DNA of 64,000 bases. Origin: Sulfuritalea sp. (GTDB taxonomy: Bacteria > Pseudomonadota > Gammaproteobacteria > Burkholderiales > Rhodocyclaceae). Under the pieces are notes generated by a model. That model was not told where the DNA came from. It saw only the letters and a program-made list of their open reading frames with translations, and made no database searches. Both the position numbers and the translations under genes were made by a program. The stretch is from positions 3,319 to 67,318 of the forward strand of contig JBIKLV010000010.1 of the NCBI GenBank assembly GCA_044359585.1, given 5' to 3'. This document shows, piece after piece, positions 1 to 64,000 of the stretch; position 1 is the stretch's first letter, and the number at the start of each line of letters is the position of its first letter.

Positions 1-249
1 ATGGCGGCCGTCATCGTCGCTATCTTCGCCGTGTTCCATGGCCATGCACACGGTACAGAACTTCCGGAATCCGCCAACGCGATGGCCTATTCCCTAGGAT
101 TCGTGATGGCGACCGGCCTGTTGCACGCCTGTGGCATCCTGATTGGGGAAATCAATCGCAAGAAGTACGGTACCTATGTATTGCGCGTGATCGGCGCCTT
201 GATTGGTGCGGGCGGTGTGTATTTTCTGTTCGCAGCTCTGAAGGGTTAG
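1..249 (+). CDS. HupE/UreJ-family nickel transporter / hydrogenase-urease accessory protein (C-terminal part, truncated by window start)
   Basis: FAVFHGHAHGTELP motif and hydrophobic helices typical of the HupE/UreJ C-terminal half. Confidence 0.85.
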   Translation: MAAVIVAIFAVFHGHAHGTELPESANAMAYSLGFVMATGLLHACGILIGEINRKKYGTYVLRVIGALIGAGGVYFLFAALKG

Positions 250-253
250 TCGT

Positions 254-898
254 TTGCTTGGTACTACGGCTCGGTTGCCTGGCCATAGGGCTGCCGTTGC
301 GCTACTTCTAGTTTGCGGCACTGCGGTATTGGCTTGTGGCGACGCTCAAGCGCATGGCGCAATAAAGGGGATTAACGACTTTCATGCCGGAATGATTCAC
401 CCGGTGACAGAACTTATCCACGTACTCCCAATATTCGTGCTTGGAATGCTGCTCGGTCAACATGGAATCGCGCGTACGGAACCGGCCTTGTGGCTGTTTC
501 CACTGGCGCTGGCGGTCGGCGGTGCTTTGGCATTGGCTGTGCCCGCCCTTCCCAGTGTCGATGCAATAAACGTTTTTTCGCTAATCTTGCTTGGCGTGCT
601 GGTTGCATCCGCACGGCAGCTGCCAGCGACAATTCTGATGTCCCTAGTTGTTGCGTTCGGCGTAACGCACGGCTATGGCAACGGAACCGCCCTAACCGTA
701 GACATGCGCAAATTGATGTTTCTTTCCGGAATGACCTTGTCAGGCTTCTTTGTAATGGCTTACGGCTTGATCATCACTTCAAGTCTCTTGAGCAAGGGGC
801 CTGCATGGTTTGCGATCGTTGTTCGAGTACTTGGAAGTTGGGGAGCTGCGATCGGACTTCTCGTGCTCGCAGTTACCCGGAAGGCTCTCTTTCCATAG
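254..898 (+). CDS. HupE/UreJ-family membrane protein, second divergent copy
   Basis: Signal-like N-terminus, AQAHG..F.AGMIHP..H motif, second HGYGNG motif, several TM segments; exact start uncertain. Confidence 0.8.
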   Translation: MLGTTARLPGHRAAVALLLVCGTAVLACGDAQAHGAIKGINDFHAGMIHPVTELIHVLPIFVLGMLLGQHGIARTEPALWLFPLALAVGGALALAVPALPSVDAINVFSLILLGVLVASARQLPATILMSLVVAFGVTHGYGNGTALTVDMRKLMFLSGMTLSGFFVMAYGLIITSSLLSKGPAWFAIVVRVLGSWGAAIGLLVLAVTRKALFP

Positions 899-1090
899 TG
901 ATTTTTAAACCAGAAATCTAGCCACAGAACAGCCGCAATCGAACACATAACGGTCGTTCGATTTGACAGAGGCGCGCACTATTCAAAGTCGGCTCTTGGC
1001 CGATCACCGCCAGCCGCGTAATCAGATTCCCTGCCGTAAAGCTGCCGTCCAATCTGAGCCATTTGCATCTACACGCTGGCTTTGCGTTGA

Positions 1091-2353
1091 TCAGGCAGCA
1101 CCCCGTATCGGCTGGACCACCGCATCGGTCGGCACCGTGGCGCAATACACGGCCCACTCCGCCATCAATGCCGCACGCTTGGCGAACTGCGAACCGCGCT
1201 GATAAGCACGTTCGACCGCATCCGGCAATTGGTGAGCCAGCGCATGTTCGGCTACCTCACGCGGGTAATTGGTGGTCTCTGCCGCCCACATACGGAAAGT
1301 GCTGCGGAAGCCATGAACGGTGATGCTTTCGCCATTGGCATCCGCCCAGACGGGCTTTTTGTCGCCGTTCATGCGTCGGATCACGGCAGTCAGCGACATG
1401 TCCGACAAGGGCTGGCCTTTCGTACCGGCAAACACCACATCAGCATCGTCGCCCTTAGTCATCGACTCCAGCAAGGCAAGCGCCGCGTCGCTCAACGGCA
1501 CCTGGTGTTCCCGTTTGGCCTTCATGCGTTCGGCCGGTATCGTCCAGAGCTTGCCGGCCGTATCGAACTCGGACCATCGAGCACCACGTACCTCGCCCGA
1601 CCGGCAGGCGGTCAGGATGGCGAACTCGACCGCTCGGGCGGATACACCCTCACGCACTCGCAAGGCCGACATGAACGCGCCGATGCGCTGCCAGGGTAGC
1701 GATGGATGGTTCTTCGTCCGGCTGCTCTTGCTGATCGTTGCCAGCAGGTTTTCGAGGTGGCCTTTCCAGCGGGCAGGATTCTCACCGGTACGATAGCCGC
1801 TGGTGGTTGCCCAGCCGAGCACCGACTCGATACGACCACGCACGCGACTGGCAGTTTCGGTCTTGCTCTCCCAGATCGGCGCAAGACACTTCACGACCAG
1901 GCCGGTGTCGATCTCGGCCACAGGCAAATGGCCAAACACCGGGCTGGCGTAGGTGTTGAGCGTGTTGGTCCATTGGTCGCCATGCTTGGCGTTCTTCCAG
2001 CCCACCTTGTGTGCAAGGATGTACGCCTCGGCACACTGGTCGAAGCTCATCATCTTGGCGTCGGCCAGCGCGGCGGCGATCTGGTTCTGCTTCTTGGCCG
2101 CCAAAGGATTGATGCCATCGAGCAGCAGCTTCCGCGCATCCAGCGCCTTCTGCCGCGCCTCGGCCAGACTCACGGTATGGGTTGGCCCCAGCCCCATCCC
2201 AAACGGCTTGCCAGCGACCATGTAGCGCAACAGCCAGGACTTCGCGCCCGTGGCGGTGATCTGGAGCGTCAAACCACCTCCGTCGCCATACAGCCCCGGC
2301 TTGGTAAGCTTGCTGACTTGGAGTGCAGAAAGTCGTTGTTGTTGGCGTGCCAT
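1091..2353 (-). CDS. P4-like tyrosine recombinase/integrase
   Basis: N-terminal YGDGGGLTLQ arm-binding domain; catalytic R (RSGE), HGFR, H (LAHQL) and Y (AYQR) all present. Confidence 0.95.
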   Translation of the reverse strand: MARQQQRLSALQVSKLTKPGLYGDGGGLTLQITATGAKSWLLRYMVAGKPFGMGLGPTHTVSLAEARQKALDARKLLLDGINPLAAKKQNQIAAALADAKMMSFDQCAEAYILAHKVGWKNAKHGDQWTNTLNTYASPVFGHLPVAEIDTGLVVKCLAPIWESKTETASRVRGRIESVLGWATTSGYRTGENPARWKGHLENLLATISKSSRTKNHPSLPWQRIGAFMSALRVREGVSARAVEFAILTACRSGEVRGARWSEFDTAGKLWTIPAERMKAKREHQVPLSDAALALLESMTKGDDADVVFAGTKGQPLSDMSLTAVIRRMNGDKKPVWADANGESITVHGFRSTFRMWAAETTNYPREVAEHALAHQLPDAVERAYQRGSQFAKRAALMAEWAVYCATVPTDAVVQPIRGAA

Positions 2354-2364
2354 CTATTCGCTCC

Positions 2365-2500
2365 ACTATCAAATTGACTATCAAACTATAGCCGGATTTG
2401 ACGGGATCGTAAAGAACTATCTTGGATGCTGTTGTTGTATATCTTGTTGTTATGTAATGTACTTTATGGACTGCTTGGGATTCTGTCGAACTACTATCAG
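2365..2500 (+). repeat. Repeated ACTATC(AAA) motifs, candidate integrase arm-type sites
   Basis: ACTATCAAA at 2365-2373 and 2377-2385, ACTATC at 2416-2421, ACTATCA at 2494-2500. Confidence 0.5.
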
Positions 2501-2505
2501 GCGGA

Positions 2506-2519
2506 CTGCGTCTCCGCCA
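2506..2519 (+). other. Putative att core: displaced tRNA-Ser-like 3' end CTGCGTCTCCGCCA
   Basis: Ends in CCA, resembles tRNA-Ser 3' ends (..TCTCCGCCA), lies ~150 bp upstream of the integrase start and is followed by a terminator. Confidence 0.6.
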
Positions 2520-2526
2520 GAGAACC

Positions 2527-2560
2527 AAGCAAAACGCCCCTTTCCGGGGCGTTTTGCTTT
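2527..2560 (+). terminator. Intrinsic (probably bidirectional) terminator
   Basis: Perfect 14-bp stem AAGCAAAACGCCCC / GGGGCGTTTTGCTT with 5-nt loop. Confidence 0.8.
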
Positions 2561-2738
2561 CTGGTACCTGCTTCTTTCCTCGGGATTCAAGTCGCCCCGC
2601 CTCAGGGCATCATGGCCGCCGGACGGATGGCCTGCGACAGAATTGGGCGACTCATTGGTTCCCGACACATGGCCCACGGATACGACTTGCAAAGCCGGGA
2701 CCTGCGTACTAAGCTTCAAGCAGTCGCAGGGGGGCGCA

Positions 2739-2996
2739 ATGGTCGCAATTTCGTCAATCTCGAGTACCAACCTGAGCGCGATTCGACAGGCGCAGGCAAA
2801 CGTTGCAAGTGCGGATGACTATGCCAGATCGCTGCAAAGCATGAGCAGGGAAGCCGAGCGCGCACTGAATCAGGCCCAGGCCAACGCCGACTCCATTGCC
2901 GCGGAATCGGATCAGGCCCAAGCTGCCGCCGTGAGTGCGCGCCAGCGGCTGGCAGCGATCGGCAGTATTGGCGGCTTCATCGATACGATGGCATAA
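2739..2996 (+). CDS. Small Ala/Gln-rich helical hypothetical protein (85 aa) ending GGFIDTMA
   Basis: ATG at 2739 after GGGGG, coiled-coil-like composition; 3' part of track ORF 2250..2996. Confidence 0.7.
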   Translation: MVAISSISSTNLSAIRQAQANVASADDYARSLQSMSREAERALNQAQANADSIAAESDQAQAAAVSARQRLAAIGSIGGFIDTMA

Positions 2997-3023
2997 GCCG
3001 CACAGCAGAAAGGAAAGACAATC

Positions 3024-3245
3024 ATGGCTTCGAGTGAAATCAGTTCCGTGACCGCCCAGGCACCGCAGGTACAACAACCGCGCCAATCGACCCAGCCGGA
3101 GGCCGCGAAAAAGGACATCAGCGAGGCCGAGCGCGAAAGGCAGTTGCGGGCGCAGCAACAGGCCCAGGCGCAAGCACAGGAACAAAAGCCGGTGACCAAT
3201 ACCCAGGGTCAGGTCACGGGCACCATCATCAACACCACGGCCTGA
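3024..3245 (+). CDS. Small Gln-rich hypothetical protein (73 aa) ending GQVTGTIINTTA
   Basis: AGGA RBS, biased composition, motif-like C-terminus. Confidence 0.75.
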   Translation: MASSEISSVTAQAPQVQQPRQSTQPEAAKKDISEAERERQLRAQQQAQAQAQEQKPVTNTQGQVTGTIINTTA

Positions 3246-3674
3246 ACGCAGACCATGGCGGGAGCAGAACTCCCGTAACGCGCGCCTGCTTGCCCGAGCC
3301 GTTTGTTGTTGGTCTGACGCCGACCCCGCGGACCAACAAAGCGAGGCAGCGCCCCCATACGGTTCGACATTCGCCCCGAGCCCGGCGAACGGGGCCGTCT
3401 CCGTGGCCAATGCTTCCCAGTTTCACATAGCTCCCAACTGACCAAAAATGAGTGCCGCTGCCCCATCGGCCTGCGAGTGATCATCCGAATGCCGACTGCA
3501 CGCCATGCCCCGTCCTTGGTCGGCTCCGGCTTGACTACCATGCCATCGAAGCGAATACCCGTTAGGCCGAAAAGACTATTGCAATGGACTACCGGGGTCC
3601 CTAAGCTCTTACCCAATGGCAGGGAGTCACTTTTCTGCATGTTTCGATCAAATAAAGAATGGGAGCCCAGAAAA

Positions 3675-4394
3675 ATGTCCATTGCGAAGAATCGCCGCAT
3701 CCATGCGAATGCCCTTTCAATCGTGAAGCCCGGCCGACTCGCGCTGGCGATCGGCGTCATGTTCGCCGCTGCGTCGTCCGTGGCCCTCGCGGACCCGGTT
3801 ACCGCTTTTTCGGACAACTTCGAAAACGGACTCGGTGCATGGACAGACCGTACTCCGGGCAATCCCCAATCGATCATTGCGCTCGATCCACTGAACTCGT
3901 CCAACCACGTTCTCGCCTTTGTCCAACTGGGATCGGCCGGCAGCATCTTCACCACCAACAGCATCGTGTCAAGCGGCCTGTTTACCGTTTCCTTCGATTT
4001 TCTGGGACGACCGATCGCGCCGGGCGTGCCCACGGGCGGGTTCTTCGGCATCAGCAACAGCGTTTTTCAAGGAGGCTTTGCCGGGCCCCATCAATGGGTT
4101 GCCGGCGACCCGTCCTACCCGGTTCCCATCCACCTGGTTTCCGACAACACCTGGCACAGCTACAGCCTGACTTTCAGTTCGCAAATCGGCCAGACAGTCC
4201 ATCTGATGTTTGAAGACTTTGGTGGTGCGGACGGTGCGGCCAATGCGTACTTCGACAACATCCGCTTCAACGATTCATCGGTTGCACCCGCCCCGCTTAC
4301 CCCGGTGCCGGAACCCGAAACCTACGCGATGATGCTGGCTGGCCTGGGACTGCTCGGGCTGACGGCAAGGCGACGGAAACAGAAGGCCGCCTGA
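3675..4394 (+). CDS. PEP-CTERM sorting-domain exported protein
   Basis: Signal peptide (..SSVALA-DP) and C-terminal VPEPETYAMMLAGLGLLGLTARRRKQ; likely start ATG 3675. Confidence 0.92.
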   Translation: MSIAKNRRIHANALSIVKPGRLALAIGVMFAAASSVALADPVTAFSDNFENGLGAWTDRTPGNPQSIIALDPLNSSNHVLAFVQLGSAGSIFTTNSIVSSGLFTVSFDFLGRPIAPGVPTGGFFGISNSVFQGGFAGPHQWVAGDPSYPVPIHLVSDNTWHSYSLTFSSQIGQTVHLMFEDFGGADGAANAYFDNIRFNDSSVAPAPLTPVPEPETYAMMLAGLGLLGLTARRRKQKAA

Positions 4395-4415
4395 GCGAGC
4401 GCAGCATTTGTCAAA

Positions 4416-4444
4416 ACAACCCCGCTTCGGCGGGGTTGTCGTTT
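4416..4444 (+). terminator. Intrinsic terminator between convergent genes
   Basis: ACAACCCCGC-TTCG-GCGGGGTTGT hairpin. Confidence 0.75.
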
Positions 4445-4570
4445 GTACATCGGCAACGACCCGGCGCCGTGACGGATTGCGCTGCATGGCTGGTACCCAA
4501 AGGATGGGCGGCTGCGATGCGCGCAGATGGTTTTGCCGCCGCCTGGTTTCGGCAGTGAACCCCCTCGCCG

Positions 4571-5989
<1,419 letters not shown>

Positions 5990-5992
5990 GGT

Positions 5993-7345
5993 TCAGGCCC
6001 TGGGCAAAACTACGCTGACGACCGTGCCGCCCGCCTCGCCGGCGCCCAGCGCCAGCGTGCCGCCGTAGCGCTCGACCACCCGGCGTGCCAGCGGCAGCCC
6101 GAGGCCGAGCCCCTTGGGCTTGGTCGTGAAAAACGGTCGGAACACCTGCTCGCGGATGTCCGGCGCGATGCCGCCGCCGTGGTCGGCGATGTCGACCCGC
6201 AGGCGGTTGCCGTCATGATCGGCCAGCCCGACCCGGCAACGGCCACCGGCCTGCATCGCCTCGGCGGCATTGCTCAACAGGCTGTCGAACACCTGCCGCA
6301 GCAGCGCCATGTCGGCGGCGACGATGGGCTTGGCTGCCGCGCATTCGCAGACCAGCGTCAGGCCCTGCCGCTCGAAGGCCGGCAGGTGGTCGGCGACGCA
6401 GCGCACCAGCAACTCGCCGAGGTCGCCAGGGGCGCCGGATTGCATCGCCTTGCCGGAAAAGTTCAGCAGCTCGACGATGCGCGCCGATATCCGGTCGACT
6501 TCGCGGATGATGTCCTGGGCCTGCTCCGAACAATCCTCGGTCGGCGCTTCGAGCGCCAGTTCCGCGGCGGAGCGGATCGACGACAGCGGGTTGCGGATGT
6601 TGTGCGCCACCGACGAGGTCAGCTCGCCGACCACCGCAAGCGTCTCGGCCTCGACCAGGCGCGCATGCTGCAGCTGTATCGTGCTGTCGGCGCGGCGGAT
6701 CATCCAGAACAGCGTGAGGTAGAGCAGCAGCGCGCTGCCCAGCGCCGTCAGGCCGACCTGCACCCGCCCTTCGTTGATTGCTTCCGATAGCGCCAGCGGC
6801 GCCTTGTAGAGCTCGACGACGCCAACTACCTGGCCGTCGGGGCGCTTCACCGGAATGTAGCTTTCGACGAAGAATTCGATCGACGGATTGAGGCCCTCGT
6901 GCTCGCGCTTTTCCTGGCTCGACGCCGTGATGCGTCCGGCATGGACGACGAGCTCGCCCTTCATGGCATCGTCGAGTTCGTCGTTGTCGGCGAAGCGGCG
7001 CCCGATCAACTGCGGATCGCTGGACCAGAGGACGGACCGGTCCTGGCCGAAGACGTTGGCACGCAACACGTCGCGCATGGTGGACAGATGTTCCACGGTG
7101 TTGCGAAAGCGCGCCGCGAGTTCCGGGTCGCTCGGCCGCGTAAGGAACTCGAGCGAGCCGTCGGCGACCATGATGTTCTGCACGAATTCGCGGCTGATCG
7201 AGGCTTCGCGCTGGAACAGGTGACTGTTGAGGAAGTTGGAGATCAGCCAGACGTTGGCCAGCGCGATCGCGGCAATGACGATCGGGCTGAGCCAGGCGAA
7301 CCAGCGCAGCAGGTTGAATGGTTTGCCGTGTTCCCCGTTTGCCAT
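5993..7345 (-). CDS. Membrane sensor histidine kinase with periplasmic sensor domain
   Basis: Two TM segments flanking ~160 aa, H-box VAHNIRNPL, N box, FFTTKPKGLGLGL. Confidence 0.93.
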   Translation of the reverse strand: MANGEHGKPFNLLRWFAWLSPIVIAAIALANVWLISNFLNSHLFQREASISREFVQNIMVADGSLEFLTRPSDPELAARFRNTVEHLSTMRDVLRANVFGQDRSVLWSSDPQLIGRRFADNDELDDAMKGELVVHAGRITASSQEKREHEGLNPSIEFFVESYIPVKRPDGQVVGVVELYKAPLALSEAINEGRVQVGLTALGSALLLYLTLFWMIRRADSTIQLQHARLVEAETLAVVGELTSSVAHNIRNPLSSIRSAAELALEAPTEDCSEQAQDIIREVDRISARIVELLNFSGKAMQSGAPGDLGELLVRCVADHLPAFERQGLTLVCECAAAKPIVAADMALLRQVFDSLLSNAAEAMQAGGRCRVGLADHDGNRLRVDIADHGGGIAPDIREQVFRPFFTTKPKGLGLGLPLARRVVERYGGTLALGAGEAGGTVVSVVLPRA

Positions 7346-7385
7346 TGCCTCTACCTTGAATTCCCCGTCCCGGACGCGCCGCGTT

Positions 7386-8360
7386 TTACCAGCTTATCGC
7401 ATACGCCAGCGAGACCTGGCGATAGCGATTCTCGTAGAGCGCCAGGTTCGCGCGATTGGTGGCGGCGATCGCCTCGAACTTGAGGGTTTGTCCCGGCGCG
7501 ACTTCATAGGCGCCGCCGAATTCGACCGTGGTCGCGCGGTCGCGGCGCGCCGGCAGGCCGGGCAGCGGCGTATCGTCGAACACGGCGGATTGCCATGACA
7601 TGCCCGCGCTCCAGCCGATGCCCCATTGCCTGCGGTCCAGCGACACCCGGAAGAACGCGTTGCGATTCGCCAGTTCGGCGAAGCCGCGATCGTTGCGTTC
7701 GCGGCCGACGGCGATCTCGAGGTCGATCGCATCGATGCCCGGCACGGGCTCGACCTGGCGTCGCTTCACCATGAACAGGGTGGCGGTCGAATCGAGGTCG
7801 ACCAGGTCATCCCAATGGCGATTGGTGCCGCGATCGAGGAACAGCAGCCAGTGATTGCCGGCAAGGTCGCCGGTCGCCCAGTCGGCATGCCAGCCGCGTA
7901 CCGAGCGGAAGCGTTCGCCGGCCACCTCGATCCGCTGCAGGTTGGGCCCAATGCCGAAGTAGCCCCCGGCGAAGGGGGTGCGCAGCATCGGATTGACCGA
8001 TGCCATGGCGAAATCGAGTGCCTGCACGCCCGGCGCCCGCTTGTAACGAATGTCGCCACCCAGAGCCAGACGCGATTCGGCGCCGAGCGCCCAGTCGGTG
8101 AATCCGCTGATGCCTCCCTGGTAATGCGTTCCGGCCAGGCGATCGAAGCCGTCGAGGCGGATCAGCACGCCTTCGGGAGAAATGCGGACCAGCGGGGACG
8201 TCTGCGACTCATGGCCGACGCCGAACTCGGCGGCGAAGTTCGTCGTGGTCGGCGGCCCGGATACCGGACCGGCGACTTCGGCCAGCGCCGGCAAGGCCAG
8301 GGCAAAGCCGAGCGCCGCCAGGCCGCGCGCTGCGCGAGCGGCCAGCGTGGCGACGATCAG
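7386..8360 (-). CDS. Outer-membrane beta-barrel protein, Slam/DUF560-like C-terminus
   Basis: Signal peptide ending LPALA-EV, amphipathic beta strands, terminal NRANLALYENRYRQVSLAYAISW; start probably the in-frame CTG at 8360 overlapping the upstream TGA (alternative ATG 8429). Confidence 0.65.
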   Translation of the reverse strand: MIVATLAARAARGLAALGFALALPALAEVAGPVSGPPTTTNFAAEFGVGHESQTSPLVRISPEGVLIRLDGFDRLAGTHYQGGISGFTDWALGAESRLALGGDIRYKRAPGVQALDFAMASVNPMLRTPFAGGYFGIGPNLQRIEVAGERFRSVRGWHADWATGDLAGNHWLLFLDRGTNRHWDDLVDLDSTATLFMVKRRQVEPVPGIDAIDLEIAVGRERNDRGFAELANRNAFFRVSLDRRQWGIGWSAGMSWQSAVFDDTPLPGLPARRDRATTVEFGGAYEVAPGQTLKFEAIAATNRANLALYENRYRQVSLAYAISW

Positions 8361-8545
8361 ACGCCCTTGCGGCAGACCTGCTTGTAGGTATTGGTGTTGT
8401 TCACGGAGGAAACCAGCACCCAGGTGCATTTGACGCCGTGGCCCAGGCTGGTGCTGTTGCCAGCCGAAGCCGGAGTCACCATTGGCAAGGTCAGAAGCGA
8501 TGCTGCGATCAGGTAGGAAACGATTTGCGTGGCGACGTTGTTCAT
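8357..8545 (-). CDS. 62-aa secreted peptide: signal peptide plus 34-aa mature region with two Cys
   Basis: GGAG RBS, Sec signal ending PASA, mature GNSTSLGHGVKCTWVLVSSVNNTNTYKQVCRKGV. Confidence 0.8.
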   Translation of the reverse strand: MNNVATQIVSYLIAASLLTLPMVTPASAGNSTSLGHGVKCTWVLVSSVNNTNTYKQVCRKGV

Positions 8546-8630
8546 GATAGTTCTCCATTGGGGTCAGGGTCTTCGGGCTTGAATCCCGGTCACACCAGAC
8601 TCCATCGGAGCCGGTGTTGCCCAACTGGTA

Positions 8631-8646
8631 TGCAGAAACAGTGCCA
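8631..8646 (-). promoter_or_regulatory. Sigma-54 (-24/-12) promoter
   Basis: TGGCACTGTTTCTGCA with exact GG-N10-GC spacing, ~85 bp upstream of the peptide start. Confidence 0.8.
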
Positions 8647-8662
8647 GCCTGGAACGTGCTCA

Positions 8663-8693
8663 CAAGAAACTGATTTATATATGAAATAAAAAG
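8663..8693 (-). promoter_or_regulatory. IHF binding site with adjacent A/T tract
   Basis: AATCAG-TTTC-TTG (8663-8675, minus) matches WATCAR-N4-TTR, just upstream of the -24 element. Confidence 0.6.
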
Positions 8694-8853
8694 TCGCGCC
8701 ATGCTGGCCGGGAGTCGGGAACTGATTTGCCCCACCACAAATGGGTGATATGACCCAGAACTTGGTGGAGGGCCAGATTGCCGCGCATTGCAAGCGAAGA
8801 GGACGGAATGCCGGCTGTCGCCGTGCTTGGCCGGCCCGATTCAGGACGGATGC

Positions 8854-9462
8854 TCACGTGCCGTGGCCCGATCCGGCAAACGACGCGGATCGCCACTGCC
8901 CGACGAAGGCGGTCGCGGCCGGAAGCCAGTCCAAAAAATCCTCGCGGAAACCCTCCGCATCGACGAGGAACTCGTCTTCCCCGCCGGCCAGCGGATTGGG
9001 CCGCCGTGCGCGCCGCGCCATGCGGGCGAGGACGTCGGCGATGCCGTCGATCCGCGCATAACCGTGGAACCAGTCTTCGGAGGCCATCAGCGTCAGGGCG
9101 TAATGCGAATCCAGCGGCAGGTCGGCGAAGCGCTCGGCGACCTGCCGATAGACGTCGTGGCGGTACTCGGCAAAGGGCCGGGGGTGCAGTTGCGCCCACT
9201 CGCGCGCCAGCAGGTGGTCGTAGAAAATGTCGACAAGCACGCCGGCATAGCGGCGGCGCGCGGGTGAGACGCGGGCGCGGCTGCGGCGAAAGGCCGGATG
9301 GGTTTCGGCATGGCTGTCGATGGCGCGATGCAGGGCGACGCCGCGCGCAAGGTCGGGCGGCAGGCGGCCGGGCAGCGGGCCCTTGATCCAGTCGCCGACG
9401 ACGCCGCCGACCACCAGCGCGGGGTCGTCGCCGGCCAGGAGGGCATGGGCGAGGAAGTTCAT
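8854..9462 (-). CDS. acpH: ACP phosphodiesterase
   Basis: MNFLAH..GDW.KG..LHRAID..D.FYDH motifs. Confidence 0.9.
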   Translation of the reverse strand: MNFLAHALLAGDDPALVVGGVVGDWIKGPLPGRLPPDLARGVALHRAIDSHAETHPAFRRSRARVSPARRRYAGVLVDIFYDHLLAREWAQLHPRPFAEYRHDVYRQVAERFADLPLDSHYALTLMASEDWFHGYARIDGIADVLARMARRARRPNPLAGGEDEFLVDAEGFREDFLDWLPAATAFVGQWRSASFAGSGHGT

Positions 9463-9481
9463 GGGCGGGTATTATCGGGCC

Positions 9482-10177
9482 ATGGACCCACTGCTCACCG
9501 CGATCGAACTGCAATCCGACGAATCCCCGCGTTTTTCCGTGATCTGGATGCATGGCCTCGGCGCCGACGGCTCGGATTTCGTGCCGGTGGTGCCGCACCT
9601 GGGCCTCGACGATGCGCCTTCCATGCGCTTCGTCTTCCCCAATGCGCCGCAGATTCCGGTGACCTGCAACGGCGGCTACGTGATGCCGGCCTGGTACGAC
9701 ATCATCACGCTCGACAGCACCACGCGCACCGTGGACGAAGCCGGCATCGTGCGCAGCCGGGAAGCCATCCGCCGCCTGATCGAGCGCGAGAACCAGCGCG
9801 GCGTGCCCAGCGAGCGCATCTTCGTCGCCGGCTTCTCGCAGGGCGGCGCGATCGCCTACGCCACCGCGCTGACCCATCCGCAGCGCCTGGCCGGGATCAT
9901 CGCCCTGTCGACCTACATCCCGACGCCGGCACTGCTCGAGACCGAAGCCACCGCCGTCAACGCCGTCCTGCCGATCTTCGCCGCCCACGGCACGGAGGAC
10001 GACGTGGTGTCGCCTGAACTGGGCACCCGCGCGCGCGATCTGGTGCTGCGCCTCGGCCATGACGTGGCATGGCACGAGTACCCGATGCCGCATTCGGTGT
10101 GCATCGAAGAGATCATCGACATCGGCGCCTGGCTGCGGGAGCGCATGGACAGCAGCGCGACCGCCAAAACGCCGTAG
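9482..10177 (+). CDS. Carboxylesterase / phospholipase (alpha/beta hydrolase)
   Basis: IWMHGLGA, GFSQGG nucleophile, HG..D, M.HSV; start ATG 9482. Confidence 0.92.
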   Translation: MDPLLTAIELQSDESPRFSVIWMHGLGADGSDFVPVVPHLGLDDAPSMRFVFPNAPQIPVTCNGGYVMPAWYDIITLDSTTRTVDEAGIVRSREAIRRLIERENQRGVPSERIFVAGFSQGGAIAYATALTHPQRLAGIIALSTYIPTPALLETEATAVNAVLPIFAAHGTEDDVVSPELGTRARDLVLRLGHDVAWHEYPMPHSVCIEEIIDIGAWLRERMDSSATAKTP

Positions 10178-10219
10178 CGTCAGCGCCGTCCCGCGGGATA
10201 CCGCTTCGCATAACTTTTC

Positions 10220-10429
10220 TCAGAGCCGGCGCAGCGCCTCGCGCAGCAGCGGCATGAGCTGCGCCTCGTCGGCTGTACCGAGGCTGGACAGGATCTGCTC
10301 GCGCATGCGCGGCTCCCAGCTGCGCCGCAGGTGGTTGGCGACGTCGGCCACGGCCTGCTCGCGATCCGGCATGGCCTCGAAGAAGGCGCCGATCTGGTTG
10401 GCCATGGCGATCAACTTTTCCAGCTTCAT
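10220..10429 (-). CDS. fdsD: Formate dehydrogenase delta subunit
   Basis: KLIAMANQIGAFF..HLRRSWEPRMR; ATGA overlap with fdhD. Confidence 0.92.
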   Translation of the reverse strand: MKLEKLIAMANQIGAFFEAMPDREQAVADVANHLRRSWEPRMREQILSSLGTADEAQLMPLLREALRRL

Positions 10430-11217
10430 GCTGTCAGCTCCGTTACACGGCAGGCCCGCGTGTAGGCCACGCAAGTATCGCCACGCAAAAAGCCGAACAA
10501 GGCGAGATTGAATTTCTCCGCGAGACCCACCGCCGTCGCGGTCGGCGCGGACACCGCCGCCAGCGTGCCGACGCCCAGCGCGACGGCCTTCTGCACCATC
10601 TCGACGCTGGCGCGGCTGGTGATGATCAGCGCATCGCACGAAGCATCGATGCCATCGCGCACCAGCGCGCCGAGCGTCTTGTCCAGCGCATTGTGGCGAC
10701 CGACGTCCTCGCGCACGTGGCTGATCGCGCCGTCGCGGCCGACGCGGCAGGCGGCATGGGTGGCGCCGGTGGCCTGCTGCAGCCGCTGCTGCGCCGGCAG
10801 CGCGCGCATTCCGGCGTAAAGCGCGACGAGCGGGAAGGGATCGCCTTCCGGCAGCGGCGCCAGTTCGCGCAGCACCTGGTCCAGGCTCTCGGTGCCGCAC
10901 AGGCCGCAGCCGGTGCGTCCGGCGAGGCTGCGGCGACGCTGCTTGAGGCGCATGAAATCACCGGCCGCGATTTCGATCTTGAGCGTGATGCCGGCTGCCG
11001 CTTCCTCGATCTCGATGCCGAAGATGTCGCCGCGCCGTGCCACGATGCCTTCCGACAGGCTGAAGCCGAGCGCGAAGTCTTCAAGGTCGGCAGGCGTGGC
11101 CAGCATCACCGCATGGCTGATGCCGTTGTACTCGAAGGCGACCGGCGTCTCGACCGCCAGCTGGTCGCCGCGCTCCACGCCATCGCGCCAGACGCCGCGC
11201 TGCTCGACGGCTTTCAT
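10426..11217 (-). CDS. fdhD: Formate dehydrogenase accessory sulfurtransferase FdhD/FdsC
   Basis: GCGLCG, TGATHAA, EDVGRHNALDK motifs. Confidence 0.95.
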   Translation of the reverse strand: MKAVEQRGVWRDGVERGDQLAVETPVAFEYNGISHAVMLATPADLEDFALGFSLSEGIVARRGDIFGIEIEEAAAGITLKIEIAAGDFMRLKQRRRSLAGRTGCGLCGTESLDQVLRELAPLPEGDPFPLVALYAGMRALPAQQRLQQATGATHAACRVGRDGAISHVREDVGRHNALDKTLGALVRDGIDASCDALIITSRASVEMVQKAVALGVGTLAAVSAPTATAVGLAEKFNLALFGFLRGDTCVAYTRACRVTELTA

Positions 11218-14012
11218 GCGCCGCTGGCCCGCGACACCTGCACCGCCGTGACCTTGTACTCGGGGCAGTTGGTGGCCCAGTCGGAGTTCTCGGTGGTGAT
11301 CACGTTGGCGCCGGATTCGGGAAAGTGGAAGGTGGTGTAGACCACGCCCGGCGCCACGCGCTCGGTCACGGTAGCCGCAAGCCGCGTGCGGCCGACGCGC
11401 GATTCGATGGCGACGCGGTCGCCCTCGCGGATGCCGCGTTCCTCGGCGTCATGCGGGTGGATCTCCAGCAGGTCCGCCGAGTAAAAGTCGGTGTTGGCGG
11501 TACGGCGCGTCTGCGCCCCGACGTTGTACTGCGAGAGCACGCGGCCGGTGGTCAGCAGCAAGGGGAAACGGCGCGTCACCTTCTCGTCGGTCGGCACGTA
11601 TTGCGTGATCAGGAAGCGGCCTTTTCCGCGCACGAAGCCATCGACGTGCATGGTCGGCGTGCCTTCCGGCGCCGCGTCGTTGCAGGGCCACTGAATCGAG
11701 CCCAGGTGATCGAGTCTGTCGTAGCTGACGCCGGTGAAAGTAGGCGTCAGACGCGCGATCTCGTCCATGATCTGGCTCGGGTGCTCGTAGTGCATCTCGT
11801 AGCCTAGGGCTTTCGCCAGCGCCAGCGTGGTTTCCCAGTCGGCCTTGCCGGCCAGCGGCGGCATGACGCGGCGCACGCGCGAGATGCGGCGCTCGGCGTT
11901 GGTGAAGGTGCCGTCCTTTTCGAGGAAGGAGGCACCGGGCAGGAAGACGTGGGCGTACTTGGCGGTTTCGTTGAGGAACAGGTCCTGCACCACCACGCAT
12001 TCCATGGCCGACAACGCGGCCGTGACGTGGCGGGTATCAGGGTCCGATTGCGCCGGGTCCTCGCCCTGGCAATAGAGGCCGAGGAAGGAACCGTCGAGCG
12101 CGGCATCGAGCATGTTGGGGATGCGCAGGCCGGGCTCGGACTGGATTTGTACGCCCCAATCGCGCTCGAACAGCTCGCGCGTCGCCGTGTCGGAAACATG
12201 GCGGTAGCCCGGCAGTTCGTGCGGGAAGCTGCCCATGTCGCAGGAGCCCTGCACGTTGTTCTGGCCGCGCAACGGATTGACGCCGACGCCCTCGCGGCCG
12301 ACGTTGCCGGTGGCCATGGCGAGGTTGGCGATGGCGATCACGGCCGTCGAGCCCTGCGAATGCTCCGTGACGCCCAGCCCGTAGTAGATCGCGGCGTTTT
12401 TGCGTCCATTCACGCCGGTGGCATACAGGCGCGCCGCGGCCCGCACCGCGGCGGCCGGCACGCCGCTCGCGGCCTCCAGCGCCTCGGGCGAATTCTCCGG
12501 CCGCGCGGCGAACTCGCGCCATTCGGCAAAAGCCTTCGCTTCGCAGCGCTCGGCGACGAAGGCCTCATCGACCAGGCCCTCGCTGACGATGACATGGGCC
12601 ATGGCCGAGAGCACCGCGACGTTGGTGCCGGGCCGCAGTTGCAGATGGTGGGCGGCGCGCACATGCGGCGAGCTGACCAGGTCGATGGCACGCGGATCGA
12701 TCACGATCAGCTGCGCGCCCTCGCGCACGCGGCGCTTGAGGCGCGAGGCGAACACCGGATGCGCGTCGCTCGGATTGGCGCCGATCACCACGATGACATC
12801 GGCCTGCTCGACCGACTTGAAGGTCTGCGTCCCAGCCGACTCGCCCAGGGTCTGCTTGAGGCCGTAGCCGGTCGGCGAATGGCAGACACGGGCGCAGGTA
12901 TCGACGTTGTTGTTGCCGAAGGCGGTACGCACCAGCTTCTGCACCAGGTAGTCCTCTTCGTTGGTGCAGCGGCTGGAGACGATGGCGCCGATGGCGTTGC
13001 GGCCGTGCTTGTCCTGGATACGACGGAATTCACTCGCGGCGTGGCTCAGTGCCTCCTCCCACGACACCTCGCGCCAAGGATCGCTGATCCTGGCCCTGAT
13101 CATGGGTTTCGTGATGCGGTCGGAGTGGGTCGCGTAGCCCCAGGCGAAGCGGCCCTTGACGCAGGCGTGGCCCTCGTTGGCGCGGCCCTCGTCGGCCGGC
13201 ACCATGCGCACCACCTGATTGCCCTTCACCTCGGCATGGAAGCCGCAGCCGACGCCGCAATAGGCGCAGGTGGTGGCTACGCTGCGCTCGGCCTGACCCT
13301 GCTCGACGACCGTCTTTTCGACCAGCGTCGCCGTCGGGCAGGCCTTGACGCAGGCGCCGCAGGAGACGCAGTCGGAGGCCATGAAGGATTCGCCCTGCCC
13401 CGCCGTGACGCGCGAGCCGAAGCCGCGCCCGGTGATGGTCAGCGCGAAGGTGCCCTGGGTTTCCTCGCAGGCGCGCACGCAACGGTTGCAAACGATGCAC
13501 TTGCCGGGGTCGTAGCTGAAATAGGGGTTGGATTCGTCCTTCGCCGCCTCGGTGAAATGGTTCTCTCCTGGGTTTGGGTCACCTGCGCCATAGCGCACCT
13601 CGCGCAGGCCGACCACGCCGGCCATGTCCTGCAGCTCGCAGTCGCCGTTGGCGGCACAGGTCAGGCAGTCGAGCGGATGGTCGGAGATGTAGAGCTCCAT
13701 GACGTTGCGCCGCAGCTTCGCCAGTTGCGGCGACTGGGTGCGCACCTTCATGCCGGCTTCGGCCGGCGTGGTGCAGGAGGACGGGTAGCCCTTGCGGCCC
13801 TCGACCTCGACCAGGCACAGGCGGCAGGAGCCGAAGGGCTTGAGTTCCTTGCTGTCGCACAGTTTTGGGATCATCACGCCGGCGGCGACGGCAGCGCGCA
13901 GCAACGGGGTGCCGGCCGGGACGCTGACAGCGATGCCGTCGATCTCCAAAGTTACCGTATCGCCAGCGCCGACTCTTGCGGCGCTGAGCTGGAGTTCCTG
14001 CGGAGCGTTCAT
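11214..14012 (-). CDS. fdsA: NAD-dependent formate dehydrogenase alpha subunit (Mo, Cys-ligated)
   Basis: N-terminal Fe-S domains, CAYCGVGC, CARVCH active site, LRGQNNVQG; start ATG 14012. Confidence 0.96.
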   Translation of the reverse strand: MNAPQELQLSAARVGAGDTVTLEIDGIAVSVPAGTPLLRAAVAAGVMIPKLCDSKELKPFGSCRLCLVEVEGRKGYPSSCTTPAEAGMKVRTQSPQLAKLRRNVMELYISDHPLDCLTCAANGDCELQDMAGVVGLREVRYGAGDPNPGENHFTEAAKDESNPYFSYDPGKCIVCNRCVRACEETQGTFALTITGRGFGSRVTAGQGESFMASDCVSCGACVKACPTATLVEKTVVEQGQAERSVATTCAYCGVGCGFHAEVKGNQVVRMVPADEGRANEGHACVKGRFAWGYATHSDRITKPMIRARISDPWREVSWEEALSHAASEFRRIQDKHGRNAIGAIVSSRCTNEEDYLVQKLVRTAFGNNNVDTCARVCHSPTGYGLKQTLGESAGTQTFKSVEQADVIVVIGANPSDAHPVFASRLKRRVREGAQLIVIDPRAIDLVSSPHVRAAHHLQLRPGTNVAVLSAMAHVIVSEGLVDEAFVAERCEAKAFAEWREFAARPENSPEALEAASGVPAAAVRAAARLYATGVNGRKNAAIYYGLGVTEHSQGSTAVIAIANLAMATGNVGREGVGVNPLRGQNNVQGSCDMGSFPHELPGYRHVSDTATRELFERDWGVQIQSEPGLRIPNMLDAALDGSFLGLYCQGEDPAQSDPDTRHVTAALSAMECVVVQDLFLNETAKYAHVFLPGASFLEKDGTFTNAERRISRVRRVMPPLAGKADWETTLALAKALGYEMHYEHPSQIMDEIARLTPTFTGVSYDRLDHLGSIQWPCNDAAPEGTPTMHVDGFVRGKGRFLITQYVPTDEKVTRRFPLLLTTGRVLSQYNVGAQTRRTANTDFYSADLLEIHPHDAEERGIREGDRVAIESRVGRTRLAATVTERVAPGVVYTTFHFPESGANVITTENSDWATNCPEYKVTAVQVSRASGA

Positions 14013-15502
14013 GCGAAATCCTCCGGAAAGTGATGCAGCGCCGACATCACCGGAATCGGCGTCATGCTGCCCATGGCGCAGGCCGAGCCTTGCACCATGG
14101 TCTCGCACAGGTCTTCCAGCAATTCGATCTGCGCGCGATCACCGGCGCGGATGCGGTCGATGACTTCGACGCCGCGCGTCGAGCCGATGCGGCAGGGCGT
14201 GCACTTGCCGCAGGATTCGACGGCGCAGAACTTCATCGCGTAACGCGCCTGCTTCGCCATGTCCACCGTGTCGTCGAAGGCAACGATGCCGCCGTGACCG
14301 AGACCCGCCCCGATCGCGGCGAAGGCCTCGTAGTCGAGCGGCGTATCGAATTGCGACTCGGGCAGGTAGGCGCCCAGCGGCCCGCCGACCTGCACCGCGC
14401 GCAGCGGCCGACCCGAACGCGAACCGCCGCCGAACTCGTAAAGCAGCTCGCGCAATGTCAGGCCGAAAGGCACTTCGACCAGGCCGCCGTGGCGGATGTT
14501 GCCGGCCAGCTGGAAGGGCAAGGTGCCGCGCGAGCGTCCGATGCCGAGATCGCGATGGGCCGCCGCACCACCGGCGAGGATGTCCGGCACGCTGGCCAGG
14601 GTGATCACGTTGTGGATCAGCGTCGGCTGGCCGAACAGGCCTTCGATCGCCGGCAGCGGCGGCTTGGAACGGACGATGCCGCGCTTGCCCTCGATGCTTT
14701 CCAGCAGCGCCGTCTCTTCGCCACAGACATAGGAGCCGGCGCCCTGGCGCACCTCGACATGGAAGTCGCCGAGGAAATCGCCAGCAGCGGCGAGCGCGGC
14801 ATCGAGTGAGGCGATCGCATGCGGGTACTCGGAACGCACGTAGATGTAGCCGCGATTCGCGCCGACCGCAAGACCCGCGATGGCCATGCCTTCGAGCAGG
14901 CAGAAGGGGTCGCCCTCCATCAGCATGCGATCGGAAAAGGTGCCGGAGTCGCCCTCGTCGGCATTGCAAACCACGTATTTCTGCGCCGCCGCTGCGTCGA
15001 GCACCGTGCGCCACTTGATGCCGGCCGGAAAGGCCGCGCCACCGCGTCCGCGCAGACCGGAGTCGGCAATGGCTTGCACGATCGCTGACCGCGCCATGGC
15101 ACGCGCCCGGCGCAGGCCTTCGCCGCCGCCGCGCGCGACGTAATCGGTCAGCGAGCGCGGATCGACCACGCCGAGGCGGCGCGACACCCGGCGCTGCTGC
15201 CGCGCCAGCCAGGGAATCTGCTCGGTGGGCCCGAGAGCCAAGGAATGCGCGCCGCCGGTCAGAAAGCCGGCCGAAAACAATTCCGCCACTCGATCGACCG
15301 TCACCGGGCCATAGGCGATGCGCCCCTGCGCCGTGACCACCTCGACCAGCGGCTCGAGCCAGACCATGCCGCGCGAGCCGTTGCGTATCAGACGCAGGTC
15401 GATGCCGCGCTCGGCCGCCTCGGCCAGGATCGCCTCGGCCACCGCATCGGCGCCGAGGGCCAGCGCGGCGGCGTCGCCGGGAACGTAGACGGTGGTCCTC
15501 AT
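14009..15502 (-). CDS. fdsB: Formate dehydrogenase beta (NuoF-like diaphorase) subunit
   Basis: GLRGRGGAAFP, NADEGD, YVCGEET, SCGKCTPCRIG; start ATG 15502. Confidence 0.95.
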   Translation of the reverse strand: MRTTVYVPGDAAALALGADAVAEAILAEAAERGIDLRLIRNGSRGMVWLEPLVEVVTAQGRIAYGPVTVDRVAELFSAGFLTGGAHSLALGPTEQIPWLARQQRRVSRRLGVVDPRSLTDYVARGGGEGLRRARAMARSAIVQAIADSGLRGRGGAAFPAGIKWRTVLDAAAAQKYVVCNADEGDSGTFSDRMLMEGDPFCLLEGMAIAGLAVGANRGYIYVRSEYPHAIASLDAALAAAGDFLGDFHVEVRQGAGSYVCGEETALLESIEGKRGIVRSKPPLPAIEGLFGQPTLIHNVITLASVPDILAGGAAAHRDLGIGRSRGTLPFQLAGNIRHGGLVEVPFGLTLRELLYEFGGGSRSGRPLRAVQVGGPLGAYLPESQFDTPLDYEAFAAIGAGLGHGGIVAFDDTVDMAKQARYAMKFCAVESCGKCTPCRIGSTRGVEVIDRIRAGDRAQIELLEDLCETMVQGSACAMGSMTPIPVMSALHHFPEDFA

Positions 15503-15942
15503 GGTTCCGACTCCAGTCGCGCCACCAGCACATCGAACTTGGCCGGCGTCATCGCCGCATGCAATTGCATTTCGTCGACCTGCACTGCCGGACCGCAGGC
15601 GCAGAGACCGAGGCAATACACCGGTTCCAGCGTCACCTCGCTACCGGCCAGCCGCGTCCGCGCGTGCTCGGCCAGGGCCTCGCCGCCTACCGCCTGGCAG
15701 GCCTCGGCGCAGCAGACGCGTACCACGTGGCGGCCCGCCGGCTCCTGGCGGAGGTGGTGGTAGTAGCTGATCACGCCATGCACTTCGGCGCGCGACACGT
15801 TCAGCGCCGTGGCGATCGCCGGGATGGCGTCCGCCGGGATGTGGCCGAGTGTGTCCTGCACCTCGTGCAGCACAGGCAGCAGCGCCCCGGGCTGTTCGCG
15901 ATGGGCGTCGAGGATGCGGCTGAGGATGGCGGTGGTGTCCAT
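15499..15942 (-). CDS. fdsG: Formate dehydrogenase gamma (NuoE-like) subunit
   Basis: C.AEAC..CLGLC 2Fe-2S motif, position at head of fds cluster. Confidence 0.93.
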   Translation of the reverse strand: MDTTAILSRILDAHREQPGALLPVLHEVQDTLGHIPADAIPAIATALNVSRAEVHGVISYYHHLRQEPAGRHVVRVCCAEACQAVGGEALAEHARTRLAGSEVTLEPVYCLGLCACGPAVQVDEMQLHAAMTPAKFDVLVARLESEP

Positions 15943-15994
15943 CCCGCTTTGTACCCCGCCACGCCACGAAGTGAAAGCGGGAAAAGCCGAAGGC

Positions 15995-16897
15995 CTATGC
16001 AGGTTTCTCGAACGACTCCGCCAGGGCGCGCGCCTCGGCTACCAGCGCGGCGACCATCGGCGGTTGCGGCTCGCGCGCCAGGGTGACGAGACCCGTGGCC
16101 CAATCGACCGCCGGCTCGACCAGTTCAATGGCGATCACGCCGGGCGGCGTGCCGACCTGTTCCAGCACCGCGCGCGGCACGATCGAGGACCAGTGGCCCG
16201 AGCCGACATGGGCGAGGATGCTGACGATGGAGTTGGTCTCCAGCATCGCCGTAACGTCAGCGCCGACTCTTGAAAACACCGCGTCGATGGTCTTGCGGTT
16301 CTGCATGTCGGGCGTCAGCAGGGCCAGCGGGGCGGTAGCGGCCTCGGCCCAGCTCACGCTCTCGCGCCCGGCGAAACGTCCGCTGGCACCTGTCAGCAGC
16401 ACATGGCGTTCGTGCCAGATCGGCACGATGTCCAGCCCGGCCGCTGCGGCAGATTCGACATAGATGATGCCGGCATCGAGCTCGAAGCGGCGCAGGCGCG
16501 CGAGGATTTCGTCGGTCGCCAGCGACAGCACCTCGGCCGTGACATGGGCATGGCGCCGGGCGAAGGACGAGGTCAGCGCCGCCACCACGGTCAAGGCCGT
16601 GGGGATCACCCCGAGGCGCAGGCGACCCGCAAGGCCATCGCGCAGGCTGGCCAGTTCCTGCTTGAGGCCCTCGGCGCTGGCGGCCATGCGCTGGGCGTAT
16701 TCGACCACGCTGCGGCCTTCCGGCGTCAGGCCGGCGAACTGCTTGCCGCGTTCGACCACGGCCACACCGAGTTCCGTTTCGAGGTCGCGGATCGCCGCCG
16801 ACAGGGTCGAGGGCGAGACATGACAGGCCACTGCGGCGCGGCCGAAATGCTTCTCGCGCGCCAAGGCAATCAGGTAGAGGTATTTGCGCGAGATCAC
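15995..16897 (-). CDS. LysR-family transcriptional regulator (probable fds regulator)
   Basis: N-terminal HTH (HFGRAAVACHVSPSTLS), GTG start, directly upstream of fdsG. Confidence 0.92.
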   Translation of the reverse strand: MISRKYLYLIALAREKHFGRAAVACHVSPSTLSAAIRDLETELGVAVVERGKQFAGLTPEGRSVVEYAQRMAASAEGLKQELASLRDGLAGRLRLGVIPTALTVVAALTSSFARRHAHVTAEVLSLATDEILARLRRFELDAGIIYVESAAAAGLDIVPIWHERHVLLTGASGRFAGRESVSWAEAATAPLALLTPDMQNRKTIDAVFSRVGADVTAMLETNSIVSILAHVGSGHWSSIVPRAVLEQVGTPPGVIAIELVEPAVDWATGLVTLAREPQPPMVAALVAEARALAESFEKPA

Positions 16898-17610
16898 TGC
16901 TTCGCCGCCGCTGCAGCGCGCCGCGCCTCGGCGGCCGCCTTTTCCGCCTCGCGGTACTTGCGCTGTGTCTCGTAGTCGCGCTCGCGCTGTTCGATCTCCT
17001 GCACCTTCTCCGCATGCTTGCGTTTGCGCTCGGCGGCCTTGCGCGCATTCTCCGGCCCTGCGGCCGCACGCCGGGCTTCTTCGCGGCTGCGCTCCTCGGC
17101 CTTGCGCTGCCTGGCGGCACGCTCTTCGGCCGCCTTGGCGCGCCGGCTTTCCAGCTTGGACTGCGCCTCGGCCTGGCGGCGCTCACGCTCGGCGGTGCGC
17201 GCGCCCTCCTCCTCGCGATGGCGCTCCACCCGGCCCTGGTTGCCGGCCGCTTCCGCCGGCGCGGCGGCGGCGCGCTGCGCCTCTCTGTCCGCCACCTTGG
17301 CCTGACGCGCCTCGCGCTCGACGCGATAGCTTTCCTTGCGAATCGCCTCCGCTTCGGCCCCCGCCGCGGCGCGGCGCTCCTTTGCCGCCGTCATGCAACC
17401 GATGGCCACCATGCGCGTGCTGCAATCGGCCTTGTCTTCCAGGTAGCGACGTTCGGCGGCATCGCGGATCGCCTTGGCGCGCGCCCGTTCGGCCACGGCG
17501 TTCTCCACCGTGATGGTCGGCGCCGGCACAACGGCCTGCGCCCACAGGCCAGCCGGGGCCAGCAGCATCGGCAGGAGAGACATTGCGAAGAAAAATCGGG
17601 GTCGTATCAC
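16894..17610 (-). CDS. Exported Ala/Glu/Arg-rich coiled-coil protein with a Cys pair
   Basis: Signal peptide ..GLWA-Q, C-x7-C, long charged helix; start GTG 17610 or ATG 17583; stop overlaps LysR start. Confidence 0.75.
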   Translation of the reverse strand: MIRPRFFFAMSLLPMLLAPAGLWAQAVVPAPTITVENAVAERARAKAIRDAAERRYLEDKADCSTRMVAIGCMTAAKERRAAAGAEAEAIRKESYRVEREARQAKVADREAQRAAAAPAEAAGNQGRVERHREEEGARTAERERRQAEAQSKLESRRAKAAEERAARQRKAEERSREEARRAAAGPENARKAAERKRKHAEKVQEIEQRERDYETQRKYREAEKAAAEARRAAAAAKQ

Positions 17611-17659
17611 GGAACGCAGCTTAGCGTGAAATACGGCGTCGGAGCGCGGTGTGCTATCG

Positions 17660-18172
17660 AGCGCAGCGAGCCAATCAGGAACCCCCCGCGAGGGGGCGAG
17701 GCGGGAATTCGCGACGCATGCGTCGCGCCGCCGCAGCCGGCTGGCTGTGCAAAGCCAGCCGTGGGCCGCGCAGCGGGAAGGGGGGCGGGCGTTGCAGAAG
17801 GGCTGGCATTCATGATGCGGGGTAATGTTTCCCGCATCATGAATGCCAGCCGGTTCGACACGCGTTTGCCATGCCCGGACCACGATGGATTCGGGCTAAC
17901 GCTCATGGCAGCAAGAGCCATGCGCTGATGATGAAACACGCGAAAACGAAGTTTCAGTGGAGGCTAACGCCGGCGTCATCGGCGTTAAGCGCAGCGGCCG
18001 TAACTAAAGGCGAATTGAAGGCCCGCCCCCTTCCCCCCTCGCGGGGGGGTTACCAATCGGCGCGCTATGCGCGTAAGTCTCACGGGGCTCAAACAAGGTG
18101 CTTCACGTTAAACTCCAAAAGAAAAACACGAGGAGCCCGGCGTCGGACCCACCGATGCCGGGTCGCTGCGCT
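17660..18172. other. Large structured intergenic element with nested inverted repeats (ncRNA-, leader- or MITE-like)
   Basis: Perfect 21-bp hairpin 17801-17851; long-range IRs 17660-17669/18163-18172, ~17680-17696/18034-18051, 17775-17790/18021-18035; several local hairpins. Confidence 0.55.
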
Positions 18173-18195
18173 ACCCCCGCTTCGAGGAAAGCAAC

Positions 18196-19791
18196 GTGAG
18201 CGAAGTCATCATCATCGGCGGCGGCATCGCCGGCATCTGCGCCGCACTGGAACTGCTCGACGCCGGGCGCAAGGTGCTCCTGCTCGACCGCGACCGGGCC
18301 GAGAATTTCGGCGGCCTGGCCAGGGAAAGCTTCGGCGGCATCTTCCTCGTCGGCACGCAAGAACAGCGTCGCGCCGGCATCCGCGACACGCCGCAACTGG
18401 CACTGACCGACTGGCGCGCCTTCGGCGAACTCGATCCGGCCGACCGCTGGCCCAATGCCTGGGCCGAGGCCTACACGCATCGCTGCCACGACGACGTCGG
18501 CCTCTGGCTGCGCGCGCGCGGCGTCGGTTTCGTGCCGGCGCCGCACTGGGTCGAACGCGGCCTGTACACCCCCGGCAATTCGGTACCTCGCTTCCACATC
18601 GTCTGGGGCACTGGGCGCCAACTGGCGCTGCGCCTGATCGCCACCCTGGAAAGCCATCCGCGCAGGGCCAATCTGGAGATCCGCTTCGGCCAGCGCGTCG
18701 AGGACTTGCTGACCGGCAACGACACCGTCACCGGCTGCCGCGGCGTCGGCGAGGACGACGGCAAGCCCTTCGAACTCACTGCGGGCTGCGTGATCGTCGC
18801 CGCAGGCGGCTTCAACGGCAACATCGAACGCGTGCGCCGGCACTGGCACCGCGACTGGAAGACGCCGCCGCCGGTGATCCTCAACGGCTCGCACCGCTAC
18901 GCCGACGGCCGCCTGCACGACGCGGTGAGCGCGGCGGGCGGCCATCTCACCCATCTCGACGCGATGTGGAACTACGCCGCCGGCGTGCATCACCCGCAGC
19001 CGCGCAAGCCCGGACACGGGCTTTCCATCGTGCCGCCGCGCTCCGCACTTTGGCTCGACTGGCGCGGCCGGCGCATCGGGCCGATGCCGCTGGTGACGGG
19101 CTTCGACACGCGCGACCTGGTGGCGCAGGTCTGCGCCACTGAGCGCCAGTACTCCTGGCAGCTGATGAACAAGGCCATCGCCATCAAGGAACTCGCCGTC
19201 TCCGGCGCCGAGCACAACCCGTCGATTCGCGACATGAAGAAGCTCGCCTTCCTGCGCGACCTGCTGTTCGGCAACAAGTGGCTCTACGAGGAAATGACCA
19301 GCCGCTGCGAGGACTTCGTGGTCGGCCGCGACCTGGCGGAACTGGTCGCGAAGATGAACGCCCTGCAGGGCGACGATGCCGTGAGCCTCGACGAGATCCG
19401 CGCCGCGACCGAAAGCTACGACGCGCAGATCGATCGCGGCCAGACCTTCCACAACGACGAGCAACTGCGCCGCATCGCCTATGTGCGCCACTGGAAAGGC
19501 GACCGCCTGCGCACCTGCAAGTTCCAGAAGATCCTCGACCCGAAGGCCGGGCCGCTGCTCGCCGTGCGCGAGTTCATCATCAGCCGCAAGAGCCTGGGCG
19601 GCATCCAGACCGACCTGCAGTGCCGCGTGCTCGACGCCGGCGGCCAGCCGATCCCCGGCCTCTACGCGGCGGGCGAGGCCGCCGGCTTCGGCGGCGGCGG
19701 CATGCACGGCCTGCGCGCGCTGGAAGGCAGCTTCCTCGGCGGCTGCATCCTCAGCGGGCGGCTGGCCGGCCAGGCCGCCGCATCCGCATGA
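18196..19791 (+). CDS. FAD-binding dehydrogenase (COG3573 / KsdD-like flavoprotein)
   Basis: GGGIAG dinucleotide fold, GGLARESFGG, GLYAAGEAAGFGGGG. Confidence 0.9.
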   Translation: MSEVIIIGGGIAGICAALELLDAGRKVLLLDRDRAENFGGLARESFGGIFLVGTQEQRRAGIRDTPQLALTDWRAFGELDPADRWPNAWAEAYTHRCHDDVGLWLRARGVGFVPAPHWVERGLYTPGNSVPRFHIVWGTGRQLALRLIATLESHPRRANLEIRFGQRVEDLLTGNDTVTGCRGVGEDDGKPFELTAGCVIVAAGGFNGNIERVRRHWHRDWKTPPPVILNGSHRYADGRLHDAVSAAGGHLTHLDAMWNYAAGVHHPQPRKPGHGLSIVPPRSALWLDWRGRRIGPMPLVTGFDTRDLVAQVCATERQYSWQLMNKAIAIKELAVSGAEHNPSIRDMKKLAFLRDLLFGNKWLYEEMTSRCEDFVVGRDLAELVAKMNALQGDDAVSLDEIRAATESYDAQIDRGQTFHNDEQLRRIAYVRHWKGDRLRTCKFQKILDPKAGPLLAVREFIISRKSLGGIQTDLQCRVLDAGGQPIPGLYAAGEAAGFGGGGMHGLRALEGSFLGGCILSGRLAGQAAASA

Positions 19792-19810
19792 CATCACTGG
19801 AGAACCCGAC

Positions 19811-21544
19811 ATGAAAAGAACCGGCGCCTGGATCGCGGTGCGCGCGCTCGAAGCCCTCGGCATCCGCTATACCTTCGGCATTCCCGGCGTGCACAACACC
19901 GAGCTGTACGACGAGCTCAACAGCTCGGAAACAATCACGCCGGTGCTGGTGACGCACGAAGGCGGCGCATCCTTCATGGCCGACGGCATGAGCCGCACCT
20001 CGGGACTCACCGGTACCCTGGTCATCGTCCCCGCCGCCGGCGCCACCCACGCCGCCAGCGGCATCGGTGAGGCCTTCCTCGACGGCATCCCGATGCTGGT
20101 GATCTGCGGCGGCATCCGCAACGACCTCGACAAGACCTACCAGCTGCACGAGATGGATCAGCATGCCTTCGTCAAGGCCCTGACCAAGGCGACCTTCCTC
20201 GTCACCCGCCATGACGAGATCGTGCCGATGCTGTTCAAGGCCTGGGAGACCGCCCACAGCGGCGAACCGGGCCCGGTATTCGTCGAGATTCCGGTGAACC
20301 TGCAGATGTTCCCCGGCGAGGTGACGCCGCTGCCTCCGCTGCCCGTCATCGAGCGTCCGCACCGTGCCGCCAGCGCCGACTTTCAGCGCGCCGCGCAGAT
20401 GCTGCGCGCGGCGAAGCATCCGGCGCTGTTCCTCGGCTGGGGCGCGCGCGACGCGGTTGACCTGACCCGCGCCATCGCCGACCTGCTGCAGGCGCCGATT
20501 GCGACCACGCTGCAGGGCCTGTCGGTGTTCCCCGCCAACCATCCCCTGCACACCGGCTACGGCTTCGGCGCGGCGGCGGTGCCCGCGGCGCGCAACGCCT
20601 TCGCCGACTGCGACTGCCTGCTGGCGGTGGGCACGCGCTTCGCCGAGATCGCCACCGGCAGCTTCGGTGTAACGGTGCCGCCGAACCTGGTCCATGTCGA
20701 CATCAACCCGCAGGTGTTCAGCGCCAATTACCCAGCCGCCGTGACGCTCGAAGGCGATGCGGCTGCGGTGCTGACCGCGCTGCTCGACGAACTGCGAAGA
20801 GTCGGCGCCGGCGCCACGGCGAATTCCGCGCTGCATGCCAGCATCCAGCGCGACAAGCAGGCCTACAACGACGAATGGCTGCGCCACGACAGCGGCGGCA
20901 AGGTCAATCCCGCGGCGTTCTTCAACGCCCTGCGCGCCGCCGTCCCCGGCGACGCGATCGCCGTGGTGGACGACGGCAACCACACCTACCTGACGGCGGA
21001 ACTGTTCCCGGTACACCAGTCGAAGGCCCTGATCGTGCCCACCGACTTCAACGCCATGGGCTACGCCGTGCCCGCCGCCATCGGTGCCAAGCTGGCGAAT
21101 CCCGAACGCGAAGTGTTCGGCATCGTCGGCGACGGCGCCTTCACCATGACCTGCATGGAGATCGTCTCCGCCACGCGGCTGGGACTGGGCATCGTGTACT
21201 ACGTGTTCCACGACGGCGAACTGTCGCAGATCGCCCAGGCGCAGGAGATCCCCTTCAACCGCAAGCCCTGCACCGCTCTGGGCGCCATCGACTTCAGCGG
21301 CGTCGCGATCGCCACCGGCGCGGAATACATCGCCGTCCCGTCCAACGCCGAGGTGATCCCGGCCATCGCCCGCGCACGCGAAACCGCCGCCACTGGCAGG
21401 CCGGTGATCGTCGACCTGATCATGGATTATTCGAAGCGCACCGCCTTCACCCAGGGCGCGGTAAAGACCAACTTCAAGCGCCTGCCGCTCGCCCAGCGCC
21501 TGCGCATGGTGACCCGCGCGGTGAAGCGCAAGATCACCGGCTGA
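19811..21544 (+). CDS. Thiamine-diphosphate-dependent enzyme (acetolactate synthase superfamily)
   Basis: FGIPG, THE catalytic Glu, PGPVFVEIP, GDGAF ThDP motif; start ATG 19811. Confidence 0.92.
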   Translation: MKRTGAWIAVRALEALGIRYTFGIPGVHNTELYDELNSSETITPVLVTHEGGASFMADGMSRTSGLTGTLVIVPAAGATHAASGIGEAFLDGIPMLVICGGIRNDLDKTYQLHEMDQHAFVKALTKATFLVTRHDEIVPMLFKAWETAHSGEPGPVFVEIPVNLQMFPGEVTPLPPLPVIERPHRAASADFQRAAQMLRAAKHPALFLGWGARDAVDLTRAIADLLQAPIATTLQGLSVFPANHPLHTGYGFGAAAVPAARNAFADCDCLLAVGTRFAEIATGSFGVTVPPNLVHVDINPQVFSANYPAAVTLEGDAAAVLTALLDELRRVGAGATANSALHASIQRDKQAYNDEWLRHDSGGKVNPAAFFNALRAAVPGDAIAVVDDGNHTYLTAELFPVHQSKALIVPTDFNAMGYAVPAAIGAKLANPEREVFGIVGDGAFTMTCMEIVSATRLGLGIVYYVFHDGELSQIAQAQEIPFNRKPCTALGAIDFSGVAIATGAEYIAVPSNAEVIPAIARARETAATGRPVIVDLIMDYSKRTAFTQGAVKTNFKRLPLAQRLRMVTRAVKRKITG

Positions 21545-21616
21545 GGTACGGGGCTTGAAATTGCCACGCCAGAGGTTTAGATTTCAAGTTCCGCAGCCAA
21601 CCGAAGGAGGTGATCC

Positions 21617-21757
21617 ATGAAATTCGTCGCACGTATTCTCGCGCTCATGTTCGCGCTGGCGGCCACGTCGGCCTGGGCCTGTCCCGGCGACAAGGCCAAG
21701 GACGACGGCAAGCAGTCCACTCCGAAGAAGCCGACCACGTCGCTGGCGATCGACTGA
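21617..21757 (+). CDS. 46-aa exported peptide (not in the ORF track)
   Basis: AAGGAGGT RBS; MKFVARILALMFALAATSAWA-CPGDKAKDDGKQSTPKKPTTSLAID; own terminator. Confidence 0.75.
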   Translation: MKFVARILALMFALAATSAWACPGDKAKDDGKQSTPKKPTTSLAID

Positions 21758-21779
21758 TCCGCGATCCGCAACCATCAGC

Positions 21780-21812
21780 AGCCGCCGCATTCAAAATGCG
21801 GCGGCTTTTTTT
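21780..21812 (+). terminator. Intrinsic terminator
   Basis: AGCCGCCGCATT-CAA-AATGCGGCGGCT followed by a T run. Confidence 0.88.
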
Positions 21813-21878
21813 CGGGTATCCGAACGAGGGCGCTTACGCAGTGCTGCATGCAAACAGTGGCCTACGAGCCAATGCCCC

Positions 21879-21940
21879 ATCATTCCTGCGGTCTCGACAC
21901 ACCCGGGATTCCACTTCGCGGCGGGCGAAGCGGGAATCCA
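21879..21940. repeat. Degenerate REP-like palindrome (TCATTCC.GCG...GCGGGAATCCA type)
   Basis: GGATTCCACTTCGC / GCGAAGCGGGAATCC hairpin; related to the element at 23755-23782. Confidence 0.5.
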
Positions 21941-22091
21941 CCGGCGTTCGCAGAAGGATTGGCTATCCCCCGCAGCAGTACAGCCATTCATCGTTGATTG
22001 CCCATATCAGCATGATGATCCCCTGCCAATTTGCAAACCCGGGCACCCAGGTGTTACCCTAGTGTCACCTTATAGCAGCAGGTACTGAACC

Positions 22092-22376
22092 ATGCCCACT
22101 ACCTCACTTAAGCTTTCCGAGGATCTCAAACAACGGGCGGTTGCCGCTGCCGAAAAGAAAGGCGTGTCGCCCCATGCCTTCATGGTCAATGCCATTGAGC
22201 AGGCAGCCACGGCCGCCGAGCGGCGGGCCAGTTTCGTAGGCGAAGCTCTGGCAGCACGGGAACAAATGCTGAGCAGCGGAAAGGGCTACGATGCCCGTGA
22301 GGTGCACGACTACCTCACGGCGCGGATATCCGGCAAAAGGCCTGCGAAGCCGAAAGCCAAGTCTTGGCAAGGCTGA
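22092..22376 (+). CDS. Ribbon-helix-helix (CopG/ParD-like) antitoxin
   Basis: TTSLKLSEDLKQR RHH start; overlaps downstream ParE-like gene. Confidence 0.85.
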   Translation: MPTTSLKLSEDLKQRAVAAAEKKGVSPHAFMVNAIEQAATAAERRASFVGEALAAREQMLSSGKGYDAREVHDYLTARISGKRPAKPKAKSWQG

Positions 22377-22669
22377 TCTATTCGGGAAGAGCGCTCGCCG
22401 ATCTCGAAAGGCTGGCCGACTTCCTGATCGAGAGCGACCCGCCCGCCGCAGAAGAAACGATCGGACTTATCGAGGAAGCCGTTGAATTGTTAAGGCGCCA
22501 TCCACTGATAGGCCGGCCGGTGGAACATGAATTGCGAGAATTGGTGATATCCAGAGGGCGTACCGGGTATGTAGCCCTCTATAGCTTCGAGGAAGACCGG
22601 GATGCCGTCCTGATTCTTGCACTGCGCCATCAACGTGAAGCCGGCTATTGGAGCATGGACGATGACTGA
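22364..22669 (+). CDS. ParE/RelE-family toxin
   Basis: A.ADLERL..FL, HPLIGR, RELVI, YVALY, ILALRHQRE motifs; TTG start. Confidence 0.88.
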   Translation: MARLIYSGRALADLERLADFLIESDPPAAEETIGLIEEAVELLRRHPLIGRPVEHELRELVISRGRTGYVALYSFEEDRDAVLILALRHQREAGYWSMDDD

Positions 22670-22758
22670 ATTTTTCAGCGTTGCCAGCAAGCGACGTAAC
22701 GATCCCTTGCCATCGTCCGTTTGCCAATTCTTTTAGGGCAACGGCCCCAGATTTCAGG

Positions 22759-23622
22759 TCAGTCCGTCACCGCCGCCGTATCCGTACGCCGCGACAGCAC
22801 CGTGGCGAACAGGCCGCTGGCGACGATCATCACCACGCCGGCCCAGCCCACCCAGGGCAGGGTTTCGCCCCACAGCAGCATGCCGAAGGCGCTGGAAAAC
22901 ACCACCGTGCTGTAGGCGAGGCTGGCCGAAGTTAGCGTCTTGCCGCGCTTGTAGGCGGCCGTCATGCACAGCTGCGCGAGCAGGCCGAAGCCGCCGACGC
23001 CGAGCAGCAGCAGCCAGCCGCGCAGGTCGATGGCATGGAAGGGGCTGGCCGTCAGCAGCCAGGGCAGGCCGCCCAGGGTGGCCATGGCCGAGAAATAGAA
23101 CACGGTGCGCCATTCCGGCTCGCCCAGTTCGCCCAGGCGCCGCACGTTGAGGTAGGCGACACTGGAGATGATCCCGGAGCCGAGGCCGAACACCGCACCC
23201 AGCCACTGGTCACGGGCCAGCGTCGGCTGCAGCAGGAGGATCACGCCGACGAAGCCGACCGCAAGAACCCCGTAAAAGCCGCGCCGCACCGGTTCCTTGA
23301 CCCACAACGCCAGCAGCAGGGCGAGGAAAAGCGGCGAAGTGTAGTTCAGCGTCACCGCCGCCGCCAGCGGGATCATGCTGATGGCGTAGAAGTACATCAC
23401 CAGCGAAACGAATCCCGAAAGGCCGCGCACCACATGCGTCCGCGCATGCGGCGTCGCCAGCGGCAGGCGGCGCAGGACGACGTAGGAGCCGATCAGCAGC
23501 GTGGCGATGAAGCCGCGCCAGAACACCAGCTCGGCGGCGGAAAACTGCGCGGCGCCAAGCTTGACGCAGACGCCCATGCAGGCGAACAGCAGGCTTGCCG
23601 CGACCATCCAGAGTGATTGCAT
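22759..23622 (-). CDS. DMT/EamA-family transporter
   Basis: Two EamA repeats, ~10 TM helices; start ATG 23622. Confidence 0.9.
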   Translation of the reverse strand: MQSLWMVAASLLFACMGVCVKLGAAQFSAAELVFWRGFIATLLIGSYVVLRRLPLATPHARTHVVRGLSGFVSLVMYFYAISMIPLAAAVTLNYTSPLFLALLLALWVKEPVRRGFYGVLAVGFVGVILLLQPTLARDQWLGAVFGLGSGIISSVAYLNVRRLGELGEPEWRTVFYFSAMATLGGLPWLLTASPFHAIDLRGWLLLLGVGGFGLLAQLCMTAAYKRGKTLTSASLAYSTVVFSSAFGMLLWGETLPWVGWAGVVMIVASGLFATVLSRRTDTAAVTD

Positions 23623-23667
23623 TTGGAGATCCACTGAATAGGGCCGGCCCACCGTCGGCTCTGCATG

Positions 23668-23782
23668 CCCTGGATTCCGCTTTATGTCCCGCAGGGACGG
23701 TATCCCCTTGCGGGACGCGGGGTGGCAAGGCCGGTGCTCATGTAACCGAAAGTACTGGATTCCGGCTTTCGCCGGAATGACG
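23668..23782. repeat. REP-like palindromic cluster
   Basis: CTGGATTCCGGCTTTCGCCGGAATGACG (23755-23782), partial CTGGATTCCGCTTT copy near 23669 and a TCCCGCAGGG/CCCTTGCGGGA hairpin. Confidence 0.65.
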
Positions 23783-23848
23783 AAATTGGTCAGGCTCTCG
23801 CGCTACGGGCACCGGCGACCCACCGGCGCCCGTAGCGGACATCCTCGA

Positions 23849-24949
23849 TCAGGCTGGGTCCGCCATCACGCGCCGGTAGAACTCATGAAAGTGCTGCATG
23901 CCGTCTTCCATGGGCGACTGGTAGGGTCCGACTTCGCTGCGTCCCTGCTTCATCAGCGCGCGACGGCCGCGATCCATGCGTTCGCCGATGTCGTCGTCCT
24001 CGATCGCTGTCTCCATGTAGGCGGCCTGCTCGGCCTTGATGAATTCGGGCTCGAACAGCGCGATGTCCTCTGGGTAGTAGAACTCGACGACATTCAGGGT
24101 CCGGTCCACGTCCTGGGGAATCAGGGTCGACACCACCAGCACGTGCGGATACCACTCGACCATGATGTTCGGGTAGTAGGTGAGCCAGATCGCGCCGTGC
24201 TTCGGCAGTTCGCCGTTGTAGTAATCCAGCACCGCCTTGTGCCACTGCTTGTAGGTCGCCGAACCGGGCTTGGCCAGCGAGGTGATGCCGACCCGCTGCA
24301 CCGAGTACCAGTCGCCGAACTGCCAGGCTAGGTCCTCGCAGGTGACGAAGCCGCCGAGGCCGGGGTGATAGGGCGCGACGTGGTAGTCCTCCAGATACAC
24401 CTCGATGAAGGTCTTCCAGTTGTAATTGCACTGGTGCAGTTCGACATGGTCGAGCTTGTAGCCGTCGAACTTGAGTTCGCCAGCCACCTTCATGCCGGCC
24501 AGGTCGACGTTGGCCGAACGCGGCCCCTTGAACAGCAGGCCCTGCCAGTTTTCCAGCTTTTGCTTGGCGAGGTTGAGGCAGGGATTGGCGGGAAAGTGCG
24601 GTGCCCCGATCAGTTCGCCGCCGGTGTCGTAGGTCCAGCGATGGATCGGGCAGACGATGTTCTTCGCATTGCCCGCGCCCTGCAGCATGATGGCCTGCCT
24701 GTGGCGGCAGACATTGGACATCTCGTAGTGGCCGTCGGGCTGATGCACCACCATGCGCGCATGGTCGTGCCACTCCTGCGAACGATAGTCATGGACTTCG
24801 GGAACCATCAGTTCATGGCCGACATAGCCCGGTCCGGCATCGAAGATCAGCTTCTTCTCCATTTCGAAGCGCTTCTCATCGAAATACCACTCAACCGGAA
24901 ACTGCGACGCACCTGGCGACAGGAGCGCTCGCGAGCCTACTTCGGACAT
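23849..24949 (-). CDS. Rieske non-heme iron oxygenase alpha subunit
   Basis: CRHR..CPIH Rieske ligands; NWKTF.E..LEDYHV..YH mononuclear iron motif; start ATG 24949. Confidence 0.92.
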   Translation of the reverse strand: MSEVGSRALLSPGASQFPVEWYFDEKRFEMEKKLIFDAGPGYVGHELMVPEVHDYRSQEWHDHARMVVHQPDGHYEMSNVCRHRQAIMLQGAGNAKNIVCPIHRWTYDTGGELIGAPHFPANPCLNLAKQKLENWQGLLFKGPRSANVDLAGMKVAGELKFDGYKLDHVELHQCNYNWKTFIEVYLEDYHVAPYHPGLGGFVTCEDLAWQFGDWYSVQRVGITSLAKPGSATYKQWHKAVLDYYNGELPKHGAIWLTYYPNIMVEWYPHVLVVSTLIPQDVDRTLNVVEFYYPEDIALFEPEFIKAEQAAYMETAIEDDDIGERMDRGRRALMKQGRSEVGPYQSPMEDGMQHFHEFYRRVMADPA

Positions 24950-25190
24950 GATTCCCAACCTCCAAGAGGGTTTACCCGGAAACCGGAAACGGACGGAATG
25001 CCAAGTTTCGAAACAGGCCGATGCCCCGTGCCAGCGGGCGATTTGCCGAAACTGAAGGTCCGCCAAGACAGACAATCGGCCGGAAAATCCGGCCGCGCAA
25101 TTGTAGCCAATTTGACCAGAGGGCGCACCTTAGGCTATTTTTACGCTTTTCCCTTGCCGCCGGTCACTGCTTTCGGCCAAGGCTTCACTC

Positions 25191-25466
25191 ATGGCCACAT
25201 CTTCGAACACTGTTTTGGATACCGATTCCGCCGGCGATAGCTCCCCGTCGTTTGAAAACGCCCTCGGCGAACTGGAAGCGATAGTCGCGGCGATGGAGGC
25301 CGGCCAGATGCCCCTGCAGGATGCCCTTGACGCCTACAAGCGCGGCTCGGCCCTGTTGCGCCAGTGCCAGGCGACGCTCAACGCGGCGGAGCAGCAGATA
25401 CGCATCCTCGACGGCGATAGACTGCGCGATTTCGACGCGGAACTCGACGGCAAACAAGAAAGCTGA
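25191..25466 (+). CDS. xseB: Exodeoxyribonuclease VII small subunit
   Basis: SFENALGELEAIV..ME.G..PL. Confidence 0.95.
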   Translation: MATSSNTVLDTDSAGDSSPSFENALGELEAIVAAMEAGQMPLQDALDAYKRGSALLRQCQATLNAAEQQIRILDGDRLRDFDAELDGKQES

Positions 25467-25473
25467 AGCACCC

Positions 25474-26358
25474 ATGGATTTCCTGACCTGGATGTCCGCC
25501 ATCCAGCGGCGCACCGAATCGGCCCTCGAGGCCGCCCTGCCGGCCTCCGACCTTTCGCCCGCGCGCCTGCACCAGGCGATGCGGTATTCGGTCCTTGGCG
25601 GCGGCAAACGCGTACGCCCGCTGCTTTGCCATGCGACCGGCGCGATCTTCGGCGCCGCAGAGAAGGTGCTGGATGCTCCGGCCATCGCCGTCGAACTGAT
25701 CCATGCCTATTCGCTGGTGCACGATGACATGCCCTGCATGGACGACGACGTGCTTCGCCGCGGCAAGCCGACCTGCCACGTCGAGTTCGACGAGGCGACC
25801 GCGCTCCTGGTCGGCGACGCCTTGCAGACCATGGCCTTTCAGGTGCTCGCCGAACGGCTCCCCGGCATCTCCGCGCCGCGACAGATAGAGATGATGCACC
25901 TGCTGGCGGTTGCCTCGGGATCGCGCGGCATGGCCGGCGGCCAGGCCATCGACCTTGCCGCGGTAGGCCGCCAGCTCGACATCGGCGAGCTCGAGTACAT
26001 GCACATCCACAAGACCGGCGCGCTGATCCGTGCCGCCGTGCTGCTCGGCGCACATTGCGGCGAAGCGGCGCCCGACGCGATGGAGCGCCTCGGGCGCTTC
26101 GCCAACCGCATCGGCCTGCTGTTCCAGGTGGTCGACGACATCCTCGATGCCGAAGCGAGTACCGCCACGCTGGGCAAGACCGCCGGCAAGGACGCTGCGC
26201 AAAACAAGCCCACCTATGTCAATTTTCTCGGCGTGAAAGAGTCGAAAGCCATGGCCGCCAAGCTGCGTCAGGATGCCCACGACGCGCTTGCCCCATTCGG
26301 CAATTCCGCCACGCGCCTGCACGAACTTGCCGACTTCATCGTCGAGCGGACCTTCTGA
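25474..26358 (+). CDS. ispA: Farnesyl diphosphate synthase
   Basis: [22 protein letters not shown]; start ATG 25474. Confidence 0.95.
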
Positions 26359-28220
26359 TGACCCATCCCCTGCTTGACGCAATCCTTTCTCCCGCCGACC
26401 TGCGCGCCCTGCCGCGCGAACAGTTGCCGCAAATCGCCGACGAATTGCGGGCATTCCTGCTCGAATCGGTCTCCAAAACGGGCGGACACCTGTCGTCCAA
26501 CCTGGGCACGGTGGAACTGACCGTCGCCCTGCATTACGTCTTCGATACGCCCGCCGATCGACTGGTCTGGGACGTCGGTCACCAGACCTATCCACACAAG
26601 GCGCTGACGGGCCGCCGCGGCGGCATGGAGCGCCTGCGCATGAAGGACGGCGTCTCCGGCTTTCCGCGCCGCTGCGAGAGCGAGTACGACACCTTCGGCG
26701 TCGGACATTCCTCGACCTCGATTTCGGCCGCGCTGGGCATGGCGGTCGCCGCCCGCAACCGGGGCGAGGAGCGGCGCGTGGTGGCGATCATCGGCGACGG
26801 CGCGATGTCCGCCGGACAGGCCTTCGAGGCGCTCAACAACGCCGGCGTGATCGACGCCAACCTGCTGGTGATACTCAACGACAATGACATGTCGATCTCG
26901 CCGCCGGTGGGCGCGCTCAACAAGTACCTGGCGCGCCTGCTGTCCGGCGGCACCTTCAACGCGGCGCGCCGCGCTGGCGAAAAGGTCCTGGCCTCGCTGC
27001 CGAACGTCCTCGAATTCGCCAACCGCGTCGAGGAGCACGTCAAGGGCATGATCTCGCCGGGCACCCTGTTCGAAGAGTTCGGCTTCAACTACATCGGCCC
27101 CATCGACGGCCACGACCTCGATGCGCTGATCCCGACGCTGCAGAACCTGCGCAAGCTGAAGGGCCCGCAGTTCCTCCACGTAATAACGCGCAAGGGCCAG
27201 GGCTACAAGCTGGCCGAGGCTGATCCGATCCTCTATCACGGGGTCGGCAAGTTCGACGCCGCGAATGGCATCGAACAGGCCAAGGCGTCGGGGCGTCCGA
27301 CCTACACGCAGGTCTTTGGCGACTGGCTGTGCGACCAGGCCAAAGCCGACAACCGCCTGATCGGCATCACGCCGGCAATGCGCGAGGGCTCCGGCATGGT
27401 GCGCTTCGCCCAGGAGTTTCCGCAGCGCTACTTCGACGTCGGCATCGCCGAACAGCATGCCGTCACCTTTGCCGGCGGCTTGGCCTGCGAGGGCATGCGT
27501 CCGGTGGTGGCGATCTACTCGACCTTCCTGCAGCGCGCCTACGACCAGCTGATCCACGACATCGCCCTGCAAAACCTGCCGGTGGTGTTCGCCATCGATC
27601 GCGGCGGCCTGGTGGGCGCCGACGGAGCCACCCACAACGGCGCTTTCGACCTGTCCTACCTGACCTGCATCCCGAACATGGTCGTGATGACGCCGAGCGA
27701 CGAGAACGAATGCCGCAAGATGCTTTCCACGGCCTACACGCTGAACTGCCCGAGCGCGGTCCGCTACCCGCGTGGCAGCGGCCCGGGAACCCCCGTGGAA
27801 GCCTCGCTGGACGTCCTGCCGACCGGCAAGGGGGAGTTGCGCCGGCGCGGCAAGCGAGTGGCGCTGCTGGCCTTTGGCTCGATGCTGGCGCCGGCCTTGA
27901 AGGCGGCGGAAGCACTCGATGCCAGCGTCGCCAACATGCGCTTCGTCAAGCCGCTCGACACCGAACTGGTGCGCCAGTTGGCCGCGGAACACGAACTCCT
28001 GGTCAGCATCGAGGAGAACGCCCTGATCGGCGGCGGCGGCGCCGAGATTGCCCGCGCGCTCGAGGAAGCTGGAATCACAGTGCCCTTCCTGCGCTTGGGC
28101 CTGCCCGACCGATTCATCGATCACGGCGATTCGGTACTGCTGCTCGCGGAACTAGGCCTTGACGCCCCCGGAATTGAGCGTAGCGTCAGGGCCAGCCTGA
28201 ACAGGGCGAGCAATAGTTGA
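26358..28220 (+). CDS. dxs: 1-deoxy-D-xylulose-5-phosphate synthase
   Basis: [30 protein letters not shown]; TGATG overlap with ispA. Confidence 0.97.
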
Positions 28221-28275
28221 GTAATTCAGTCGGGAAATGCTATAGTTCGTCTATCGACAATCGCCAACCAGCACA

Positions 28276-29100
28276 ATGAACAGCAGGAATCCCATGGCTC
28301 CAGCCAAGCAAGCCCCGATTGCAGACGTCCAGAACAGCGAGGATTCGCGCCAGTTGCCGATCAACAAGGTCGGCATCAAGGACATACGCCATCCTTTCAA
28401 GGTCTTGGACAAGAGCGGCGGCGTACGCCACACGATCGCCACCTTCAACATGTATGTCGGACTGCCCCACAATTTCAAGGGCACCCACATGTCGCGCTTC
28501 GTCGAGATCCTCAACTCGCATGAGGAAGAGATTTCGGTCGAGAGCTTCGAGACCATGCTGCGCGAAATGGTCACTCGCCTCGAGGCGGAGACCGGGCACC
28601 TCGAAATGAGTTTCCCGTATTTCATCAATAAGGCGGCACCCGTTTCGGGCGTCAAGAGCCTGATGGATTACGAGGTCACCTTCATCGGCGAAATCATCCC
28701 CGGAAACCATTACCGCCAGACCATCAAGGTCGTGGTGCCGGTAACCAGCCTCTGCCCCTGCTCGAAGAAGATCTCCGACCGTGGTGCCCACAACCAGCGC
28801 TCCCACGTCACCATCACGGCGACCACCAACCAGCTGGTGTGGATCGAAGACCTCGTGCGCATGGCCGAAACCCAGGCTTCCTGCGAGCTCTACGGCTTGC
28901 TCAAGCGTCCCGATGAAAAACTCGTGACCGAGCGCGCCTACGACAATCCCAAGTTCGTCGAAGACTTGGTGCGCGACGTTGCCGGCGCGCTCAATGCCGA
29001 TCCGCGCATCGACGCGTACGTGGTCGAAAGCGAAAACTTCGAGTCGATCCACAACCACTCGGCCTACGCGCTGATCGAGTGCAACAAGAAGCGCTACTGA
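28276..29100 (+). CDS. folE2: GTP cyclohydrolase FolE2
   Basis: [28 protein letters not shown]. Confidence 0.95.
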
Positions 29101-29129
29101 CCGCTCCTGAGTCCTCCCGACACAAATGA

Positions 29130-29165
29130 AACGGGCCGCCCGGTTACGCCGGGCGGCCCGTTGTT
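29130..29165. terminator. Terminator between folE2 and rplS
   Basis: 14-bp stem AACGGGCCGCCCGG / CCGGGCGGCCCGTT. Confidence 0.75.
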
Positions 29166-29253
29166 CTTGCGGCGCAGGCGATAAGGCCTTGCTAGTGCGG
29201 CTTTTAGTTCCGGCCAACGCCCGCTGACGCGGGCATTAGCCTGCACTGAAAGC

Positions 29254-29616
29254 TCACGCCTTGCGCGTGAGCTTTTCCTTGATGCGGGCCGACTTGCCGG
29301 AACGGTCGCGCAGGTAGTAGAGCTTGGCGCGACGGACATCACCACGACGCTTGAGTTCGATGCTGGCGATCAGCGGCGAGTAAGTCTGGAAAGTACGCTC
29401 GACGCCCTCGCCGGAGGAAATCTTGCGCACGATGAAATTCGAGTTGAGGCCGCGATTGCGCTTGGAGATCACCACGCCTTCGAATGCCTGGACGCGCTTG
29501 CGATCGCCTTCGACCACATTCACGTTGACGACCACGGTATCGCCGGGAGCGAACTCGGGCACGGTCTTGCCCAGGCGTTCAATTTCTTCCTTTTCGAGTT
29601 GCTGAATCAGGTTCAT
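29254..29616 (-). CDS. rplS: 50S ribosomal protein L19
   Basis: Recognised sequence ([20 protein letters not shown]). Confidence 0.98.
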
Positions 29617-29701
29617 GCTTCACTCCATATTTTGTGGCTACGGATGCTTCCCGTCAGCCTTGCCCGCAGAGCAGGACACACTGTCCTGATACGCGCCGTT
29701 T

Positions 29702-30463
29702 CTAATTGACCTCCCGCTGGAACTCGCCCAGCAGGATGGCCTCTTCACTGCTCAACACCCTCGTCTCGATCAGATCCGGGCGCCGTTGCCACGTCCGACC
29801 CAGCGCCTGTTTCAGGCGCCAGCGCCGTATTGCCTCATGGTTGCCGGACAGCAAAACCGCCGGTACCGCAATTCCTTCGTACACCTCCGGCCGCGTGTAG
29901 TGCGGACAGTCCAGCAAGCCTGCAGCAAACGAATCCTCCGCTGCCGAGGCTTCATCGTTCAATGCTCCTGGCAGCAGCCTGATGCAGGCATCCATCAGGG
30001 CCATCGCCGCCAGTTCGCCGCCGGACAATACAAAATCGCCCAGCGACAGTTCTTCATCCACGCAGCGTTCGATCACACGCTCGTCTATTCCTTCGTAGCG
30101 CCCACACAGCAGGATCGCCCCGCCCTCCGCCACCAGTCCAGCAACACGTCGCTGGTCGATCCGCCGTCCCTGCGGCGAAAGGTAGATCACTTTCGCCGTA
30201 GCGCCAGCGCCGACTTTTGCCGCGGCCGCCGCTTTTGCCACACCAATCGCCTGCTCCAGCGGTGAAGCCATCATCACCATCCCGGGGCCACCGCCATACG
30301 GCCGGTCATCCACCGTTCGATGCACATCCTGCGTCCACTCTCGCGGATTGCGAAACTCCACCTGCCACAAGCCGCGTTCCAGCGCCCTCCGCGTAATCCC
30401 GGATGCGGTCAAGGCCGCGAACATCTCCGGGAACAGCGTAATGACATCGAAGCGCAAACTCAC
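29702..30463 (-). CDS. trmD: tRNA (guanine-N1)-methyltransferase
   Basis: [30 protein letters not shown]. Confidence 0.97.
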
Positions 30464-30966
30464 CAGTCGCTATCCCAGTCGACACGCACCAACTTCGCTA
30501 CGACATCGACCTTCTTGACCACCTGCTCGACAAAGGGCAGCAAGCGTTCGCGCTCTCCGTCGGCCACGACCAGCACCTCGTTCGCGCCCGTCTCAATCAG
30601 GGACTTGACGCGACCCAGCGGCTGATCCTGCATATTCACAACATCGAGGCCGACCAGGTCGGCCCAGTAGTACTCATCCTGCGACGGCTCCGGCAAAGCT
30701 TCGCGTGGTGCGCCGAAATAGCAACTGCCCAGAGCCTCTGATGCGTCGCGATCATCGATCCCGGACAGTTTGGCCACGACACCGTCGCCGTGCAGCTTTA
30801 CCGCCTCAAGAGCGCGAGGCGTCCAGTGTTCCGCCGGCGCCTCAGCATCCGCTGAGAGCCACCATTGCGGCATCTTTCGCCATGCCTCGGGATCATCGCC
30901 GAAGGGGTGCACCCTGAGCCAGCCCTGAACCCCGAACGGGGCGACAATGCGCCCCAACACGATCAT
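30460..30966 (-). CDS. rimM: 16S rRNA processing protein RimM
   Basis: [30 protein letters not shown]. Confidence 0.95.
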
Positions 30967-30971
30967 GCGAA

Positions 30972-31226
30972 TCAGGCAGCCTTGGTAGCGGCCGCCTGCT
31001 TGACCAGACGGGCTGCGGTCGGCGACAGTTGGGCGCCGTGCCCCTGCCAGTAGGCCAGGCGCTCGGTGTTGATCACCAGACCCTGCTCATTCGCGGCAGC
31101 GACGGGATTGTAGTAGCCGATGCGCTCAATGAAGCGACCGTCACGGCGATTGCGCGAATCGGCAACCACCATATTGAAGAACGGGCGCTTTTTGGCGCCG
31201 CTGCGGGCCAGACGAATAACAACCAT
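30972..31226 (-). CDS. rpsP: 30S ribosomal protein S16
   Basis: [16 protein letters not shown]; start ATG 31226. Confidence 0.97.
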
Positions 31227-31560
31227 GGTGTTCTCTTGAAAAGCGGGAAAGCCGGCGATTCTATTGCAAAGACACGGATAAAACAAGAAGTTGTCCCCCT
31301 TTTTGGCCTGTGGACTCCGCCTCCGCCAAACACGAGAAGCCCCCACCCCCAGCCGCCCAGCACAAAAGAAGAGCCTGACTTCAGATGGCTCTTGAGCACC
31401 CGACTGCCTTCGTTACTCCGCGGCAGTGACGAAAGCCCTGGCAACCCCAACCCCATAGAGGATCGAGCACTCCTGGAGTGCCGACGTCATCATGCGCGAC
31501 CAAAGAAAATACATTCAGTTTCCACTAGAATCGCAATTCATACAGGCTGTCCTGCCCAAA

Positions 31561-33071
31561 ATGAGCCGCAAACAGACATTGCCCCCCCCTCATCCTCTGC
31601 TGCAGCAGGCGCTGGATTGGCTCGCCGAGCCGGCGGAAGATGATCCGCTCCTGGATCTGATACCCCTGCGCAAGCACCTCGCGGCAATTGGGTCGCTGCA
31701 GATTCCCGTCCTGCATCGCCTGAAGATCGACGAACTGCTGCAGCAAAGAGCCGAACGCATCGACGAAGCACTCATTCCACTGCTGCTCGACGTAAAACTG
31801 CCGCTCCCCGTATCGTTGGGAACGGTTGCCCACAGTCTGATTGGCTTGCGCGCCGAACTCGGTGAAACCTGGTTGCGCATCGCAGGCGAGGCCGACCCCC
31901 AGGATCTCGCGCGCGTACATCGCAGCCGACCACAGATATGCCTGCAGGGCATAAACAACCTCGCGCGGCAATTTATGGCGGTGCAGGTGGTCGCGATACC
32001 GACCCCCCTGAACTTCTGGCGCAATTGCCAGGCGCTCTATCATGCCGCCCACGAGTCGGTGGATCCGGACTCGACGCTTCCCGCCGAAATCTCGGCAATC
32101 GATGCCAAGTTCAAAGTCATGCTGGCGCTCACGGCAGCACAACCTGAAGGGCTCACGCCACGCGAAATCGTGTTCCTCGCCGAGTACCTGGAATCAACGG
32201 CAGGGCTTGCGAGAATCGACCCGATTGCACCGCAGGCTTCTGAAGACTGGTACTGGCTCGACCTGAGCATGGATCAACCGCCGGTTCCGCTCGAACGAAT
32301 GAAACCGAGTGGTGGCCAATCCATCTATATCCGCTTCGGCGAACTTGCCGCTGAAGCGGCGCGGCACCTAGAACAGTTGAACGACGGCAGTCCCCCGCGG
32401 ACGCTCGGCCTTCCGCTGCAGGCAGCCGGCGCCGACTACCGCAACGCACTCGAACGCGCCAGGCAGCACTGGGCAGCCCCGCGCCGCCGCAGTTTCAATC
32501 GCCGGCCGCAGTCATTGCCGGTAGAGGTTTGCACACAGCTGAGTTCGATCTGGACGGCCCTCAAAGGCGAATCGGAGCCGGACCCGACCTCCTCGGTTTG
32601 CGAACTGACCTACAGCGACTGGACCTTGCTCAATGAAGGTCCATCGGGTTATGCAATAGTGCATGTGGTGGGTGCGGTCATGGGCATCGTGCCGGGATGT
32701 GCGGTGGGATTGCGCACCGGGGCTGGCGCGGCTTGGCAAATCTGCCTCGTCCGCTGGGCTCGCAGCAGGAGCAGCAGCCACGTCGAACTGGGACTGGAGG
32801 TCATTTCACCTTCCGCGACGCCGGTACGCATCCAGGCAATCGGCACTCGAAATCCTGAACCACCGGTACCTGCGTTACTGCTTCCAGCGATGCCGAGCAT
32901 CAATCGGAGTGAATCCATACTGGCAGGCCGCGGGAACTACAACGCCCGCCCGTTCACCTTGCTGCAAGAGCACGAGTCCCATTTGCAGGTCGCCGAATAC
33001 ATTCCGCAGCGGACGCTGATCGAAACTTCCAGCATCGAAGTCTTCGAGTTCCTTCGCAACAGATCCGGCAG

Positions 33072-33075
<4 letters not shown>
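31561..33075 (+). CDS. Conserved hypothetical protein with C-terminal PilZ-like motifs
   Basis: Long uninterrupted ORF; RxxxR (RSFNR) and NxGxxG (NEGPSG) then beta-rich segment. Confidence 0.65.
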
Positions 33076-34872
<1,797 letters not shown>

Positions 34873-34889
<17 letters not shown>

Positions 34890-36411
34890 GCTTTTCCTGC
34901 CCGTAGCGCAGCTTGTTGAGTGCGTTGATATAGGCCTTGGCGGACGCAACCACGATGTCGGTATCGGCACCCTGGCCATTCACGATCCGTCCATCCCTGG
35001 CCAGGCGAACGGTAACCTCGCCCTGCGCATCCGTCCCCGTGGTAATCGCATTCACCGAGTAGAGCAGAAGTTCGGAGCCGCTGGCTGCTACGGTTTCGAT
35101 GGCCTTGAAGGTCGCGTCTACCGGCCCGCTGCCGCTTGATTCAGCCTGCTGCTCGGCGCCGCCGGCGGACAGTGTCAGCCTGGCCAGGGGCGCCTCCCCC
35201 GTTTCGGAGTGGAACATCGACGAAACGAGCTTGTAATGCTCGTCATCGGTGACGACCATTTCGTCGCTCATCAGCGCGTGCAGGTCTTCATCGAATATTT
35301 CATGCTTTTTGTCGGCGAGTTCCTTGAAGTGCGCGAACGCAACGTTCAGAACCTGCTCGCTTTCCACCTCGATGCCAAGCTCCTTCAGGCGGGCCCTGAA
35401 GGCCGTACGTCCGGAATGCTTGCCGAGCACCAGCTTGTTGGCATTCCAGCCGACATCTTCGGCACGCATGATTTCATAGGTTTCGCGATGCTTGAGTACC
35501 CCGTCCTGGTGAATTCCCGACTCGTGCGCAAACGCGTTCGCCCCGACAATCGCCTTGTTCGGCTGCACTGGGAATCCGGTGATGCTGGACACCATTTTGG
35601 ATGCGGCGACGATCTGCGTCGTGTCGATGCGCGTCACGCAGGGAAATACGTCCTGCCGCGTATGGACCGCCATGACGATCTCTTCCAGCGCGGCATTGCC
35701 TGCACGCTCGCCAAGGCCATTGATGGTGCATTCGACCTGGCGTGCCCCCGCCATCACCGCGGCAAGGCTGTTCGCCACCGCAAGACCCAGGTCGTTATGG
35801 CAATGGACTGACCATATCACCTTCTCCGAACCGGGAATCCGCTCGCGCAGTTGCCTTATCCTTTCAGCGTATTGCTCAGGGACGTTGTAACCCACCGTGT
35901 CCGGAATATTGATGGTGGTGGCTCCCTCCTTGATTACCGCCTCGATGATCCTGCAGAGAAAATCCAGATCGGAGCGTCCGGCGTCTTCGCAAGAAAACTC
36001 GACATCGTCGATGCCGTTGCGTGCGAACCGCACGGCCTTCTGCGCCGCCACGAGGACGTCGTCCGGCGCCATGCGCAGCTTCTTCTCCATGTGAATCGGA
36101 CTGGTCGCAATGAAAGTGTGAATGCGTCCCGACCTGGCCGGCTTTACCGCCTCCAGTGCCCGCGCGATGTCTTTGTCGAAGGCGCGGCACAAGCCGGCAA
36201 CGGTGGAATCCTTGATGGCTTCGGCCACCGCCTTTACAGCTTCAAAGTCGCCATTGGATGCAGCCGGAAAACCGGCCTCGATGACGTCGACACGCATCCT
36301 CTCCAATTGACGGGCTATCCTCAGCTTTTCCTCTTTGGTCATTGACGCCCCGGGACTCTGCTCACCGTCGCGCAATGTCGTATCGAAAATGATCAATTGA
36401 TCTTTGGCCAT
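34873..36411 (-). CDS. leuA: 2-isopropylmalate synthase
   Basis: [27 protein letters not shown], regulatory domain. Confidence 0.97.
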
Positions 36412-36497
36412 GATTCTCTCCAGGCAAAACAGGAATGGGTTTATCCCGCCCCTCGTGGAGCAGGCACTATCGACAACCGGATTGAGTGGGTGGTTTT

Positions 36498-36608
36498 TTA
36501 GCGCGCGCGGCGCAGCAGCGGGAGCAGCTTCGCCCGCAATGGCCGGCGTGCGATCAGCACGCCCGAGAGGCCGAGAAACAAGACAGCAAAGAAAAGTTCA
36601 GCGAACAT
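36498..36608 (-). CDS. 36-aa Leu-rich ORF upstream of leuA (candidate leader peptide or small membrane protein)
   Basis: [36 protein letters not shown], 10 Leu, stop 86 nt before leuA. Confidence 0.45.
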
Positions 36609-36626
36609 GTTTTCACTATAAAGATA

Positions 36627-37400
36627 TTACTCGGAGCGCGCAACAGATTTTCTCCGACCGCGCCAATCCCAAGCGGCCATCAGATATCCGGAAATTGCAT
36701 AGGCGAGAAACAATGCGAAAAGTACGCCCGGCGGATAGGTGGATACCAGCACATAACCAAGCACAATCACCGGAAGCACCATGAAGGGTACGCTGCGGCG
36801 CAGATTGATGTCCTTCCCGCTCCAGTAACGCAGGGTACTGACCATCGTAATGCCCGAGAAAAGCGTCAACGCAAACGCATACCATCGAACATCTTCACCA
36901 GGAATATTCAGGTCATTGATGATCCAGACAAAACCAGCAACCAATGCTGCTGCGGCCGGACTCGGCAATCCCTGAAAGTAGCGCTTATCTACAACGCCGA
37001 TGTTGGTATTGAAACGGGCCAAGCGCAAAGCAGCTCCCGCGCAATATACAAAAGCAGCAATCCAGCCCCATTTCCCCATCCCCTTCATTGCCCACTCGAA
37101 CGCAATCAGGGCTGGGGCGGCGCCAAACGACACCATGTCCGACAAGGAATCATACTCAGCGCCAAATGCGCTCTGGGTGCGAGTCATGCGTGCCACACGG
37201 CCATCCAAACCATCGAACACCATCGCAATGAATATTGCCACCGCCGCATTCTCGAAACGTCCGGTCATGGCTTGAACGATAGCGTAGAAACCCGCGAAGA
37301 GGCCTGCCGTCGTCAGCAGATTGGGCAGCAGGAAAATTCCGCGCCGACGCAGTTCGGGATTCATCAACGTCTTGCGTGGAGGCAGTGCCGGCATGGTCAA
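36627..37400 (-). CDS. pssA: CDP-diacylglycerol-serine O-phosphatidyltransferase
   Basis: DGLDGRVAR..DSLSDMVSFG motif. Confidence 0.95.
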   Translation of the reverse strand: MTMPALPPRKTLMNPELRRRGIFLLPNLLTTAGLFAGFYAIVQAMTGRFENAAVAIFIAMVFDGLDGRVARMTRTQSAFGAEYDSLSDMVSFGAAPALIAFEWAMKGMGKWGWIAAFVYCAGAALRLARFNTNIGVVDKRYFQGLPSPAAAALVAGFVWIINDLNIPGEDVRWYAFALTLFSGITMVSTLRYWSGKDINLRRSVPFMVLPVIVLGYVLVSTYPPGVLFALFLAYAISGYLMAAWDWRGRRKSVARSE

Positions 37401-37514
37401 GGGAAATCCGAAAAATTCATGTCCTATTCTAACGGTTCAAAGGACTTTGACGATATGCCGCCATTCCGGAGTGAGTTCGGAAGCATGATTGGGAGGAAAG
37501 CAAGGAGGCGAAAA

Positions 37515-37544
37515 TAAAAAAGGCGCGACTAAGTCGCGCCTTTT
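37515..37544 (-). terminator. Intrinsic terminator after ilvC
   Basis: AAAAGGCGCGACT / AGTCGCGCCTTTT stem with T run on minus strand. Confidence 0.8.
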
Positions 37545-37559
37545 CGACATGCAGGTGCG

Positions 37560-38591
<1,032 letters not shown>

Positions 38592-38598
38592 TCAGTGT

Positions 38599-39090
38599 TC
38601 AGACTTTGAGAATTCGATCACCACGCCCGATCCCGGAAACACCGGTGCGTACTGTTTCGAGAATCAACGATCTGTCGATGGCCTCGAGAAAGGCGTCCAG
38701 CTTGGAACCATTGCCGGTCAATTCAATGACGTAGGTCGAATCCGTCACGTCAATGATGCGGCCACGAAAAATATCCGCGATGCGCTTCATTTCTTCGCGA
38801 TCCTTGCCGGCCGCCCGAACCTTTACCAGCATGAGTTCGCGCTCGATATGAGCCGCCTCAGACAGATCCACCACCTTGACGACATCGATCAGTTTGTTGA
38901 GCTGCTTGGTAATCTGCTCGATGACATCGTCCGAACCGCTGCTGACGATCGTCATCCGTGAAAGGGATGCATCCTCGGTCGGCGCAACCGTCAGCGATTC
39001 GATGTTGAAGGCCCTTGCGGAGAAAAGACCCGACACGCGCGAAAGGGCACCGGCTTCGTTTTCAATGAGTATTGAAATGATGTGTCGCAT
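38599..39090 (-). CDS. ilvN: Acetolactate synthase small subunit
   Basis: MRHIISIL.ENEAGALSRV ACT domain. Confidence 0.96.
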   Translation of the reverse strand: MRHIISILIENEAGALSRVSGLFSARAFNIESLTVAPTEDASLSRMTIVSSGSDDVIEQITKQLNKLIDVVKVVDLSEAAHIERELMLVKVRAAGKDREEMKRIADIFRGRIIDVTDSTYVIELTGNGSKLDAFLEAIDRSLILETVRTGVSGIGRGDRILKV

Positions 39091-39092
39091 GC

Positions 39093-40802
39093 TCACAATT
39101 CCTCAGCCAGAATCATCTCGGACAATCCCTTGCCAGCCGCAACCATGGGATACACGTTGGCCGTCTGATCGGTGAGGAAATCCATAAAAACCAGATCATT
39201 CTTGTGTTTGGTAAACGCCTCGCGCAGCGCGGGCTCCACGTCCGCCGGACGCTCGATCTTCATTCCGACATGCCCGTAGGATTCGGCCAGCTTGACGAAA
39301 TCGGGCAGGGCATCGACGTAGGACTCTGCATAACGGTTGCCGTGGAACATTTGCTGCCATTGGCGAACCATGCCCAAATAGCGATTATTCAGGTTGATGA
39401 TCTTGATCGGCAACCGGAATTGCTTCGCTGTCGACAGCTCCTGAATATTCATCTGGATGGAAGCCTCGCCGGTGATGCAGGCGACTGTGGCCTTCGGATT
39501 CGCAAAACGAACGCCCATGGCATACGGCAGTCCGACGCCCATGGTCCCCAGACCGCCGGAATTGATCCAGCGCCGCGGCTTGTCGAACTTGTAGTACTGC
39601 GCCGCCCACATCTGATGCTGACCGACATCGGACGTAACGAAAGCTTCGCCGCCGGTGACCTCATAAAGCTTCTCGACGACGTACTGGGGCATGATGATTT
39701 CCTTGCCCTGTTTGTATTTCAACGACTTCTTGCTGCGCCATTCATCGATCTGCTTCCACCATGCTGACAGTGCCTTTGCGTCCGGAACTCCAGAAGATGC
39801 TTCGAGCAACTTTTGCAACTCGTCCAGCACGTCGGGAAGGTTGCCAACGATCGGTACATCGACCTTGACACGCTTCGATATAGAGGATGGATCGATATCA
39901 ATGTGAATGATCTTTCGAGCAACCTCTGCAAAATGAGCCGGATTGCCGATTACCCGATCGTCGAATCGAGCACCGACCGCGATCAAAACATCGCAGTTCT
40001 GCATGGCCATGTTGGCTTCATAGGTACCGTGCATGCCGAGCATTCCAAGCGACTGCTTGTCAGTGGCCGGGTATCCCCCAAGTCCCATCAGGGTATTGGT
40101 TACCGGATAACCAAGGGTTCGGGCAAGTTTCACCAACCGGTCTGCTGCGTCTGAGAGGATGACCCCACCGCCCGCGTAGATCATCGGACGCTTGGCATCC
40201 AGCAGCATCTGAACCGCCTTCTTGATCTGGCCACCGTGACCCTTAACCACCGGGTTGTAGGAGCGCATGGCGATCGTCTTCGGATACTCAAACTCGCACT
40301 TCTGATTCGTCACATCCTTTGGAATGTCCACCAGCACCGGGCCGGGACGACCTGTCTTGGCGATATAGAACGCCTTTTTCAAAGTGATTGCGAGATCCCT
40401 TACATCCTTGACCAGGAAATTGTGCTTTACACAGGGCCGCGTAATGCCGACGGTATCGCACTCCTGAAAGGCATCCTGACCGATGTAGGCGGTCGGGACC
40501 TGACCGCTGATGATCACCATCGGCACTGAGTCCATATGCGCCGTGGCAATGCCGGTGACGGCATTGGTCACGCCAGGGCCGGACGTGACCAAGCAGACAC
40601 CGATCTTGTTTGACGAACGCGAATACGCGTCTGCCGCATGTACGGCAGCCTGCTCATGCCGAACCAGAACATGCTTGAACTTGTCCTGCTTGAACAGTTC
40701 GTCGTAGATGTATAGAACTGAGCCGCCGGGATAGCCGAAGACGTACTCGACTTTTTCCTCTTGCAAGCATCTGATTACAATTTCCGCGCCAGTTAGCTGC
40801 AT
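39093..40802 (-). CDS. ilvB: Acetolactate synthase large subunit
   Basis: FGYPGG, RHEQ, TSGPG, DVGQHQMW, SGGLGTMG. Confidence 0.97.
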   Translation of the reverse strand: MQLTGAEIVIRCLQEEKVEYVFGYPGGSVLYIYDELFKQDKFKHVLVRHEQAAVHAADAYSRSSNKIGVCLVTSGPGVTNAVTGIATAHMDSVPMVIISGQVPTAYIGQDAFQECDTVGITRPCVKHNFLVKDVRDLAITLKKAFYIAKTGRPGPVLVDIPKDVTNQKCEFEYPKTIAMRSYNPVVKGHGGQIKKAVQMLLDAKRPMIYAGGGVILSDAADRLVKLARTLGYPVTNTLMGLGGYPATDKQSLGMLGMHGTYEANMAMQNCDVLIAVGARFDDRVIGNPAHFAEVARKIIHIDIDPSSISKRVKVDVPIVGNLPDVLDELQKLLEASSGVPDAKALSAWWKQIDEWRSKKSLKYKQGKEIIMPQYVVEKLYEVTGGEAFVTSDVGQHQMWAAQYYKFDKPRRWINSGGLGTMGVGLPYAMGVRFANPKATVACITGEASIQMNIQELSTAKQFRLPIKIINLNNRYLGMVRQWQQMFHGNRYAESYVDALPDFVKLAESYGHVGMKIERPADVEPALREAFTKHKNDLVFMDFLTDQTANVYPMVAAGKGLSEMILAEEL

Positions 40803-40966
40803 TGATTACACCTGTTGCACTTTTTGAGTGAAACATATAACCATACTGGCTCGTTCGCAAATGGTCAAGATTTATGTCTCCGAAACCGGTTCAGGAATTG
40901 ACATTCATAGGGGCTATAGTTCGCCCTTGGGGTTTTTAAACTGAATACAGGCTTCAGGAGAAGCTT

Positions 40967-41530
40967 CTGGGTTCCCGAACTGAGCTATCGGACTTCCTTG
41001 CCGGAGTAGAGCGACGCGCCTTCAAACAGGCGATGTTCGCAGTGCGGAACGAGGAAACGGCGCTGGACATTGTTCAGGACGCAATGATGCGCCTTGCGGA
41101 AAAATACGGTGATCGACCCGTCGCCGAATGGCCGATGCTCTTTCAGAGAATCCTGCAAAACGCCATTCGTGACAGTTACAGGAGATCCAAGGTGCGGTCC
41201 CTGTGGACGACATTGCTTTCCTCGTTGTCTTCCGGAGAAGAGGAAGAAACTGATCCACTTGAAACTTATCTCGTCACCAAGGAGTCCGACGGATTTAGAG
41301 GGCCCGACAGAGAATTGGAGCGCTCTCAACTTATTGGAATTATTGAAAAAGAGGTTTCCAAGTTGCCACCACGTCAACGTGAAGCCTTTCTGATGCGTTA
41401 CTGGGAGGAAATGGATATTGCCGAGACTGCTGCGGCGATGGGATGCACCGAAGGTAGCGTGAAAACGCACTGTTCGCGTGCCACACATACTTTGGCTGCA
41501 GCGCTCAAGGCAAAGGGCATCGTGCTATGA
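40967..41530 (+). CDS. ECF RNA polymerase sigma factor (probable CTG start)
   Basis: Region 2 (DIVQDAM, ILQN) and region 4 (GSVKTHCSRA); frame extends upstream of ATG 41033 to CTG 40967 with an AGGAG RBS. Confidence 0.85.
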   Translation: MGSRTELSDFLAGVERRAFKQAMFAVRNEETALDIVQDAMMRLAEKYGDRPVAEWPMLFQRILQNAIRDSYRRSKVRSLWTTLLSSLSSGEEEETDPLETYLVTKESDGFRGPDRELERSQLIGIIEKEVSKLPPRQREAFLMRYWEEMDIAETAAAMGCTEGSVKTHCSRATHTLAAALKAKGIVL

Positions 41531-41913
41531 ACCAAGATACGGAATTCGGATACAAGACAAGACAAATCCTTAACAATGGTGTGGATACCTTGGAAAGGAA
41601 AGTTATGGTTCGCCTGCAGGAAGCGCGCCAAAGCGCACTGAACTCGCAACGTGTGCCGGTTCGCGGACTGCGGCTCGCCAGCATTGGACACAGCGTTGAG
41701 TTGGCGGTGTTCCCGTATGTTCGAAGCTTGATCGCCGCCATGGCTCTGGTTATTGGCGCAACCGGGACGTATTACTGGAACGCTTACGAACAAGCGCAGG
41801 AATACGAGGAAATCGACAGCGCACTTCTTGCTGACGAGCTTCCACCGTCCGCCTATCTTGACCGAGGCTTCCACGCATGGCTCGAACGCGCTTCGGACTC
41901 GTCTTCGCAATAG
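41527..41913 (+). CDS. DUF3619-like membrane protein (putative anti-sigma)
   Basis: RL..ARQ.AL, one TM, DELP..AYLD.GF; ATGA overlap with sigma. Confidence 0.8.
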   Translation: MNQDTEFGYKTRQILNNGVDTLERKVMVRLQEARQSALNSQRVPVRGLRLASIGHSVELAVFPYVRSLIAAMALVIGATGTYYWNAYEQAQEYEEIDSALLADELPPSAYLDRGFHAWLERASDSSSQ

Positions 41914-42401
41914 CGCTCTGGCTGGTTGCTCCAATCAGCAACGCCGTCATCGTACCTCCGCTCTCACAGCCATCCTGGAGCGAGCTAAACGCGGAGCAGA
42001 AGCGTGTCCTCGCTCCTCTCGCCGGTGAATGGGACCAGCTTGACGGCTTCAGGCGCAAGAAGTGGTTGGGAATTGCACAGCGCTACCAGGCTCTTAGCCC
42101 TGATGAGCAGACCCGCATCCAGCGCAGAATGACGACTTGGGCGAAGCTCACGCCAGAAGAGCGCAAACGAGCAAGAGACCAGTACAAATCCATGCAAAAG
42201 GCTCCTCCCGAAAAGAAGGAGGAGGTCAAGCTCAAATGGCAGGAATATAAAGACCTACCGGAGGGCGAGAAAGCCCGCCTGAAAGCGGAGGTGGCGAGCA
42301 AGCCCACTGCGCGCCCCGTACCGTCGAAGTCGACCGTCGCACCGGTCGTACCGTCTGTTTCAGGAAATCCGCCCGTATCCACGCCAGCGGCGAATCGCTA
42401 A
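41877..42401 (+). CDS. DUF3106-like periplasmic helical-repeat protein
   Basis: Signal peptide and repeated W..L..E.R units. Confidence 0.8.
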   Translation: MARTRFGLVFAIALWLVAPISNAVIVPPLSQPSWSELNAEQKRVLAPLAGEWDQLDGFRRKKWLGIAQRYQALSPDEQTRIQRRMTTWAKLTPEERKRARDQYKSMQKAPPEKKEEVKLKWQEYKDLPEGEKARLKAEVASKPTARPVPSKSTVAPVVPSVSGNPPVSTPAANR

Positions 42402-42403
42402 GA

Positions 42404-42850
42404 GTGCTTCCATTCAATCGCATGCCACGCCCAGCAGGTGAATTTCCAGGGTTCGGCCGTCGAATTGCAAGCATGGCCTACGATAGTTTGCTGCTGCTTG
42501 GCGTTCTGTCAGTCGGGTTCATGTTGCCGCAGATCATATTGGGCATGGGATTCAGCCTGCTTCTGCCTGGCTGGGCTCTCCTTTGCAATGTCTTCGTCGT
42601 GGTTGGCTGCTATTTTCTGTGGTACTGGCATCACGGAGGACAAACTCTCGCGATGCAAACCTGGAAAATCCGGATAGCGACACCGGATGGTGCACAACCC
42701 AGTCTGTCCCGTCTGGCATTGCGATATGCGCTTAGCTGGCCAAGTTTGATTTATTTCGGGGTGGGAATCTTTTGGGCGCTGTTCGATCGAGACGGGCAAT
42801 TCCTTCACGACAGGCTAGCCGGAACTCGTATCGTATTCAAGTCGCACTAG
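42404..42850 (+). CDS. RDD-family membrane protein
   Basis: RR.AS..YD, GQTLAM..WKIR, LHDRLAGT. Confidence 0.9.
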   Translation: MLPFNRMPRPAGEFPGFGRRIASMAYDSLLLLGVLSVGFMLPQIILGMGFSLLLPGWALLCNVFVVVGCYFLWYWHHGGQTLAMQTWKIRIATPDGAQPSLSRLALRYALSWPSLIYFGVGIFWALFDRDGQFLHDRLAGTRIVFKSH

Positions 42851-42856
42851 AAACAA

Positions 42857-43942
42857 TCAACGTCGCTCAACCCACCACAGCAGCCCTGCAGCGGTCAGAA
42901 GAAAGATTACGCTGGGGGTAATTGCAGAAAAGAACGGTGGCCAGCTGTTGATAACCCCGAGACTAGAAAAAAGTCCGTTCAGCATGTGGAAGCCGATACC
43001 GAGCATGATTCCGGCAAAGACCCGGATGCTGACGGCACCCATTCGATCCTGCATATAGGCAAACGGAAGTGCCAGCACCATCATTACGACCGCCGCCATG
43101 GGATAGATCAGCTTTTTCCAGATCGCAATGTCGTAACGATCGGTTTTTTGCTGATTTCCGCTCAAATGCCTGATGTACAGATATAGATTCACCAAGGACA
43201 TGCGTTCCGGCACGACCATCAGCACCGCCAGCAGGTCCGGATTAAGCGCCGACTTCCACTGCAGTTCGCGATATTTTTCGACATGCGCGGCATCGCCCGT
43301 AAATACAGTACGTACCACACCATCAAGCAGCCAAATGCCATCCTTGATGTATCGACCACCGTCGGCCTGACTGATCGAGCGAAGCTGAAACCGATCGTCG
43401 AACTCGAATACACGAACATTCTGCAGCGTTGTGTCTGGCAAAACTTCGCGCACATTGACGAACGAACGCTCGTCGCGGACCCACAAACCGGAACGAAACT
43501 CCTGCGCCACCAAAGCGCCCATGGCCTTGAGCCTCAATTGCTGAGCCGCGCGCTCCGAGGGCGGAGCGACGAACTCGCCAACCAGCAGGGTAAGAGCGGA
43601 AAACACTATTCCGATTTTCCCAAGTACGAACAGAAAATCCCGCGTAGACAGCCCGGCTGCACGCAATACCGTAATCTCGGAATGTCGCGCCAGCACCGTC
43701 AACGCGTACAAGGTTCCAATCAGCACGCCGATCGGAAACAATTCATAAAGCCGCCCGGGCAAGGTCAGTACTACATATCCAAGTGCATGCTGAATCTGGT
43801 AGCCGCCCTTGCCGATGCTCTCGAGCTGGTGAACCAGGTCGAAGAAAGCAAAAAGCATCAAAAAGGCAAGCAATACGAGGCCTGTCGTTGCGTAGATTTC
43901 TCGCGCCAGATGGCGTTCATAAATCTTGAACTTCAGCGCCAA
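42857..43942 (-). CDS. lptG: LPS export permease LptG
   Basis: IYERHLARE, LARHSEITVLRAAG; TTG start inferred at 43942. Confidence 0.92.
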   Translation of the reverse strand: MALKFKIYERHLAREIYATTGLVLLAFLMLFAFFDLVHQLESIGKGGYQIQHALGYVVLTLPGRLYELFPIGVLIGTLYALTVLARHSEITVLRAAGLSTRDFLFVLGKIGIVFSALTLLVGEFVAPPSERAAQQLRLKAMGALVAQEFRSGLWVRDERSFVNVREVLPDTTLQNVRVFEFDDRFQLRSISQADGGRYIKDGIWLLDGVVRTVFTGDAAHVEKYRELQWKSALNPDLLAVLMVVPERMSLVNLYLYIRHLSGNQQKTDRYDIAIWKKLIYPMAAVVMMVLALPFAYMQDRMGAVSIRVFAGIMLGIGFHMLNGLFSSLGVINSWPPFFSAITPSVIFLLTAAGLLWWVERR

Positions 43943-45015
43943 CGCAATCTCCCCCAGGCAAGCGGGTTCTGGCGCCTGTAGAACAGGACGACAAGCAGGA
44001 GAAACATCCCGACGTGCACTGCCCAAACGCCAACTTCGAAGCGCAGCTTGCCTTGCGCGACCCATGCCTGGCTCACGCTCAACAAATTGCTGTAGATCAT
44101 GTAAGTGAGAAGCGCGAACAGGAGGTTGTTGGCGCGCCCGGCGCGCGGGTTGACGAATGCAAGCGGAATCGCCAGCACGGCCAAGTTCAATGCCGCCAAC
44201 GGCAAACCAATTCGCCAGAGCAACTCGGCCAGATGGGCCGGTTGCTGATCGCGCACCAGATCCCACAGCGGCTTGGTGCGTGGCGAATCTTCGAAGCCCC
44301 TTGCTTCCTTGGTTTCAATTCGAACGAAGTATCGATCGAACTCCATTACCCGATATTCCGCAGTCCCAGCCGTGCCCTCATAGCGTCGCCCGCGATCAAG
44401 CACCAGAAACCTGTCACCGTTGCTCATTGTCTCGGTGTGCCCCTGGGCGGTCGCCATCACGCCCAACCGACCATGCTGAATCGAACTAATGAAAACGTTC
44501 TTGACCTTCCCGTCCTCGCCAGCGGCACTTTCGACAAAGAACACCCGATCCGCGGAACCCGACTCGTTGAACGCGCCGGGCGATACGCGTGCAACATCGT
44601 CTCGCTGATTCATGGTCTGGCGATAAGTCTCGCTTTTCCAGTTCGCCCAAGGTGCAAGCAGCAGGGAAAGCAGCGCGATGACCACCACCGGCGGCCCGGC
44701 AAATTTCAATACCGGGACGACCCACGCAGTCAGGGGAATTCCCGATGCCAGCCACACCACCATCTCGGAATCGCGATACCAGCGCGACAAGGTCATAAGT
44801 ACCGCGATGAAGACTGTCAGCGACAGCAACACCGGCAGATAGCTGATTGCCCGAAAGCCGAGCAAGGCAATTACTGCCTCAGACGCCAACTTGCCGCCGG
44901 CGGCATCTCCCAGAAGACGGATCAACTGGGTTGTCATCAGGATTGCGAACAGTGCGACGAAAACTCCCGCCGCCGTGTTTGTAAATTCCCGAATCGCGGC
45001 ACGCTGAAAAATCAT
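43933..45015 (-). CDS. lptF: LPS export permease LptF
   Basis: MIFQR...RE, RWYRDSEM, ELLWRIGLP. Confidence 0.94.
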   Translation of the reverse strand: MIFQRAAIREFTNTAAGVFVALFAILMTTQLIRLLGDAAGGKLASEAVIALLGFRAISYLPVLLSLTVFIAVLMTLSRWYRDSEMVVWLASGIPLTAWVVPVLKFAGPPVVVIALLSLLLAPWANWKSETYRQTMNQRDDVARVSPGAFNESGSADRVFFVESAAGEDGKVKNVFISSIQHGRLGVMATAQGHTETMSNGDRFLVLDRGRRYEGTAGTAEYRVMEFDRYFVRIETKEARGFEDSPRTKPLWDLVRDQQPAHLAELLWRIGLPLAALNLAVLAIPLAFVNPRAGRANNLLFALLTYMIYSNLLSVSQAWVAQGKLRFEVGVWAVHVGMFLLLVVLFYRRQNPLAWGRLRWR

Positions 45016-45136
45016 CGCTTAGCAGAATGTCCGCTTTGACATTTGGAGAAAACTTGGGGAATAATGGGAAACAGCATGGAAATCGCTCGAAACATCATGC
45101 TTTCGAGGATTTCCAACCGCCGGAAAGGGGTATGTT

Positions 45137-46660
45137 TTGGAATTTAGCATAAAAAGCGGAAGCCCGGAAAAGCAGCGCAGCGCGTGCGTCGTTGTCGGCG
45201 TCTTCGAAACCAGAAAGCTTTCTGCTGCAGCCGAAGTAATCGATCAGGCCAGCAAGCAGTTTCTGAGCGATATCCTCCGTCGTGGCGACATGGAAGGCAA
45301 GGCAGGCACCAGCCTGCTGCTGCATGGCGTTTCCGGTATCGAAGCCGACCGGGTCCTGCTGGTTGGACTTGGCAAAGAGCGGGAGTTCCGTGAAAAGGAA
45401 TACCGTTCAGCGATCGCAACGGCAGTTCGCCAACTAAACGAAACCGGTGGCTTCGATGGCACTGTGTTTCTGACGGACCTGCCCGTCAGAAAGCGCGACG
45501 TATCCTGGAAGATTCGCCAAGCCGCACTCGTGGCCCAGGAAACTCTGTACCGGTTCGAACGCCTCAAGTCAAAGAAGGAAGCTGTTCGGCGACCGCTGCG
45601 CAAGTTGACGTTTTGCGTCGCACGCCGCAACGAACTGGCCGCAGCCGAACTGGCGCTCGCGCAAGGCATGGCGATGGGTGCAGGCGTCGAACTGGCCAAG
45701 GACCTCGGCAACCTTCCAGGAAACATCTGCACTCCGACCTACCTTGCCGACCAGGCGAGGCAACTCGCGGCATCGCACGGACTGGGCGTTGACATCCTTG
45801 ACCGCGCCGATATGGAAAAGCTGGGCATGAACACCTTGCTCTCCGTCGCGCGGGGATCGCACGAGCCGCCAAAGTTCATTGTCCTTCGTCACCTGGGAGG
45901 CCCCGACGGAGCAAAGCCGGTGGTACTCGTCGGCAAGGGCATCACGTTCGACTCCGGGGGCATTTCACTCAAGCCCGGCGCCGAAATGGACGAAATGAAA
46001 TATGACATGTGTGGCGCCGCCAGCGTGCTCGGGACACTCAAGTCCATCGCCATCATGCAACTGCCGCTCAACGTCATCGGTGTGATTCCATCGACGGAGA
46101 ACATGCCCGGGGGCGCGGCGACAAAGCCGGGCGACGTGATTACCTCGATGTCGGGCCAGACCGTGGAGATACTCAACACCGATGCCGAGGGACGACTGAT
46201 CCTCTGTGATGCACTGACCTATGTCGAGCGCTTTGAACCGCAATGCGTCGTCGATATCGCAACGCTGACCGGTGCCTGCGTGATTGCACTGGGCCACGTC
46301 GCGACCGGATTGCTTGCAAACAACGAAGGCCTCGCGAAGGAATTGCTCGATGCCGGCCAGGAAGCCTACGACCGCGCCTGGCAGATGCCGCTCTGGGATG
46401 ACTACCAGGAACAGTTGAAGAGCAACTTCGCCGACATGGCGAATATTGGCGGCAAACCGGCCGGAACAATTACCGCGGCTTGCTTCCTCGCCCGGTTCAC
46501 GGAAAAGTATCAGTGGGCGCACCTCGACATTGCCGGTACGGCATGGCGTTCGGGCAAGGACAAGGGAGCCACCGGACGCCCGGTGCCATTGCTGAGCCAA
46601 TTCCTGATCGACCGCGCCAGTGCAGCAAAAGAGACTGACGGCAAACGCGGGCGGCGATGA
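45137..46660 (+). CDS. pepA: Leucyl aminopeptidase (M17)
   Basis: [26 protein letters not shown]. Confidence 0.96.
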
Positions 46661-47094
46661 CAAGTATCCAGTTCTACCATGGTGCAGGAAACCGCCTTCA
46701 GGCGGCCGCGGAATGGTTGAGCCGCGCCGGACATGAACATCGTCCGGTCGTCGTGTATGTCCCGTCGAATGACGATTGCCAGAAACTGGATCGCCTGCTC
46801 TGGTCTGCTCCGGCGACTGGCTTTATCGCTCACTGCATGGCTGATGACCGTTTGGCCCAGGAAACGCCGATCGTTCTCGCCTCCGGGCTGGATAATCTGG
46901 TTAGCGACGAATGCCTGTTGAATCTTTCCGACGAAATTCCGCCCGGGTTCAGTCGGTTCCAGAGCCTCGTCGAAATAGTCAGCGTCGATGACCAAGACCG
47001 CCTGCCGGGCCGGGAGCGCTTCCGCTTCTATCGCGAGCGCGGCTACCCCCTCAGGAACGACGATATTTCGAACGGCTTCGAGCCCAATGGCTGA
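46657..47094 (+). CDS. holC: DNA polymerase III chi subunit
   Basis: [18 protein letters not shown]; ATGA overlap with pepA. Confidence 0.9.
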
Positions 47095-47476
47095 CGACGG
47101 CACCAGGGAAATTCTGCTAAAGGCCGACGCGCTGATCCGGCGCTCGCGCACATATGTCGCCGGAACCCAGGCAACGCAGCAACCGGCCGCGCCAGCAGAC
47201 GATGACTTGCCGGTTCTGACCGAAATTGTCTCGGAACATGACATCGCATTCGCGACCGCACCGCCTCACATGCAGCAGCATCTTGACGCGTTGCGCGATG
47301 AATTGTCGCGCTGGCTTGAACAGGAATTGCCGCACGCCGTGCTGAAGGTGACGGATGGACTCGCAGACCAGTTGATGGAAGAACTGACCCATCAGGCTGA
47401 ACGGAATCTGCTGCCGAGACTCATGGCCCGCCTCGACGGCTCGGCCGACATGGCCGAACCAAAATCGACCGACTAG
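47087..47476 (+). CDS. Hypothetical protein (DLPVLTEIV motif) downstream of holC
   Basis: ATG 47087 overlapping holC end; helical C-terminus. Confidence 0.7.
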   Translation: MADDGTREILLKADALIRRSRTYVAGTQATQQPAAPADDDLPVLTEIVSEHDIAFATAPPHMQQHLDALRDELSRWLEQELPHAVLKVTDGLADQLMEELTHQAERNLLPRLMARLDGSADMAEPKSTD

Positions 47477-48081
47477 GCCCGCGGCACGGTGTCCGCAAAC
47501 GCCTGGCGTTGCATCAGCTTCTCATACAGGGCCGACAATTTCGGGTATTGGCCAGCCCAGGGCATGTCGGCCAGCCGGAACGACACGTAACCCAACGCAC
47601 AACCCACCGCGGCATCCGCCAGCGAGAACCCGGTGCCGTGACACCATGGCTGATCCCCCAGGTCGTCGGCCATTACCTTCAGCGCCTGATCTACCTTGCC
47701 GCGCTGGCGCTCGATCCAGGACGGACTGCGCTCACCATCGGGGCGCTTTGCCTCGAGAAACGCCGCGACCGCTGCATCGAGCACTCCGTCGGCGAGCGCC
47801 TCCCAGCGCTTCACGCTGATCCGCTCGCGACCCGAGGCCGGGATCAGCCGATTGTTCGGCGCGACCGTATCCAGATATTCCGCGATGACTCGCGAATCAT
47901 AGAGGGTGCTGTCATCATCGAGAACCAGAACCGGGACCTTACCCAGCGGATTCAGTGCGCCGACCCGGTTGTCCGCGGCCCAGGGATTGTCGAGAACGAG
48001 ATCGTAATCGATCTTTTTTTCCGCGAGCACGACGCGGATCTTGCGAACATAGGGACTGGTAAGCGAACCGATCAGTTTCAT
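47473..48081 (-). CDS. Glutathione S-transferase
   Basis: SPYVRK, NPLGKVPVL, DSRVIAEYL; start ATG 48081. Confidence 0.93.
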   Translation of the reverse strand: MKLIGSLTSPYVRKIRVVLAEKKIDYDLVLDNPWAADNRVGALNPLGKVPVLVLDDDSTLYDSRVIAEYLDTVAPNNRLIPASGRERISVKRWEALADGVLDAAVAAFLEAKRPDGERSPSWIERQRGKVDQALKVMADDLGDQPWCHGTGFSLADAAVGCALGYVSFRLADMPWAGQYPKLSALYEKLMQRQAFADTVPRA

Positions 48082-48176
48082 TGGGGAAATCGGGAAGTTC
48101 GGAGCGGGGAAACTATACCATGCGCCCCAGATGACTAGAGGCGTCCGTTCCCGGCGCGGCGCGGCCTGCATGGTAA

Positions 48177-49592
<1,416 letters not shown>

Positions 49593-49593
49593 G

Positions 49594-49923
49594 ATGGGTT
49601 TCGCCGAAAACCTCAAGCAATTGCCGCGCATTTCGCATCTTGCGGCGATCCAGCTGCTGGATCGGGATGGAGTCGTCGTCGGTACCATAGAAAACAAGCC
49701 CGGTCAGACCGGCTCCCTGTCCATCTACAACCACCTCGGGCAGATTTATGGCGCGATCACGGTCGAGGCTGCGAAGAAGGGGCTGGAACTTTACGCTGAA
49801 CACTGCAGCGACGCCCAGCTGAACCCCGGCAAACATCCCAACATCGACCGGCTGCTGGCACTGGCTGCGGCGAACGAAGGTTTGCTGCGCGTCAAACACC
49901 TGTTTGCCACGACGATCGAGTAG
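49594..49923 (+). CDS. DUF2322-like protein
   Basis: IENKPGQ.GSL..Y, NPGKHPNIDRL. Confidence 0.8.
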   Translation: MGFAENLKQLPRISHLAAIQLLDRDGVVVGTIENKPGQTGSLSIYNHLGQIYGAITVEAAKKGLELYAEHCSDAQLNPGKHPNIDRLLALAAANEGLLRVKHLFATTIE

Positions 49924-50049
49924 GTTTCGTCGGGGCTTGGCTCGGCTTGCGCTGCCGATCCGTAGATGTATGGAATAATCGCCGGCGGCCAAACGTATAT
50001 CCCGTGCCGCTTCCTGCTGGCCTTTCCCTAGACAGAACAAGGAGTCACT

Positions 50050-50523
50050 ATGAAATTCAAGAAGATCGTCGTTGCCGCACTCGCCATTGGCCTCACCGGC
50101 GCCGCCATGGGCCAGGTTATCGGCAAGGCAGAAGACCAGATTCGCTGGCGCCAGTCGGCCTACCAGACCATGCTTTGGAATATGCAGCGTATAAAGGCCA
50201 ATATCGAAGGCACCTACAACAAGGATCAGGTAGTGCAGGCCGCCAATGTGGTCCAGGCGATTGCCACATCTGGCATGGGCGCGCTATTCCAGCCCGATAC
50301 CAACACCGGAAAGGGCTGGCGCGAGACGAACGTCAAGCCCGAGTTCTTCAAACCTGAGAGCAAGGACGAAATCGGCAAACTTGCCGGCGCCTACATCAAG
50401 GAAGCCAAGGAAATGGCCACGGTAGCTGCGGGAGGCGATGCCGCTGCCGTCAAGACGCAGTTCGGCAAGCTGGCGAAATCCTGCGACAACTGCCACGACA
50501 AGTTCCGCAAAGAACTCAAGTAA
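50050..50523 (+). CDS. Cytochrome c' (class II cytochrome c)
   Basis: Signal peptide, C-terminal CDNCH. Confidence 0.92.
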   Translation: MKFKKIVVAALAIGLTGAAMGQVIGKAEDQIRWRQSAYQTMLWNMQRIKANIEGTYNKDQVVQAANVVQAIATSGMGALFQPDTNTGKGWRETNVKPEFFKPESKDEIGKLAGAYIKEAKEMATVAAGGDAAAVKTQFGKLAKSCDNCHDKFRKELK

Positions 50524-50538
50524 AAGTAATGAACCGCG

Positions 50539-50566
50539 AAACGGCCGTCTGCGGGCGGCCGTTTTC
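50539..50566. terminator. Terminator between cytochrome c' and cytochrome b
   Basis: AAACGGCCGTC / GGCGGCCGTTT stem followed by Ts. Confidence 0.7.
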
Positions 50567-50593
50567 TGTTAACAACGGCCCACCTCAGACAAC

Positions 50594-51271
50594 CTACCAG
50601 GTCGGGTTTTCGTTTGTCACGGGCGGCGGTGCGGGAATCCAGACACCACTTGCACCATACGCCGCCGCCAGCCCGATCGCCAAAGCCACGCAGAAAGCCG
50701 CGAGGCCGCCGCCTTTTGCCGTGTCGCCAGCGCCGACTTTCTCCCCCGTGACCATCGGCATGATCAAGGTTTCCTTCTTGATCCGGACATAGAAGGCGAT
50801 CGCGGCAAGGTGCGCCACCACCAGCAGGATGATCAGCGGTTCGACCAGGCGGTGGATGCCCACCACGCGATCCGACAGATCCTTGCCGACCAGTGCGTAC
50901 AACGGACCTTCGAAGGCAATGTCGTCATTCGCGAACAGGCCCGTCGACACCAGGAGCAGCAGAGTGCCGAGCATGGCCAGAACGGAAAGCGCGCCGAGCG
51001 GGTTGTGTCCCTCGCCGTGCCACTGCCCGCGCAGATAGGCGACGATTGCAGCGGGTCCGCGCACGAACTGGAAGAACCGGGCGTAGGTCGATCCGACAAA
51101 ACCCCAGACCAGCCGGAATACCAGCAGGCCGACCACCACCAGGCCGAAGCGGCCATGCCAAACCATCGCGTTGCCGCCGATCTTCGCACTGACGAAGGAA
51201 CCCGTTACGCATATCACCAGCAGCCAATGGAACAGCCGCAGCGGCAGGTCCCATACCAGGATGCGCTGCAT
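50594..51271 (-). CDS. Cytochrome b/b6-domain membrane protein
   Basis: VWDLPLRLFHW, GHNPLG, conserved His ligands; start ATG 51271. Confidence 0.9.
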   Translation of the reverse strand: MQRILVWDLPLRLFHWLLVICVTGSFVSAKIGGNAMVWHGRFGLVVVGLLVFRLVWGFVGSTYARFFQFVRGPAAIVAYLRGQWHGEGHNPLGALSVLAMLGTLLLLVSTGLFANDDIAFEGPLYALVGKDLSDRVVGIHRLVEPLIILLVVAHLAAIAFYVRIKKETLIMPMVTGEKVGAGDTAKGGGLAAFCVALAIGLAAAYGASGVWIPAPPPVTNENPTW

Positions 51272-52245
51272 CAGACCACGGCCTCCTGCTTCTCGACCTT
51301 GGGCTTGACGAACTGCTCGCGCGACACGCCCATCCACATCACCAGCGGACTGGCGACCAGCACCGACGAGTAGATGCCGAAACAGATGCCGATGGTCAGG
51401 GCCAGGGCGAAATAGTGCAGCGCCGCGCCACCGAAGATCAACATTGAAGTGACCATCATCTGCGTCGAGCCATGGGTGATGATGGTGCGCGAAATGGTGC
51501 TGGTGATGGCGTGGTCGAGCACCTGCGGCGTCGTCATGCCGCGCTTCTTCTTGAAGGTTTCGCGCACGCGGTCAAACACCACCACCGATTCGTTCACCGA
51601 ATAGCCCAGCACCGCCAGCACGGCGGCCAGCACCGGCAGGGAGAACTCCCACTGGAAGAAGGCGAAGAAGCCGAGGATGATCACCACGTCATGCAGGTTG
51701 GCGATGATGGCGGAGACGGCGAAGCGCCACTCGAAGCGGAACGCGAGGTAGAGCACGATGCCCACGATCACCAGCAGCAAGGCCAGTGCGCCGTCTTCGG
51801 CAAGTTCCTTGCCGACCTGGGGACCGACGAACTCGACCCGCTTGAGCTGCGGCGTCATCGCCGCTGCCGTGCCGCCAGCGCCAGCGCTCTGCGTCCCTTC
51901 GGGAACTTTCATCAACGAGGCCATGACCTGCTCGCCGACCTTGGAACTTTCGGCGCCCTTGGCCAGCGGCACGCGGATCAGCACATCGCGCGAAGAACCG
52001 AAGTTCTGTACCTGCGGATCGGCAAAGCCGTCGCTTTCCAGTTGTTGCCGTATCTTCCCCAGGTCCGGCGCCTGCGTATAACTGACTTCCAACAGCGTGC
52101 CGCCGGTGAACTCGACGGAAAAATGCAGCCCCTTGGTCGCCAGGAAGAACACCGCGGCGAGGAAGGTGATCAACGAGATGACGTTGAACACCAGGGCATG
52201 GCGCATGAATGGAATGTCTTTGCGTATGCGGAAAAATTCCATCAT
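51271..52245 (-). CDS. secF: Protein translocase subunit SecF
   Basis: FTGG, VGPQVG.EL, GYSVNESVVVFDRVRE. Confidence 0.97.
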   Translation of the reverse strand: MMEFFRIRKDIPFMRHALVFNVISLITFLAAVFFLATKGLHFSVEFTGGTLLEVSYTQAPDLGKIRQQLESDGFADPQVQNFGSSRDVLIRVPLAKGAESSKVGEQVMASLMKVPEGTQSAGAGGTAAAMTPQLKRVEFVGPQVGKELAEDGALALLLVIVGIVLYLAFRFEWRFAVSAIIANLHDVVIILGFFAFFQWEFSLPVLAAVLAVLGYSVNESVVVFDRVRETFKKKRGMTTPQVLDHAITSTISRTIITHGSTQMMVTSMLIFGGAALHYFALALTIGICFGIYSSVLVASPLVMWMGVSREQFVKPKVEKQEAVV

Positions 52246-52255
52246 GCCTCCCGAT

Positions 52256-52316
52256 GGGCCGCCCCGAGGGGGGCAGGGCCCCCTGTGGGGGCAGCGAAAG
52301 AATTGAGCGTGGGGAC
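52256..52316. repeat. Interspersed GC-rich palindromic repeat between secD and secF
   Basis: GGGCCGCCCCGAGGGGGGCAGGGCCCCCTGTGGGGGCAGCG..AGCGTGGGG; minus-strand reading SLPPQGALPPSGRP resembles a Betaproteobacteria repeat known to me as SLPPEGA-type. Confidence 0.55.
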
Positions 52317-52323
52317 CATGTTT

Positions 52324-54192
52324 TCAGACTCCCGGTTTCCAGACTTGGCCGATGCTCACCGACACCAGTTTGCGCCGGTAGCCGTAGATCCAATTGATCA
52401 GCGCGCGCGACACCACCACCGAACTGAAAATCGAGGTCAGGATGCCCAGGCAATGCACCACCGCGAAGCCGCGCACCGGTCCGGAACCAAAGATCAGTAG
52501 TGCGACGCCGGCGATCAGCGTGGTGATGTTCGAATCGAGGATGGTGGCCCAGGCGCGTTCGTAACCGGCGGTGATCGACGCCTGCGGCGAATTTCCGCCG
52601 CGCAACTCCTCCCGTACCCGCTCGTTGATCAGCACGTTGGCGTCGATCGCCATGCCCAGCGTCAGGGCGATGGCGGCGATGCCGGGCAGCGTCAGCGTCG
52701 CCTGCAGGAGCGACAGCAGCGCCACCAGAAACAGCAGGTTGGCCGACAGCGCCAACACCGAGACAACGCCGAACAGCAGGTAGTACGAGATCATGAACAC
52801 CGAGATGGCGATGAAGCCCCACATCGTCGAGTTGAAACCCTTGGCGATGTTGTCGGCGCCGAGGCTGGGACCGACCGTGCGCTCCTCGATGATCTCCATC
52901 GGCGCCGCGAGCGATCCCGCGCGTAGCAGCAGGGCCACGTCATTCGCCTCGACGGTGCTCATGCGACCCGAAATCTGCACCCGCCCGCCACCGATCTCCG
53001 TGCGAATCACCGGGGCGGTGACCACTTCGCCCTTGCCTTTTTCGATCAGCAGGATGGCCATGCGCTTGCCGACGCTCTCGCGCGTCACGTCCTTGAAGAT
53101 GCGCGCGCCGGAGGAGTCGAGCGAAAGATGCACCGCCGGTTCCTGGGTCTGGCTGTCAAACCCGGCCTGGGCGTCGGTCAGCCGCTCGCCGGTCAGCACC
53201 ACCTGCTTCTTCACCAGCAGGCCGCGCCCGCCACGCTCGATGTAGTACTCGGTACCCGGCGGCGGCTGGCCGCGCGCCGCCTGATCCATGATGTCCATGT
53301 TGGCGCTGGCTTCGTCATCGACCATGCGCACTTCCAGAGTCGCCGTGCGGCCGAGGATGTCCTTCGCCTTGGCGGTGTCCTGCACGCCGGGCAGCTGCAC
53401 CACGATCCGGTCGATGCCCTGTTGCTGGATCACCGGCTCGGCAACGCCGAGTTCGTTGATGCGGTTATGCAGGGTGGTGATGTTCTGCTTCACCGCGAAT
53501 TCCTGGATGCGCTTTTCGGCCTGCGGCTTGAGCGTTGCCACCAGACGGAAATCGGCGCCATCCTGGGCGTCGACCAGCAGCAGGTCGGGCTGGCTGTCAG
53601 TCAGCACGGCGCGTGCCTTGTCGCGGGTTTCGAGGTCGCGGAAGCGGATTGCCACCGTCTGCCCTTCGCGCACGATGCCGCCGTGGCGGATGTTCTTGTC
53701 GCGCATCAGGCCGCGCAAATCCGCACCGATCGAATCGAGCCGCTTGGTCAGGGCGCCCTTCATGTCCACCTGCAGCAGGAAATGCACGCCGCCACGCAGG
53801 TCGAGGCCGAGATACATCGGCAGCGCATGGATTCCGGTCAGCCAGTTGGGCGAGTCGGACACCAGGTTGAGCGCGACGCTGTAGCTGGCGTCCGCCGCTA
53901 CAGGATTCAGTGCCTTCTCGATGGCGTCCTTGGCCTTGAGCTGGGTATCGGTATCGGCCAGGCGCACCCGTATGCTATTGAGGTCGAGCACCACGCCCTG
54001 CGGCGCCACGGCGGCGGCCTTGAGCGCTGCCTCCACCTGCGACATCAGCCGGGCGTCAACCTTGTGCGTCGCCTTTACGCTGGCCACCTGCACGGCGGGC
54101 GCCTCGCCAAAGAAGTTGGGCAGGGTGTACAACAGTCCGAGCACCAGGGCGATCAGGACCGTGGCATTCTTCCAGAGAGGATAGCGATTCAT
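52324..54192 (-). CDS. secD: Protein translocase subunit SecD
   Basis: LGLDLRGG, VGPSLG, GMAIDANVLINERVREE. Confidence 0.97.
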   Translation of the reverse strand: MNRYPLWKNATVLIALVLGLLYTLPNFFGEAPAVQVASVKATHKVDARLMSQVEAALKAAAVAPQGVVLDLNSIRVRLADTDTQLKAKDAIEKALNPVAADASYSVALNLVSDSPNWLTGIHALPMYLGLDLRGGVHFLLQVDMKGALTKRLDSIGADLRGLMRDKNIRHGGIVREGQTVAIRFRDLETRDKARAVLTDSQPDLLLVDAQDGADFRLVATLKPQAEKRIQEFAVKQNITTLHNRINELGVAEPVIQQQGIDRIVVQLPGVQDTAKAKDILGRTATLEVRMVDDEASANMDIMDQAARGQPPPGTEYYIERGGRGLLVKKQVVLTGERLTDAQAGFDSQTQEPAVHLSLDSSGARIFKDVTRESVGKRMAILLIEKGKGEVVTAPVIRTEIGGGRVQISGRMSTVEANDVALLLRAGSLAAPMEIIEERTVGPSLGADNIAKGFNSTMWGFIAISVFMISYYLLFGVVSVLALSANLLFLVALLSLLQATLTLPGIAAIALTLGMAIDANVLINERVREELRGGNSPQASITAGYERAWATILDSNITTLIAGVALLIFGSGPVRGFAVVHCLGILTSIFSSVVVSRALINWIYGYRRKLVSVSIGQVWKPGV

Positions 54193-54268
54193 TTTTTCGG
54201 TAGGAAGAAGTAAGGGATGCCGAAGATGCGCGACGCGACCTCAGGGCCGCGCCAGCGCCCCTCGCACG

Positions 54269-54610
54269 TTACAGATTCTTGAGCGTACCCTTGGGCAAGA
54301 GCGCGCCCACGGCGTTTTTCTGCACGGTGATCACCACCGGACCATCCTTGCCTTCAGCGACTTCCAGGCTCAGGTAGTTTTCGCCGACCTTCGAAATGCG
54401 GCCGGTGATACCGCCCTGGGTGACCACTTCGTCGCCCTTGGCCAGTTCGCTGACCATCTTTTGCTGCTCCTTGGCCTTCTTCATCTGCGGCCGGATCATG
54501 ACGAACCAGAGCACGACGAACATAAGCAGAATAGGCAGCATGCCCATCAGGCCACCGGTCGGATCGGCAGCGGCGCCGGCCGCCTGCGCGTAAGCATTTG
54601 AAATCAGCAC
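54269..54610 (-). CDS. yajC: Preprotein translocase subunit YajC
   Basis: IRPQ.K..K, GDEVVT.GG. Confidence 0.95.
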   Translation of the reverse strand: MLISNAYAQAAGAAADPTGGLMGMLPILLMFVVLWFVMIRPQMKKAKEQQKMVSELAKGDEVVTQGGITGRISKVGENYLSLEVAEGKDGPVVITVQKNAVGALLPKGTLKNL

Positions 54611-54646
54611 TATGTATCTCCAGGATTGTCGGACAGAACCGGCGAA

Positions 54647-56784
<2,138 letters not shown>

Positions 56785-56908
56785 CGTTGGCATTGAGGCG
56801 GGAACGGCCGCAGGCATGGCGGACATATCCGCAGCCGCCACCGCGGCGAGCGGCCGCGGCAGGCGGATGGTGCGAGCATCGGGTAAATCGTTTCGGTGCC
56901 GCCGCCTT

Positions 56909-57607
56909 TCAAGTCAAGGCATCGAGATCGCCGTGTCGGCGGAATGCCGCCAGGTCGACCAGGATCAGCTGGCCCTCGTGCTCCTGGATCAAGCCCTGCG
57001 CCGTCAGGTCGCGCATCACGCGGCTCACCATCTCGCGCGACGCGCCGATCATCTTGGCAATGTCCTGTTTGGTCATCTTGTGCGTCACGACCTTGCGTCC
57101 GTCGATCGTCTCCGCCGATTCGAGCAGCAGGCGCGCCACGCGTCCATAGACGTCGAGCAGGGCGAGGCTCTCGATGTTGCGGTCGGCCAGGCGCAGGCGC
57201 TTGGTCAGGCTGCGCATGATGAACAGCGAAACATCGGGGTTGTCGACCAGGCAATGCTTGAAATCCTCCTTGCCCATGACCACCACATCGCTCGACTCGA
57301 CCGCCAGCACGGTAGCCGATCGGGGATGGTCGTCGAGCACGCCCATCTCGCCGAACAGTTCGCCGGGGCCAAGCATCGAGAGGATCACCTCGCGCCCCTC
57401 CTCGTCGCTTACCTGGACCTTCAACGCCCCGGACAAAACAAAATAGATGTTGTCGGTATGGTCTCCGGCGTGCAGTACCACGGTGTGGCGGGGAATGTGA
57501 CGCAGCATGGCGACACGGGTAAGCGGCCTGAGGCACTCGTCGTCGAGCATCTCGAAGATCGGCAACGCCCTAAGGACCGTCAAGGAAACGCCGGGATTTG
57601 GCGACAT
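56909..57607 (-). CDS. Crp/Fnr-family regulator with cNMP-binding motif
   Basis: FGEM..PRSATV pocket and SREMVSR recognition helix; start ATG 57607. Confidence 0.92.
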
Positions 57608-57733
57608 CAATCGATAACCTCCGCGAAGACTGCAATCTGCACTCAAGGCAAAGTGTAATCCGGATTGGCGCCGATTTTCCACCGTGCCGGCGGCTGCGGC
57701 TGCCCTGACCGGCTGGATTTGCTCGCAGGCTGC

Positions 57734-57818
57734 TGGTGCCGGGGGGGGAAGTCGAATCCCCATGCCTTGCGGCGGCGGTGTTTGAGACCGCTACGTCTAC
57801 CGATTCCGTCACCCCGGC
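57734..57818 (-). tRNA. tRNA-Leu(CAA), 85 nt, with non-canonical positions
   Basis: GCCGGGG/CCCCGGC acceptor stem plus ACCA, D arm, anticodon loop CT-CAA-AC, GCC-GCAA-GGC variable arm, TTCGA loop. Confidence 0.9.
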
Positions 57819-58030
57819 CCGGGATGTCGCCCCCTGAAACTCCAGGTTGCGGGAGGCGCGCATTATCCGACAATCCCGCCTGTCCCACAATGTCCCCCTG
57901 CCGTGTCCCCGCGCCGTGTCGCCGGCGCCGATTTTTTTTTGCGCGGCGCAGCGTCGCCATTCGACAACACGCGAACGAGCGCAGCGTCTGCGGCATCGCG
58001 TACATATAACGAAGCGCCTATAATCCACCG

Positions 58031-59926
58031 ATGGTGCAAAGCAGCAATTCAACCGGCACGTCGTCCCCACGCCTTCTCGCCACCTCGGTGGCGGCGATGG
58101 GCGTGGTTTACGGCGACATCGGCACCAGTCCGCTGTACACCATGAAGGAAGTCTTCAACGGCCCCCACGCGGTCGCCGTAACCCCGGACAACCTGCTGGG
58201 CATACTCTCGCTGATCTTCTGGGCCCTGACCATCACGGTCTCGCTCAAGTACGTGATGTTCATCACCCGCGCCGACAATCGTGGCGAAGGCGGCATCATG
58301 GCGCTGACCTCGCTCGCCCTGCGCACGCAGGGCGCCGGGCCGCGCATGCTGTGGCTGATGTCGGTCCTGGGCATCTTCGGCGCCGGGCTGTTCTATGGCG
58401 ACGCCGTGATCACGCCGGCAATGTCGGTGCTGTCGGCGGTCGAGGGGCTGGAAGTCGCCACCCCGATGTTCAAGCCCTACGTGGTGCCGATCACCGTGCT
58501 GGTGCTGTGCGGCCTGTTCCTGTTCCAGCCGCGCGGCACGGCCAGCGTCGGCGCCCTGTTCGGACCAGTAATGCTGTTCTGGTTCGGTACCCTGGGCGCG
58601 CTCGGCGTGTGGAACATCCTCAAGCACCCCGACGTGCTGGCGGCGATCAATCCCTGGTACGCGGCACACTTTTTCCTGGAGAACCGGACCCACGCCTGGC
58701 TGGCTCTGGGCGCGGTGGTGCTCGCCATCACCGGCGGCGAAGCCCTGTATGCCGACATGGGACACTTCGGCCGGCGCTCGATCAAATGGGCCTGGCTCGG
58801 TTACGTCTTCCCCTGCCTGTACCTGAACTACCTCGGACAAGGCGCGCTGATCCTCGACAACCCGGCTGCGGTAAAGAATCCCTTCTTCATGCTGGTGCCC
58901 GATGGCCTGCTCTACCCGATGGTCGTGCTCGCCACGGCCGCCGCGGTGATCGCCTCGCAGGCGGTCATTTCCGGCGCGTTCTCATTGACCAGCCAGGCCA
59001 TGCAACTGGGCTACTGCCCGCGCATACAGGTGAAGTTCACTTCCGAACGCGAAAAGGGACAGATTTACGTACCCAACATCAACTGGCTGCTGCTGCTGGC
59101 CGTGATCATCCTCGTGCTCGGCTTCAAGTCGTCCTCGAATCTGGCCTCGGCCTATGGCATCGCCGTGACGCTGACCATGATGATCGACACCCTGCTCGCC
59201 TTCATCGTGGTGCGCGCGCTGTGGAAATGGAACTGGCTGCAGGCCGGGCTGTTCCTCGCACTGTTCATCGTGGTCGATTTCGCGTTCTTCTCCGCCAACC
59301 TGGTAAAGGTCATGGATGGCGGATGGTTCCCCCTGCTCCTCGGGCTTGGCATCTTCACCCTGTTCGCGACCTGGAAGCGCGGCCGTGCCCTGCTCTACGA
59401 AAGACTCAAGGAGGACTCGATGCCGCTCGATGCCTTCCTTTCAAGCCTCAGCTACGGCGGGCCGCATCGCGTCGCCGGAACCGGGATTTTCATGACCACG
59501 CGCCCTGACGGCGTGCCGCGCGCCATGCTGCACAACATGCTGCACAACAAGGTGCTGCACGAACGCGTGGTCCTGCTCAATGTCAGCATGCAGGACATTC
59601 CCCATGTCGACGAGGCGGAACGCATCCTGGTCGAACCGCTCAGCGACGGCTTTTACCGCGTCATGCTGCGCTATGGCTTCAAGGACGATCCCAACATTCC
59701 GCTGGCGCTGGAACTCTGCGGCAAGCACGGCATGGCGCCGGTCGAAATGATGGAAACCTCCTTCTTCCTCGGCCGCGAAACCATCGTCCCCAACCGCGTG
59801 CCGGCGATGACGCTGTGGCGCCAGGTGCTGTTCATGTGGATGTTCCGCAACGCAGACACCGCAACGGATTTCTTCAAGTTGCCGACCAATCGCGTGGTCG
59901 AACTCGGTACTCAGGTCGAACTCTGA
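58031..59926 (+). CDS. kup: KUP-system potassium transporter
   Basis: GVVYGDIGTSPLY, GEGG, ALYADMGHFG, SQAVISG. Confidence 0.96.
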   Translation: MVQSSNSTGTSSPRLLATSVAAMGVVYGDIGTSPLYTMKEVFNGPHAVAVTPDNLLGILSLIFWALTITVSLKYVMFITRADNRGEGGIMALTSLALRTQGAGPRMLWLMSVLGIFGAGLFYGDAVITPAMSVLSAVEGLEVATPMFKPYVVPITVLVLCGLFLFQPRGTASVGALFGPVMLFWFGTLGALGVWNILKHPDVLAAINPWYAAHFFLENRTHAWLALGAVVLAITGGEALYADMGHFGRRSIKWAWLGYVFPCLYLNYLGQGALILDNPAAVKNPFFMLVPDGLLYPMVVLATAAAVIASQAVISGAFSLTSQAMQLGYCPRIQVKFTSEREKGQIYVPNINWLLLLAVIILVLGFKSSSNLASAYGIAVTLTMMIDTLLAFIVVRALWKWNWLQAGLFLALFIVVDFAFFSANLVKVMDGGWFPLLLGLGIFTLFATWKRGRALLYERLKEDSMPLDAFLSSLSYGGPHRVAGTGIFMTTRPDGVPRAMLHNMLHNKVLHERVVLLNVSMQDIPHVDEAERILVEPLSDGFYRVMLRYGFKDDPNIPLALELCGKHGMAPVEMMETSFFLGRETIVPNRVPAMTLWRQVLFMWMFRNADTATDFFKLPTNRVVELGTQVEL

Positions 59927-60010
59927 TCCAACCGGCGATTGCTGCGTCGCAATAGGCAATTGACGAACTCCCAGGGCGATATATTCCATTGCTTTGGCGA
60001 TTGCACGAAT

Positions 60011-60066
60011 AGCGAATTTTCATTCGCTTCGCGTGCCTCCTGTGTGAAACTTCAACATTTGTTGAA
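60011..60066. promoter_or_regulatory. Two dyad-symmetric candidate operators upstream of soxY
   Basis: AGCGAAT-N4-ATTCGCT (60011-60028) and TTCAACA-N2-TGTTGAA (60051-60066). Confidence 0.4.
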
Positions 60067-60171
60067 TCGGCAAGCTGCGTCGGGCGATACTTTATTTCGC
60101 GTGGATTCGGTGATAGGTTTGGCGGCGACGCAGCCGACAATTAATCTGATGTTACGGAGGAGATCAAAGCG

Positions 60172-60648
60172 ATGGAAATGAACCCCGCACGGAGAACGGT
60201 GCTTCGCGGCGCAGGCAGCCTGGGAGCCCTGTCCGCACTGGTGCTGGCCGGAGTACTCAAGCCGACCGCAGTCTATGCCGCCGACTGGAACAAGGCCGCT
60301 TTCGAAGCCAAGGACACGGCAGGGGCGCTGAAAGGCATCGGTGCCGGAAGCCCCGCCGACAGCAAGGACCTGCTGCTCAAGGTACCCGACATCGCGGAAA
60401 ACGGTGCCGTAGTGCCGGTTGATGTCACCAGCAACATCCCGAAGACCACCTCCATTTCCATCCTGGTCGAGAAGAATCCGTCGCCGTTGTGCGCCCATTT
60501 CGAGTTTGCCAACGGGGCAGTAGCCGACGTTTCGGCGCGCCTGAAAATGGGACAGACGTCCCTGGTCAAGGCGGTCGCCAAGGCCGACGGCAAGTTCTAC
60601 ACGGCGCAAAAGGAAGTCAAGGTCACCGTCGGCGGCTGCGGCGGCTGA
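60172..60648 (+). CDS. soxY: Sulfur carrier protein SoxY
   Basis: Tat signal (RRT.L), IAENGAVVP, C-terminal VTVGGCGG. Confidence 0.97.
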   Translation: MEMNPARRTVLRGAGSLGALSALVLAGVLKPTAVYAADWNKAAFEAKDTAGALKGIGAGSPADSKDLLLKVPDIAENGAVVPVDVTSNIPKTTSISILVEKNPSPLCAHFEFANGAVADVSARLKMGQTSLVKAVAKADGKFYTAQKEVKVTVGGCGG

Positions 60649-60679
60649 AGCAACCCAACAGGAATAAAAGGAAAACACC

Positions 60680-60991
60680 ATGGCAGATCCGATGAAAATT
60701 CGCGCCCAGATCAAAGGCGACGTCGCAGAAATCCGCATCCTGATGGGACACGCAATGGAAACCGGCCAGCGCAAGGACGCGGCGGGTGCCACCGTGCCGG
60801 CCCACTTCATCCAATCGATGACGGTAGACGTCGCCGGCAAGCGCGTTGTCGATGGCCAGATCGGCACCTCCGTTTCCCGCAATCCGGTCTTCGGCTTCAA
60901 GATGAAAGGCGCCAAGGCCGGCGACAAGGTCGTCGTGAACTGGGTCGACAACAAGGGCGACAAGCGCACCGACGAGGCCACGGTGGCCTGA
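60680..60991 (+). CDS. soxZ: Sulfur carrier partner SoxZ
   Basis: H.METGQRKD, PAHFI, SVSRNP, WVDNKG. Confidence 0.96.
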   Translation: MADPMKIRAQIKGDVAEIRILMGHAMETGQRKDAAGATVPAHFIQSMTVDVAGKRVVDGQIGTSVSRNPVFGFKMKGAKAGDKVVVNWVDNKGDKRTDEATVA

Positions 60992-61093
60992 CAGAGCAGC
61001 AAATCTCCTGCCCAAGGCGATTCCTGGGCAGGAGGCAGGGAAAATAAGATAGCGGCGGGATGCACCCGCCCCAATTCTCGACAGGAGGAACCC

Positions 61094-61963
61094 ATGAAGC
61101 AACATTTGGTAGGCGCCCTGTGCGCCGTGGCGTTTGTCGGTGGCAGCATTGCCCAGACGCCGAAGAAGCCCCCAGCCAAACCCGCCGTCAAAACCGCATC
61201 GTCACCCGCTGCCGAAGCCAAGGATGCCGCGACACTCGAGTTCGAAAAGTTTCGAGCGGAAATGGAGGACAGCAATCCGGCCGAACTCTTCGAAGCCAAG
61301 GGTCAGGAGCAATGGACGAGCAAGCGCGGCCCGAAGAATGTTTCGCTGGCCGAAAGCTGCGACCTTGGCCAGGGCGTGGGCAAGGTTGACGGCGCCTACG
61401 TCAAGATGCCGCGCTATTTTGCAGACGCAGACGCGGTGATGGATGCCGAGCGGCGCATCGTCTGGTGCATGGTCGAAAAGCAGGGCTTCAAGTTCGACGA
61501 CATCGCCGCCAAGCCCTTCGCCAACGAGACCTTCACGCCGGACATCACCAACCTGGTCACCTATGTTGCCGGCCATTCGCGCAACATGAAGATCGACGTG
61601 CCGCTCAAGGATCCGAAGGTGCGCGACGCGTATGAAACCGGCAAGGAGATGGCCGCCTACCGCGCCGGACCCTACGACTTTTCCTGCAACACCTGCCATG
61701 GCGTCGATGGCAAGCGGATTCGCATGCAGAACCTGCCCAACATCGCCACGCCCAAGGGTGCGATGAGCGGCGTGCAGGGCTGGCCCGGCTATCGCATGAC
61801 CGGTGGCGTGATGCTGACCCATCAATGGCGCATGGGCGACTGTTTCCGCCAGCAGCGTTTCCCGCAACCGAAGTACGCCTCAGACGCGGTCGCCTACCTG
61901 CTGACCTACATGATCGGCAATGCCAACGGCCAGGTCTACAAAGGCCCGGGCATCAAGCGCTAA
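61094..61963 (+). CDS. soxA: SoxA, monoheme L-cysteine S-thiosulfotransferase subunit
   Basis: One CNTCH heme site, WPGYR, RMGDCFRQ.R active-site Cys. Confidence 0.94.
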   Translation: MKQHLVGALCAVAFVGGSIAQTPKKPPAKPAVKTASSPAAEAKDAATLEFEKFRAEMEDSNPAELFEAKGQEQWTSKRGPKNVSLAESCDLGQGVGKVDGAYVKMPRYFADADAVMDAERRIVWCMVEKQGFKFDDIAAKPFANETFTPDITNLVTYVAGHSRNMKIDVPLKDPKVRDAYETGKEMAAYRAGPYDFSCNTCHGVDGKRIRMQNLPNIATPKGAMSGVQGWPGYRMTGGVMLTHQWRMGDCFRQQRFPQPKYASDAVAYLLTYMIGNANGQVYKGPGIKR

Positions 61964-61976
61964 CAGGGAGACAGAC

Positions 61977-62594
61977 ATGACCAAGACCATTTATCTGGCC
62001 GCCGCAGCGGCCCTGCCGCTCCTGACGATCGCCCTGCCTGCCGTCGCCGACGGCGACCAGCGCGCCAAGGCCATCGCCGTGATCAAGAAGGACTTCCAGC
62101 CTCGCGGCCAGGCCGGCCTTGACCGCCTGGCGGAAGACGGACTGCAGGCGATTTGCAACCGCACCGGCAACAAGCCGCCGGAGTACATCGCGAAGCGGAT
62201 GCAGGACGACCAACTGCAGACAGTCAAGTTTCCCGCCGACGGCAAGTTGATGGGCGACTGGAAGGAGGGCGAGAAGATCGCGCAGAGCGGTCGCGGCTTC
62301 ACCTGGACCGACAACCCCGGCCTGCCGGTGGGAGGCAACTGCTACAACTGCCACCAGATTGCCCCGAAGGAGACTTCGTTCGGCACCGTCGGTCCGAGCC
62401 TGTTCCAGTTCGGCAAGATTCGCGGCAATACTCCCGACATGCAGAAATATGCCTACAGCAAGATCTGGAATGCCAAGGCGTTCAACCTGTGCTCGGAAAT
62501 GCCGCGCTTCGGCCATGCCGGCGCGCTGAACGAACAGCAGGTAAAGCACCTCGTGGCACTGCTGCTCGACCCCGAATCGCCAGTCAACAAATAA
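61977..62594 (+). CDS. soxX: SoxX cytochrome c
   Basis: GGNCYNCH, GTVGPSL, MPRFG; start ATG 61977. Confidence 0.94.
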   Translation: MTKTIYLAAAAALPLLTIALPAVADGDQRAKAIAVIKKDFQPRGQAGLDRLAEDGLQAICNRTGNKPPEYIAKRMQDDQLQTVKFPADGKLMGDWKEGEKIAQSGRGFTWTDNPGLPVGGNCYNCHQIAPKETSFGTVGPSLFQFGKIRGNTPDMQKYAYSKIWNAKAFNLCSEMPRFGHAGALNEQQVKHLVALLLDPESPVNK

Positions 62595-62608
62595 GCCTCG
62601 CACACCCC

Positions 62609-62635
62609 AAAAGCCTGGCCACGGCCAGGCTTTTT
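62609..62635 (+). terminator. Terminator-like hairpin between soxX and soxB
   Basis: AAAAGCCTGGCC / GGCCAGGCTTTT followed by Ts. Confidence 0.7.
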
Positions 62636-62690
62636 ATTTCCCCGACCCAAGGGGAAGCGTTCTGCCTCAGGATCAGCCCTGGAGTCCTCC

Positions 62691-64000
62691 ATGTCATCGA
62701 TGAATCGTCGTGAATTCCTGCAACTGCTTGCCGCCGCATCGGCCGCCGGCATGGCACTTGATGCGCGCACCGTGTGGGCCGCCGGCAAGGGCGACACCCT
62801 GTACCAGGTACCGAAGTTCGGCAATGTCCACCTGCTGCACTTCACCGATTGCCACGCGCAGTTGCTGCCGATCCATTTTCGCGAACCGAGCGTCAACCTG
62901 GGACTTGCTGGCGCCACCGGCAAGGCGCCGCACCTGATCGGAGAGCACCTCCTCAAGGCGTTTGGCATCAAGCCTGCCGGCATCGAGGCGCACGCATTCA
63001 CCTACCTGAACTTCGAAAAGGCGGCAAAGACCTACGGCAAGGTCGGCGGCTTCGCCCACCTTGCCACGCTGGTCAAGCGCCTGCGCGCCGATCGCCCGGG
63101 CGCCCTGCTGCTCGATGGTGGCGACACCTGGCAGGGCTCCGCCACGGCGCTCTGGAGCAAAGGGCAGGACATGGTCGACGCCTGCAAGCTGCTTGGCGTG
63201 GACATCATGGCCGGCCACTGGGAATTCACCCTGGGCGACAAGCGTGTCCTGGAAATCGTGGAGAAGGACTTCAAGGGAAAGATCGATTTCGTCGCCCAGA
63301 ACATCAAGACCAGCGACTTCGGCGACAAGGTGTTCGAGCCCTACAGCATGCGCGAAATGAACGGGCCAGAAGGAACAATTCGGGTCGCCGTGATCGGCCA
63401 GGCCTTCCCGTACACGCCCATCGCAAATCCGCGCTGGATGATTCCGGACTGGACCTTCGGCATCCAGGACGACAACATGCAGAAGACGGTCGACGAGGCG
63501 CGCGCCAAGGGGGCACAGGTCGTGGTCGTGCTGTCGCACAACGGCATGGACGTCGACCTCAAGATGGCGAGCCGCGTTACCGGCATCGACGCCATCCTCG
63601 GCGGCCATACCCATGACGGCGTGCCGCAACCCTCGATCGTGAAGAATGCCGGCGGCCAGACCCTGGTCACCAACGCCGGGTCCAACGGCAAGTTCCTTGG
63701 CGTGCTCGACTTCGACGTCAAGGGTGGAAAGATTTCCGGCTTCCGCTACAAGTTGCTGCCGGTGTTCTCCAATCTGTTACCGGCCGATGCCGAGATGAGC
63801 GCCCTGATCGACAAGGTCCGCGCCCCGCACAAGGCGAAGCTGGAGGAAAAGCTCGCGGTGTCGGAAGGCCTGCTCTACCGTCGCGGCAACTTCAACGGCA
63901 GTTGGGACCAGTTGATCCTCGACGCCATCATGGAAGTACAGGGCGCCGATATCGGATTTTCGCCGGGCTTCCGCTGGGGCACCACGATCCTGCCTGGCCA
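62691..64000 (+). CDS. soxB: Thiosulfohydrolase SoxB (truncated by window end)
   Basis: Tat signal NRREFL, FTDCHAQL, DGGDTWQG, HWEFT, SHNG.D.D, GGHTHD. Confidence 0.96.
   Translation, partial: MSSMNRREFLQLLAAASAAGMALDARTVWAAGKGDTLYQVPKFGNVHLLHFTDCHAQLLPIHFREPSVNLGLAGATGKAPHLIGEHLLKAFGIKPAGIEAHAFTYLNFEKAAKTYGKVGGFAHLATLVKRLRADRPGALLLDGGDTWQGSATALWSKGQDMVDACKLLGVDIMAGHWEFTLGDKRVLEIVEKDFKGKIDFVAQNIKTSDFGDKVFEPYSMREMNGPEGTIRVAVIGQAFPYTPIANPRWMIPDWTFGIQDDNMQKTVDEARAKGAQVVVVLSHNGMDVDLKMASRVTGIDAILGGHTHDGVPQPSIVKNAGGQTLVTNAGSNGKFLGVLDFDVKGGKISGFRYKLLPVFSNLLPADAEMSALIDKVRAPHKAKLEEKLAVSEGLLYRRGNFNGSWDQLILDAIMEVQGADIGFSPGFRWGTTILPG

Follow-up and report, generated by a model that had tools for sequence, protein, structure and literature searches.

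In the window, the 64,000-nucleotide stretch of DNA analyzed here, a reverse-strand open reading frame at 8545..8357 encodes a 62-amino acid precursor identical in sequence to that quoted in the first-pass annotation. It is followed by genes for a predicted outer-membrane barrel, a sensor histidine kinase and an NtrC-type activator, and is preceded by a predicted promoter region (Table 1). Peptide, barrel, kinase and regulator constitute a self-contained, unannotated four-part module, and all members are annotated solely as "hypothetical protein".

Table 1. Features of the module, in order of decreasing window coordinate
Feature	Position	Strand	Basis and remarks
Upstream activator site 1, perfect palindrome TGGGTCATATCACCCA	8742..8757	(-)	Sequence and cross-locus motif; 111 nt upstream of the -24 element
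Upstream activator site 2, half-palindromic TGGGGCAAATCAGTTC	8719..8734	(-)	Starts 23 nt downstream of the site 1 start; half-site TGGG[GTC]NAWWT at -88
IHF-like site AATCAGTTTCTTG	8663..8675	(-)	Cross-locus motif; between activator sites and promoter
Sigma-54 -24/-12 promoter TGGCACTGTTTCTGCA	8631..8646	(-)	Predicted transcription start near 8620
Ribosome-binding site GGAGAA	8551..8556	(-)	5-nt spacer to ATG; GGAGAA or GGAG kept there across loci
Predicted signal peptide, 28 codons, MNNVATQIVSYLIAASLLTLPMVTPASA	8462..8545	(-)	Variable hydrophobic leader, PAxA end in all homologs; AlphaFold2 helix 2-18
Predicted mature 34-amino acid peptide GNSTSLGHGVKCTWVLVSSVNNTNTYKQVCRKGV and TGA stop (8359..8357)	8357..8461	(-)	Near-invariance, purifying selection, predicted hairpin; most conserved part of the module
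Predicted 14-strand outer-membrane barrel gene	7386..8375	(-)	Overlaps 3' end of peptide gene; homologs, AlphaFold2, distant TPR+SlipAM/DUF560 link, start-codon comparison
Sensor histidine kinase: TM1, ~160-amino acid periplasmic domain (residues ~38-195) without family assignment, TM2, HisKA, HATPase_c	5993..7345	(-)	Domain matches; ortholog linked or present in all peptide-carrying genomes checked
NtrC-type sigma-54 activator: receiver, AAA+ Sigma54_activat, Fis-type HTH	4571..5989	(-)	Domain matches; kept beside the kinase gene in related loci

The peptide and its conservation

The peptide gene starts with ATG, and its leader appears to be of the Sec type and to end in PASA. Cleavage after PASA was placed according to the AxA rule and the point at which conservation begins. 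A 34-residue mature peptide behind such a leader had been proposed in the first-pass annotation and is supported by the boundary between leader and mature part in the homologs. In the window's copy, the n-region of the leader contains neither Lys nor Arg, which is an oddity. The mature peptide contains Cys12 and Cys30 (Cys40 and Cys58 of the precursor), three Lys, one Arg, one His and no Asp or Glu, with a computed pI of 9.7, a net charge of +3.8 and a mass of 3.64 kDa.

Comparison of the peptide with Pfam and NCBIfam gave no family above the cutoff, and a WGxxGxxG match (15.1 bits against a cutoff of 35, E 0.026) was judged to be leader-driven noise. A lipoprotein was ruled out by the absence of a lipobox and of a Cys at position +1, and a posttranslationally modified peptide (RiPP) was ruled out because a modifying enzyme is conserved in no locus. 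A full-text literature search with fragments of the peptide sequence returned no papers, and a general search for sigma-54, secreted peptide and outer membrane returned nothing relevant.

Type 1 homologs of the peptide form 47 clusters (E 1e-32 to 3e-7), in which the leader is variable and the mature part nearly invariant: A28, N30, S33, G35, G37, K39, C40, W42-V45, C58 and R59 are the same in all 47. A related family, type 2, comprises more than 200 clusters, and altogether more than 250 clusters retain both the signal peptide and the Cys pair. Homologs with leader and Cys pair, for which the first-pass annotation had advised a search, thus exist in numbers. Among all pairs of 11 orthologous mature regions of 34 codons each, we counted 616 synonymous versus 245 nonsynonymous codon differences, and over the core GVKCTWVLVSS the protein is invariant with one to four codons used per site. 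These sequence comparisons confirm the peptide open reading frame as a genuine gene under purifying selection. A chance open frame, or a leader frame merely regulating translation of the barrel gene, would fit the short length, the overlap with the barrel start and the lack of a canonical start codon in the barrel gene, but is extremely improbable. Amino acids are kept while codons vary, signal peptide and Cys pair persist across the clusters, and free-standing type 2 peptide genes exist that lack a barrel gene of their own and have their own sigma-54 promoters. The homolog alignment, the codon differences and the type 2 clusters effectively refute this reading.

Compared across the module, identity is 91% for the peptide, 66% for the regulator, 63% for the kinase and 38-48% for the barrel. 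That the mature peptide stays approximately 91% identical across orders at this degree of barrel divergence suggests unusually strong constraint on a target or an interface.

An AlphaFold2 model based on the 47-sequence alignment positions a helix at residues 2-18 and strands at 38-48 and 51-60, with a pLDDT of approximately 81-83 in the hairpin. The model supports a beta-hairpin bracketed by the two cysteines, with a predicted strand register. A Cys12-Cys30 disulfide, with C-x17-C ring spacing, is suggested by the invariance of both residues and by the predicted hairpin. The Cys-bracketed hairpin of the first-pass annotation is thus borne out at the level of prediction for register and disulfide. 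Hydrophobic or beta-branched residues dominate both faces of the predicted hairpin, which are not clearly amphipathic; Val, Thr, Ser and Asn are frequent along the strands, and the charges are grouped at the base. The basic character without acidic residues that had also been pointed out holds for the window's copy, but not as a trait of the family, in which type 2 relatives carry Glu and Asp and have a net charge of approximately +1.7. Barely cationic and with acidic residues, these relatives weaken a generic cationic-antimicrobial reading.

The overlapping barrel gene

In all complete loci, which come from several lineages, the barrel gene either overlaps the peptide gene or directly adjoins it, and three different relative reading frames occur. 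No canonical start codon of the window's barrel gene retains its signal peptide, and translation probably begins at a CTG, either at 8375..8373 or at 8361..8359. Barrel starts are weak (CTG, GTG, TTG, ATT) by comparison to the ATG and GGAGAA of the peptide gene, as would be expected with many cargo molecules per channel. The AlphaFold2 model of the barrel (pLDDT 86.8) has 14 long strands and a short extra hairpin at residues 57-69. The barrel starts approximately 35 amino acids in, right behind the leader, and close homologs are all approximately 300-330 amino acids long. The most conserved block, ESQTSPLVRISPxG, lies in the short extra hairpin near the N terminus, where model confidence is lower.

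Against Pfam and NCBIfam, the barrel (window:7386-8426) matched no family at E <= 0.1, SlipAM (PF04575) included. A profile search reaches TPR+barrel proteins of approximately 430-490 amino acids, 13 of 43 of which match Pfam SlipAM (best 6e-15), with 19 of the 43 matching BBP2_2 and 4 matching TPR_Slam. Using hhalign, the barrel scored 99.9% against the TPR+barrel set, a value that is partly circular because the set was drawn from the same barrel profile, and 87.8% against a single SlipAM-positive protein (E 3.4e-6, 229 columns). Its terminal strand motif RN..N..LY.NRYRQ resembles RN.SN..LY.Y.R of the TPR+barrel relatives. Based on these profile comparisons, the barrel is probably a TPR-less, distant relative of the Slam/DUF560 type 11 secretion barrels. 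Among the top 50 matches of a Foldseek search of the PDB with the barrel model, there were solely generic porins, FadL and OmpG at TM ~0.5 and no Slam structure. A sequence search of solved structures gave no match, neither for the barrel profile nor for the sensor domain of the kinase. A metagenome scan with the barrel alignment found just three loci, with the peptide upstream in all three. The remote TPR+barrel relatives adjoin large secreted proteins that look FecR-like or CHASE2-like on reading their sequences.

Promoter, two-component genes and distribution

Upstream of the peptide gene we found a GG-N10-GC element, activator sites and an IHF site, and the genome contains rpoN and an activator, all as required for a sigma-54-dependent promoter. 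The peptide promoter is predicted from sequence to be sigma-54/enhancer-dependent. The element TGGCAC-N5-CTGCA is kept across loci, and nearly all of the 33 peptide genes scanned, type 2 included, have a -24/-12 motif at a distance of 60-101 nt before the ATG. Of 24 peptide promoters, 20 have TGGGN-N6-NCCCA sites at one of two fixed spacings (-111/-89 or -100/-77), as opposed to 1.3 expected from shuffles, with tandem second sites in most related loci, and WATCARN4TTR (IHF) is present at -29 to -41 in 16 of the 24 (0.2 expected). A search of 4300-9000 gave no sigma-70-like promoter. In the organism's own genome, activator sites combined with a -24/-12 element are found solely at the peptide operon, and there is one peptide gene, so that peptide and barrel would represent the output of the module.

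The Sigma54_activat domain of the operon's regulator was matched at E 2e-66. The kinase/regulator pair adjoins the peptide gene in most loci and is encoded elsewhere in the genome in all four nonadjacent cases. Lake lineages have a divergent layout of peptide and kinase-regulator genes with a divergent sigma-54 promoter. With kinase and regulator under the module's own sigma-54 control, the circuit would self-amplify once the periplasmic domain of the kinase is triggered.

The four-gene module recurs in Rhodocyclales and Burkholderiales MAGs, from freshwater and wastewater betaproteobacteria. Carriers include Accumulibacter and Dechloromonas (wastewater treatment) and Burkholderiales from lakes. 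The genomes encountered in this analysis were metagenome-assembled throughout, with no cultivable carrier among them. Its spread is patchy, with 2 of 25 genomes in the genus and approximately 1 in 400 in the class. Some loci hold several peptide paralogs, which share the same activator sites. Relatives with 88-94% identity are present in metatranscriptome contigs from four studies, so that the transcripts on which the first-pass annotation had made its proposal depend are on record for the family. In lake metatranscriptomes containing the window's organism, at minimal coverage of that organism, there were no reads on the peptide; in the same samples, a small number of read-length contigs matched the regulator gene and neighboring genes exactly. 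The most informative evidence comes from a context absent from the first-pass annotation: a sigma-54/enhancer promoter, a Slam-like barrel gene that overlaps the peptide gene, and genes for a kinase and an activator.

Proposed function and alternatives

We propose, at a probability of roughly 0.55, that a Sec-exported, disulfide-closed hairpin is handed to the barrel of its module, which exports it or displays it on the surface, and that the two-component system autoregulates the module through sigma-54. For the peptide, the likeliest role is that of an exported effector or a factor at the surface, perhaps with feedback on the kinase. The module's NtrC-type regulator would bind the tandem TGGGN-N6-NCCCA palindromes, which are present and conserved, and together with an IHF-type bend would activate the sigma-54 promoter at 8646..8631. 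After efficient translation (ATG and GGAGAA), the 62-amino acid precursor would pass through Sec and be cleaved behind PASA, as its sequence and conservation suggest. Periplasmic oxidation of Cys12 and Cys30 would close the hairpin, with approximately nine residues per strand; DsbA-family genes are present in the genome. The overlapping, weakly initiated gene would provide the TPR-less 14-strand barrel, which, to judge from gene coupling and homology, may move the hairpin across or onto the outer membrane. Kinase and regulator would be expressed from the same operon, or from behind the divergent sigma-54 promoter in other lineages.

The closest known counterpart of the proposed export step is type 11 secretion (Slam1/2, NilB, HrpB; Pfam SlipAM/DUF560), in which a Sec-dependent, single-component outer-membrane barrel is likewise encoded beside its presumed substrate. 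The 14 strands predicted here and the profile-level homology to SlipAM-positive TPR+barrel proteins agree with this comparison. By contrast, the barrel here has no SlipAM match of its own and no N-terminal periplasmic TPR domain, whereas Slam-type barrels carry a periplasmic TPR domain of approximately 140 amino acids (PMC8406197). Known type 11 cargo proteins carry a C-terminal 8-strand barrel domain (PMC12282271). The Sec-dependent neighbor here is a 34-amino acid, two-strand hairpin with no room for an 8-strand domain, and no small Cys-pair peptide adjoins the remote TPR+barrel relatives examined, both of which count against export. The dedicated kinase and sigma-54 activator of the module have not been described for type 11 loci.

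It is possible, if somewhat unlikely, that the peptide acts chiefly on the module's own kinase, binding or modulating it either as an autoinducing, quorum-sensing-like signal or as a periplasmic feedback partner in the manner of MgrB-PhoQ or ZraP-ZraS, with the barrel setting its periplasmic or external level. The kinase accompanies the peptide in every genome checked and has a conserved periplasmic domain of approximately 160 amino acids without a known family, and several peptide paralogs can lie under the same activator sites. ZraP-ZraSR, CpxP-CpxAR and MgrB-PhoQ are likewise two-component systems that induce a small product of their own, either exported by Sec or facing the periplasm. The Zra system also shares the sigma-54 promoter and autoregulation, the NtrC-type regulator and, with the lake lineages, the divergent layout. 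However, the peptide has only 34 amino acids, a coupled outer-membrane barrel, and neither a sequence relation nor a family match to ZraP, CpxP or MgrB; kinase and regulator scored 141.8 bits against a ZraS cutoff of 479 and 335.9 against a ZraR cutoff of 760, respectively. In addition, with no other such promoter in the genome, a pure signal would regulate itself alone, and a 3.6-kDa peptide, once outside, would hardly re-enter through the outer membrane given the known size limits of porins. Diversification is usual among peptide pheromones, but the hairpin is nearly invariant across orders. A complete autoinduction circuit appears unlikely: the hairpin would be released via a miniature TPR-less type 11-like barrel and sensed by the periplasmic domain of its own kinase, upon which the sigma-54 regulator would drive more peptide, barrel and sensor. 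Gram-positive autoinduced loci (agr, com, nisin-type) similarly combine peptide, exporter, kinase and regulator in one operon driven by that regulator. They differ in that Sec and an outer-membrane barrel here replace AgrB or ABC exporters, the promoter is of the sigma-54/enhancer type, and there are no pherotypes of the nearly invariant peptide and no further regulon detected in the genome. If true, autoinduction of this kind would constitute an undescribed class of peptide signaling with the smallest known Slam-type barrel cargo.

A role in competition is a sub-case of the export model that we regard as rather doubtful. The peptide would be a Sec-dependent, bacteriocin-like antimicrobial hairpin in the manner of arenicin, thanatin or tachyplesin, with the barrel as its exporter and the two-component system as its induction circuit. 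Arenicin, thanatin, tachyplesin and protegrin are animal peptides of the same size class, and the window's copy resembles them in its predicted ring-closing disulfide (C-x17-C), predicted two-strand hairpin and positive charge (+3.8, no acidic residues). The layout of peptide, exporter, kinase and regulator recalls bacteriocin loci, and both the patchy distribution and the multiple paralogs of some loci are consistent with such a role. Against it, neither face of the predicted hairpin is clearly amphipathic, both being largely of hydrophobic or beta-branched residues with charges at the base, and the charge is not kept in type 2 relatives (just +1.7, with Asp and Glu). The module contains no conserved immunity gene, and extreme cross-order conservation is unusual among competition peptides. 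No bacteriocin family was matched, class II bacteriocins (YGNGV box) and microcins included, the leader is of the Sec AxA type rather than double-glycine, and neither an ABC exporter nor a conserved small immunity gene was found in any peptide locus examined. Still less probable, in our view, is a structural role, in which the peptide would be a stable small subunit of the barrel (a plug, a lid or added strands) or a self-assembling surface or fiber unit, amyloid-like as chaplins and curli subunits are, that the barrel would nucleate. Translational coupling is typical of complex subunits, near-invariance fits an interface that constrains every residue, the peptide may dock at the conserved barrel block ESQTSPLVRISPxG, and Val, Thr, Ser and Asn abound on either face of the strands. 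Streptomyces chaplins, which carry two conserved Cys likened to the pair here, as well as curli (CsgA/CsgG) and Fap share a Sec leader and short beta-prone sequence with the peptide, and curli and Fap also have a dedicated outer-membrane channel. Nevertheless, the strong peptide start compared to the weak barrel start argues for excess peptide instead of a 1:1 complex, type 2 genes stand alone, and net positive charge disfavors stacking. The peptide is a single cationic 34-amino acid unit without repeats or a match to the curli, Fap or chaplin families, and the barrel is unrelated to CsgG or FapF in the searches run.

Export or surface display of the hairpin by its own barrel is thus the reading that we prefer. 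Known type 11 cargo are large proteins, and we know of no cargo for most environmental members of the type 11 family. To our knowledge, there is no description yet of dedicated outer-membrane export of so small a peptide with a two-component/sigma-54 control of its own. Should the hairpin prove to be exported by the barrel, type 11 substrates would come to include a 34-residue peptide, and neither a TPR domain nor a barrel-type targeting domain would be needed. With four genes and one promoter, the module is compact and would thus offer a tractable system for substrate recognition by Slam-like barrels. Its carriers are ecologically and technically important bacteria, and finding the constrained target or interface of the peptide might bring to light new biology of the envelope or yield a new bioactive scaffold.

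A conserved Cys-paired peptide

The first-pass annotation had quoted a 62-residue ORF with a leader ending in PASA and a 34-residue remainder, and we recovered exactly this sequence. Residues 1-28 of the precursor form the hydrophobic leader, and the mature peptide, GNSTSLGHGVKCTWVLVSSVNNTNTYKQVCRKGV, contains two Cys residues spaced 18 positions apart. As that annotation also claimed, the copy in the window has no acidic residues (calculated pI 9.7, net charge +3.8, mass 3.64 kDa). The n-region of its signal peptide (MNNVATQ..., 8525-8545, minus strand) lacks Lys and Arg, as does that of its 95% relative, unlike most homologs, in which one such residue is present.

Features of the module (window positions)
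Feature	Position	Strand	Remark
Perfect palindrome TGGGTCATATCACCCA	8757..8742	-	sequence; farthest upstream of peptide gene
Second site, half-palindromic	8734..8719	-	sequence
IHF-like site AATCAGTTTCTTG	8675..8663	-	sequence
Sigma-54 -24/-12 element TGGCACTGTTTCTGCA	8646..8631	-	sequence
Ribosome-binding site GGAGAA	8556..8551	-	sequence; 5-nt spacer to ATG start
Peptide ORF, 62 aa	8545..8357	-	identical to sequence quoted earlier
Barrel, about 325 aa	7386..8375	-	candidate start at 8375
Kinase	5993..7345	-	two transmembrane segments flanking a conserved, roughly 160-aa periplasmic domain, no known family
Regulator, NtrC-type sigma-54 activator	4571..5989	-	domain matches

A search of 5.8 billion proteins yielded 47 homolog clusters (59-83 aa, E 1e-32 to 3e-7) from Accumulibacter, Rubrivivax, and metagenomes, every one unnamed or annotated "hypothetical protein". 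In their alignment, the leader is free to vary in sequence yet stays hydrophobic with AxA at its end, and the mature part is nearly invariant; the homologs thus keep the signal peptide and, without exception, both Cys residues. Comparing all pairs of the 11 orthologous 34-codon mature regions whose DNA was at hand, we counted 616 synonymous versus 245 non-synonymous codon differences; in the GVKCTWVLVSS core the protein is unchanged, with 1-4 codons used per site. By this pattern the ORF is a real gene under strong selection, and the locus encodes a translated, secreted-type, Cys-paired peptide. Within the module, constraint is strongest on the peptide in every comparison with the window: identities are 91% (mature peptide), 48% (barrel), 63% (kinase), and 66% (regulator) in Accumulibacter; 91% (mature peptide) and 38% (barrel) in Rubrivivax; and 62-74%, 35-39%, 40-42%, and 51-54%, respectively, in lake Burkholderiales.

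AlphaFold2, run with the homolog alignment, predicted a leader helix (residues 2-18) and a hairpin with strands 38-48 and 51-60 (pLDDT about 81-83). The Cys-bracketed hairpin proposed earlier is supported insofar as both invariant Cys residues lie at its base. The modeled register leaves them one residue off direct opposition, so the disulfide and the exact strand register are predictions. Several loci encode a divergent paralog (type 2, for example, ...AREGAQSVGKGVKCYTAAVLQADGTVKYQRICYKGV), for which a profile search found 211 further clusters. Both types share the Cys-flanking motifs GxG[VI]KC and Q[VI]C[RY]KG[VA]-COOH. Type 2 carries a net charge of just +1.7, and Glu and Asp are present; the basic, acid-free character therefore holds for the window's copy but not for the family, and the conserved property across types is the Cys-flanking hairpin base rather than charge. 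In some lake contigs (L048, 3384-4531; L049, 6720-8121), the type-2 gene is joined to a barrel gene by a 1-nt overlap. At one of these two loci the pair lies between the kinase and regulator genes, and at the other an additional called 64-aa ORF, in which the family motif is absent, lies just upstream of the pair.

The outer-membrane barrel and its coupling to the peptide

Barrel, kinase, and regulator genes follow 3' of the peptide gene on the same strand. We found no Pfam or NCBIfam family for the barrel. Its AlphaFold2 model is confident (pLDDT 86.8) and shows 14 long strands plus a short extra hairpin close to the N terminus; Foldseek matches in the PDB were limited to generic porins, FadL, and OmpG. 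Its profile, searched against 1.84 billion representatives, retrieved close relatives (about 62, of 300-330 aa) and remoter ones (E 1e-15 to 1e-5) of 430-490 aa with TPR repeats ahead of the barrel. Among 43 of these remote relatives, 13 matched Pfam SlipAM (DUF560, the Slam/type 11 secretion barrel), 4 TPR_Slam, and 19 BBP2_2. Profile-profile comparison with the TPR+barrel set scored 99.9%, a partly circular value because the set was drawn using the same profile; with just one SlipAM-positive protein it scored 87.8% (E 3.4e-6). Based on these matches and scores, the barrel is a distant, TPR-less relative of the Slam group, below Pfam-level membership and remotely linked. At three loci with remote relatives (L041-L043; genomes G244, G131, and G372), the neighbors are large proteins, not small peptides; judged by reading their sequences, we take them to be FecR-like or CHASE2-like, and these loci may represent a different, likewise uncharacterized system.

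The most conserved barrel block in all lineages, E.G.GxESQTSPL[VF]xISPxG (residues about 45-70; window about 8160-8240, minus strand), falls on the short extra hairpin, where model confidence is lower. This block is a candidate site at which the invariant peptide could dock.

The peptide is tightly coupled to this Slam-related barrel. All complete loci examined contain the pair, and the barrel reading frame opens inside the peptide gene or directly after it. In the window, no ATG, GTG, or TTG start would leave the barrel with its signal peptide; two in-frame CTG codons, at 8375..8373 and 8361..8359 (minus strand), are the candidates, the latter in a CTGA overlap with the peptide stop. This arrangement suggests that barrel translation is coupled by termination-reinitiation and begins at a non-canonical start within 8359-8375. 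At the first position, Rubrivivax and Dechloromonas have GTG and another metagenome-assembled genome has TTG; at the second, one Accumulibacter has TTG. Elsewhere the barrel has a different frame and start (ATT, GTG, or ATG), always within -19 to +38 nt of the peptide stop. Because relative frames differ among lineages, the coupling was rebuilt several times. Unlike the barrel starts, the peptide start combines ATG with a strong GGAGAA, a contrast that favors far more peptide than barrel, as expected for cargo and channel. For a 97% identical barrel homolog (P0048), the gene caller's truncated model begins 3' of the leader. At loci L027 and L029, peptide and barrel share one frame, with a single TGA and 12 nt to the barrel ATG; the relative frame is +1 or +2 in other lineages.

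A dedicated sigma-54 circuit

The peptide gene has a conserved, enhancer-dependent sigma-54 promoter, in which palindrome, half-palindromic site, IHF-like site, and -24/-12 element succeed one another toward the gene; no sigma-70-like promoter was found within 4300-9000. Nearly all of 33 scanned peptide genes, type 2 included, carry the -24/-12 motif 60-101 nt 5' of the ATG. Across loci of different genera, 20 of 24 promoters have the palindrome TGGGN-N6-NCCCA at fixed offsets (1.3 expected from shuffles) and 16 of 24 have the IHF consensus (0.2 expected). The window's genome encodes rpoN. As it contains a single promoter of this architecture and a single peptide gene, the peptide operon appears, by promoter pattern, to be the regulator's entire regulon. 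The circuit is self-contained.

Kinase and regulator are constant partners of the pair and adjoin it in most loci. Rhodocyclales and Accumulibacter have the order peptide-barrel-kinase-regulator, Dechloromonas and lake Burkholderiales have kinase-regulator-peptide-barrel, and a single lake contig has kinase-peptide-barrel-regulator. All four genomes that carry the pair by itself encode, at another location, a kinase sharing this sensor domain; in Rubrivivax that kinase adjoins a regulator ortholog on another contig. In lake Burkholderiales, a second sigma-54 motif faces the opposite way from the same activator sites, toward the kinase and regulator genes. At L026-L029 this motif (for example, TGGCACGCCGTATGCA) lies between the type-2 peptide and kinase genes and faces ninX-kinase-regulator, away from the peptide, the palindrome pair being common to both; the divergent, autoregulated layout resembles that of zraP-zraSR. 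The lake module has an extra 140-146-aa ORF directly 5' of the kinase gene (L029, 2512-2946; L049, 5981-6403), which matches Pfam Phage_P22_NinX (recorded for the L049 and P0040-contig copies) and has no evident signal peptide. The window's module is without this ORF.

The peptide occurs in only 2 of 25 genomes of the genus; among 400 genomes sampled evenly across the class, the barrel family is confined to the window's own. A scan covering 185,579 species genomes detected 19 loci, which all lie in metagenome-assembled genomes and are nearly all labeled Rhodocyclales, Burkholderiales, or "beta proteobacterium"; one short contig was binned as Rhodospirillaceae. The window's own DNA is present in lake and freshwater metagenomes. 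Contigs with 88-94% identity to the peptide gene occur in metatranscriptome assemblies (wastewater, sludge, bioreactor, sediment); two of these contigs stop at about 8600-8602, just 3' of the predicted transcription start near 8620. In lake metatranscriptomes from the organism's own samples, the few exact read-length contigs fall on the regulator and neighboring genes, and none on the peptide.

Proposed function

In the most economical mechanism, to which we assign a probability of about 0.55, Sec would export the precursor, the peptide would be oxidized to form the hairpin, the barrel would receive the hairpin and export it or display it on the surface, and the two-component system would control the module with positive feedback. 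As a pure signal, the peptide would have no further target to regulate, given the single such promoter in the genome, and on its way back it would meet the outer-membrane barrier. A role as periplasmic ligand or modulator of the module's kinase is plausible, if unlikely. An antimicrobial role, nested within the export model, is doubtful, since the shape and charge of the window's copy and the locus layout fit, but an immunity gene is absent, type 2 is weakly charged, and the peptide is extremely conserved. A stable barrel subunit or fiber unit would agree with the invariance of the peptide but not with the translation ratio, and we consider it improbable.

Pfam, NCBIfam, protein, and literature searches returned no family, name, or paper for peptide, barrel, or module. 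Published accounts of type 11 secretion describe a TPR domain of about 140 aa at the N terminus, together with cargo that carries C-terminal barrel domains, and note that characterized proteins are absent from the clusters dominated by water and soil organisms (PMC8406197, PMC12282271). By contrast, the window's barrel lacks the TPR domain. The description that best suits the module is that of a single-barrel export module, Slam/type 11-like but without a TPR domain; it differs from Slam/type 11 in the 34-residue hairpin as presumed cargo, in place of a protein with a C-terminal barrel domain, and in the dedicated sigma-54 two-component circuit.

What the first reader, a model, noticed from the sequence alone, without database searches (positions are those of the whole stretch)
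7386..8360. TPR-less Slam/type XI-like barrel, apparently coupled to the peptide by a CTGA overlap
The C-terminus NRANLALYENRYRQVSLAYAISW resembles the N.SN..LY.Y.R terminal strands I associate with Slam/DUF560 translocons, which export adjacent cargo. At ~324 aa there is no room for the N-terminal TPR domain of typical Slams, and the neighbour is a tiny peptide rather than a TbpB-like barrel cargo. A clean signal peptide begins at an in-frame CTG that overlaps the peptide stop codon, suggesting translational coupling with a CUG start.
Basis: inference. Interest (0 to 1): 0.66.

Follow-up and report, generated by a model that had tools for sequence, protein, structure and literature searches.

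The report
TPR-less Slam-like barrel with hairpin peptide
A small outer-membrane barrel distantly related to the Slam/type 11 secretion pores, but lacking their periplasmic arm, is always encoded next to a tiny, highly conserved secreted hairpin peptide under sigma-54 control; this looks like an undescribed minimal peptide-export or signalling module of Betaproteobacteria.

Summary
On the minus strand, 7386-8360 encodes a 324-codon protein. AlphaFold2 models it as a signal peptide followed directly by a 14-stranded beta-barrel, with no TPR domain. Its first in-frame codon, CTG 8360-8358, overlaps the TGA stop of a 62-aa pre-peptide gene (8357-8545).

No Pfam or NCBIfam model matches the barrel, so it fails the formal DUF560/PF04575 test. 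A profile of its family still aligns over the whole barrel with TPR+PF04575 proteins (hhalign 98.9%, E 2e-17). All ten of its next-closest relatives tested are TPR-plus-barrel proteins. It is therefore a TPR-less remote relative of the Slam/T11SS barrel, not a Pfam member.

The peptide matures to a 34-aa, disulfide-closed, cationic beta-hairpin. It is far better conserved than the barrel (88% against 48% identity). It lies beside the barrel in nearly all loci, including a genome that has no homolog of the kinase's sensor domain.

A sigma-54 promoter and a palindromic upstream site precede the peptide gene across the family. A sensor kinase and an NtrC-type activator usually sit nearby.

Export of the peptide through the barrel is the best reading, but it is inferred. 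The CUG start is unresolved: this lineage has no canonical start codon at the junction, and an upstream ATG (8429) is a rival. I rate it a new variant of a known kind.

The parts
8743..8756 (-). Palindrome GGGTCATATCACCC, the candidate upstream activator site for the sigma-54 enhancer-binding protein. It lies about 100 nt upstream of the -24 element.
   Evidence: The motif GGG-N2-WWWW-N2-CCC occurs in 17 of 30 unique upstream regions of peptide genes, against 0.135 expected from shuffles, and always 75-115 nt upstream of the sigma-54 site. The simple scan had flagged it as terminator-like.
8631..8646 (-). Sigma-54 promoter TGGCAC-TGTTT-CTGCA (GG-N10-GC), 101 nt upstream of the peptide ATG.
   Evidence: It is the only match in the 64-kb window. 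An equivalent TGGCA[CT]-N5-NTGC site lies 60-101 nt upstream of the peptide start in about 22 of 30 unique loci. No sigma-70-like promoter was found in 4300-8900.
8462..8545 (-). Sec signal peptide of the pre-peptide (codons 1-28, cleavage after ASA). It is preceded by a GGAGA ribosome-binding site.
   Evidence: This part varies between homologs while the mature part is conserved. AlphaFold2 models a helix at 2-17.
8357..8461 (-). Mature 34-aa peptide GNSTSLGHGVKCTWVLVSSVNNTNTYKQVCRKGV plus its TGA stop. It is a Cys12-Cys30 closed beta-hairpin with four basic and no acidic residues.
   Evidence: There are 47 homologous clusters, all named 'hypothetical'. The invariant columns are N, S, G, G, KC, WVLV and VCR. 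AlphaFold2 models strands 38-48 and 51-60 with pLDDT 82-84. Identity to L003 is 88% where the barrel is 48%.
8358..8360 (-). CTG ('site B'), which overlaps the peptide's TGA stop (CTGA).
   Evidence: L017 has TTG and L065 has GTG at the homologous position, and each gives a full signal peptide.
8355..8357 (-). ATC, an alternative near-cognate start. Its first base is the A of the TGA stop.
   Evidence: TGATC is conserved in window, L013, L073, L070, L072, L001, L039 and L065, and L060 has TGATA. None of these loci has a canonical start at +1 to +4 codons, although L065 has GTG at site B itself (codon 0). Loci with TGAG always have GTG or TTG at 0 to +3. In the Accumulibacter loci L003, L015 and L016, an ATT in the analogous place is the only start that gives a normal signal peptide.
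8427..8429 (-). In-frame upstream ATG ('site U'), a rival start for the barrel. It would overlap the peptide gene by 73 nt and give a 50-aa signal peptide.
   Evidence: The peptide's conserved Lys-Cys codons (AAR TGC) create this codon, so it is always ATG or GTG in this frame. The frame is open in window, L013, L073, L070 and L072 but closed by a TAA in L001. No Shine-Dalgarno-like sequence precedes it.
8280..8360 (-). Signal peptide of the barrel protein, LIVATLAARAARGLAALGFALALPALA|EV, counted from site B.
   Evidence: helix 2-27, low pLDDT. The distance from the peptide stop to the cleavage site is 27 codons in six lineages of 74-97% identity, with no indels despite heavy substitution.
7386..8279 (-). 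Mature 14-stranded outer-membrane beta-barrel plus its TAA stop. It is TPR-less and a remote homolog of the DUF560/Slam barrel domain.
   Evidence: AlphaFold2 model. hhalign against TPR+PF04575 proteins. About 60 full-length family clusters of 300-330 aa. dN/dS is 0.14 against the 96%-identical L013.
5993..7345 (-). Sensor histidine kinase (450 aa). It has two transmembrane segments flanking a periplasmic domain of about 155 aa, followed by HisKA and HATPase_c.
   Evidence: Pfam. NCBIfam gives only sub-threshold AtoS and ZraS matches. Hydropathy. The gene is 40 nt downstream of the barrel stop, with no terminator between them.
4571..5989 (-). NtrC-type sigma-54 enhancer-binding response regulator (472 aa: receiver, AAA+ sigma-54 interaction domain, Fis-type HTH). 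Its start overlaps the kinase stop.
   Evidence: Pfam. In NCBIfam, AtoC, NtrC and PrsR all score below their cut-offs.

Best explanation
The locus is a sigma-54-controlled operon of four genes: peptide, barrel, kinase and activator.

Shown:
- The barrel is a 14-stranded outer-membrane protein with no periplasmic domain.
- It belongs to an uncharacterised betaproteobacterial family that is a remote, TPR-less relative of the DUF560/Slam (type 11 secretion) barrel.
- Its gene is almost always adjacent to the gene for a Sec-exported pre-peptide.
- The 34-aa mature part of that peptide is highly conserved and is predicted to form a disulfide-closed beta-hairpin.
- A sigma-54 promoter and a palindromic upstream site precede the peptide gene across the family.

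Inferred:
- An unknown envelope or external signal acts on the kinase's periplasmic domain.
- The phosphorylated NtrC-type activator binds the palindrome and fires the sigma-54 promoter.
- The peptide enters the periplasm through Sec and is oxidised.
- The barrel, acting like a Slam translocon without its TPR arm, passes the peptide to the cell surface or the medium.
- The barrel is made in small amounts. Ribosomes finishing the peptide re-initiate at the stop codon on a weak near-cognate codon (CTG 8360 or ATC 8357), with the peptide's own AAGGG (Lys-Gly codons) as the ribosome-binding site.
For: Fold: AlphaFold2 gives pLDDT 86 and 14 long strands over residues 39-323.

Homology: the family profile hits 430-460-aa proteins that carry TPR plus PF04575. 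hhalign of 24 against 24 sequences gives 98.9%, E 1.9e-17, across the whole barrel. Ten of ten next-closest ORFs in other Burkholderiales genomes are TPR+barrel proteins. One of them (L008) sits next to a 1111-aa FecR-domain (Pfam) protein that by eye carries TbpB-like lobes and looks like cargo.

Literature on the relatives: Slam1 is an autonomous translocon for Sec-delivered cargo encoded next to it (PMC9090332, PMC5449769). NilB still works when its whole N-terminal periplasmic domain is deleted (PMC8406197).

Peptide-barrel linkage: the two genes are adjacent in the window, L001, L003, L013-L017, L035-L039, L045, L047, L048, L052, L056, L057, L060, L062, L065 and L066, in several arrangements. 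G593 has the pair, but no homolog of the kinase sensor domain was found anywhere in its genome.

Selection on the peptide: the signal peptide is variable and the mature part is conserved. Mature identity is 0.88-0.91 where barrel identity is 0.48-0.80.

Regulation: the sigma-54 site and the palindrome are conserved.

Barrel still functional: dN/dS is 0.14.

Coupling: the barrel start lies within -15 to +30 nt of the peptide stop in most lineages. TTGA (L017), GTGA (L065) and GTGTTTAA (L038) are true overlaps.
Against: - No secretion data exist.
- PF04575 does not match any of the 24 family members tested.
- Every known T11SS cargo has an eight-stranded C-terminal barrel (PMC5449769, PMC12282271). 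This peptide has none, and it shows no similarity to the C-terminus of a relative's cargo.
- Slam moves unfolded cargo, whereas this hairpin would be disulfide-locked.
- The TPR domain of canonical Slams is absent.
- Three peptide loci show no barrel within the flanks held (L044, L058, L059).
- G074 and L047 have spacers of about 180 nt and 70 nt and ATG starts, so overlap is not obligatory.
- Near-cognate starts are rare in bacteria, and an upstream ATG is available here.
Confidence: 0.5

Rival explanations
1. The peptide is a periplasmic feedback ligand for the kinase, in the manner of ZraP for ZraSR or CpxP for CpxA. It stays in the periplasm and modulates the kinase. The barrel is an accessory that admits an external signal or drains the peptide, and is not a dedicated exporter.
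For: The gene for a small Sec-exported product carries a sigma-54 promoter and lies next to a ZraS/AtoS-like kinase and a ZraR/NtrC-like activator. The kinase and regulator stay near the pair through several rearrangements: same strand, convergent in L045, and upstream in L062.
Against: Peptide-barrel pairs exist without the kinase. G593 has no homolog of the sensor domain in its whole genome. L039 and L047 have no kinase or regulator within 5-7 kb. The peptide has no ZraP or CpxP family match. This reading does not explain why the peptide's constant partner is a Slam-related barrel.
Confidence: 0.2
2. The barrel is an ordinary diffusion or uptake channel that is merely co-regulated with an unrelated small envelope peptide. 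The Slam resemblance reflects only general outer-membrane barrel features such as the C-terminal beta-signal.
For: Foldseek returns only generic porins: PorB, OmpG, CymA and FadL. No curated family matches. Several relatives also match only the C-terminal ends of BBP2_2 or DUF2860.
Against: The hhalign match spans all 282 barrel columns, not only the last strands. All of the closest outgroups have the Slam architecture. Peptide and barrel are adjacent in nearly all loci over wide divergence, including loci with two peptide genes flanking one barrel.
Confidence: 0.12
3. Translation-start rival: in this lineage the barrel protein starts at ATG 8429-8427, inside the peptide gene. This gives a 73-nt overlap and a 50-aa signal peptide with a long N-region. 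No non-canonical initiation would be involved.
For: It is the only canonical start that yields a signal peptide in window, L013 and L073. L070 has GTG at the same place and also lacks a usable start at the junction. The frame is open from there in five of six lineages of the window's clade. ATG and GTG initiate far better than CTG or ATC (general knowledge).
Against: The peptide's Lys-Cys codons produce this codon automatically, and the frame is expected to be open by chance in a GC-rich genome. It is blocked by a TAA in L001. No Shine-Dalgarno-like sequence precedes it. In lineages with other frame offsets or with spacers (L003, L038, L047, G074), the signal peptide begins at the junction, so the 23-aa extension is not a family feature. 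Initiation there would have to compete with ribosomes translating the peptide.
Confidence: 0.35
4. The exported hairpin is a weapon or a building block rather than a signal. It could be a cationic beta-hairpin antimicrobial peptide or bacteriocin, or an amyloid-like fibre subunit secreted through its own pore in the way curli and Fap subunits are.
For: The peptide has a single disulfide closing a 19-residue hairpin, four basic and no acidic residues, and beta-prone VLVSS and Asn/Thr-rich segments. Some loci carry a second, divergent paralog.
Against: No immunity gene is evident. Near-identity of the mature peptide across genera is unlike the rapid diversification typical of bacteriocins. No fibre-accessory genes are nearby.
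Confidence: 0.1

Closest known systems
Type 11 secretion system / Slam outer-membrane proteins (DUF560, Pfam PF04575 SlipAM; Neisseria Slam1/2, Xenorhabdus NilB and HrpB, Acinetobacter HsmA)
   Same: A 14-stranded outer-membrane barrel. Profile-level homology across the whole barrel domain. It is encoded directly beside a Sec-dependent partner gene. It has the same C-terminal N.SN..LY.NRYR-type strand.
   Different: There is no N-terminal TPR domain. Hooda et al. 2017 found no DUF560-only sequences among 832 Slams (PMC5449769). The Pfam model does not detect it. The partner is a 34-aa hairpin without the eight-stranded barrel that defines known cargo. The peptide gene lies upstream of the barrel and overlaps it. 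The operon is under sigma-54 and two-component control. It occurs in free-living Betaproteobacteria.
TPR + DUF560/BBP2_2-like barrels of Burkholderiales paired with FecR-domain, TbpB-like cargo (for example locus L008/L074 here)
   Same: These are the nearest detectable relatives of the barrel, and they come from the same bacterial order.
   Different: They are 430-540 aa with a TPR arm. Their partner is a large multi-lobed protein (1111 aa in L074).
ZraP-ZraS-ZraR (and CpxP-CpxA) envelope feedback circuits
   Same: A small Sec-exported product expressed from a sigma-54 promoter lies next to a ZraS-like kinase and a ZraR/NtrC-like activator.
   Different: The peptide is unrelated to ZraP or CpxP and about four times smaller. 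It has a dedicated outer-membrane barrel. The peptide-barrel pair occurs without the kinase.
Dedicated outer-membrane pores for small secreted subunits (curli CsgG-CsgA, Pseudomonas FapF-FapC)
   Same: A Sec-exported, beta-rich small product has its own outer-membrane channel encoded in the same operon.
   Different: There is no sequence or fold relation to CsgG or FapF, no accessory genes, and the product is only 34 aa with a disulfide.
Disulfide-stapled beta-hairpin peptides (thanatin, arenicin, tachyplesin class)
   Same: A single-disulfide, cationic two-stranded hairpin of similar ring size.
   Different: Those are eukaryotic host-defence peptides. There is no sequence similarity, and an antimicrobial role here is untested.

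Membership tests
DUF560 / SlipAM (Pfam PF04575), the T11SS outer-membrane protein | Match to the PF04575 HMM above the gathering score | tested here: not met
   There is no Pfam hit at E<=10 for the window protein. None of 24 family members hits PF04575 at E<=1. PF04575 is also absent from the six-frame search of the window's own genome.
DUF560 / SlipAM (Pfam PF04575), the T11SS outer-membrane protein | Homology of the barrel domain to bona fide PF04575 proteins | tested here: met
   The family profile finds TPR+PF04575 proteins, for example P0098 (PF04575 6e-15). hhalign A3 against A4 gives probability 98.9%, E 1.9e-17, 282 aligned columns. Caveat: A4 was seeded from a hit of my own profile.
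DUF560 / SlipAM (Pfam PF04575), the T11SS outer-membrane protein | 14-stranded beta-barrel | tested here: met
   The AlphaFold2 model has 14 long strands over residues 39-323, pLDDT 86. The best TM-scores are to the 14-stranded OmpG and CymA. No solved Slam structure was among the listed top matches for direct comparison.
DUF560 / SlipAM (Pfam PF04575), the T11SS outer-membrane protein | N-terminal periplasmic domain of about 140 aa with tetratricopeptide repeats | tested here: not met
   The barrel starts about 11 residues after the predicted signal-peptide cleavage site. There are no TPR hits. The whole family is 300-330 aa.
T11SS system (translocon plus cargo pair) | Adjacent gene for a Sec- or lipoprotein-signal-bearing cargo | tested here: met
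   A pre-peptide with a Sec signal lies immediately upstream. This adjacency is conserved in nearly all loci.
T11SS system (translocon plus cargo pair) | [quoted passage not shown] | tested here: not met
   The mature product is 34 aa and forms a two-stranded hairpin. It has no Pfam hit and no similarity to a relative's cargo C-terminus.
T11SS system (translocon plus cargo pair) | Barrel-dependent surface exposure or secretion of the partner | not testable with these tools
   This needs a secretion assay.
ZraPSR-type sigma-54 envelope circuit | ZraP/CpxP-family periplasmic protein, with equivalog-level ZraS and ZraR | tested here: not met
   The peptide has no family hit. The kinase and regulator score far below the ZraS and ZraR cut-offs: 142 against 479 bits, and 336 against 760 bits.

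The most novel reading that the evidence does not exclude
This is a Gram-negative peptide autoinduction loop built on a minimal Slam-like pore. The disulfide-locked hairpin is released through, and re-enters through, its private 14-stranded barrel. The kinase's periplasmic domain senses it. Through the NtrC-type activator, the palindromic upstream site and the sigma-54 promoter, it then switches on its own operon. That would make it a quorum-sensing-like circuit using an unmodified ribosomal peptide, and would also show that a TPR-less DUF560-type barrel can move a folded mini-peptide.
Probability: 0.15. Interest if true: 0.85.

Novelty: new variant of a known kind. Interest (0 to 1): 0.62.

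Why it matters
Slam/type 11 secretion is defined by a TPR-plus-DUF560 protein that moves cargo carrying an eight-stranded barrel, and most family members have no known cargo. This locus shows a conserved branch that drops both hallmarks: the TPR arm and the barrel-type cargo. The branch comprises about 60 clusters at 50% identity and is confined to Betaproteobacteria, including the wastewater phosphorus remover Accumulibacter. Instead it is tied to a 34-aa hairpin peptide that is better conserved than any other protein of the operon.

If the barrel exports the peptide, it would be the smallest T11SS-like system known. It would make a tractable model for what the barrel alone can do. It would also add a route for peptide release in Gram-negative bacteria that needs neither an ABC transporter nor a type 1 system.

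The conserved palindrome, the sigma-54 promoter and the linked kinase and activator offer a ready regulatory circuit to test. The junction also gives a natural series of start codons (GTG, TTG, ATT and CTG/ATC at or beside a stop codon) for studying translational coupling through weak start codons.

Tried and rejected
- Pfam, NCBIfam and PADLOC scans of the barrel and the peptide gave nothing. The only hit was a meaningless WGxxGxxG match (E 0.026) over the peptide's signal region.
- A PDB sequence search found nothing. Foldseek against the PDB found only generic porins and no Slam entry, so fold search cannot decide family membership.
- PF04575 in the window's own genome and in 14 control genomes matched nothing anywhere, so that search is uninformative.
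A2 worked.
- I tested whether the peptide mimics the last hairpin of a relative's cargo barrel. hhalign gave probability 0.1%, so I rejected the idea.
- I rejected a programmed frameshift or readthrough that fuses peptide and barrel. The frame offset between the two genes is 0, 1 or 2 in different lineages, each barrel has its own signal peptide, and G074 and L047 have spacers with ATG starts.
- I rejected the upstream ORF start that the ORF listing gives (GTG 8738, 450 aa). It runs through the peptide gene and its promoter in another frame.
- Rfam found nothing credible in 7300-8900.
- The 'terminator-like' hairpin at 8742-8757 is better read as the conserved activator palindrome.
- No paper in the library contains the peptide motifs.
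Full report
**What is in the sequence**

The feature lies on the minus strand. The peptide ORF at 8357-8545 starts at an ATG seven bases after a GGAGA. It encodes MNNVATQIVSYLIAASLLTLPMVTPASA|GNSTSLGHGVKCTWVLVSSVNNTNTYKQVCRKGV. Its last codons are GTC TGA. One base earlier, the second frame reads CTG ATC GTC GCC... and runs 324 codons to the TAA at 7386-7388, ending ...NRANLALYENRYRQVSLAYAISW.

Forty bases further on comes a 450-aa HisKA/HATPase_c kinase (5993-7345). It has two hydrophobic segments around a periplasmic domain of about 155 aa. Overlapping its stop is a 472-aa receiver / sigma-54-AAA+ / Fis-HTH activator (4571-5989).

A textbook sigma-54 promoter, TGGCAC-N5-CTGCA, lies at 8631-8646, 101 nt before the peptide ATG. 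It is the only such match in the 64-kb window. No sigma-70-like promoter and no internal terminator were found.

**The barrel**

AlphaFold2 on a nine-sequence alignment gives pLDDT 86 and pTM 0.76. The model has a low-confidence N-terminal helix (the signal peptide), 14 long antiparallel strands from residue 39 to 323, and one short extra hairpin after strand 1. There is no room for a TPR domain and none is modelled.

Foldseek against the PDB returns only generic porins. The best TM-scores are for the 14-stranded OmpG and CymA, and no Slam structure appears among the listed top matches.

Pfam and NCBIfam give no hit even at E<=10. None of 24 family members touches PF04575 at E<=1.

**Remote homology to DUF560**

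An exhaustive profile search of 1.8 billion representative proteins finds about 60 full-length relatives of 300-330 aa (E<1e-30). Below them is a weak tail of 430-460-aa proteins in which the match covers the C-terminal 290 residues.

Those longer proteins carry TPR repeats plus PF04575 (P0098 6e-15, P0088 9e-7) and/or the end of BBP2_2. I collected the P0098 family; most members are pre-annotated with PF04575 and one is named 'DUF560 domain-containing protein'. I then compared profiles: hhalign gives 98.9% probability, E 1.9e-17, over 282 columns. The alignment runs from the first strand (ELGxGxESQ against EAxxGxDSN) to the last (NRSNxxLYENRYRQ against RNDSNxxINDYDR).

Searching whole genomes of the same order independently gave one 450-540-aa ORF per genome as the next-best hit. 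All ten that I scanned are TPR+barrel proteins: three match PF04575, four match the BBP2_2 C-terminus, and three have no barrel family. One of them (L008) is followed by a 1111-aa FecR-domain (Pfam) protein that by eye carries repeated TbpB-like lobes, which looks like cargo.

The family is therefore a TPR-less remote relative of the Slam-type barrel. [quoted passage not shown] On the other hand, NilB tolerates deletion of its whole periplasmic domain (PMC8406197). Slam1 alone translocates cargo in liposomes (PMC9090332).

**The peptide**

A search found 47 clusters of 59-68-aa homologs, all named 'hypothetical'. In the alignment the signal peptide is free to vary. The mature part is nearly fixed: [GAK]N[ST]xSxGxG[VI]KC, then 17-20 residues, then C[RY]KG[VI].

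Against the Accumulibacter locus L003, the mature peptide is 88% identical, while the barrel is 48%, the kinase 62% and the activator 66%. AlphaFold2 predicts a hairpin (strands 38-48 and 51-60, pLDDT 82-84) that the two cysteines would staple. The peptide has four basic and no acidic residues.

There is a second sequence type (KCxTxAVxxxDGTxxYxQVCRKGV). Some loci carry it as an extra, convergent gene just after the barrel.

**Linkage between the genes**

The cassette peptide-barrel-kinase-activator recurs with different flanking genes.

The peptide-barrel pair is the constant core:
- In G074 it has a 180-nt spacer.
- In L045 the kinase and activator are convergent. In L062 they are upstream. 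In L038 two other genes intervene.
- In Rubrivivax L039 and in the complete genome G593 the pair stands alone. G593 has no homolog of the kinase sensor domain anywhere.
- Three peptide loci show no barrel in the flanks available.

The family is sparse. It occurs in 2 of 151 genomes of the window's family. Among 400 genomes of the class, only two reached E<=1e-10: the window's own genome and a TPR-type relative. One further true member turned up among 301 genomes of the order.

**Regulation**

A sigma-54 -24/-12 element lies 60-101 nt upstream of the peptide start in about 22 of 30 unique loci, including loci without an adjacent kinase. A palindrome GGG-N2-WWWW-N2-CCC lies 75-115 nt further upstream in 17 of 30, against 0.135 expected from shuffles. 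In the window this palindrome is GGGTCATATCACCC at 8743-8756. This is the classic layout of an activator site plus a sigma-54 promoter. Assigning it to the adjacent activator is an inference.

**Where the barrel starts**

I call CTG 8360 'site B', the codon five codons upstream (8375-8373) 'site A', and ATG 8429-8427 'site U'. I compared the junction in about 20 independent sequences.

The codon at site B is the third base of the peptide's last codon followed by TG. It is:
- CTG in window, L013, L073, L070, L072, L001, L039, L056, L066, L060, L045 and L035;
- TTG in L017;
- GTG in L065.

In L017 and L065 it is the obvious start and gives a normal signal peptide.

Where the next bases are AG (TGAG..), a GTG or TTG always follows within three codons. 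Where they are TC (TGATC), no canonical start follows within four codons. A few of these loci have a canonical start elsewhere: GTG at site B itself in L065, TTG at +10 in L001 and L072, TTG at site A in L001, and GTG at site A in L039.

The window, L013, L073 and L070 have no usable canonical start at the junction. The only TTG or GTG falls inside the hydrophobic core. In the Accumulibacter loci L003, L015 and L016 the frame differs. There the only start that yields a normal signal peptide is a conserved ATT just after the stop. The called GTG or ATG leaves a 13-residue uncharged signal.

The 27 codons between the stop and the cleavage site have kept their length in six lineages despite heavy substitution. 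This suggests they are translated.

The barrel gene is under purifying selection in the window's lineage (dN/dS 0.14 against L013), so it must be expressed somehow.

Two readings remain. The first is weak near-cognate initiation at the stop (CTG 8360, ATC 8357, or less likely CTG 8375), helped by the AAGGG of the peptide's Lys-Gly codons and by re-initiating ribosomes. The second is initiation at the in-frame ATG 8429. That codon is always ATG or GTG because it is made by the peptide's invariant Lys-Cys codons. It is open here but blocked by a TAA in L001, and it lacks a ribosome-binding site.

The CTGA itself is largely a by-product of the common Val codon GTC before TGA.

**Mechanism**

Shown: the fold, the kinship, the secreted and conserved peptide, the gene linkage and the cis-elements.

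Inferred: the barrel acts as a TPR-less Slam-like translocon for the hairpin, and the kinase and activator control the operon. A weak coupled start would keep the barrel scarce relative to its peptide.

Main rivals: the peptide is a periplasmic feedback ligand of the kinase (ZraP-like); the barrel is an unrelated channel; or the exported hairpin acts as an antimicrobial or fibre subunit rather than a signal.

Points against export: the eight-stranded barrel that marks all known T11SS cargo is absent (PMC5449769, PMC12282271), and Slam moves unfolded chains (PMC9090332).

**Limits**

The DUF560 comparison set was seeded from my own profile's hits, although its Pfam assignment is independent. 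No Slam structure was available for comparison. Phylogenetic non-independence weakens the junction statistics.

**Verdict**

This is a new variant of a known kind and of moderate to high interest.

Noticed in passing
L038 3298-3495 (-); also L052, L057 and L062: A second, divergent peptide paralog (for example ...GNGVKCRTAPVLQADGTYKYQQVCRKGV) is encoded convergently just downstream of the barrel, so one barrel is flanked by two hairpin-peptide genes. In L056, L063, L065 and L066 this 'type B' peptide is the only one and sits upstream of the barrel.
   Followed up: partly
window 8546-8630 (-), 5' leader of the peptide mRNA: The roughly 85-nt leader between the sigma-54 promoter and the ATG contains small hairpins, for example CGGGATTCAAGCCCG. 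These are conserved with compensating context in L001 (CGGGTTTCAAGCCCG). Rfam finds nothing there.
   Followed up: no
window 8660-8700 (-): An AT-rich stretch (TTTTTATTTCATATATAAATCAGTTTCTTG) lies between the palindrome and the -24 element. It contains a near-match to the IHF consensus WATCAANNNNTTR, as expected for a looped sigma-54 promoter.
   Followed up: no
G000:C38:31605-32180 (L069): The same genome encodes a second kinase whose periplasmic sensor region is 26% identical (E 6e-14) to this one. No second barrel or peptide was found in the genome.
   Followed up: no
L016 (Accumulibacter SCELSE-11), 5832-9766: This copy looks decayed. The peptide ORF has lost its start and part of its signal peptide to unrelated upstream sequence, and the activator gene matches in two different frames.
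   Followed up: no
L048 4594-6144: The barrel gene is split between two reading frames. This is either a frameshift pseudogene or an assembly error.
   Followed up: no
L039 6366-10344 and L035 (G593): Where the peptide-barrel pair lacks the kinase and activator, it lies among housekeeping genes (rlmH, maf, RNase G in L039). In L039 it still carries the sigma-54 site and the palindrome, so its activator must be encoded elsewhere.
   Followed up: partly
L038 3867-4301; also ENA contigs: In the NPATGS-loop subgroup, a 144-146-aa protein with a Phage_P22_NinX Pfam hit sits between the barrel and the kinase.
   Followed up: no
window 8427-8429 and homologous sites: The peptide's invariant Lys-Cys codons (AAR TGC) always create an ATG or GTG in the -1 frame. 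Its Arg-Lys-Gly codons always create an AAGGG or AAAGG Shine-Dalgarno-like string just before the barrel start. This dual use may add to the unusually low synonymous divergence of the mature peptide (pS 0.43 against 0.64 for the barrel, versus L003).
   Followed up: partly

What the first reader, a model, noticed from the sequence alone, without database searches (positions are those of the whole stretch)
17660..18172. ~510-nt intergenic element folding into nested long-range helices
Seen: outer IR AGCGCAGCGA/TCGCTGCGCT (17660-17669/18163-18172); second IR AACCCCCCGCGAGGGGG/CCCCCTCGCGGGGGGGTT (~17680-17696/18034-18051); inner IR GGGAAGGGGGGCGGGC/GCCCGCCCCCTTCCC (17775-17790/18021-18035). Inside are a 16-nt palindrome (17711-17726), an 8-bp hairpin (17739-17760), a perfect 21-bp hairpin (17801-17851) and further hairpins near 17874-17896, 17901-17925, 17931-17957 and 17963-17990. 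GGCTAACGC occurs twice and GCGCAGCG three times. No credible ORF lies here. Inference: a large structured ncRNA, a regulatory leader, or a MITE-like non-autonomous element; I cannot match it to a family I know.
Basis: partly seen in the sequence, partly recalled or inferred. Interest (0 to 1): 0.68.

Follow-up and report, generated by a model that had tools for sequence, protein, structure and literature searches.

The report
Two nested small mobile repeats
The "510-nt structured element" is not one RNA: two copies of a roughly 155-nt Sulfuritalea repeat landed head-to-head in a once 174-nt spacer, which is why it folds so well; it is an ordinary kind of selfish DNA with an unusual liking for stop codons.

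Summary
It is not one element.

- **Empty sites.** The same intergenic spacer is only about 174 nt in the two closest relatives. The window carries two extra blocks: 17621-17848 on the minus strand and 17896-18111 on the plus strand. About 47 nt of ancestral DNA lies between them.
- **One repeat family.** Both blocks are copies of a roughly 155-nt dispersed repeat. It has about 118 copies in this genome and occurs in all 24 genus relatives tested. It is essentially absent from the 16 other families of the order that were tested.
- **Nested modules.** Each copy holds a further small palindromic module (78 nt and about 64 nt). Both modules also occur on their own elsewhere in the genome.
- **Source of the helices.** The "long-range helices" are the two inverted copies pairing with each other. 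The outermost repeat pairs a repeat motif with ancestral unique DNA and is fortuitous.
- **How the family behaves.** It has almost no terminal inverted repeats. It is bounded by TAA on both sides, consistent with a TA or TAA target duplication. It often sits on a stop codon (22 of 64 copies) and runs in the sense direction of genes (35 against 7).
- **Not found.** No Rfam match, no partner transposase and no paper on these repeats. RNA data could not be consulted.

Verdict: a new member of a known kind, MITE-like mosaic repeats.

The parts
16894..17583 (-). Flanking gene: 229-aa Ala/Arg/Glu/Lys-rich protein with a hydrophobic N-terminus. Start ATG at 17583. No Pfam match.
   Evidence: Orthologues sit next to the FAD gene in relatives.
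17584..17620 (.). Ancestral leader and spacer of the minus-strand gene, present in relatives that lack the insertions.
   Evidence: Aligns to L009, L010 and L043. No other copy in the genome.
17621..17848 (-). Insertion 1: a minus-oriented copy of the dispersed repeat. TTA at 17621-17623 is the reverse complement of the TAA at the element's 3' end. Absent from L009 and L010. Present in L043, but without the nested module.
   Evidence: Empty-site alignment. nhmmer match of profile positions 59-158 to 17710-17621. About 55 genomic copies of its core.
17697..17774 (-). Nested 78-nt double-hairpin module inside insertion 1. It holds the 18-nt palindrome 17710-17727 and the hairpin 17739-17760. It is missing from the orthologous copy in L043. 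It occurs alone elsewhere (C55, C31, C129).
17794..17851 (-). Variant 5' arm of insertion 1: the perfect 21-bp hairpin 17801-17821 / 17831-17851. It is a rare sub-type with 4 copies in the genome. The two arms co-vary between loci.
17849..17895 (.). Ancestral unique spacer between the two insertions. It is conserved in relatives with empty sites. Its left edge is ambiguous by 3-4 nt (AGCC).
17896..18111 (+). Insertion 2: a plus-oriented copy of the same repeat, 216 nt. It is bounded by TAA at 17897-17899 and 18109-18111. The empty site in L009, L010 and L043 reads GGGC-TAA-ACTCC.
   Evidence: nhmmer matches profile positions 1-55 to 17896-17949 and 47-158 to 18005-18111.
17946..18005 (+). Nested module of about 64 nt inside insertion 2, with the hairpin TAACGCCG/CGGCGTTA at 17965-17987. 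It has about 16 copies in the genome, some alone and one tandem pair. Its boundaries are ambiguous by about 8 nt.
18026..18048 (+). Core G/C hairpin of insertion 2 (CCCCCC-TCGC-GGGGGG). Its mirror image in insertion 1 lies at 17682-17704.
   Evidence: Core hairpin pairs are kept in 95% of cells across 64 copies.
18112..18195 (+). Ancestral leader of the FAD oxidoreductase gene. It holds the right arm of the 'outer IR' (18160-18172). That arm is also present in relatives that lack any left arm.
18196..19791 (+). Flanking gene: a 531-aa FAD-dependent oxidoreductase (FAD_binding_2).

Best explanation
The region is a pile-up of small non-autonomous mobile repeats.

**Shown: order of events.** A divergent intergenic spacer of about 174 nt received a copy of a ~155-nt Sulfuritalea repeat in the minus direction. 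That copy then received a 78-nt palindromic module inside it. Last, a second copy, already carrying a ~64-nt module, landed in the plus direction 47 nt away.

**Shown: why it folds.** The two copies are inverted relative to each other. Their C-rich and G-rich cores and their core hairpins are therefore complementary, which produces the apparent nested long-range helices and the extreme folding energy on both strands.

**Inferred from empty and filled sites: how the family moves.** The elements insert at a TA or TAA, most often C-TAA, and duplicate it. As a result many copies sit exactly on the stop codon of one gene and a few bases ahead of the next start codon. Copies survive mainly in the sense orientation of the surrounding genes.

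**Not identified.** The enzyme that moves them is unknown. The target type points to an IS5- or IS630-like DDE transposase acting in trans.

**Local effect.** Both copies here lie in the leaders of the flanking genes, 38 and 85 nt from the starts, each with its 3' tail towards its gene. They probably act as neutral or mildly modulating passengers of those leaders.

**What the confidence covers.** The figure applies to the decomposition into two insertions of one repeat family. The insertion mechanism on its own is about 0.6.
For: - **Repeat content.** Window 17657-18112 is covered by 15-60 other genomic matches per base. 17857-17895 and 18113-18195 are unique.
- **Empty sites.** L009 and L010 (97% and 95% identical FAD protein) have a 174-nt spacer that lacks both blocks. 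L043 has block 1 without the 78-nt module and lacks block 2.
- **One family.** A profile built from 22 copies finds 138 hits, which chain to 118 copies, 64 of them full length. Size classes are about 155, 216, 229 and 280 nt, set by the optional modules.
- **Distribution.** Present in 24 of 24 same-genus genomes. Only 2 weak hits in 16 other families of the order.
- **Target.** TAA is present once in empty sites and on both sides of filled sites at three loci.
- **Stop codons.** 22 of 64 copies use their 5' TAA or TGA as the stop codon of the upstream gene. TAA stops number 446, against about 7,286 non-genic TAA/TTA sites.
- **Position.** About 35 copies end 0-18 nt before a start codon.
- **Orientation.** Flanking gene pairs are (+,+) 35 against (-,-) 7, p = 1.5e-5.
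- **Other.** No Rfam match.
Against: - No autonomous copy and no transposase flanked by the same ends was found. Searches covered Y1_Tnp, DDE_3 and DDE_Tnp_1 across 41 genus genomes.
- Terminal inverted repeats are only 5-6 nt (TTAACG/CGTTAA), so the element is not a canonical MITE.
- The data cannot separate a true target duplication from a TAA carried by the element's own end, nor a 2-nt from a 3-nt duplication.
- Local hairpins keep pairing through compensatory changes. Some selection on structure, in DNA or RNA, is therefore possible.
- Gene calls for the context statistics came from my own crude GC3-based caller.
Confidence: 0.9

Rival explanations
1. The whole 17660-18172 stretch is a single large structured non-coding RNA or a regulatory leader of the FAD oxidoreductase gene, closed by the nested long-range helices.
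For: Very low folding energy on both strands. The stretch is intergenic and lies upstream of two genes.
Against: - Absent from the orthologous spacer of the closest relatives, and only partly present in a third.
- Splits into pieces that each recur 15-60 times elsewhere in the genome.
- The outer helix pairs a repeat motif with ancestral unique DNA.
- Folds equally well on both strands, as DNA palindromes do.
- No Rfam family matches.
Confidence: 0.03
2. The repeats are REP/BIME-type palindromic units, or IS200/IS605-derived palindrome-associated elements. In this reading a HUH Y1 transposase (a RAYT or TnpA) moves them as single-stranded DNA. The element inserts 3' of a TAA target without duplicating it, and the right-hand TAA belongs to the element.
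For: - No real terminal inverted repeats.
- Small hairpins lie near both ends.
- TAA is in a fixed orientation relative to the element at both ends.
- The architecture is mosaic, with nested palindromic modules.
- Y1_Tnp genes exist in 27 of 41 genomes of the genus.
Against: - This genome, 99.98% complete, has no Y1_Tnp match yet carries about 118 copies.
- Genus genomes G001, G004, G005, G009, G012, G013 and G016 also lack Y1_Tnp although each carries the repeat.
- None of 12 Y1 loci is flanked by the repeat.
- In the complete genome G002 the copies show no strand pattern along the chromosome, although its origin was not located.
- At the C109 locus the left end reads TAA and the right end TAG, over an ancestral TAG-type stop. 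That fits a TA duplication better.
Confidence: 0.12
3. The repeats are retained because they work at the RNA level in operons, as stabilisers, processing sites, or donors of stop codons and ribosome-binding sites. In that case the copies here are functional parts of the two leaders and not passengers.
For: - Strong sense-orientation bias, 35 against 7.
- 8 of the 11 copies whose 5' triplet is TGA instead of TAA use it as the stop codon of the upstream gene.
- The copy between def and fmt has AAGGAG 11 nt before the fmt start, where the family consensus has ACGAGTTG.
- Hairpins are kept by compensatory changes.
Against: - Presence or absence is polymorphic at each of the three loci examined, with no sign that the gene needs the element.
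- The orientation bias can also come from purging harmful antisense copies, or from an asymmetric C-TAA target that coincides with stop codons.
- Only two local hairpins and one short long-range pairing are conserved across 64 copies.
- There are no expression data.
Confidence: 0.2

Closest known systems
ERIC (enterobacterial repetitive intergenic consensus) elements
   Same: Both are repeats of about 125-155 nt with tens to hundreds of copies per genome. Both lie in transcribed intergenic regions of operons. Both have larger variants made by internal insertions. Orientation-dependent effects on mRNA are reported for ERIC, which is classed with MITEs (PMC10969869, PMC3184786; the TA duplication of ERIC is from my own knowledge).
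   Different: No sequence similarity was seen. ERIC is an imperfect palindrome whose long terminal repeats pair end to end. The Sulfuritalea element has only a 5-6-nt terminal match and several separate local hairpins. The host group differs too: Betaproteobacteria (Rhodocyclales) here, Enterobacteria and Vibrios for ERIC.
Correia elements (CREE/NEMIS) of Neisseria
   Same: Both occur in betaproteobacterial hosts, with over 100 copies, about 100-200 nt long. Both sit immediately upstream of genes. Neither has a known dedicated transposase. Correia elements can be co-transcribed and affect expression (PMC10969869). The TA target duplication of Correia is from my own knowledge.
   Different: Correia elements have about 26-bp terminal inverted repeats, an IHF site and defined promoters. 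None of these was found here: there were 0 promoter-like sites in the region and only 5-6-nt termini.
BOX elements of Streptococcus pneumoniae and BIMEs of E. coli (mosaic repeats)
   Same: Both show modular, mosaic construction. Here a fixed 5' arm and 3' tail enclose optional internal modules, one of which occurs as a tandem pair elsewhere (C78). BOX is built as boxA-boxB(n)-boxC (PMC3049150).
   Different: The sequences and hosts are unrelated. The optional modules here also occur as free-standing repeats. The whole unit shows empty/filled-site polymorphism with a TA(A) duplication.
IS5-family insertion sequences (YTAR targets) and their MITEs
   Same: The target context is C/T-TA-A/G. A resident IS5-type element in the genus (9 copies in G002) has the ends GGAAACGCTGAATAAG with CTAG/TTAG duplications. 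These ends share the short motifs AACGCT and TTCA(G)CGTT with the ends of the repeat.
   Different: The IS5-type element duplicates 4 nt, while the repeat duplicates at most 3. The fourth base does not match between the two sides across copies. The outermost GG(A) of the IS ends is missing from the repeat. Similarity is limited to 6-8 nt, so this is a lead and not a demonstrated partner.

Membership tests
Canonical MITE | Small (50-800 bp), non-coding, multi-copy | tested here: met
   Size classes of 155-280 nt. 118 chained copies, 64 of them full length. No ORF.
Canonical MITE | Terminal inverted repeats of at least 10-15 bp (definition as in PMC11602168) | tested here: not met
   The ends read (Y)TAACGCTCATGG... 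and ...GTTTCACGTTAA. Only TTAACG/CGTTAA, 5-6 nt including the TAA, are complementary.
Canonical MITE | Target-site duplication flanking the element | tested here: inconclusive
   TAA occurs once in empty sites and twice around filled sites at three loci. The data fit a TA or a TAA duplication. They equally fit a single target TAA plus a TAA carried by the element.
Canonical MITE | A related autonomous IS with the same ends | tested here: not met
   No long element is bounded by the two ends in G000. The Y1_Tnp, DDE_3 and DDE_Tnp_1 loci of 41 genus genomes are not flanked by the repeat. G000 has no contig under 2.5 kb, so IS copies may be missing from the assembly.
REP / REPIN with RAYT | A RAYT (Y1 transposase) gene in the genome, itself flanked by the repeat | tested here: not met
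   G000 has no PF01797 match. 12 Y1 loci from relatives gave no profile hit to the repeat.
REP / REPIN with RAYT | A 20-40-nt imperfect palindrome as the basic unit, often in inverted pairs | tested here: not met
   The basic unit is about 155 nt, with fixed and non-palindromic 5' and 3' ends. Only its nested modules are REP-like double hairpins.
IS200/IS605-derived palindrome-associated element | Orientation tied to the replication strand | tested here: inconclusive
   The 43 matches in the complete genome G002 show roughly equal + and - on both halves of the chromosome. The origin was not located.
Known structured RNA (Rfam) | Match to a curated covariance model | tested here: not met
   The best hits reach 21 bits, far below the gathering scores (E 0.06-0.9), and are to microRNA or sRNA models.
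Conserved cis-regulatory leader | Present at the orthologous position upstream of the same gene in relatives | tested here: not met
   The spacer is about 174 nt without the blocks in L009 and L010. Most other Sulfuritalea loci have spacers of 175-350 nt.

The most novel reading that the evidence does not exclude
The family may be a previously undescribed type of bacterial 'operon-junction' repeat.

- It nearly lacks terminal inverted repeats and seeks C-TAA, in practice TAA stop codons.
- It is kept almost only in the sense direction.
- After insertion it supplies the stop codon of the upstream gene.
- In some lineages it supplies a Shine-Dalgarno sequence for the downstream gene, as at def-fmt.
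- It would be moved by an enzyme outside the usual MITE-transposase pairings.
Probability: 0.2. Interest if true: 0.6.

Novelty: new member of a known kind. Interest (0 to 1): 0.33.

Why it matters
**For annotation.**
- About 118 loci in this genome, and similar numbers across Sulfuritalea, contain these repeats.
- The repeats mimic structured RNAs and create false ORFs.
- They shift apparent gene starts. For example, the ORF 16894-17883 overruns the true start at 17583.

**For biology.**
- The family gives a clean natural series of empty, once-filled and twice-filled sites in an abundant group of freshwater and groundwater denitrifiers.
- That series is useful as a strain marker.
- It is also a test case for how a GC-rich genome tolerates 150-230-nt insertions placed exactly between a stop codon and the next start codon, including in the def-fmt operon.

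If the stop-codon preference and sense bias reflect function and not filtering, the family would add a new example of repeats shaping operon expression.

Tried and rejected
1. **Single ncRNA or leader.** Rejected by the empty sites and the copy number and by the Rfam scan.
2. **Autonomous copy in G000.** I paired left and right end motifs up to 3 kb apart. The only long pair (1,583 nt) encloses flagellar genes and is spurious.
3. **RAYT / IS200 partner.** There is none in G000, and the Y1 loci of relatives are not flanked by the repeat.
4. **IS630 (DDE_3) partner.** There is none in G000 or in the complete genome G002, and 30 loci are not flanked.
5. **DDE_Tnp_1 partners.**
   - An IS5-type element (TIR GGAAACGCTGAATAAG, 4-nt CTAG/TTAG duplication) shares only 6-8-nt motifs with the repeat's ends.
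   - An apparent pair of ends in L244 lies inside an ISAs1-like ORF and is spurious.
6. **Replication-strand bias in G002.** No pattern was seen.
7. **Whole-element consensus RNA fold.**
   - RNAalifold returned only the core hairpin on the plus strand, and on the minus strand that hairpin enclosed by a few further pairs.
   - Single-sequence folds agree only on a terminal 4-bp helix, in 17 of 41 copies.
   - The column-pair scan found two local hairpins and one 5-bp long-range pairing.
8. **TA against TAA duplication at the C170 locus.** The spacer is too variable among relatives to decide.
10. **Literature and earlier notes.** No paper on Sulfuritalea repeats, and no earlier scan note on this sequence.

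Full report
**Observation**

The window between 17584 and 18195 is a divergent intergenic region. On its left is a minus-strand 229-aa gene (ATG at 17583). On its right is a plus-strand FAD_binding_2 oxidoreductase (GTG at 18196).

- outer IR, 17660-17672 / 18160-18172 (13 nt, 92%);
- second IR, 17682-17704 / 18026-18048 (23 nt, 87%);
- inner IR, 17772-17793 / 18018-18039 (22 nt, 82%);
- a perfect 21-bp hairpin, 17801-17821 / 17831-17851;
- the palindrome 17710-17727;
- the hairpin 17965-17987;
- the short direct repeats.

The 551 nt fold at -298.7 kcal/mol on the plus strand and -292.2 on the minus strand. That is z = -8.7 and -9.8 against dinucleotide shuffles. Rfam has nothing above noise.

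**The region is repeated DNA**

A search of the window's own genome (4.39 Mb, 191 contigs) returned 63 matches to pieces of the region. Per-base coverage from a sensitive BLASTN search gave the following:
- 17657-17705 and 18021-18066 each recur about 55 times;
- 17706-17764 and 17896-17945 each recur about 35 times;
- 17946-18005 recurs about 16 times;
- 17857-17895 and 18113-18195 are unique.

The left core (17657-17705) is the reverse complement of the right core (18006-18066).

**Empty sites**

The FAD gene identified the organism's relatives as Sulfuritalea (Rhodocyclales) metagenome-assembled genomes.
- In the two closest, L009 (97% protein identity) and L010 (95%), the same two genes are about 174 nt apart, against 612 nt here.
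- The alignment shows two clean extra blocks in the window, 17621-17848 and 17896-18111. They are separated by about 47 nt that all relatives share.
- L043 (95%) has the first block without its internal 78 nt (17697-17774) and lacks the second block.

So at least three successive insertion events are recorded among close relatives. That helix is fortuitous.

**One family**

Lining up all copies shows a single unit of about 152-157 nt with fixed ends:

5'-(C/T)TAACGCTCATGGCAGCGAGAGCCACCCGCCGAAGATGAAACACGCGAAAGGCGAATTGAAGGCCCGCCCC...CCCCCCTCGCGGGGGG...GGCTCGCTTCGCTCGACTATCACCAGTGGCTCCGAACGAGTTGTTTCACGTTAA-3'

- A profile of 22 copies finds 138 hits. These chain to 118 copies, 64 of them full length.
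- Size classes are about 155, 216, 229 and 280 nt.
- The larger classes carry a ~64-nt module between the 5' arm and the core, a 78-nt double-hairpin module inside the core, or both.
- Both modules also occur alone, and the 64-nt one occurs once as a tandem pair.

In the window:
- Insertion 2 (17896-18111, plus strand) is a 216-nt copy with the 64-nt module.
- Insertion 1 (17621-17848, minus strand) is a copy with the 78-nt module.
- The 5' arm of insertion 1 is a rare variant, with 4 copies in the genome, that forms the 21-bp hairpin.

The family is present in 24 of 24 same-genus genomes. It is practically absent from 16 other families of the order.

**How it inserts**

At insertion 2 the empty site reads GGGC-TAA-ACTCC. 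The filled site reads GGGC-TAA-CGCTC...CACGT-TAA-ACTCC.

Insertion 1, read on its own strand, lies at CCGGC-TAA-GCTGCG. Its 3' end keeps TAA, while its variant 5' end now reads TGG.

Between def and fmt (contig C72):
- The element sits in ...ACCTTC-TAA | element | TAA-ATGAAAATC.
- About 25 genus genomes have the empty junction (TAGATG, TAATG, TGATG or a 4-13-nt spacer).
- About 12 genomes are filled, with 150-, 214- or 310-nt inserts.

At a third locus (C109):
- Relatives have TAG, TAA or TGA stops.
- The filled site has TAA on the left and TAG on the right.
- A TA duplication over an ancestral TAG, with the element starting in A, explains this most simply.

The base before the TAA does not match between the two sides across copies, so a 4-nt duplication is excluded. 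Terminal inverted repeats are limited to TTAACG/CGTTAA.

**Context statistics**

These rest on my own GC3-based gene calls.
- Of 64 full-length copies, 22 use their 5' TAA as the stop codon of the upstream co-oriented gene.
  - Eight of those 22 have TGA in place of TAA. Eleven copies in all carry that variant.
  - TAA stops make up only about 446 of roughly 7,300 available non-genic TAA/TTA sites.
- About 35 copies end 0-18 nt before the next start codon. The flank often begins with the Shine-Dalgarno sequence.
- Flanking gene pairs are (+,+) 35, (-,+) 14, (-,-) 7 and (+,-) 6. The sense bias in tandem contexts has p = 1.5e-5.
- Both copies in the window follow the rule. Each has its 3' tail towards the gene it precedes, 38 nt from the minus-strand ATG and 85 nt from the FAD GTG.

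**Who moves it**

This is not resolved.
- G000 has no Y1_Tnp match. Twenty-seven of 41 genus genomes have one, but 12 such loci are not flanked by the repeat.
- DDE_3 (IS630-type) is absent from G000 and from the complete genome G002, and 30 loci are not flanked.
- DDE_Tnp_1 elements are common.
  - G002 has nine copies of an IS5-type element, with ends GGAAACGCTGAATAAG and CTAG/TTAG duplications.
  - Those ends share only AACGCT and TTCA(G)CGTT with the repeat's ends.
  - Other apparent matches were spurious.
- G000 has no contig shorter than 2.5 kb, so IS copies may simply be missing from the assembly.
- In G002 the 43 copies show no strand pattern along the chromosome.

**Structure**

Across 64 copies only three pairings are kept:
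- a 5'-arm hairpin (profile positions 11-14 / 22-25, 80% paired);
- the core hairpin (78-84 / 89-95, 95% paired, up to 3 pair types);
- a 5-bp pairing, 37-41 / 148-152.

Whole-element consensus folds are poor. Module hairpins and the 21-bp hairpin change on both arms together between loci. That is expected for palindromic repeats and does not show which strand, or which nucleic acid, matters.

**Comparison and verdict**

The closest known things are ERIC and Correia elements and the mosaic BOX/BIME repeats (PMC10969869, PMC3184786, PMC3049150). It works like them: a small, non-coding, multi-copy, intergenic passenger of operons. It fails the canonical MITE test on terminal repeats and on a partner IS. 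It fails the REP/RAYT test too.

No paper mentions repeats in Sulfuritalea. Earlier notes of this scan hold nothing on it.

I rate it a new member of a known kind. The stop-codon preference and the sense bias are the only unusual traits.

Noticed in passing
G000 contig C72:21964-22117 (locus L128), outside the window: A 154-nt copy sits exactly between the def stop codon (TAA) and the fmt start codon (TAA-ATG). In this lineage the element's tail reads CAAGGAGTTTCACGTTAA, which places AAGGAG 11 nt before the fmt ATG; the family consensus there is ACGAGTTG. The junction is empty in about 25 genus genomes and filled in about 12.
   Followed up: partly
Locus L139 (G016:C53, def-fmt junction): A different 310-nt insert occupies the same def-fmt junction. 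It begins TGACGTGAAACG, which looks like the reverse complement of the family's tail, and ends GGGTTAA-ATG. It may be a reversed or compound copy.
   Followed up: no
G000 contigs C111:4247-4305 and C47:130032-130098: Free-standing copies of the ~64-nt module begin ATGAAAACGAAGTTTCAG just after a Shine-Dalgarno-like GGAG. In C111 the usual internal TAA is lost, so the module reads in frame into a downstream ORF (MKTKFQSRLTSALS...). The module may have been taken up as an N-terminal extension.
   Followed up: no
window 17801-17851; C135:56338-56382; C127:34401-34607; L043: The two arms of the 21-bp hairpin differ between loci but always match each other: TAACTTT/AAAGTTA, TGGCTTT/AAAGCCA and TGGCATT/AATGCCA. 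This suggests repair templated by the hairpin, or strong selection for a perfect stem.
   Followed up: partly
window 16894-17583 (minus strand): The 229-aa protein is Ala/Arg/Glu/Lys-rich with a hydrophobic N-terminus and has no Pfam match. Only its first 65-94 residues align in most Sulfuritalea relatives. The longest ORF call (16894-17883) overruns into the repeat.
   Followed up: partly
G002:C1, nine sites (e.g. 144572-145081; locus L225): An IS5-type element encodes a 348-aa transposase and has the ends GGAAACGCTGAATAAG with CTAG/TTAG target duplications. It is present in nine copies in the complete genome and also in other genus members. Its ends share 6-8-nt motifs with the ends of the repeat.
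   Followed up: partly
G000, 64 full-length copies: Eleven copies have TGA instead of TAA at the 5' end, and eight of those serve as the stop codon of the upstream gene. The six copies with CAA never do. This suggests the stop function is maintained after insertion.
   Followed up: partly

What the first reader, a model, noticed from the sequence alone, without database searches (positions are those of the whole stretch)
57734..57818. tRNA-Leu(CAA) with A53-U61 in place of the near-invariant G53-C61, and C38
Seen: T arm GGGGA-TTCGACT-TCCCC gives A53-U61; anticodon arm GCGGT-CTCAAAC-ACCGC gives U31-A39 and C38. The changes in both stems are compensated, which argues against simple decay. Established: G53-C61 is almost universal in bacteria, and MiaA needs A36-A37-A38, so i6A37 may be lost. 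Inference: altered UUG decoding, or a role away from the ribosome such as L/F-transferase donor.
Basis: partly seen in the sequence, partly recalled or inferred. Interest (0 to 1): 0.55.

Follow-up and report, generated by a model that had tools for sequence, protein, structure and literature searches.

The report
Lineage-wide variant leucine tRNA (CAA)
This is the one working leucine tRNA for UUG codons in Sulfuritalea; its odd base pairs are real and fixed across the genus, they arose in steps, and they probably cost it some usual chemical modifications, though nothing points to a special role.

Summary
Window 57734-57818 (-) is a tRNA-Leu(CAA) with A53-U61, U31-A39 and C38.

It is not a sequencing error. 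The 85-nt gene is 99-100% identical in more than 40 independent Sulfuritalea assemblies, while its flanks have diverged. It is the only CAA isoacceptor. It sits at the ancestral tRNA-queA-tgt locus, and UUG use is normal at 11.4% of Leu codons.

Relatives show a stepwise history:
- Most Rhodocyclaceae have the canonical form.
- Two sister genera have A10-U25, U31-A39 and C38 but keep G53-C61.
- Sulfuritalea and one further genus add A53-U61.

Both features are rare:
- Non-A38 was found in 0 of 400 other Pseudomonadota.
- A53-U61 Leu(CAA) was found in about 70 of 185,579 species, in five lineages.
- Each feature also occurs without the other.

MiaA, MiaB, a TrmL-like gene and TruA are present. 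Published E. coli work shows that the A38C mutant of tRNA-Leu(CAA) loses i6A37 and Cm34. This tRNA therefore probably escapes that modification circuit. That is an inference and was not measured here.

I found no support for a non-ribosomal role. The scan has flagged A53-U61 in other tRNAs of other genomes, but not in this gene. The finding is a modest curiosity.

The parts
57734..57818 (-). tRNA-Leu(CAA) gene, 85 nt, type II with a 13-nt variable arm, A73, and CCA encoded
   Evidence: ARAGORN. RF00005 scores 50.0 bits, E 1.5e-10. The predicted fold is a cloverleaf.
57749..57757 (-). T loop UUCGACU closed by A53 (57757) and U61 (57749), replacing G53-C61
   Evidence: Read. This is the only true A-U at 53-61 in the genome. 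Close relatives have GGGGG/CCCCC T stems.
57779..57787 (-). Anticodon loop C32-U33-C34-A35-A36-A37-C38, closed by U31 (57787) and A39 (57779). C38 (57780) breaks the A36-A37-A38 motif.
   Evidence: Read. All nine other A36 tRNAs of the genome have AAA at 36-38. All 93 sampled Pseudomonadota Leu(CAA) genes have A31, A38 and U39.
57793..57809 (-). D arm with A10 (57809) paired to U25 (57793), replacing G10-C25. The D loop GAAUCGGUAGA is unchanged.
   Evidence: Read. Comparison with canonical relatives.
57853..57875 (-). Upstream block conserved among the aligned relatives: TTGTCGGAT(0-2 nt)AAT followed by G+C-rich bases, 44-57 nt before the mature 5' end. It is a candidate promoter -10 region by inference only.
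   Evidence: These are the only conserved columns outside the gene in a 27-genome alignment. The sigma-70 consensus scan did not call a promoter here.

Best explanation
This is the ordinary, single-copy, functional UUG-decoding tRNA-Leu(CAA) of the genus Sulfuritalea (Rhodocyclaceae, Betaproteobacteria). It is the ortholog of the canonical gene that sits next to queA-tgt throughout the family. It carries four derived changes that preserve Watson-Crick pairing or lie in a loop, and they became fixed in two steps. First, in the common ancestor of Sulfuritalea and at least two sister genera, G10-C25 became A10-U25, A31-U39 became U31-A39, and A38 became C. Later, in Sulfuritalea and one further genus, G53-C61 became A53-U61. 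The gene has been held under strict purifying selection since then. The following consequences are inferred from published E. coli and structural work and were not measured here. C38 removes the A36-A37-A38 determinant of MiaA, so (ms2)i6A37 is probably absent. Cm34 depends on i6A37 through TrmL, so it is probably absent too. A39 and C38 leave no uridine for TruA. U61 cannot donate the N4 hydrogen bond to phosphate 60 that explains conservation of C61. The tRNA still folds as a cloverleaf and keeps all other conserved tRNA-Leu features, so it is charged and used on the ribosome as usual.
For: Gene and structure. It is the only CAA isoacceptor in this 99.98%-complete genome. No canonical second copy was found in five other Sulfuritalea genomes, one of them closed. 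The gene is 100% identical in 21 same-genus species and 99% in 3, and 46 of the 80 loci returned by the GTDB-wide scan are this type. The flanks are only 20-55% identical. RpoB ranks the intermediate genera g73 and g53 as nearest kin. A tree that holds g1, g73 and g53 together has a log-likelihood 0.68 higher than the free tree, with p-AU 0.50. The tRNA-queA-tgt synteny is conserved. UUG makes up 11.4% of Leu codons, or 11.6 per 1000 codons, against 14.0% in a canonical relative. MiaA, MiaB, a TrmL-like gene, TruA and TruB are present. The other nine A36 tRNAs keep AAA. Literature: the E. coli tRNA-Leu(CAA) A38C mutant loses i6A37 and is not methylated by TrmL (PMC4615657). The AAA motif is necessary, and A38G abolishes isopentenylation of a human mitochondrial tRNA (PMC5699536). 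N4 of C61 bonds to phosphate 60 (PMC7912444).
Against: There are no expression, charging or modification data for any Sulfuritalea tRNA. MiaA of this clade could tolerate C38, or another enzyme could modify A37. The sigma-70 consensus scan found no promoter. On the free RpoB tree two genera with the canonical tRNA (g96, g101) fall inside the clade with weak support (80 and 92), so a single origin is allowed but not proven. tRNA-Leu(UAA) is present and could in principle also read UUG, so essentiality is not shown.
Confidence: 0.8

Rival explanations
1. The tRNA is modified normally. MiaA of this clade, or another enzyme, still modifies A37 despite C38, so the variant is functionally silent drift.
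For: MiaA, MiaB and a TrmL-like gene are intact. UUG usage is ordinary. The AAA rule comes from E. coli, yeast and human enzymes, not from this lineage.
Against: The exact A38C change in E. coli tRNA-Leu(CAA) abolishes i6A37. A36 and A38 are said to act through interactions within the tRNA rather than through protein contacts, which makes relaxed enzyme specificity less likely. All nine other A36 tRNAs of the genome keep AAA.
Confidence: 0.2
2. The variant 3' part, at least the T arm, was brought in by an integrative element. The element's attachment-site copy of the tRNA 3' half replaced the native one, instead of point mutations accumulating in place.
For: In one Sulfuritalea species (G007) a 54-nt copy of the tRNA from C32 to the 3' end lies in front of the normal crp-queA flank, preceded by A+T-rich DNA, while the full gene is on another contig. 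This is the classic signature of an island integrated at this tRNA. Between the intermediate genera and Sulfuritalea, six changes cluster in the 3' part of the variable arm (two bases) and the T arm (53, 57, 59, 61), and none lie elsewhere. A second betaproteobacterial clade carries the identical 17-nt T arm.
Against: No displaced canonical 3' remnant was found in the own genome. No viral contig carries the sequence. A10-U25 and U31 lie in the 5' part and cannot be explained this way. The other clade has a different acceptor 3' strand.
Confidence: 0.12
3. It is a specialised tRNA, either a donor for L/F-transferase or another non-ribosomal process, or a regulatory low-efficiency UUG decoder.
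For: Only the unusual sequence itself. The predicted loss of i6A37 could lower decoding efficiency.
Against: It is the sole CAA isoacceptor. UUG is the third most used Leu codon, with about 10,600 occurrences in 2,755 sampled genes, so it is not a rare regulatory codon. The gene is at the ancestral locus, and its neighbours kup, crp-like, queA and tgt have no link to such a role. The two features occur separately in other lineages.
Confidence: 0.04
4. It is a decaying, redundant gene or a sequencing or assembly error.
For: tRNA-Leu(UAA) could cover UUG. Rfam at default speed filters does not report the gene.
Against: The gene is identical in more than 40 independent assemblies while the flanks diverge. 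Every changed pair remains Watson-Crick. It scores 50 bits with RF00005 once the filters are lax.
Confidence: 0.02

Closest known systems
E. coli tRNA-Leu5 (CAA), gene leuX
   Same: Same anticodon, type II architecture, 3-bp D stem, D loop with ...AAUCGGUAGA, A73 and encoded CCA, and the same UUG-decoding role. leuX is also a known integration site for genomic islands (own knowledge), and an att-like 54-nt repeat is seen here in one Sulfuritalea species.
   Different: E. coli has G10-C25, A31-U39, U32, A38 and G53-C61, and carries ms2i6A37 and Cm34. This tRNA has A10-U25, U31-A39, C32, C38 and A53-U61.
Engineered E. coli tRNA-Leu(CAA) A38C mutant (Zhou et al. 2015, PMC4615657)
   Same: The same single change in the same isoacceptor. 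It lost i6A37 and could not be methylated by TrmL.
   Different: That is a laboratory mutant in an otherwise wild-type body. Here C38 is natural, fixed in at least four genera, and accompanied by U31-A39 and C32.
tRNA-Leu(CAA) of a second betaproteobacterial clade (records titled Casimicrobiaceae and 'uncultured beta proteobacterium'; e.g. L062, L066, L069)
   Same: Identical T arm GGGGA-UUCGACU-UCCCC with A53-U61, and next to queA-tgt in L062 and L069.
   Different: It keeps the canonical G10-C25, A31-U39 and A38, so it retains the MiaA motif. It has a 15-nt variable arm and a different acceptor pair at 7-66.
tRNA-Leu(CAA) of sister genera g53 and g73 (L032-L034)
   Same: A10-U25, U31-A39, C32 and C38, and an identical 5' two-thirds of the gene. 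The kup-tRNA-queA-tgt order is seen in g53 (L033, L034).
   Different: They keep G53-C61, with T loop UUCAAAU.

Membership tests
Bacterial tRNA (Rfam RF00005) | Covariance-model score above the gathering threshold of 29 bits over the full model | tested here: met
   50.0 bits, E 1.5e-10, model positions 1-71. The gene was missed at window scale because of speed filters.
Bacterial type II tRNA-Leu (LeuRS substrate) | Long variable arm, A73 discriminator, A14, G18-G19, U54-U55-C56, A58, and a possible A15-U48 pair. Which of these matter for LeuRS is from my own knowledge. | tested here: met
   All are read directly from the sequence. The D loop is identical to that of canonical relatives. Charging by LeuRS itself was not tested.
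Bacterial type II tRNA-Leu (LeuRS substrate) | Orthology with the canonical family gene, judged by position and descent | tested here: met
   The tRNA-queA-tgt synteny holds across Rhodocyclaceae. Graded sequence series. RpoB phylogeny is compatible with descent in place.
Canonical T-arm / T-loop motif | G53-C61 closing pair, with N4 of C61 bonded to phosphate 60 | tested here: not met
   A53-U61. 93 of 93 sampled Pseudomonadota Leu(CAA) genes and all other genuine tRNAs of this genome have G53-C61. Rationale from PMC7912444.
MiaA (i6A37) substrate tRNAs | A36-A37-A38 in a 7-nt anticodon loop on a 5-bp stem | tested here: not met
   The loop reads A36-A37-C38. The motif is strictly required in E. 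coli (PMC4615657; PMC5699536). Actual modification was not measured.
TrmL (Cm34/Um34) substrate tRNAs | Pyrimidine 34, A35, and prior i6A37. The A38C mutant is not a substrate. | tested here: inconclusive
   C34 and A35 are present. The i6A37 prerequisite is probably missing because of C38. The TrmL-like gene scores 160.8 bits in G000, below the 190.6-bit cut-off.

The most novel reading that the evidence does not exclude
The Sulfuritalea clade has evolved a natural UUG decoder that works without the MiaA-MiaB-TrmL (and TruA) anticodon-arm modifications that every other A36 tRNA of the cell keeps. The accompanying U31-A39 and C32/C38 changes would compensate for the missing i6A37. If so, sequence alone can bypass the i6A37 requirement for U-starting codons. 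The later A53-U61 T arm may have been imported through an integrative element's att copy.
Probability: 0.25. Interest if true: 0.5.

Novelty: new variant of a known kind. Interest (0 to 1): 0.3.

Why it matters
The finding gives a natural, evolutionarily stable counter-example to three near-invariant features of bacterial tRNA-Leu(CAA): G53-C61, G10-C25, and A31-U39 with A38. Living intermediates show the order of the changes. One tRNA appears to have left the MiaA to TrmL modification circuit while the enzymes and all other substrates stayed. This makes a clean test system for what i6A37 and Cm34 contribute to UUG decoding, and for how much the C61-phosphate 60 contact matters. Sulfuritalea hydrogenivorans is cultured, to my knowledge. 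There is also a practical point: a standard Rfam scan with default filters does not report this gene. Otherwise it is an ordinary housekeeping tRNA.

Tried and rejected
- **Rfam non-detection as a sign of a pseudo-tRNA.** Rejected: RF00005 gives 50 bits when 97 nt are searched, so the earlier misses are filter losses.
- **A link between A53-U61 and a pyrimidine at position 59.** All five A53-U61 lineages have C59 or U59. Rejected as a specific link, because C59 is common in canonical Leu(CAA) genes and in genus g101.
- **UUG avoidance.** Not seen: 11.4% of Leu codons here against 14.0% in a canonical relative of similar G+C. The intermediate genome G076 could not be compared. Its lower G+C (54.6%) defeated my GC3-based gene picking, which kept only 4 genes.
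- **Loss of MiaA or TrmL in the clade.** Rejected: MiaA and a TrmL-like gene (below the family cut-off) are present in genomes of all three tRNA types.
- **A second canonical CAA gene.** Not found.
- **A phage-borne copy of the 3' half.** None in viral contigs.
- **Remnant att copies in the own genome.** None.
- **Earlier scan findings by sequence.** None.
- **Literature search for A53-U61.** Only one paper, which describes an engineered yeast mutant.
- **TrmA.** The equivalog model gives only a 65-bit partial hit in G000, so I make no claim about m5U54.

Full report
**What is there**

ARAGORN finds exactly one tRNA in the window: tRNA-Leu(CAA) at 57734-57818 on the minus strand. Read directly, its parts are:
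- Acceptor stem GCCGGGG/CCCCGGC, then U8 and G9.
- A 3-bp D stem ACG/CGU, so 10-25 is A-U.
- D loop GAAUCGGUAGA, then A26.
- Anticodon stem GCGGU/ACCGC, so 31-39 is U-A.
- Anticodon loop C32-U33-C34-A35-A36-A37-C38.
- A 13-nt variable arm: a GCC/GGC stem with a GCAA loop.
- T stem GGGGA/UCCCC, so 53-61 is A-U.
- T loop UUCGACU, then A73 and an encoded CCA.

The predicted fold is a cloverleaf.

**A note on Rfam**

At window scale the Rfam scan reports no tRNA. On 351 nt, and in a four-locus batch, only a sub-threshold tRNA-Sec match appears. When just 97 nt are searched, RF00005 scores 50.0 bits with E 1.5e-10. The misses are losses in Infernal's speed filters, not evidence of a bad tRNA. For comparison:
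- A canonical relative scores 59.9 bits.
- A C38-only relative scores 55.7 bits.
- An A53-U61-only gene scores 54.0 bits.

**Not an error and not decay**

The assembly is 4.39 Mb, 64.3% G+C and 99.98% complete. It has one Leu(CAA) gene beside Leu(UAA), Leu(CAG), Leu(UAG) and Leu(GAG). Every other genuine tRNA has G53-C61, and all nine other A36 tRNAs have A36-A37-A38.

The 85-nt gene is 100% identical in 21 of 24 other species genomes of the same genus. It is 99% identical in the remaining 3, which have one A-to-G change in the variable arm. Record titles of identical loci name the genus as Sulfuritalea.

In a 27-genome alignment the gene is 99-100% identical, while the flanking 100-nt blocks average 20-55% identity. 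One short conserved block lies 44-57 nt upstream: TTGTCGGAT..AAT followed by G+C-rich bases. This could be a -10 region, but the consensus scan did not call a promoter there. This pattern indicates strong purifying selection.

Searching five Sulfuritalea genomes, one of them closed, with a canonical Leu(CAA) gene finds only the derived gene and other isoacceptors.

**Stepwise history**

Across 150 Rhodocyclaceae genomes the parsed genes fall into three classes:
- Most genera have G10-C25, A31-U39, Y32, A38, G53-C61 and T loop UUCGAGU.
- Genera g53 and g73 have A10-U25, U31-A39, C32 and C38, but keep G53-C61 with T loop UUCAAAU.
- Sulfuritalea (g1) and g64 add A53-U61 with T loop UUCGACU.

By RpoB, g73 (93% identity) and g53 (90%) are the closest genera to Sulfuritalea. 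They sit in a clade with 99% support, together with two canonical-type genera, g96 and g101. Constraining g1, g73 and g53 to a single clade gives a log-likelihood 0.68 higher than the free search, with p-AU 0.50. A single origin of the anticodon-arm and D-arm state is therefore compatible with the data, though one gene cannot prove it.

The gene lies beside queA-tgt in most of the family and in the other A53-U61 clade. In Sulfuritalea a crp-like regulator gene (56909-57604, minus strand) has been inserted between the tRNA and queA. kup lies divergently upstream. The gene is therefore the ortholog evolving in place.

**How rare**

A pattern scan of one genome for each of 185,579 species looked for Leu(CAA) genes with A53 and U61. 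It returned 88 stretches, of which 80 were shown. ARAGORN parsing divides the 80 as follows:
- 46 are Sulfuritalea-type.
- 21 belong to a second betaproteobacterial clade, with records titled Casimicrobiaceae and 'uncultured beta proteobacterium'. These have the identical T arm but a canonical D arm and anticodon arm.
- 3 are singletons: a Saccharibacteria, a Bacilli and a Colwellbacteria MAG.
- 10 are non-tRNA chance matches.

In an even sample of Pseudomonadota, 92 of 100 genomes have a pattern-fitting Leu(CAA) with A38. All 93 sequences also show A31, U39, G53 and C61. None of 400 other genomes has a non-A38 version.

Both features are therefore rare. Each also exists alone in a stable lineage, so they are not one coupled design. 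The scan's earlier notes list A53-U61 in other tRNA species of other genomes (unchecked). That fits sporadic recurrence of this pair.

**Consequences (inferred)**

- MiaA (273.6 bits), MiaB (589.5 bits), TruA and TruB are present. A TrmL-like gene scores 160.8 bits, below the 190.6-bit equivalog cut-off.
- MiaA and the TrmL-like gene are also present in genomes with the intermediate and canonical tRNA types. The enzymes were therefore not lost, and only this substrate changed.
- In E. coli the A36-A37-A38 motif is strictly required by MiaA. The A38C mutant of tRNA-Leu(CAA) itself lost i6A37 and could not be 2'-O-methylated by TrmL, which needs i6A37 (PMC4615657).
- The AAA motif is described as necessary, and A38G abolishes isopentenylation of a human mitochondrial tRNA (PMC5699536).
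- With C38 and A39 there is also no uridine at 38 or 39 for TruA. This point rests on my own knowledge of TruA specificity.
- For the T arm, conservation of G53-C61 is attributed to an H-bond from N4 of C61 to the 5'-phosphate of nucleotide 60 (PMC7912444). U61 cannot donate this bond.
- In a yeast suppressor-tRNA screen, pair-preserving swaps were usually tolerated. G53-C61 and G10-C25 were among the exceptions (PMC4117946). For G53-C61 the authors tie this to the eukaryotic B-box promoter.
- None of these consequences was measured in this lineage.

**No sign of a special role**

In 2,755 GC3-selected ORFs, UUG makes up 11.4% of Leu codons, or 11.6 per 1000 codons. UUA is 0.33 per 1000. A canonical-type relative of similar G+C uses UUG for 14.0% of Leu codons. 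The tRNA therefore carries a normal, substantial decoding load. The neighbouring genes (kup, crp-like, queA, tgt) give no hint of a non-ribosomal function.

**Origin of the T arm**

One Sulfuritalea species (G007) has a 54-nt copy of the tRNA from C32 to the 3' end. The copy is preceded by A+T-rich DNA and followed by the normal crp-queA flank. The full gene lies on another contig. This is the signature of an island integrated at this tRNA.

All six differences between the intermediate genera and Sulfuritalea lie in the 3' part of the variable arm and in the T arm. Replacement of the 3' part by an element's att copy is therefore a possible origin. I found no displaced canonical remnant and no viral copy. 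I rate this origin at about 0.12.

**Verdict**

This is a real, lineage-wide and selectively maintained variant of an ordinary tRNA. It probably lacks the usual anticodon-arm modifications. It is an interesting test case for tRNA specialists, but not a new kind of element.

Noticed in passing
window 57734-57818; Rfam cmscan with default or window-scale filters does not report this tRNA at all, although RF00005 scores it 50 bits once only 97 nt are searched. Genome annotations that rely on Infernal speed filters could miss this gene in Sulfuritalea.
   Followed up: yes
L181 558-612 (G007:C151) and L023 1501-1585 (G007:C105): A 54-nt direct copy of the tRNA from C32 to the CCA end lies in front of the normal crp-queA flank, preceded by A+T-rich DNA, in one Sulfuritalea species. 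This is att-like evidence for an island integrated at tRNA-Leu(CAA). No integrase was identified in the short contig ends.
   Followed up: partly
L062, L066, L069, L070 and about 17 further loci: A second betaproteobacterial clade, with records titled Casimicrobiaceae or 'uncultured beta proteobacterium', has tRNA-Leu(CAA) with the identical A53-U61 T arm GGGGA-UUCGACU-UCCCC but a canonical anticodon arm. This is either a parallel origin or a transfer of the T arm.
   Followed up: partly
L036 1501-1585 and 2146-2230 (G119): A related genus has two canonical Leu(CAA) genes 560 nt apart. The second has U7 opposite C66, a mismatch in the acceptor stem, so it may be a decaying duplicate.
   Followed up: no
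G076:C2:155065-155526 against 157791-157875: In the intermediate genus g53 the TrmL-like methyltransferase gene lies only about 2.3 kb from the C38-type tRNA-Leu(CAA). If the E. coli rule holds, TrmL could no longer modify that tRNA.
   Followed up: no
G000 whole genome: The TrmA equivalog model (TIGR02143) gives only a 65-bit partial hit, probably a paralogous RNA methyltransferase, so it is unclear whether m5U54 is made.
   Followed up: no
window 56909-57604 (-): A Crp/Fnr-type regulator gene (cNMP_binding plus HTH_Crp_2) lies between the tRNA and queA in the window and in G007 (L181). The tRNA-queA spacing in g53 and most of the family leaves no room for such a gene. The ORF list extends it to 57763, overlapping the tRNA. 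The likely start is the ATG at 57604, which has a GGAGG motif upstream.
   Followed up: partly
window 57911-57937 (+): A G+C-rich hairpin followed by a run of T lies between the tRNA's upstream region and kup, on the + strand. It may be a terminator or a kup leader element.
   Followed up: no
G000 C98:11884-11969 and C119:4714-4791: Two ARAGORN calls, 'tRNA-Ala(cgc)' and 'tRNA-Gly(gcc)', lack the conserved D-loop and T-loop sequences and look spurious.
   Followed up: no
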